This document shows, piece after piece, positions 1 to 29,492 of a stretch of DNA of 29,492 nt (positions within the stretch are counted from its first letter, which is position 1; every line of letters begins with the position of its first letter). The position numbers and the translations under genes were made by a program. The notes below the pieces were generated by a model, which was not told the DNA's origin, did not search any database, and saw only the letters and a list, made by a program, of their open reading frames with translations. The DNA is from an uncultured archaeon. GTDB taxonomy: Archaea > Asgardarchaeota > Lokiarchaeia > Sigyniarchaeales > SOKP01. The stretch is from assembly GCA_964583985.1 (NCBI GenBank), contig CAZOYD010000046.1:1-29492 (forward strand), read 5' to 3'.

Positions 1-2
1 CT

Positions 3-284
<282 letters not shown>

Positions 285-440
285 TAAAAAAATCTACAAG
301 ATTTTCCTAATTGGGTTTTATCACCGAATTGTATAAAAACATTATTGAATAGAAAATAATAGGTGATAAACCTCTATAAAAAGAGGAAAAAATTTCTATA
401 TTGTTTAGTTCTAAAAGATTTAGAAATCTACTTCTACTTA

Positions 441-575
441 TTACTTTGCACTATAACTAGGATTCGGGATTTTAAACTTATATTTGCAAAAAGGACAAGT
501 TGTTTTTATTTTAGGCTTAGTTTCAGTTGTAAATGCAGAAAAGTTTCCTTTACATTTTGGACATACTATTCCCAT
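441..575 (-). CDS. 44-aa zinc-ribbon microprotein (CPKC...CPFC), not in ORF track
   Basis: Manual translation gives MGIVCPKCKGNFSAFTTETKPKIKTTCPFCKYKFKIPNPSYSAK*. It has a GAGAGGA Shine-Dalgarno (584-590) 8 nt upstream of the ATG, tandem TAA TAA stops, and a TTTTATAAAA TATA-like box at about 669-678. Confidence 0.75.
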   Translation of the reverse strand: MGIVCPKCKGNFSAFTTETKPKIKTTCPFCKYKFKIPNPSYSAK

Positions 576-745
576 TTGTTTTATCCTCTCTTTTCTATTT
601 TTAACTTAACTGTAATTCTTTTGGGGGATCCTCTTTTTTAGGAGATACCCTTATTTTCAAGTTGTTCGTTTTATAAAAGGTTAGATGGTTATTTTAAAAA
701 CTTTTGGATCTCTTCTAGTTAATATATAATTCATTAATTTCTTTT

Positions 746-1741
746 TTAAGTATCTTCATTTACATTAAACACTACAAATGGTTCTTCGAATTTAAAAGTA
801 AATCCATTGTCAGTAAGGAATTTCTCTATTCCAATCATGTGTGTCGCTCCAAAAAATACCAAGACTTCATCATTGTTTTCAAGTAATTCTAATATGGAGT
901 CTTCAACCAAATTATTGCGGATGTTCAATAAATACTCCGGGCTTGCTTCTTCTATAATCTTATATTGTTGAGAAACACTTGCCATCAACCATGTTGCTAA
1001 CCTTTCTCTCCTTTGGGATACATTTGGCAAATTTGCTAATTCTACACATGCTAAAATTGATGAAAAAATCATTTGAATTTCTTTCATGACCTCTTTTAGC
1101 ATTTTTTTAGAAGGTTTTTTCAGAAACTGAATTAATAAATCATTAAGATCAACATCTTTCATCATTTTTTGAATATCCAAATCTGTAACTATCCAATTGG
1201 AGCGATTTATTATATCATTTTCATAGTCAATAGCTATAAATTGATGTGATAAATTCATTATTTCTGCCCAATAGAGTTGAACGGGAGCTAAAGTTTGTAT
1301 CGCAAACCTCGTTTTTTCACTGAATTCATAAATTTGTTTTATTTTATCATTCGAATTCTCTACTTCTTTTTTTACTAATTTCCATAACTCATTTATGTCT
1401 TTAGTAAAAAATTTTTTATAAAACCTTTTAAGAAGTTTTTTATATGTGTTATAAAAAGTTTCAGTGTTAGAAGCATTTAATTCTATAAAATCTTCGAAGG
1501 ATTTTATCGAACGTGTGTTATTTTGATCTTTTACTATTATCTTCAAATTTTCGAATAGAGTTGGACGATTTCCAATGAAGTTCACCAAATTTTGGAAATA
1601 AGATGCATTTCCAAGATGAATAACGGGAATTAGACATACTTTTTTGGAGTTTGCGTTATAATAGGTGGAACAGTGAGATAAGAGGGAACTACCATCAAAT
1701 GATAAGAATTCGGTTTTTTCCAATTGACATATCGACCTCAA
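746..1741 (-). CDS. TraB/PrgY/GumN (TIKI-like) family putative metalloprotein
   Basis: Ordered motifs IPVIHLG (H), LFEN (E), IRNNL (RN) and VFFGATHM (GxxH). Start uncertain; a TTG a few codons downstream (LEKTEF) is also plausible. Confidence 0.5.
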   Translation of the reverse strand: MRSICQLEKTEFLSFDGSSLLSHCSTYYNANSKKVCLIPVIHLGNASYFQNLVNFIGNRPTLFENLKIIVKDQNNTRSIKSFEDFIELNASNTETFYNTYKKLLKRFYKKFFTKDINELWKLVKKEVENSNDKIKQIYEFSEKTRFAIQTLAPVQLYWAEIMNLSHQFIAIDYENDIINRSNWIVTDLDIQKMMKDVDLNDLLIQFLKKPSKKMLKEVMKEIQMIFSSILACVELANLPNVSQRRERLATWLMASVSQQYKIIEEASPEYLLNIRNNLVEDSILELLENNDEVLVFFGATHMIGIEKFLTDNGFTFKFEEPFVVFNVNEDT

Positions 1742-1860
1742 TTTATGAATTAAAATATCCTCTTAGTTACTTAGAAAAATTCTGATTTTTTATATATTGT
1801 TATAATAATATGACCTAATAGTACATTTCTTTATCCAAAAAAATAAGAAAAGGAAATAGA

Positions 1861-2841
1861 TTAAACACCCAATAAACTTATTGGAAAAAAGAGCAATACA
1901 GAAAGTAAAGCTGCAGCTGGAAACGTTAATAACCAAATAGCTATTATTTTCCACAATCCTTTTTTTGTTGGAGCACGCCTTGATTTAGCTAGTCCCACAA
2001 CGGAAGCCACAATCATGTGTGAGCCTGAAAGAGGTATTCCTAATACAGTACCAAAAAATAAAATTATTGCAGTGGGGATTTCACTTGCAAATGCAGTACT
2101 TGGGTGGAGTTCAGTAATTGTACCGACATTTTTTATGACTCCTCTTCCCAATATTACAACTCCACTAGCTAAACTCAATCCTGCAAATAATAGGAGTAAA
2201 TTAGTTTCAATACCTATTCCCACTCCTACAACAATTCCTACTGCATTTGAGCAATCATTTCCGGCTCTTGAAAACGCAGTCCAACAAATAACTACAAGAA
2301 GGATATAGGAGAATTTTTTTTCTGTTTTAGCAAAATTATTGAAACCTGACAATTTGTTGATGATGAATTTATGAATTAATTTATAAGTATAATATGTAGC
2401 GATGTACCCAATTACAGGAGATAATATCCACCATATACTCATTTCTAATATTGATAACCAATTAACTCCCATATCACCCCCAAGTAGTAATCCTATTCCA
2501 ATAATTGAACCAATGGTAGCATGAGTAGTAGAAATGGGTAATCCTAATGCAGATGAAAGTATTAACCAAATAGCTGTAGAAATTAAAATCGTAAGGACAA
2601 TCGAATTAGAAATAATGATTAAATCTTCATTTAACAAATCTTTACCGACTGTTTCCGCAACTGCATTCCCCAATAATACAGCTCCCAGTATTGCGAATAT
2701 AGTGGCTAATATTAAAAGTTCCCTCATTGTTAAATTCTTGGAACCATATAATGTAGCCATGGTTTCGTCATTAGCTCCAATGCCGAAACTTATTATTATT
2801 GAAATAGCTAAAAATATTATTATAATCTCTATTGCACCCAT
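1861..2841 (-). CDS. pit: Inorganic phosphate transporter, PiT family
   Basis: GIGAND and AGNDCSNAVG signature motifs, GLPISTTHATIGSIIG and GIPLSGSH motifs; highly hydrophobic. Confidence 0.92.
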   Translation of the reverse strand: MGAIEIIIIFLAISIIISFGIGANDETMATLYGSKNLTMRELLILATIFAILGAVLLGNAVAETVGKDLLNEDLIIISNSIVLTILISTAIWLILSSALGLPISTTHATIGSIIGIGLLLGGDMGVNWLSILEMSIWWILSPVIGYIATYYTYKLIHKFIINKLSGFNNFAKTEKKFSYILLVVICWTAFSRAGNDCSNAVGIVVGVGIGIETNLLLLFAGLSLASGVVILGRGVIKNVGTITELHPSTAFASEIPTAIILFFGTVLGIPLSGSHMIVASVVGLAKSRRAPTKKGLWKIIAIWLLTFPAAALLSVLLFFPISLLGV

Positions 2842-2861
2842 TTTAACCCTTACCTTTAATT

Positions 2862-3515
2862 TTATCTATTTGGATATTTAATAATCAATCCTCTCAAGTA
2901 ATCAGAAGTTTCTTCTGACCAAGAAGAGATGTCATATAAGTAGGTGACTAATTTGGCGGTAACATACACCTTAGTTGGATTATCGTCTTTTTTAAACAGT
3001 TTTTCTAAGAGATTGAATTTAGCCGTCCGAGCCTTTCTCTTGAATTCTTCTACTTCAAAAGTCAACTGGTATGCGCCAGGAAAATCTGTTTCTATGAGAG
3101 TTGCACAATCAATTAATTTTTCTACGCTTTGCGAACAAGCACTGCATAATTCGTTGAATTCATCCTTTATATCATCATAAAGTTTGAAAGGATTTACTTT
3201 TAAAAACCTAGCAAAAAATTCCATCTTATCATTTACTTCATCAAGCATCATTAAAATATTGTATCGATCTTCTACTAAAAATGGAAGTGCTCTTTTGTCT
3301 TTGAATAGAATTTGCACGTATTTATCCTTAATTTCGTCACATTTGTGTTCTGCCTCTATGATTCCGTCTAAAACGCCTTTTTCAAGCCTGTCTTCAATAA
3401 ATTGAGTGACAGCATCATGTAGTATTGCTACTCCACTTAAGGTTTCGGATAAGAATTTATGGTTTATCTCATCTAGATCGTTTTTCTTTTCTTTACCGAT
3501 TTTCATTTTAATCAC
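2862..3515 (-). CDS. DUF47 / PhoU-like phosphate transport regulator
   Basis: EHKCDEIK...LPFLVEDR motif, all-helical 217 aa, directly upstream of PiT (classic pairing). Confidence 0.85.
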   Translation of the reverse strand: MIKMKIGKEKKNDLDEINHKFLSETLSGVAILHDAVTQFIEDRLEKGVLDGIIEAEHKCDEIKDKYVQILFKDKRALPFLVEDRYNILMMLDEVNDKMEFFARFLKVNPFKLYDDIKDEFNELCSACSQSVEKLIDCATLIETDFPGAYQLTFEVEEFKRKARTAKFNLLEKLFKKDDNPTKVYVTAKLVTYLYDISSWSEETSDYLRGLIIKYPNR

Positions 3516-3694
3516 TTTTTAAAATAATCAAATTCTTACATAGAGATATTTTATAATTTATACTCTAACTATTTTTTTTTTAATTTAAAAGATTTCTTTT
3601 TTCGTTCAAATCTGACTTAAATTGATTAAGAACAATCCTTATTTTGAATTATTCCTTCTAACATTTATATACTCATTCAAAAATCATACTGACA

Positions 3695-4252
3695 TTGCCA
3701 GCTATTAAAATAAACAAGAAGGATATCGTGTTCGATCCTCAAGTGCAGACATATTGTAATACTTCGAAATTTAGCTGTCCTAATTATTCACATTCTTGGG
3801 GATGTCCTCCCGTAGCTCCATATTTAGAAAAAAAAATATTCCAATTTCATGAATTCTATCTAATTTATTATAAATACGATTTAAACAAGTACATAAAGGA
3901 TATTAAGAGTAAACATTCACATTTGAGTGAAAAAAAGATACGAAATGATTTTTACCGAAAAGATATCATGCGAGATTATTTAGAAAGTGAAATTCAAGAT
4001 TTTATCAAGAATTATTCAAAACCTTATAAAGAGGTTTTTATCTTGTGGGATGGTTATTGTAGAATTTGTTCAAAGCAAGGAAAAAGTTGTACTTATGATG
4101 ATAATAAACCATGTAGATATCCAGATCAAATACAATATTCAATGGAGGCGGTAGGCATTGATGTAAACAAAACTGTTTCCCATCTAAATTTAAATATAGA
4201 ATGGCCACCAATCCATTATATCTATAGATTTGGTTTGGTCTGCTATGTTTAA
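3695..4252 (+). CDS. DUF2284 predicted metal-binding protein
   Basis: CPNY..SWGCPP, GYCRIC, C..PCRYP and SMEAVGIDV motifs. Confidence 0.8.
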   Translation: MPAIKINKKDIVFDPQVQTYCNTSKFSCPNYSHSWGCPPVAPYLEKKIFQFHEFYLIYYKYDLNKYIKDIKSKHSHLSEKKIRNDFYRKDIMRDYLESEIQDFIKNYSKPYKEVFILWDGYCRICSKQGKSCTYDDNKPCRYPDQIQYSMEAVGIDVNKTVSHLNLNIEWPPIHYIYRFGLVCYV

Positions 4253-4276
4253 ATTTCTTACAACTAGAAAAAAAAT

Positions 4277-5596
<1,320 letters not shown>

Positions 5597-5766
5597 TCAT
5601 AAATAAATTATTTTCCATATATCCTTACATACAATCATTTATTATCTATCAAGATTTAAAAACTTTACAAAATCAATTTTTCTAAATAAATCCAAGAAAA
5701 TAAGTTCAAAATTTTAGCGTAATAGATTAATTTTTATATTTGAATTCTCTTGAGAGTTATAGATAA

Positions 5767-6705
5767 ATGCTTGAAAGAACGATTATTTTTGATCTTTGTC
5801 ATAATGAAATGCTAAATATCGAAGAAGATGAGTTCTCCAATTTTCACATTCTTCTTAAAAGATTAAATTTGAAAATAAAAAAAAATGAAACTGAAGCTTT
5901 AACAGAAAAAGTGCTCCAAAATGCTGATATTCTATTTATTGGTAATCCCATTGATAATTATTTCTCTAATATTGAAATTAAAACAATATGTGATTATGTT
6001 CGAGTAGGTGGAAGTTTATTTCTCGTAAGTGAATACGGTGCTGACTATCTGCAAAAAACTAATCTAAATGATATTGCTGGAAATCACTTTGGAATTTTCT
6101 TCGAGAAAAATCTGGTTAAGGAAATGAAAGATGATGATGAAAAGAATTCCAGCATGATTAAAATTGAACATTTTAATCCACATGAGATTACCAATGGATT
6201 GAGAGAAGTAGTAATAGGTGGGACATGCTCTTTATTTTTGAACAAAGATGCGAGACCATTACTCCAATCTAAAAGCCATGGTCTATGGTCAGAAGTTTTT
6301 AGCAAGGCAAAAGAACAGTGGGTAAAAGAACAAGAACAACAACAAGTTATAGCAGCATATGCAGAATATGGAAAAGGAAAAGTCGTAGCTCTTGGAGATA
6401 TTGACATCTTCACTAACCATTCTTCTATTGGAATAATTTCATTAGACAATCATCAATTCATCCAAAATATGATTGAATGGTTATTGAAATCGGTTGAAGA
6501 ACCAAATGTCATGTCATTTATCCTCAACCAAGTAGGAAATCTACAAAATGAGGTAAAAGATATCAATACCGTTATCAATAATATTATTGAAACCATGACT
6601 ATATTGGAAAAAAGAATATCAATTCTAGAAGAAAGATATAATATTCCATCAGTTTCTAAAAAAAGTGAAAATAGGCAAGAATTCGAAAAAGTTGAAGAAG
6701 AATGA
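5767..6705 (+). CDS. GIFT-domain (IFT52 N-terminal/GldG/DUF4350-like) protein with C-terminal coiled coil
   Basis: IIFDLCHNE...ADILFIGNP...FSNIEIKTICDYVRVGGSLFLVSEYG...TNLNDI...FGIFF and GKGKVVALGDIDIF..DNHQF pattern; heptad-rich C-terminus; no signal peptide. Confidence 0.7.
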   Translation: MLERTIIFDLCHNEMLNIEEDEFSNFHILLKRLNLKIKKNETEALTEKVLQNADILFIGNPIDNYFSNIEIKTICDYVRVGGSLFLVSEYGADYLQKTNLNDIAGNHFGIFFEKNLVKEMKDDDEKNSSMIKIEHFNPHEITNGLREVVIGGTCSLFLNKDARPLLQSKSHGLWSEVFSKAKEQWVKEQEQQQVIAAYAEYGKGKVVALGDIDIFTNHSSIGIISLDNHQFIQNMIEWLLKSVEEPNVMSFILNQVGNLQNEVKDINTVINNIIETMTILEKRISILEERYNIPSVSKKSENRQEFEKVEEE

Positions 6706-6734
6706 CTTTTTCTTCATCAATTTCTTTTTTTTTA
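6706..6734 (+). terminator. Archaeal oligo-T terminator
   Basis: T-runs (ctttttcttc...tttcttttttttt) immediately after the stop codon. Confidence 0.45.
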
Positions 6735-6828
6735 TGAATTAACTAGACCTATAAATTTCTCGCAATATTATTTGTCTTAATTAAACACAACATTTAGAAT
6801 AAGATAGAATTAAATTTGGAGAAATAAC

Positions 6829-8211
6829 ATGAGCGAGAAATCATACGAAGAGATATTTGCAGATTTTGAAGAAATAACGAACAGCTACGATCGAAAGAAT
6901 CAATATTTTGATATATTATATGATTCGAAATCATTAACTAGCATTGCTAAAACGCCTTCTTCAGAAGATTTTTCAATATCTACTAAAAAATCTGGATATG
7001 TTGCTAGGACTTTCATTGATAATTGGCAAGAATATGCATTTGAACAGCGAAATGAGTTGAAATCAATCAAGGAAATCTTACCTAAAGCTGTAAATAAGGG
7101 AGATAATATTGCTACATATGAAGGATGGAAATTCAACAAGGAAGTGATCCCAAAAATCGATTCAACCAGCGTTCCTATTGACGAAAAAATTAAAAAAATT
7201 CGAGAACTCTATGATTATGTAAAATCCTATGATGAACGAATCATCCAAGCAAGAATAAATTACGTGGAAACACTCACGGAACGCATTTTCTTTAATAATG
7301 AAGGATGTCAATTACGACAAGTAATTCCTCGAACAAGACTTGGAGTTATTCCCATAGCAAAAGAAGGACCCGTGGTAGATTATGATTATGCTATAGAATC
7401 GGGTCAAATGGGTTTTGAAATTTTTGATTATTTTTCAACCGAAAAGCTAGATGAAGTTATTCAAAACTCTCTGGAGATGCTAAAAGCAGTATCTCCTCCA
7501 TCTGGGAGAACTACAATTATTTTGGACCCACAAATGGCAGGATTAATAGCACATGAATCATTTGGTCATGGTTTAGAGGCAGACCAAGTAGTGAGAGACC
7601 GAAGCTATTTAAAACAATATTTAAATAAACAAGTTGCAAATGAAGTATGCACGATTTATGATCATCCCTCTATTGAAGCGCAATATAATTCCTATTTTTT
7701 TGATGATGAAGGAATACGTACTGGAAATAATCTTTTGGTGGAAAAAGGGATCCTTAAAAACTTTATTTATGATAGAACGACTGCTGCAAAATTTAAGGCT
7801 ACTCCTCAAGGAAACGGAAGAAGAGAAAGTTTCTGTCATCCTGTTAACGTGAGAATGACGAGTACTTACTTTGGGTCGGGAGACTATGAATTAAACGAGA
7901 TGATTTCAGAAATAAAAAATGGTGTCATGCTCGTACATGGTTCTTTTGGTATGGAAGATCCTTTAGGAGGTGGGCTACAATGCACTTCAAAGAAAGCATA
8001 TCTAATTGAAAATGGAGAAAGAACAAAGATTCTGAAGCAAACAGCTTTAACTGGCTCAGTTTTAGATCTTTTAATGAATATCGATGCAGTTAGTAAAGAT
8101 AAACTTCAAGTAGAAGGGGGAACCTGTGGAAAAGGAAGTGAAGATTACGTACCCGTTACGACTGGGGGAAGTTATTTAAGAGCAAATAATGCATTAATTA
8201 GCCAAGGGTGA
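6829..8211 (+). CDS. tldD: TldD metalloprotease subunit
   Basis: HExxxH (AHESFGHGLEAD), FDDEG, GNGRRES, RMTSTY and C-terminal CGKG. Confidence 0.92.
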   Translation: MSEKSYEEIFADFEEITNSYDRKNQYFDILYDSKSLTSIAKTPSSEDFSISTKKSGYVARTFIDNWQEYAFEQRNELKSIKEILPKAVNKGDNIATYEGWKFNKEVIPKIDSTSVPIDEKIKKIRELYDYVKSYDERIIQARINYVETLTERIFFNNEGCQLRQVIPRTRLGVIPIAKEGPVVDYDYAIESGQMGFEIFDYFSTEKLDEVIQNSLEMLKAVSPPSGRTTIILDPQMAGLIAHESFGHGLEADQVVRDRSYLKQYLNKQVANEVCTIYDHPSIEAQYNSYFFDDEGIRTGNNLLVEKGILKNFIYDRTTAAKFKATPQGNGRRESFCHPVNVRMTSTYFGSGDYELNEMISEIKNGVMLVHGSFGMEDPLGGGLQCTSKKAYLIENGERTKILKQTALTGSVLDLLMNIDAVSKDKLQVEGGTCGKGSEDYVPVTTGGSYLRANNALISQG

Positions 8212-8215
8212 GATT

Positions 8216-9541
8216 ATGACAAATGAAAAATTAAATATAATAGAAAATGGTTTGAAAAAGAAAGGAATTAGTGAGTATGAGATTTATCTTGTCGATCAAA
8301 AATTATATGAAACAATTTTTATGAAAACTGAACCCGATAATGAAAGACAAGCAAGTTCTTTCGAATATTTTATACGAATTCTTGATCAAAGAAAGGACGA
8401 GACTGGTATTGGAGTTATAAATAGTAGTTCATTAAATCCAACGCAAATCGAAAAGAACATCGATCTATGCCAAAAATTATCAAATTTGAATAATAGCTCG
8501 AAATATTCCTTCCCTTTAAAGAAAAAAATAGTCAATATCAAAACTGCTGATGAAAAAATACTAAACGACCCAGTAGGAATAAAGAAAGACCTAAGTGAAG
8601 AATTAATATCAGAAGCAAAAAATCAGAAGGAGGTTTCAACAACATTTGGGCGTTTCAGGATTCATGTAAATGAAGCATTTCTGCGGAATAGCAACGGAGT
8701 CGACCTTAATTCTCTATCCACATTCATTTACATCGAATACGCTTTAAAAGCCCAAAAAGGTCAGAAACTGGCAGAATTTTGGGATTCGGGGTACTATAAA
8801 GAAATTAATCACCTAAATTTATCCAAGCGAATAAAAAATTGGGCAAATATAGCAAAAGATACTCTCATTGCTGAAATTCCTAAATCCAGTGACAATGCGA
8901 CAGTCATTTTCACTCCAGACGTTCTTTCCGAAGCAATCACTCCTGTAGGATTTCATGCTACAGGCATGGCGCATCATCAAAAAATCTCCAGTACCAATCT
9001 TGGGGATGTGGTTGCCAGCGATAATTTCACCTTGTACGATAATGGTCTACTTGAAGGTGGAATGAATACTAGAGCATGGGACGCGGAAGGTAACCCACGA
9101 CAAAAGACTGAAGTAATTTCAAAAGGAGTTTTTAAAAATCGGATATATGATGAGAAGTATGCTTTCTTAGAGAAAAAAAAATCAACTGGAAATGCACGAC
9201 GTGAGGGAAATGGAGTCATTATGAACGGAGGGACAAATTATGATATCGCTGCGGGAGATTTATCCCTAGAAAAAATGATTTCAAAAATAGATGATGGCTA
9301 TTACATCAATAAATTTTCTTGGTTAAATCCGGATAGAATTTCAGGTAATTTTGGGGTTGAAATAAGGAATGGTTATTACATCAGGAATGGCGAACTCAGC
9401 ACACCAATTAAATTAGGAAATGTTAGCGGTAATGTTCTGGAAATGATTAAAAACTGTCTCTTCATCTCTAAAGAAAGAGAGTTCTGTGAAAATGCCCTTC
9501 TTCCATATATTGCGTTTTCGGGCTTAGAGGTTTCGTCCTAA
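8216..9541 (+). CDS. pmbA: PmbA/TldE subunit
   Basis: WDAEGNP, STGNARR and ISGNFGV...GYYIRNGE motifs; lacks HExxxH; starts 4 nt after tldD. Confidence 0.88.
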   Translation: MTNEKLNIIENGLKKKGISEYEIYLVDQKLYETIFMKTEPDNERQASSFEYFIRILDQRKDETGIGVINSSSLNPTQIEKNIDLCQKLSNLNNSSKYSFPLKKKIVNIKTADEKILNDPVGIKKDLSEELISEAKNQKEVSTTFGRFRIHVNEAFLRNSNGVDLNSLSTFIYIEYALKAQKGQKLAEFWDSGYYKEINHLNLSKRIKNWANIAKDTLIAEIPKSSDNATVIFTPDVLSEAITPVGFHATGMAHHQKISSTNLGDVVASDNFTLYDNGLLEGGMNTRAWDAEGNPRQKTEVISKGVFKNRIYDEKYAFLEKKKSTGNARREGNGVIMNGGTNYDIAAGDLSLEKMISKIDDGYYINKFSWLNPDRISGNFGVEIRNGYYIRNGELSTPIKLGNVSGNVLEMIKNCLFISKEREFCENALLPYIAFSGLEVSS

Positions 9542-9675
9542 ATAACAATGTTTTCTTAATTTTTCCTTTTTTTTAATTAATAATTTCGCTTCCCATCAAT
9601 CTCCAGCCAGAAAGAAAAAGTTCTCTTCGCTAATTTTTAATCTTGATTTATTACATGTAATGAAAAAAAAAAGGT

Positions 9676-10902
9676 TTACTTTGAACTCTCAATTTCAACA
9701 TTGATCAAATCATAATCTCTCGATCCTAACCCTAACTCTTCGGCAACTTTGAGTTGAATCTCCCAATGTTTTGAAACTTTACCAGCTTCATTGAGATCAA
9801 GCTTTCCAGATTTGGGATCAAAACGAGGAATGTAAGAAAACCATTCATTACTTGCATTTTTTGGAAGATTTTTAACTTCTGAAAGAATTGAATGAGGATT
9901 TATCATTGATTCATGAGTCAAATCCACGCAAGCTTGATCTAAAGCGACTGGGTCTACTGATGATAATATTCCAATATCTGGAACAAATGGAACATCAGAG
10001 GAACCACAATCACATTGCCACGTAATATCTATTGCATAATTTATGTAAAAAATTTTACTTTCTCCGAAGTAATCTATAACCCCTTTAGCATTATCAACCA
10101 GTTGGGTAATAAATTCCTCGTTCGTGGAACTTCCAATATCAAAAACGCCTTGATCACATATAGATCTGCATAAATAACAATATCTGCATTTATCCCAATC
10201 TTTTTTCAATATTCTATCATTACCCTTAGTTAAAGCTTTAGTCGGGCACACCTTAATACATTTCTCGCAGTCGGGAATGCATTTCTCATAATTAAGGGAG
10301 AATTTCTTGCCCATATGTGCTTGCGCTTTGCCGCCTTTACTCACACAGCCAATACCCAAGTTTTTAATTGCGCCTCCGAATCCCGCACCTGAATGACCCT
10401 TAAAGTGAGAAGCTAAAACGAGATAATCAAATTCTCGTAAACGCCCTCCTACTAATACTTCATTGAATCTCTTTCCATTTATCTTTTGAATTTCATAATC
10501 AGTTCCATCACGACCGTCAAGCATGAAAATTGGTGCTCCCATGGTTTCTTTTGTAAATCCGTGCTGTAGAGCAACGCTCAAGTATTCTCCTTCGTTTGCT
10601 CTCCCACTATATTCGGTATGCATGCCAGATAGGTTTTCAGGCAGCCCCCACCCACAAGATTCTGCTAATGAAGGGATCCCCCCCACATCCTTTATATAAT
10701 CGCACAAGAATCGAAGATATGAAGGTCTTAAATATCTCGTGTTTTCAAGCGCTCCAAAATGAGTTTTCACGACTACCTTATCTCCCGCTTTTATCCTTTC
10801 CTCAAATCCCAATTTTTTCAAAGATAGAGGTCCCTTCACTTTACTCATGCTCTGTTCATAAGACTGAGAACGAGCAGTAAAAAAGTATACATCTGATTTC
10901 AA
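9676..10902 (-). CDS. DUF362 family Fe-S protein with 2x[4Fe-4S] ferredoxin insert
   Basis: VVVKTHFG, SHFKGH..AGFGGAIKNLGIGC, CEKCIKVCP / CRYCYLCRSIC, CDC and DPVALDQACVD motifs. Confidence 0.85.
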   Translation of the reverse strand: MKSDVYFFTARSQSYEQSMSKVKGPLSLKKLGFEERIKAGDKVVVKTHFGALENTRYLRPSYLRFLCDYIKDVGGIPSLAESCGWGLPENLSGMHTEYSGRANEGEYLSVALQHGFTKETMGAPIFMLDGRDGTDYEIQKINGKRFNEVLVGGRLREFDYLVLASHFKGHSGAGFGGAIKNLGIGCVSKGGKAQAHMGKKFSLNYEKCIPDCEKCIKVCPTKALTKGNDRILKKDWDKCRYCYLCRSICDQGVFDIGSSTNEEFITQLVDNAKGVIDYFGESKIFYINYAIDITWQCDCGSSDVPFVPDIGILSSVDPVALDQACVDLTHESMINPHSILSEVKNLPKNASNEWFSYIPRFDPKSGKLDLNEAGKVSKHWEIQLKVAEELGLGSRDYDLINVEIESSK

Positions 10903-10995
10903 GATTATTATTCACTTCCATAATTAAATGTTATTAGTATTATTACTATAAATAATAATCTTTGATATAATTTTACATGAATAAGAAAACGTTCC

Positions 10996-11562
10996 CTATA
11001 TTGTACCGGATTGTTTTAGCATTTTTCTGACTATGGTAAAAAAGACTTTTTCAACATTTTCTCCAGATTTAGAAGAACATTCAATAAAATCAAAAATTTC
11101 TTGTTTTTTACTAATTTCCAATGCATAATCTCCTTCTACTGATCGCTTTCCCAATTTTGCTAAATCAGACTTGCCCCCAACCATTAAAATCGGAATGTGC
11201 TGATCTTGAACCTTTAGAGATTTTTTTAAAACTTCCATCCAATCTTTTAAATGAACCAAACTACTTAAACGCGAAATGTCAAACATAAAGATCCCCCCAG
11301 ATGAACCCATCAAATATCCGGGTAAGAGCTTTCTGAATCGTTCTTCTCCACCAAAATCCCAAATTTGTAATTTAACGTTCATTTTTTCTATGGTTAATTC
11401 TGTTACGTAAAACTCAACCCCAATAGTCATTTTAAAGTCTTCACTAAATTTACCTGTAAGATATCTATTCACTAGAGTGCTCTTTCCTACACCCCCATCT
11501 CCAAAAATACACAATTTATACTGAATGTTATTCATGACACGAGTTCTCCAATCATCATCCAT
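10996..11562 (-). CDS. Rab-like small GTPase (Ras superfamily)
   Basis: G1 GDGGVGKS, effector TIGVEF, KLQIWDFGGEERF, G4 GGKSD, G5 CSSK. Confidence 0.92.
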   Translation of the reverse strand: MDDDWRTRVMNNIQYKLCIFGDGGVGKSTLVNRYLTGKFSEDFKMTIGVEFYVTELTIEKMNVKLQIWDFGGEERFRKLLPGYLMGSSGGIFMFDISRLSSLVHLKDWMEVLKKSLKVQDQHIPILMVGGKSDLAKLGKRSVEGDYALEISKKQEIFDFIECSSKSGENVEKVFFTIVRKMLKQSGTI

Positions 11563-18443: not shown

Positions 18444-21056
18444 TTAACAGATATAAAGTTCATTTCCACAAGCAAACTCATTTGTCAGCACAAATACGGT
18501 AGATCCCCACCTTTTAATGAAATCAGGAAATTTTAAAGGAGCCAAGTAATGTGTTCCCGCTTCAGTTCCATTACTTATCCAAATGTCACCACCATTAGAA
18601 TACGCACAATAATATATTTTATCTCCGGCTATAGTGATATATCTCGGATTGCTATTTGCACTCCCTGGATTACTATCCGCAACTATTGTTGTTCCCGCTT
18701 CAGTTCCATTTGATTTCCACAATTCATGTCCTGAAGTCGAATTATATCCATTGAAATAAAGATAACTGTCACTTGCAACAAGATATGATATGTCTCCTCC
18801 ACTTCCGATATAAATATCTTTAACCATATGCGTGCCTATTGCAGTTCCGTTCGTTCTCCATAATTCATGCCCATAGGTGAGGCTATTTCCTTCAAAATAT
18901 AGAACGTTATTTAAAACCGCGGATTCTAAGTTTGTATCGCACCCACTAGCAGTCCCATTATAAATATCCTTTATCATTGTAGTTCCCTCGGGCGTGCCAT
19001 CAGTTTTCCATAATTCCCTTCCATGAGTGCTATTATATGCAGTGAAATACATTATAGCTCCTATTATTTTTGCGATTTTAGGATCGGGATCTGACGCTCC
19101 TAAATAAATATCTTTAAGTCTAAGAGTGCCTGCTAATGTTCCATCACTTACCCATAGTTCGTCTCCATAGGTGGGATTTGCCCATTCTTTAAAAATTATT
19201 TTCGTTCCTAATCTATGAACTCCCCAATCAGTATCGATATCGATTTCTTTAATAAAGACGGTATTATAGGATGCCCCATTGGTTTTATAAAGACTTGGTC
19301 CATGGGATAAATCAGTAGCCTCAAAATAGAGAGTATTTCCAATTACACAAAATCCCCTAGGAGAACTTCCATAAATCGGATAAATATTAGTAACCCTATA
19401 AGTTCCTCCTGAAGTTCCATCACTTCTCCATAATTCAGCCTCTGTACCTGATGGAAATGGATCCCAAACTCCCTTATCATCTGCTTGAAAATAAAGAATG
19501 TTGTTCATTACAGTTAGATAAGATGGTATAGACGAGCTAGATGGATTTATGTTTTTGACCATATATGTTCCCGCATAAGTTCCATCACTCCTCCACAATT
19601 CTCTACCATAAGTATTTTCATAAGCTGAAAAGTACAAGATGCCGTTCATTGGCGTTAAATATTGACAGCTGGAAGAATCTACTCCAGCTCTTATATCTTT
19701 CACCATATATGTTCCTGAAGGTGTTCCATTAGTTACCCATAATTCATAACCATGGGTTCCATCATTTGCTGTAAAAAACATGAGGTTTCCTACAAAAGTA
19801 AAAGAAGATGGATTTGAATCTCCTGAAGGATTTATATCTTTTAATAGAGATACATTATTATTTACCGTCACTTTCCATGTATGACTAAGTTCCGCTTTTC
19901 CATCATCAATCGTAACAGATAGGTCATTATTTCCTGCTGAAAGGAAGGTAGTGAAATAGTAGAATTCAGTTGAATTTCCACCTACAACTTGCTCATTAAG
20001 TTTCCAGGTATAAGTTAAAGGGTTAAATTCAGGATCTGAAGCTGAAACATTGAATTTCTGGACTTGAGTTTCATTAATAATGGGATCTAACAACGGATAA
20101 AATGAATCTATTACGGGAGCGGTATTAAGATCGATTACGGTTAACGTCCAAGTATACGTATCGAATAATTCTCCATCGGTGACATTGATTTTAAGTTGGT
20201 ACGTTCCTTCATCTTCAAATCCAGTATCATGCGTATAGGTAGTAGAATTCGTTCCAACAGGACTATCGTCTACCGTCCATTGATAAGTTAATGCATCATT
20301 ATCTAAATCACTTGCAGATATGTTAAACTCTTGAGATTCACCCTCATTTATGGTTGGATTTGTAGATGGCTGAAAATCCGTAATAAATGGGGCTCTATTT
20401 ACATCGCCGACGTAAAGTGTCCAAGAGTATTCATCAGAGAGTTCTCCATCGGTGATATTGACTTTAATTTGATATGTTCCTTTATCATCAAATCCAGTAT
20501 CATGCGTATAGGTAGTAGAATTCGTTCCAACAGGACTATCATCTACCGTCCATTGGCACGTTAAAGGATCGTTATCTGGATCGTTAGCCATTATATTAAA
20601 CACTTGAGATTCCCCTTCAGCAATACTTGGGTCGATGGCAGGTTGTGGATCAGTTATGTATGGATTTCTATTAACATTTAACACGACCAAAATCCACGAA
20701 GTGGACGTTGTAGCTTTCCCATCTGATACTTCTGCTTTAATTAAATAAGAACCAGCTGAATCAAAATTTGAAAGAAATGTAAAATTATTAACATTTTCAC
20801 CCGCAGAAGTGTCATTTATTGTCCATATAAAGGATAATACGTCGTCGTCTGCGTCTAAAGCGGTTATTCTAAAAACTTGAGACTCTCCTTCTGATATTAT
20901 TTTGTTAGTAGAAGGATTACGATCTATTATTTGGGGTTGATTGTTCGATAAATCTGCAGAAGGCCTAAAAAAGAAAGAAATCATGACTGTTCCCGAGATA
21001 ATTCCGATTGCAATGATTAAAACTAAGAATAGATTTTTTTTTTTCATTGTTTTCAA
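18444..21056 (-). CDS. Membrane-anchored surface protein: four cadherin/PKD-like Ig repeats + ELWxxDGT-repeat beta-propeller
   Basis: Basic N-terminus plus hydrophobic helix; four ~91-aa repeats (NxxPxI...AxDxDxDxL..W...G.Y...V.DG); ten ELWxxDGT-type repeats; many N-x-S/T sequons. Confidence 0.85.
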   Translation of the reverse strand: MKTMKKKNLFLVLIIAIGIISGTVMISFFFRPSADLSNNQPQIIDRNPSTNKIISEGESQVFRITALDADDDVLSFIWTINDTSAGENVNNFTFLSNFDSAGSYLIKAEVSDGKATTSTSWILVVLNVNRNPYITDPQPAIDPSIAEGESQVFNIMANDPDNDPLTCQWTVDDSPVGTNSTTYTHDTGFDDKGTYQIKVNITDGELSDEYSWTLYVGDVNRAPFITDFQPSTNPTINEGESQEFNISASDLDNDALTYQWTVDDSPVGTNSTTYTHDTGFEDEGTYQLKINVTDGELFDTYTWTLTVIDLNTAPVIDSFYPLLDPIINETQVQKFNVSASDPEFNPLTYTWKLNEQVVGGNSTEFYYFTTFLSAGNNDLSVTIDDGKAELSHTWKVTVNNNVSLLKDINPSGDSNPSSFTFVGNLMFFTANDGTHGYELWVTNGTPSGTYMVKDIRAGVDSSSCQYLTPMNGILYFSAYENTYGRELWRSDGTYAGTYMVKNINPSSSSIPSYLTVMNNILYFQADDKGVWDPFPSGTEAELWRSDGTSGGTYRVTNIYPIYGSSPRGFCVIGNTLYFEATDLSHGPSLYKTNGASYNTVFIKEIDIDTDWGVHRLGTKIIFKEWANPTYGDELWVSDGTLAGTLRLKDIYLGASDPDPKIAKIIGAIMYFTAYNSTHGRELWKTDGTPEGTTMIKDIYNGTASGCDTNLESAVLNNVLYFEGNSLTYGHELWRTNGTAIGTHMVKDIYIGSGGDISYLVASDSYLYFNGYNSTSGHELWKSNGTEAGTTIVADSNPGSANSNPRYITIAGDKIYYCAYSNGGDIWISNGTEAGTHYLAPLKFPDFIKRWGSTVFVLTNEFACGNELYIC
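20215..20555. repeat. Intragenic direct repeat, 68 bp, one mismatch (20215-20282 and 20488-20555)
   Basis: tcaaatccagtatcatgcgtataggtagtagaattcgttccaacaggactatc[g/a]tctaccgtccattg occurs twice, 273 bp (91 codons) apart. Confidence 0.92.
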
Positions 21057-21464
21057 TCTTGGATGTTCAATTTAAATATAAATCAATAAAGAAATTATTA
21101 TTATTTAAACGTTATTGATGAAATTCTCTGAGATACTACAACTTTGTATAATTCTTTCTGGATTTAAATATAATTACATAAAATTATTCTCTGAATTTTA
21201 AATCCTTAATTATATTCCTATTCTATGAATTTATTCAGCCAAATAACTCTCTGTTTAGTAGGTTTAAATCATCAGGTAACCAAGTTAGCATTTATATATA
21301 ATAATATAGAATTTGTTGATTTTTCCTATTCCCAAATTGAACATATTCCCAGTTTGTAAATATTTAAATGGTATGATTTTAAACAAATTTTTATATGCTA
21401 ATAGATAAATAAGAGTTACCAAAATCTATATAAAACTTTTTAAAATTAATTTGGAAGGATAATA

Positions 21465-22124
21465 ATGGAAAATATAAAAAAATACAAAATTCTTGTTCTA
21501 ATCAGTGTAATCATAATCATCCTCGGACCAATTCTTGGTTTTTTTTTTAATAAAATAATTTTGGTCAATCAATCATTTGTTACCTCTGAAACTAGTAACA
21601 ATGATGTTCAAAATGCTACTGCGATTGAATTTACGCTTGTGAAAGATCAAAAAGCAGTAATAGAATTTTCTGCATTTACTGAAAATGTTACTGCTAACTT
21701 AATAATTTTATCAAAAGGAACTTATGATCTGGCGTATGCAGCCTCAACTGCTCCTGGAAGTATCACGGGAGAAAAATACTTTGTTTATTCAGAATTTACA
21801 TTTGGTGATGCGAATTTAGCAGGTCAGGCATTCGCAGATGATATAAGAACTATAACCGCGGAAGGATATTGGTATATTGAATTTGCAGGAGGAGTTGACG
21901 GCGATTATCTGAGATATATACCCGGAGATTACGTTGTTATTGTTTATGGAACAAATTCTGGAGGGATTAACTTGAATATTTATTTTGATCTTGTAATAAA
22001 AATAGATGGTCCTGGAGATATACTCGAATTGCTGTTTATCCTGATTGGAGTTGGTGCGCTAGTTGCTATTATGCTTTTGGCAACTATTGGATATCTCAAA
22101 AAAACAGGGAGGGGTCTTTTATAA
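21465..22124 (+). CDS. Hypothetical membrane protein: N- and C-terminal TM helices flanking a beta-rich extracellular domain
   Basis: Hydrophobic segments at about aa 9-29 and 187-210; AAGGA upstream of the ATG; TAATG overlap with the next gene. Confidence 0.75.
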   Translation: MENIKKYKILVLISVIIIILGPILGFFFNKIILVNQSFVTSETSNNDVQNATAIEFTLVKDQKAVIEFSAFTENVTANLIILSKGTYDLAYAASTAPGSITGEKYFVYSEFTFGDANLAGQAFADDIRTITAEGYWYIEFAGGVDGDYLRYIPGDYVVIVYGTNSGGINLNIYFDLVIKIDGPGDILELLFILIGVGALVAIMLLATIGYLKKTGRGLL

Positions 22125-22597
22125 TGGAAAAAAAACAAGTAAAAGCATCTCTTTTTGATAAATTACCTTTACTAGATAAGAATAGAGCAGCCAAATTTAT
22201 AATCTATGGTATAATTATAGCAATAATATTTGGACTGATGATGATGATTAGTTACTCGATTGCCGTAAATGCTGGTCAATGGGCAGCTCTAGCTAATCAA
22301 GATAATTACTTAAATTACTGGAACGGATTCTATGGATTTAATGACTTCATTGAAAGACAGGAAGAGATTGAAATGATTGCATTATGGATGGCATATCAAG
22401 ATGTCATATTTATGAATATAGCTCGCATTGGGATTAATATAGGTCTAGTGTTTGTACTAATTGGATTTCTATCATTTGCTGTAAACGATAAGATCGATGA
22501 AAATACTCGAAAAACATCAATAATCATTGCTGGATTAGTATTATTTATAATGATCTTTACTACGTTATTCTCATCCATAAGTGTAACCATAAATTAA
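22124..22597 (+). CDS. Hypothetical 3-TM membrane protein
   Basis: Three hydrophobic segments; translationally coupled to the previous ORF; followed by an oligo-T tract. Confidence 0.75.
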   Translation: MEKKQVKASLFDKLPLLDKNRAAKFIIYGIIIAIIFGLMMMISYSIAVNAGQWAALANQDNYLNYWNGFYGFNDFIERQEEIEMIALWMAYQDVIFMNIARIGINIGLVFVLIGFLSFAVNDKIDENTRKTSIIIAGLVLFIMIFTTLFSSISVTIN

Positions 22598-22879
22598 ATT
22601 AATTTTAATTTCTTTTTTTTTAATTGTTATTTATTGATTTTAATAATTCCACTCTTTTGATTGTGGGAGAAAAATAATTTTCGTGAAATATAAGTTTCAA
22701 GCTGTTTTAAACATATCTTGATATTCTCGGGATATTATATTTTATTGAGAAGATGTTTAACGAATATTTTTTTACAATTATGTCGAATGCATTATTAACT
22801 TAATTTGGGTCTCTAATTTTATTTACGTGAGGTTGTTCCTAGGATATTTAAATTATTCCTTATTTAAGATAAGTAGTAA

Positions 22880-22911
22880 TTTTAAAACTATATCATTGTA
22901 TATATTACATA
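22880..22911 (+). promoter_or_regulatory. TATA-like box and candidate operator upstream of GRE gene
   Basis: TTTTAAAA (22880-22887) is followed by TATATCA-N9-TTACATA (22889-22911), a 12/14 match to the palindrome found at the padR promoter. Confidence 0.4.
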
Positions 22912-22929
22912 ATAACTATATAACCATGC

Positions 22930-25416
22930 ATGATTAAAATGAGTGATTCTAAAGGTAAAAAATACGAGATTGCTGAACCTCATGATTTGTCTCCTCGCTC
23001 AAAGTGGATGAGAGATTATTATTTTAAAGGTGATGAGAGAAAATGGAAAAACCAGTACATGGCATTTACCACTGGAACCGATTGGGATATTATTTGGAAT
23101 GAATCTGATTATTACGTCGCTCCAGAAGTTCACTTCTATATCGGAAACAAAGGAAAGGGCGTATTTGAAAGTTCATTACGATCCATGGCGGTTCAAGTGA
23201 AATTGCCCGAAGGCTTTTGGAAATTATCACTACCGGAACGAAGGATGATCTTTTTTGAGGCAGTAATGGTAAATTATGTACCACATGAAATTATCTCCGA
23301 AAATGATCTCATTGCTGGTGGAAGGTTCAACACTCAGTTAAGTAAATGCTTAACAGAAAAAGAAGCAAAAAAGCATTGGAAGAAAAATGTCAACGCGCGC
23401 CAAGAATTCTTTAAATATCATAAATCTGGTTTTGGAAACGTTGGAGCTACTGGCGGTCATATAATTCCTGATCATGAAACCATCATAAAAAAAGGTTTCA
23501 AACATGTTTATGAAAGAGCAACAAGGGAATATGAAAAAATGAGTCAAAAAGAGAAAGATGGTGAGAAAGGAGCAGAACTTCGAGCTATGATAAAAGCAGC
23601 AGAAATCCCCAGAAAATTAGCAAAAAAGTATGCTGAAGAATGTAGAACTCTTAAAGAAACAGCTTCCACACCAGAACGTGTTGAAGAATTAGAACAGATG
23701 GCAAAAAATCTAGAGCTTGTTCCATGGGAACCCGCTAAAACATTTTGGCAAGGTATTCAAGCACTTTGGCTCACTCACATGCTAGTAATGGCTGAAGAGT
23801 CCTACCCTGGACCAGGAATCTCTTTTGGAAGAACTGATCAGCATCTTTGGGATTTATACAAAAAAGATGTGATTGATGAAAAAAATATTTCCAAAGAGTT
23901 TGCTAAAGATATTTTAGGAAGTTTCTGGTTTCATTGTAATACGGCTTATGATGCTCAAATTATGGTTGGAAAACAAGGTATAACATCTGCCTTTGGCCAA
24001 TTAATGACATTAAGTGGATGCGGTCCTAAGGGTGAAGATTTGACAAATGAGTTAACTTATGCTATTTTAGAAGTAATTGACGAATGGAGTCCTATTTTAG
24101 AACCAAAACCAAACATTCGCTTATGTCGTGCGAGTTCAGAAAAGTTACTAAATAAAGTCGTCGATATGGTTTCTCGATCCCAAGGTGCTCCATTTCTCAT
24201 TAATTTTGATGAGCGAAGCATAGCTGGAATGATTAAGGAAGGAATACCTAAGGAAGATGCTTGGAATTATGCTTGTGTTGGTTGTCTAGAGAATACGATG
24301 CAGGGAAACGATCGTTCTGGGACGGTTAATTGCAATCCTAATCTCACAAAAAGTATTGAATTAACCTTATGGAATGGGAAGAACATGCCTAATAACAACG
24401 TGGTCACAAAAAAAGGAGAACAAATTGGACCGAAAACAGGTGATCCTGAATCCTTTAATTCTTGGAATGAATTTTGGAATGCTTGGAAGACACAAATAGA
24501 ATTCCTCATAAAATATACCGTGGATGTATACAACCAAACTGAAAATCTTCGAGCAGAATTTATGCCGACTCCTTATTTATCAAGTATTGTACGTGGATGT
24601 ATTGAGAAAGGGCTTGATATACGAAAAGGAGGTCCTGATTTAAGGTTCATAACCGTAGAAGGAGTAGGATATGCCACTACTGTGGATTCATTACTAGCAA
24701 TAAAGAAACTTGTATATGAAGATAAAAAATACACCATTACGCAAGTTAAAGAAGCCATAATGGATAACTTCGAAAGTGAAGAACATTTTATCATGCAAAC
24801 CGTAATGCAAAATAAACCTCCAAAATATGGAAATGATGAGGATGAGGCTGATGAGATCGCTCGAAAAGTGATGGAACTATGGGCAGGAGAAACTTGGAAA
24901 TATAAAACACAAACTAACTTCCAATTTCGCCCAGGGATGCTATCATGGAATTATTGGGCTGGTGCTGACGCGGAATTTACAATTGCTACTCCAAATGGCA
25001 GAAAAACAGGTACGTACCTTTCAAATGCGATTTGTCCGACCAATGGCGCTGATGTAAAAGGACCTACTGCAGTGACAAATTCTGTTGGAGCTGTATTAGG
25101 AGGTAAAACTGATGATGGAGAATACGTGAATTGCTTACCTAATGGATCAAGTCATACTATTACTTTCAATCCTTCGATAATTAATGATTCAGAGCACCGT
25201 GAAAAATTTAAAGCTTATCTAAGAGGGTATGTAGAAAATGGTGGAACCGCTCTTCAAATTAACATGCTTGATTCTGAAATGCTTAAAGATGCACAAAAAC
25301 ACCCAGAAAATTATACTAATTTACTTGTAAGGGTCACGGGCTACAATGCATACTTCAATTCAATCGGGAAAGAGCTCCAAGATGAAATTATAGCACGCGA
25401 GTCCCATAAATTGTAA
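22930..25416 (+). CDS. Glycyl radical enzyme (PFL-like superfamily, non-PFL, eliminase-type), substrate unknown
   Basis: Gly loop LLVRVTGYNAYF, single-Cys loop VGCLE, SFGRTDQ, PKYGND and ATPNGRK motifs; 828 aa. Confidence 0.93.
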   Translation: MIKMSDSKGKKYEIAEPHDLSPRSKWMRDYYFKGDERKWKNQYMAFTTGTDWDIIWNESDYYVAPEVHFYIGNKGKGVFESSLRSMAVQVKLPEGFWKLSLPERRMIFFEAVMVNYVPHEIISENDLIAGGRFNTQLSKCLTEKEAKKHWKKNVNARQEFFKYHKSGFGNVGATGGHIIPDHETIIKKGFKHVYERATREYEKMSQKEKDGEKGAELRAMIKAAEIPRKLAKKYAEECRTLKETASTPERVEELEQMAKNLELVPWEPAKTFWQGIQALWLTHMLVMAEESYPGPGISFGRTDQHLWDLYKKDVIDEKNISKEFAKDILGSFWFHCNTAYDAQIMVGKQGITSAFGQLMTLSGCGPKGEDLTNELTYAILEVIDEWSPILEPKPNIRLCRASSEKLLNKVVDMVSRSQGAPFLINFDERSIAGMIKEGIPKEDAWNYACVGCLENTMQGNDRSGTVNCNPNLTKSIELTLWNGKNMPNNNVVTKKGEQIGPKTGDPESFNSWNEFWNAWKTQIEFLIKYTVDVYNQTENLRAEFMPTPYLSSIVRGCIEKGLDIRKGGPDLRFITVEGVGYATTVDSLLAIKKLVYEDKKYTITQVKEAIMDNFESEEHFIMQTVMQNKPPKYGNDEDEADEIARKVMELWAGETWKYKTQTNFQFRPGMLSWNYWAGADAEFTIATPNGRKTGTYLSNAICPTNGADVKGPTAVTNSVGAVLGGKTDDGEYVNCLPNGSSHTITFNPSIINDSEHREKFKAYLRGYVENGGTALQINMLDSEMLKDAQKHPENYTNLLVRVTGYNAYFNSIGKELQDEIIARESHKL

Positions 25417-25498
25417 TTTTATTCTTTTTACTTACAGATAACATGCCTTTTGTCTTCTTTTCAATTGATTTATAAATTCTGTAAAATTTTGGGAGATA

Positions 25499-26908
25499 AT
25501 GTTTAATGATAAAGTTCCTTTAAAATCTAAATTAGCTTATGGTGGTCTTGGAGCTGGAATTGGTTTACCCTCTCAAATTGCGTTTTCTGCTATAACTTTT
25601 TTTTATAATACGACATTAGGATTAAATACTGAATTAACTGGAATCGCTTGGCTAATTTTTTCATTCTGGAATGCAATTAACGACCCGTTGTTTGGATTTA
25701 TCGAAGATCGGACTAAATCTGAAAAATATGGAAGGCGAATTCCTTATATTCGCTTTGGTGCTCCTCTTTATGGAGTTGCATTTATTCTTTGTTGGATTCC
25801 TCTTGTGAATATTAATGATCAATTTGCTCTATTTTTCAATTTGATTATAGTTTTATTCGTTTTTGATACATTATTTACGATATTAGGCCTTATTAATTAC
25901 ACTCTTCCTGCTGAAATGGCTCTAACAGCAAAAGAAAGATCAAATTTATTGGTGTATGGTGCAGCTATATCTTCTATTTCGTATGTTATCGCTTTTATTT
26001 TACCTCTTCTGTTTTTAACTGGAAATGAATCTCCAAATGCAGCCATTGAGTTTCTATTTGTAATGATAATTGTGGGAATTATCTGTGCGATAATATTATT
26101 CATAAGTAGCTTCTATTTAAAAGAAAATAAGTATACGCAAATGGAAGAAACTCTCCCAGTACTTGAAGGCTTTATAGAAACTTTTAAAAACTATCCATTT
26201 TTAATTTATGAAGTTTCAAACTTCTCGTTTACTTTCGCTCAAACAATTCTTACTACTGCTATATTTTATTATGTTGAATATGTACTAAGTTTGACTGGGT
26301 TTTTAACCACTTTGCCATTATTATTAGTTTTTGCAATGATCTTCGCCTTTTTTGTAGTTTATAATAAATTGGTAGGAAAATACGGAGTAAAAAAAACCTT
26401 TATTTTAGCATTATTTCTGTCAGGATTAAGCTTTTTTTTGACTTTTTTCATAGGATGGTCATTTAATTTTGCACTAATTGGATTTATTTTTATTGGTATT
26501 GGTTTTTCAGGTTTTATGCTTGTAAATCAAGTAGTTATAGCTGATATTGTGGATTATGATGAAACTAGAACAAAAAAGCGTAGAGAAACAACTTATTCAG
26601 GAATAAACGCATTAATTACTAAACCAGCAATATCACTTGCTAATTGGGTGTTCTTGGTGATAATTAACAACTTTGGATTCGATGCGCAACAATCTATTCA
26701 AAACTTTTCTGCTCAAATGGGTATCATGATTGGATTCTCATTAATTCCGGCCATCTTATTAATATTTAGCTCAATAATCATGTTTTTTTATCCTTTAGAC
26801 GGTCCTAAATGGCTAGCTCAGAAAGCAGAGTTGATTAAAATTCACGAAAATAAAGAATTGGATTATTTGAAGTATTTGGAAGAAAAACGGAAAGAAAAAC
26901 ATGAGTGA
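25499..26908 (+). CDS. MFS transporter, glycoside-pentoside-hexuronide (MelB/GPH) family
   Basis: WNAINDPLFGFIEDRT, YGRRIPY, ERSNL and ADIVDYDE.RT.KRRE motifs; about 12 TM helices. Confidence 0.9.
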   Translation: MFNDKVPLKSKLAYGGLGAGIGLPSQIAFSAITFFYNTTLGLNTELTGIAWLIFSFWNAINDPLFGFIEDRTKSEKYGRRIPYIRFGAPLYGVAFILCWIPLVNINDQFALFFNLIIVLFVFDTLFTILGLINYTLPAEMALTAKERSNLLVYGAAISSISYVIAFILPLLFLTGNESPNAAIEFLFVMIIVGIICAIILFISSFYLKENKYTQMEETLPVLEGFIETFKNYPFLIYEVSNFSFTFAQTILTTAIFYYVEYVLSLTGFLTTLPLLLVFAMIFAFFVVYNKLVGKYGVKKTFILALFLSGLSFFLTFFIGWSFNFALIGFIFIGIGFSGFMLVNQVVIADIVDYDETRTKKRRETTYSGINALITKPAISLANWVFLVIINNFGFDAQQSIQNFSAQMGIMIGFSLIPAILLIFSSIIMFFYPLDGPKWLAQKAELIKIHENKELDYLKYLEEKRKEKHE

Positions 26909-26920
26909 TATTTATTCTTA

Positions 26921-27877
26921 TCAAATTGGCTTGAAATCAGTATTTTTTTCTAGAAATTCTAATTGTTTTAGAAATAAGATATCCCGTTTTCTTAGTATTT
27001 CAATTTCACTTCTACCACCATAATCGTAATGCCCTTTCCCAGTTTTAGCGCCTAATTCTCCCTTTTTAACTTTTTCACTTATTAAAGGAACATTTCCTCC
27101 TTTAGCAGTGATAATATCTTCTACTAGATCAAGACCCGTGAAATCGTGCGCTTGAACCACTCCAATTATAGGTAACCGAATTCCTAAAGTACTTTTAATT
27201 ACGAGGTCGATTTGTTCTGCTGTAGCCAAATTTCTCATCATTAACTCATACATCGCTCCCGAAATCGCATTTTGAATTTTATTTACGATGTAGTTAGGCG
27301 CAAATTTCTTCATTAAAATGGGGACCTTTCCTAATTTTTCATGCAATTGTACTGAAAGCTCGATAATTTCTTGAGATGTCTTTTTACTTGGGGCAATTTC
27401 AACTGTTGGAATGATATGGGGGGGAGAGAACCAATGATGAGCTATAATTCTCTCGGGATGGCTAATTCCCTTTAAAATATTAAAGATGTCCAAGGATGAG
27501 GTATTACTTGCCAAAATTATGTCATCGCGACAGTAATCCGACAATTTTTTAAATAATTCAAGCTTTAAATTTGGTACTTCTTTAATGGCTTCTAACGTTA
27601 GATCAGCATTTTCAGCATTCTCCTTGAGATTTGTGGAGGGATGAATTCTGTTAAGAATATTTACGATTTCAGTTGGTTTTACCCTATTAAATTCCGCTAA
27701 CGTGTTCAAATTGTTATCAATGAGATTCATAGCGCGATCCAGGATCTTCTTATTGATATCAACCAAGAAAACTTCAAATCCTCCTTGAGCATATACCTGA
27801 GCAATCGAATGGCCCATGTTTCCTGCTCCAATTATTAAAACGTTTTGAATATCACTTAATTTCATTTTTAATTTCAC
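26921..27877 (-). CDS. 3-hydroxyacyl-CoA dehydrogenase family protein
   Basis: IIGAGNMGHSIA, EAIKE..LK, ILASNTSS, HWFSPPH..VEI, DFTGLD and GELGAKTGKG motifs. Confidence 0.88.
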   Translation of the reverse strand: MKLKMKLSDIQNVLIIGAGNMGHSIAQVYAQGGFEVFLVDINKKILDRAMNLIDNNLNTLAEFNRVKPTEIVNILNRIHPSTNLKENAENADLTLEAIKEVPNLKLELFKKLSDYCRDDIILASNTSSLDIFNILKGISHPERIIAHHWFSPPHIIPTVEIAPSKKTSQEIIELSVQLHEKLGKVPILMKKFAPNYIVNKIQNAISGAMYELMMRNLATAEQIDLVIKSTLGIRLPIIGVVQAHDFTGLDLVEDIITAKGGNVPLISEKVKKGELGAKTGKGHYDYGGRSEIEILRKRDILFLKQLEFLEKNTDFKPI

Positions 27878-27946
27878 TTTGAAAAATAATTATTAATATT
27901 AGATTTGAGTCCATTATTTAATTATATTTCATCTCACAAACTTCTT

Positions 27947-28023
27947 TCACATTATGTGACCAAAACCGACACATTTAAATAGTATAGTTGCATTTAATAT
28001 TATATGACTAAAATGATCATATA
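27947..28023. promoter_or_regulatory. Two palindromic operator-like sites flanking a TATA box in the divergent dehydrogenase/padR promoter
   Basis: TATGTGA-N9-ACACATT (27953-27975) and perfect TATATGA-N9-TCATATA (28001-28023); TTTAAATA at 27974-27981. Confidence 0.6.
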
Positions 28024-28029
28024 TAAAAA

Positions 28030-28821
28030 ATGGTGACATATAAAATGAATGAAAAAGAATTAAATGAAAAAAAAGAAGATTTTGAAAATGAAGATTGGCA
28101 CTCATGGGAACCTCATGTTCCTCCATATTCTTTTCATCATCCACCAAGGGGTAAATATTATCCAAGAGACAGAACATACAGACATCATAGACCTCATGTT
28201 CCATTCGATCCTTTAATTCCACCACCGCGTTTTAGAAAACATTTCAGACCACCGAGAATCCCATTTACCAATGAAGACTTTCAAAATATCAAGCATTTTA
28301 TGATCCTCAACATTCTTAATGAAAGTGAATCAGGAATTACAGGATATCAGCTACAAAAACATTATAAACTTCCAAGAGGTACACTAATTCACGTGCTTGA
28401 TAAACTTGAAAAATTAAATTATCTCGATACTCATGAAGAAACTATCGAAGGTCGCGCTCAGAAATATTATCAACTTTCAGATTTGGGAAAAAAATACCTT
28501 GAAGATCTCAAGGAAAATTGGGCTTCGCGGTTCATGATGTTATCAGAAATGGCTCCTCCTGAAAAATATGGGAATCCATTCCATCGAGAAAATCTACGTT
28601 CAAAAATGATGATGGACATCGGTGATCTAAGCGAGAAGGAAGAAGCAATAGATTACTTCAGGGGCATGAGATCTCGTCTAACTAGCTATTTAAGAAGAGT
28701 GAAAAGAAAAGAAATACAACTTAACGAAATAAAAGCCATTTTCGATGAGCTTATTAAAACTATAGAAAACTTGGATGAATTTAATCAAGACAAAATTAAA
28801 GAGCTAATCGAGAAGTTATAA
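28030..28821 (+). CDS. PadR-family winged-helix transcriptional regulator with His/Pro/Arg-rich N-terminal extension
   Basis: MILNIL...GITGYQL...GTLIHVLDKLEKLNYL...GRAQKYYQLSDLGKKYL motif; helical C-terminus. Confidence 0.85.
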   Translation: MVTYKMNEKELNEKKEDFENEDWHSWEPHVPPYSFHHPPRGKYYPRDRTYRHHRPHVPFDPLIPPPRFRKHFRPPRIPFTNEDFQNIKHFMILNILNESESGITGYQLQKHYKLPRGTLIHVLDKLEKLNYLDTHEETIEGRAQKYYQLSDLGKKYLEDLKENWASRFMMLSEMAPPEKYGNPFHRENLRSKMMMDIGDLSEKEEAIDYFRGMRSRLTSYLRRVKRKEIQLNEIKAIFDELIKTIENLDEFNQDKIKELIEKL

Positions 28822-28933
28822 AATAATTAAAATTTTTTTTTCTAATTTTTGAGCATTTCACATGTATTAAATCCAAAATTTTTTTTATAATTTAAATTTC
28901 TAAATTATAGGTGTAGCTTATTTGGCTGATGTA

Positions 28934-29492
28934 ATGAAAGGATTTATTTTTGAGATTCAAAAAATGAGTACCGAAGACGGTCCTGGAATACGTACTACTG
29001 TCTTTTTCAAGCAATGTCCACTGAAATGTATTTGGTGCCATAATCCGGAATCAATTTTAAAGAAAAAGCAATTAGAATGGTTCAAACATAAATGTATTGG
29101 GTGCAATACTTGCATTAAAACTTGTGAACTGGCAGCACTAAAATTTGAAGAAGATGGTCTTTACATTGATAGAAAACTCTGTACTAGTTGTGGAAAATGT
29201 TCAGATGAATGTCCGTCAACAGCACTCCACATGTTTGGCGAATATTGGTCTTTAGATGATCTCTATCACGAGATTCAAAAAGATAAAGTATATTACGAGC
29301 AATCTAAAGGAGGCATTACAGTATCGGGTGGAGAACCCACCATCCAATCTGATTTCATTTTAGAATTTTTAAAGATGTGCAAGGATAATGGTATTTCTAC
29401 AGCTTTAGATACGTGTGGCTATGCTTCCAAAAATATATATGAAAAAATTTTGCCATACGTAGATCTTGTTCTTCTTGATATCAAGGAAATCG
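28934..29492 (+). CDS. Glycyl-radical activating enzyme (radical SAM) with 2x[4Fe-4S] insert; runs off the window end, not in ORF track
   Basis: Manual translation gives MKGFIFEIQKMSTEDGPGIRTTVFFKQCPLKCIWCHNPES...CIGCNTCIKTC...CTSCGKCSDECP...GGITVSGGEP...DTCGY. An alternative in-frame TTG start at 28922 follows AGGTG. Confidence 0.93.
   Translation, partial: MKGFIFEIQKMSTEDGPGIRTTVFFKQCPLKCIWCHNPESILKKKQLEWFKHKCIGCNTCIKTCELAALKFEEDGLYIDRKLCTSCGKCSDECPSTALHMFGEYWSLDDLYHEIQKDKVYYEQSKGGITVSGGEPTIQSDFILEFLKMCKDNGISTALDTCGYASKNIYEKILPYVDLVLLDIKEI

Follow-up and report, generated by a model that had tools for sequence, protein, structure and literature searches.

An uncharacterised Asgard glycyl radical enzyme of the eliminase type with a conserved activase and a predicted split-barrel partner

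Glycyl radical enzymes (GREs) catalyse anaerobic reactions that rank among the most difficult, and with every clade assigned so far a new pathway has come to light. The locus described here raises the question of which reaction its GRE catalyses, and with which partners. The window, the 29,492 nucleotides of DNA that were analysed, is the whole of contig C46 (CAZOYD010000046.1). The original prediction had identified five genes in it (a GRE, a GPH transporter, a dehydrogenase, a PadR regulator and an activase), had joined them into one complete catabolic system and had placed them in a probable Asgard archaeon. All five genes were found where it had placed them, with the domains it had named. 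The Asgard origin was supported, as all close GRE homologues came from Asgard metagenome-assembled genomes (MAGs); Ras-like GTPase, Cdc6 and GIFT-domain genes in the window point the same way. The features considered are:

21465 to 22597, forward strand: two small proteins without an assigned family (219 and 157 aa), encoded ahead of the GRE gene; no Pfam hit
22930 to 25416, forward strand: GRE catalytic subunit, 828 aa; Pfam PFL-like and Gly_radical
25499 to 26908, forward strand: MFS_2/GPH-family transporter; Pfam MFS_2, 211 bits
26921 to 27877, reverse strand: 3-hydroxyacyl-CoA-dehydrogenase-family NAD enzyme; 3HCDH_N, 179 bits
28030 to 28821, forward strand: PadR-family regulator, N-terminally extended by a His/Pro/Arg-rich stretch; PadR, 29.9 bits (cut-off 27)
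28922 to 29491, forward strand: GRE-activating radical SAM enzyme, first 190 aa, cut off where the contig ends; TIGR02494

The product of the gene at 22930-25416 contained both parts that define the superfamily, a PFL-like barrel (PF02901, 411 bits) and a C-terminal glycine radical domain (PF01228, 83.5 bits), and its structure model (pLDDT 88.6) matched solved GREs with Z scores of 27 to 36. An alignment of 45 sequences of the clade showed that Gly804 of the RVxG loop, here RVTG(804)YN, was invariant, as were His177 and Glu454; Cys452 was nearly so (at least 90%). These last three residues align with His164, Glu435 and Cys433 of glycerol dehydratase (GDH, 1r8w; His177 with His164, Cys452 with Cys433, Glu454 with Glu435). 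A single Cys followed by Glu (GCxE) together with a conserved His is the pattern of eliminase-type GREs. The original prediction had assigned the enzyme to this type, and the assignment stands: the single Cys, the GCxE loop and an activase with a ferredoxin insert were all present, and the motifs it had listed (GCLE, RVTGYN, EESYPGPGISFGR, GITSAFGQ, RSGTVNCNPN and GMLSWNYW) were all found in the translation. Residues 1 to ~170 were matched by neither Pfam nor NCBIfam models. An extra N-terminal domain was considered and rejected, since from residue 16 onward the model can be superposed on known GREs; this region is divergent in sequence, and its fold is not new.

The enzyme was placed relative to characterised GREs using scores against curated models and comparisons with PDB structures. 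None of the curated family cut-offs was reached by its NCBIfam profile scores. Against TIGR01774 (PFL2/glycerol dehydratase family) it scored 420.5 bits, below the cut-off of 678.2, and the equivalog models gave 398 bits for HypD (cut-off 1100), 342 for CutC (1050), and 380/1000, 354/1000, 295/1100 and 199/1150 for HpsG/HpfG and the indoleacetate and hydroxyphenylacetate decarboxylases. With equivalog scores at 8-37% of their cut-offs, the GRE lies outside the characterised isofunctional families, as had been proposed. The best-matching solved structures shared ~27% identity with it, and their Z scores were tied at 35-36.5 (dehydratases, CutC and HypD); fumarate-adding enzymes followed at 29-31 and PFL at 27.

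The top matches by both sequence and structure were the glycerol dehydratase of C. butyricum (1r8w) and 1,2-propanediol dehydratase (5i2g, 9rco), the best of them reaching 318 bits and a Z score of 36.5, with an rmsd of 2.7 over 707 residues and 27% identity. Similarly to these dehydratases, the GRE combines a ten-stranded barrel, the His/Cys/Glu trio and a ferredoxin-insert activase. Unlike them, it has a conserved split-barrel partner and is found without a microcompartment or a dha/pdu context. The substrate pocket also differed: in the 1r8w alignment, the residues that we take to bind the diol in GDH (H281, S282, Y339, D447 and Y640, GDH numbering) correspond to P293, G294, G356, V466 and L671. 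All five positions checked were replaced, in agreement with the original view that the pocket is unlike those of known eliminases. HypD (trans-4-hydroxy-L-proline dehydratase, 6vxc) and CutC (choline TMA-lyase, 5fau) share the GCxE loop and the conserved His with the GRE (Z 35.8-35.9, 27-28% identity). Tyr450 of HypD aligns with Asn469, and the GRE, unlike these two enzymes, has no P5C reductase or cut-cluster context. The literature searched held no characterisation of this clade, and the names of distant cluster representatives were uninformative.

The activase scored 240 bits against TIGR02494 (cut-off 174), and the fragment carries the CxxxCxxC region and a 2x[4Fe-4S] ferredoxin insert. 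Its N-terminus scored highest against the HypD activase model (246 bits). The protein breaks off at residue 190 of ~320 at the contig end, and no contig of the assembly yielded its C-terminal half. At locus L003, the activase encoded directly downstream of the GRE is 71% identical to that of the window. The description of the system as complete did not hold, because the activase is truncated at the end of the contig and a third conserved component, the split-barrel protein, is encoded on another contig.

The GRE clade was present in 192 of 399 Asgard genomes, complete genomes among them, and its members fell into two identity tiers (64-81% and 43-52%). The clade is monophyletic: in a tree of 88 rows, it was grouped with a few bacterial derivatives on one side of a branch of length 0.50 with an SH-like support of 100, and the 53 nearest representatives of 50% clusters, like the five other GREs of the same genome, all fell outside it.

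Gene neighbourhoods were surveyed at 60 sampled loci of the clade. The activase was found near the GRE in 46 of them and the split-barrel protein in 47; they alone were conserved in every lineage group, usually in the order GRE-activase-partner and mostly co-directional. Orthologues of the transporter were linked to the GRE at none of the 60 loci. The dehydrogenase was linked at one (L047, beside the GRE, 75% identity) and PadR at one, by a single homologue with 41% identity. The original prediction had itself named missing linkage in other genomes as refuting one conserved catabolic system of five genes, and this is what the survey returned. The transporter, dehydrogenase and PadR genes are insertions between GRE and activase of a kind confined to this species and its closest relatives. 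Locally they may feed or drain the pathway, while standing outside the conserved machine.

The import of a substrate is nevertheless possible, since non-orthologous MFS_2 genes were found near the GRE in several other lineages (L047, L054, L055, L066 and L065/L067), from adjacent to six genes away; in L054 the MFS_2 gene lies inside the GRE operon, alongside an amidohydrolase. Paralogues at three loci were 25-27% identical to the transporter of the window, which scored 154 bits against TIGR00792, under the cut-off of 231. Because unrelated MFS_2 genes recur near the GRE, calling this transporter mere cargo may understate its role. A link to beta-oxidation, prompted by thiolase, crotonase, 3HCDH and NMO genes near the GRE in genus g1, was rejected: crotonase adjacency (6 of 60 loci) was about what 14 paralogues per genome lead one to expect, and the rest reflected synteny within a single genus.

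The second conserved component is a protein of ~290 aa with a tandem split beta-barrel similar to PNPOx and FMN-binding proteins. In this genome it occurs as a single copy on contig C109 (2700-3584), away from the window and from the activase. It was found in 177 of the 399 Asgard genomes, with counts per family almost equal to those of the GRE: three and three in family f13, in the same genomes, four and four in f20, and five and five in f21. Among high-quality genomes, GRE and partner were each present in 51 of 89. The structure model (pLDDT 89.7) showed two split barrels. The top PDB matches were HupZ, FMN-binding proteins and F420 reductases, each spanning one half of the protein; HupZ (7kq2), the D. 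vulgaris FMN-binding protein (3a20), Swol_0183 (3in6) and MSMEG_3380 (3f7e) superposed on each half (Foldseek E about 5e-6, probability 1.0, target TM 0.6-0.75). Unlike these proteins, the partner has two barrels fused in one chain. Its PF01243 scores (16.8-21.7 bits) were under the gathering cut-off of 28.1. Only three columns of its alignment were invariant (P41, P200 and G248), and none of the invariant residues was one binding flavin or another cofactor. A catalytic cofactor role of the partner is therefore not supported.

Structure prediction of a complex between GRE residues 1-700 and the partner returned a score of 0.84, compared with 0.01 for the best of three controls. Of 80 solved complexes, 58 attained the mark applied to this score, as did 2 of 110 mismatched pairs; both counts are only approximate here, because the alignments used in the complex prediction were our own. 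Contacts agreed between runs to at least 84%, with a partner pLDDT of at least 85. The predicted interface involves residues 30-123 and 342-346 of the GRE and residues 115-122, 170-173, 239-244 and 271-294 of the partner, and the most conserved motif of the partner, YNxxPPxxG, lies within it. We know of no solved complex of a GRE with a split-barrel protein that the model could have memorised. The partner is thus predicted to be an accessory subunit bound to the clade-specific N-terminal region of the GRE.

Heteromeric GREs offer a precedent for a catalytic subunit that carries accessory proteins from its own operon; they include benzylsuccinate synthase (alpha-beta-gamma), (1-methylalkyl)succinate synthase and 4-hydroxyphenylacetate decarboxylase (HpdB/HpdC), and structures of such enzymes (4pkf, 9o8u and 2y8n) were among the structural matches of the GRE. 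The accessory subunits of known heteromeric GREs are small proteins, mostly with Fe-S clusters, whereas the subunit predicted here is a tandem split barrel of 290 aa lacking a Cys cluster and placed on the N-terminal region. The catalytic subunit is also nearer to eliminases than to heteromeric GREs of the benzylsuccinate synthase type. The GRE is probably heteromeric.

Other identities of the enzyme were weighed against these data. Homologues are annotated as pyruvate formate lyase in their source records, the complete genome G135 carries the clade, and 2-oxoacid-formate lyases have been invoked in the cultured Asgard archaeon MK-D1 (Imachi et al. 2020, PMC7015854). A pyruvate or 2-oxoacid formate-lyase is nevertheless very improbable, as the VGCLE loop has Gly before Cys452, leaving no Cys-Cys pair, TIGR01255 gave 92 bits where 994 are required, and PFL was the farthest structural match among GREs (Z 27) bar the ribonucleotide reductases. 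PFL activases have no ferredoxin insert, whereas the activase described here does. We give no more credit to an alkyl- or benzyl-succinate synthase, although single-Cys Asgard GREs were named Ass/Bss in a study of Hermodarchaeota (Zhang et al. 2021, PMC8163825), close homologues come from MAGs bearing that name, and genes of the beta-oxidation type lie nearby in genus g1. Scores for the BssA/AssA/MasD type were 173-202 bits against 318 for GDH, with Z scores of 29-31 against 35-36.5; the His and the Glu of GCxE typical of eliminases are invariant, crotonase adjacency was near the chance rate, and no small-subunit gene was conserved beside the GRE among open reading frames of at least 70 aa at the 60 loci. 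A step in the biosynthesis of the cofactors tetrahydromethanopterin (H4MPT) or F420 was suggested by 15 of the 60 loci, where the trio lies within a cluster of MptD, RFAP-synthase-like, DUF447, pterin-binding and CofG/CofH genes. This role was rejected as the remotest of all, because the linkage was confined to six genera of one family, the cluster of the present genome is intact on contig C29 without a GRE, and MptD occurs without any GRE in three genus g6 genomes that are 98-100% complete; two further genomes with MptD have paralogous GREs only.

Two further readings concern how the genes work together. That the five genes of the window form one catabolic system, in which a sugar, polyol or sugar acid enters through the GPH transporter and is dehydrated by the GRE, the dehydrogenase then acting on the product under PadR control, is favoured by the gap of only 82 nt between GRE and transporter on the same strand and by the recurrence of non-orthologous MFS_2 genes described above. 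We consider it unlikely in view of the linkage counts, of the five 3HCDH and about six MFS_2 paralogues in the same genome, and of the gap between GRE and activase, which within the same genus holds thiolase, crotonase, Mo-oxidoreductase, NMO or nothing depending on the species. The dehydrogenase gene is convergent with that of the transporter, and PadR is divergent from the dehydrogenase. A degenerate palindrome was found both between the PadR and dehydrogenase genes and upstream of the GRE, with four matches against 0.55 expected, but this pattern was adjusted to the data afterwards, is AT-rich in a genome of 30% GC, and two of its matches are one site read on both strands; a PadR site shared with the GRE promoter is a weak lead only. 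The partner could instead be a dedicated flavin electron donor to the activase, replacing flavodoxin, rather than a subunit. It is usually encoded directly after the activase, and its fold matches small FMN-binding electron-transfer proteins. This role appears more doubtful still, given the predicted docking on the N-terminal region of the GRE, the lack of invariant flavin-binding residues, and the two further activases of the same genome, neither of which adjoins a split-barrel protein, next to a single partner copy. In addition, a degenerate bacterial relative (P0254), which lacks the Gly loop and has no activase nearby, retains a distant homologue of the partner immediately downstream. The donor and subunit roles are not mutually exclusive.

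We therefore favour, with reasonable though not strong confidence, an uncharacterised Asgard GRE acting as a 1,2-eliminase, by analogy, within a three-gene system that comprises the activase and a docked split-barrel subunit, the neighbours in the window being insertions. From the three retained catalytic residues we infer a putative 1,2-elimination; since the pocket is otherwise unlike that of any characterised eliminase, the substrate is a new one, or at any rate one yet to be assigned. In a scheme modelled on glycerol dehydratase, HypD and CutC, the activase would generate a radical on Gly804, which would move to Cys452. The resulting thiyl radical would take a hydrogen from the carbinol carbon of the substrate, Glu454 would act as a general base deprotonating its hydroxyl, and His177 would act as a general acid protonating the leaving group on the adjacent carbon, leading to dehydration or C-X cleavage. 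The partner would dock through its YNxxPPxxG motif and C-terminal tail.

A bolder reading, which we put forward tentatively and hold to be somewhat doubtful, is a new class of heteromeric GRE, ancestral to Asgard archaea or widespread among them, in which the split-barrel subunit, possibly with flavin, F420 or haem, couples the elimination of a novel substrate to redox or gating, and for which the published labels are wrong. If true, such a subunit would represent a new way to build a GRE. About one in two sampled Asgard genomes carries the clade, and the labels published so far (2-oxoacid formate-lyase, Ass/Bss) do not fit its active site; such labels distort models of Asgard syntrophy and hydrocarbon use.

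Two minor observations concern the GRE gene and its surroundings. The orthologue in genome G183 has an in-frame TGA at a conserved Trp codon; recoding was considered and rejected, an error or a pseudogene appearing more likely. Orthologues of both small proteins encoded upstream of the GRE (39-62% identity) were found upstream of the GRE at five loci, all in the same genus, g1.

All five genes of the original prediction, together with every motif it quoted, were found in the window, which is the entire contig C46 (29,492 bases) of a 3.8 Mb Asgard genome in 138 contigs (G000). They are arranged as follows.

22930-25416, forward strand: glycyl radical enzyme (GRE), 828 aa
82 nt downstream of the GRE: MFS_2/GPH transporter
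Convergent: 3HCDH-family dehydrogenase
Divergent: PadR regulator
Running past the contig end: ferredoxin-insert GRE activase, residues 1-190 present

The remainder of the activase was not found in the assembly. The PadR gene encodes a His/Pro/Arg-rich N-terminal extension of about 100 residues (28030-28340) before the winged-helix domain; translation may start at the ATG at 28030 or at that at 28046. AT-rich inverted repeats, TATRTSA-N9-TYAYATA, were present in the PadR/dehydrogenase intergenic region (27947-28042), and one lies upstream of the GRE (22889-22911); 4 matches were counted against 0.55 expected, with a pattern fitted to the same data.

The GRE is outside every characterised family. 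Scanning with NCBIfam models showed that it reached no cut-off: it scored 420 bits against the broad TIGR01774 (cut-off 678), 398 against HypD (1100), 380 against HpsG (1000), 342 against CutC (1050) and 92 against PFL (994). The nearest solved relatives by score were glycerol dehydratase (GDH; 318 bits) and HypD (304 bits). The AlphaFold model (pLDDT 88.6) fitted glycerol and propanediol dehydratases, A. fulgidus PFL2, HypD and CutC equally (Z 35-36.5, 24-28% identity). Fumarate-adding enzymes fitted less well (Z 29-31), PFL was the worst of the GRE structures (Z 27) and ribonucleotide reductases were lower still. In a HMMER alignment to the C. butyricum GDH structure 1r8w, the catalytic residues His164, Cys433 and Glu435 corresponded to His177, Cys452 and Glu454, positions that are invariant or nearly so across 45 clade members, whereas the diol-binding residues H281, S282, Y339, D447 and Y640 were replaced by Pro293, Gly294, Gly356, Val466 and Leu671. 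This indicated that the eliminase machinery is retained and that the substrate pocket is different. The novelty originally claimed for this enzyme was upheld and sharpened.

Close homologues formed more than 120 clusters (72-99% identity) in a set of 5.8 billion proteins, exclusively from Asgard MAGs. Clade members were matched in 192 of 399 Asgard species genomes. The matches fall into two tiers, one at 64-81% identity from the window's order and two further families, the other at 43-52% from different classes. A comparison with 1.84 billion cluster representatives gave full-length matches, N-terminal 170 residues included, to five clusters only; a few bacterial relatives have lost the Gly loop, and all remaining matches covered only residues ~170-828 at 30-36% identity. 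In a FastTree phylogeny of 88 rows, a branch of length 0.50 (SH-like support 100) separated the clade and its Gly-less bacterial derivatives from all 53 nearest representatives and all five paralogues from the same genome. One orthologue (L057:8731-8865, G183:C41) carries an in-frame TGA at position 39, where all others conserve a Trp codon; the candidate explanations are an error, a pseudogene or local recoding.

Neighbourhood conservation was analysed at 60 clade-member loci drawn from 18 lineage groups, each in a stretch of up to 20 kb, using the window's proteins as queries and all-against-all clustering. No locus had an orthologue of the transporter (0/60). The dehydrogenase had an orthologue at one locus, L047 from the window's genus, and a PadR homologue likewise occurred once. 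These counts, the outcome that the original prediction itself named as refuting, do not support the proposal that GRE, transporter, dehydrogenase, PadR and activase form a conserved, complete catabolic system. Only two gene families were kept across all lineage groups: the activase (46/60) and a ~290-aa protein without Pfam assignment (47/60), referred to here as the partner. The commonest order was GRE, activase, partner, in one direction throughout. Some species of the window's genus have this compact operon and others carry varied genes between GRE and activase: transporter, dehydrogenase and PadR in the window; thiolase, crotonase and a long 3HCDH, or a Mo-oxidoreductase and an NMO-like gene, in relatives. 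This gap, empty in some loci, is an apparent insertion hot spot within the genus (L041, L045, L047 and the window vs L048-L051). Five or six other arrangements have a non-orthologous MFS_2 gene close to the GRE, in one case within the operon and accompanied by an amidohydrolase; informally compared, and given about six MFS_2 genes per genome, this proximity looks commoner than chance.

The first three neighbourhoods suggested a role in H4MPT/F420 cofactor biosynthesis, the trio lying inside such a gene cluster, which flanks it in six other genera. This linkage is synteny within six genera of one family; the cluster is intact without the GRE in the window's own genome (G000:C29:29706-37916; RibD_C, CofG, CofH, ABM, a pterin-binding DUF4346 protein, DUF1464, DUF447, MptD and an RFAP-synthase-like protein), and MptD is retained in near-complete genomes having no GRE at all, so this reading was rejected. 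A PFL or 2-oxoacid formate-lyase (Imachi 2020, PMC7015854) was rejected on the missing Cys-Cys pair and on all scores. An Ass/Bss assignment was made for five sequences, which may or may not include this clade (Zhang 2021, PMC8163825); for this enzyme it was rejected on relative similarity and on the eliminase-type His and Glu.

The partner gene of the window's genome lies on another contig (C109:2700-3584); the next genes, for a sulfatase and an NMO-like protein, are shared with several relatives in this position. Upstream, in the expected place of the activase, is a gene for a 719-aa secreted protein (C109:394-2550, L101) that contains numerous beta-helix repeats of NNNTLSGN type and ends in a membrane anchor. 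Partner homologues formed more than 120 clusters (69-97% identity), every one named 'hypothetical', and are as conserved as the GRE. A HMM search detected the partner in 177 of 399 genomes, with per-family counts following those of the GRE almost exactly; among 89 high-quality genomes, 51 had the GRE and 51 the partner. The modelled structure (pLDDT 89.7) has two split beta-barrels in tandem, and HupZ, small FMN-binding proteins and F420 reductases match either half; Pfam PNPOx_N scored only 17-22 bits. Only three columns were invariant in a 39-sequence alignment, and the strongest motif, YNxxPPxxG, is near the C-terminus.

Structure prediction with GRE residues 1-700 and the partner gave a complex score of 0.84, against 0.01 for the best of three controls. 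Of 80 solved complexes, 58 reach the mark used for this score, as do 2 of 110 mismatched pairs; these rates are approximate here, our own alignments having been used. Contacts agreed between runs by at least 84%, with partner pLDDT of at least 85. The predicted interface, which includes the invariant GRE residue Arg37, joins GRE 30-123, a clade-specific N-terminal region in which the invariant Asn41 also lies, to partner residues 115-122, 170-173, 239-244 and 271-294, which include the conserved motif and C-terminal tail. A further predicted contact is at GRE 342-346, beside a flexible loop leading to the pocket strand; the interface does not occupy the cavity opened by removal of the Gly domain. 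The partner is predicted to bind the GRE, consistent with the co-occurrence data and with the finding that a Gly-less bacterial relative has a partner homologue downstream of it and no activase close by. The window's enzyme is an uncharacterised GRE, widespread in Asgard archaea, with a conserved tandem split-barrel protein as its predicted binding partner, an arrangement for which no description was found in the literature.

The genome encodes six GREs, a large complement for an archaeon. None has a PFL-type Cys-Cys pair, three have a GCxE thiyl loop, and the window's GRE is the farthest from the Pfam model. The other five are on contigs C40, C31, C15, C103 and C11 (L005-L009), with a GCVE thiyl loop in three; at least two further activases are on C15 and C11. 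The Gly-less relative P0254 (L104:8001-11197 including the gene downstream), from a high-GC bacterium, has GCPGN as thiyl loop, and its stop codon is overlapped by the distant partner homologue. Two Firmicute relatives (P0248, L102:6753-9182; P0249, L103:8001-10358; 34-37% identity) are without the catalytic Cys, Glu and Gly loop, yet an activase-like radical SAM gene and an Fe-ADH still lie downstream of each. Possible readings are that these relatives are pseudo-GREs or that the adjoining radical SAM enzyme acts on a different target.
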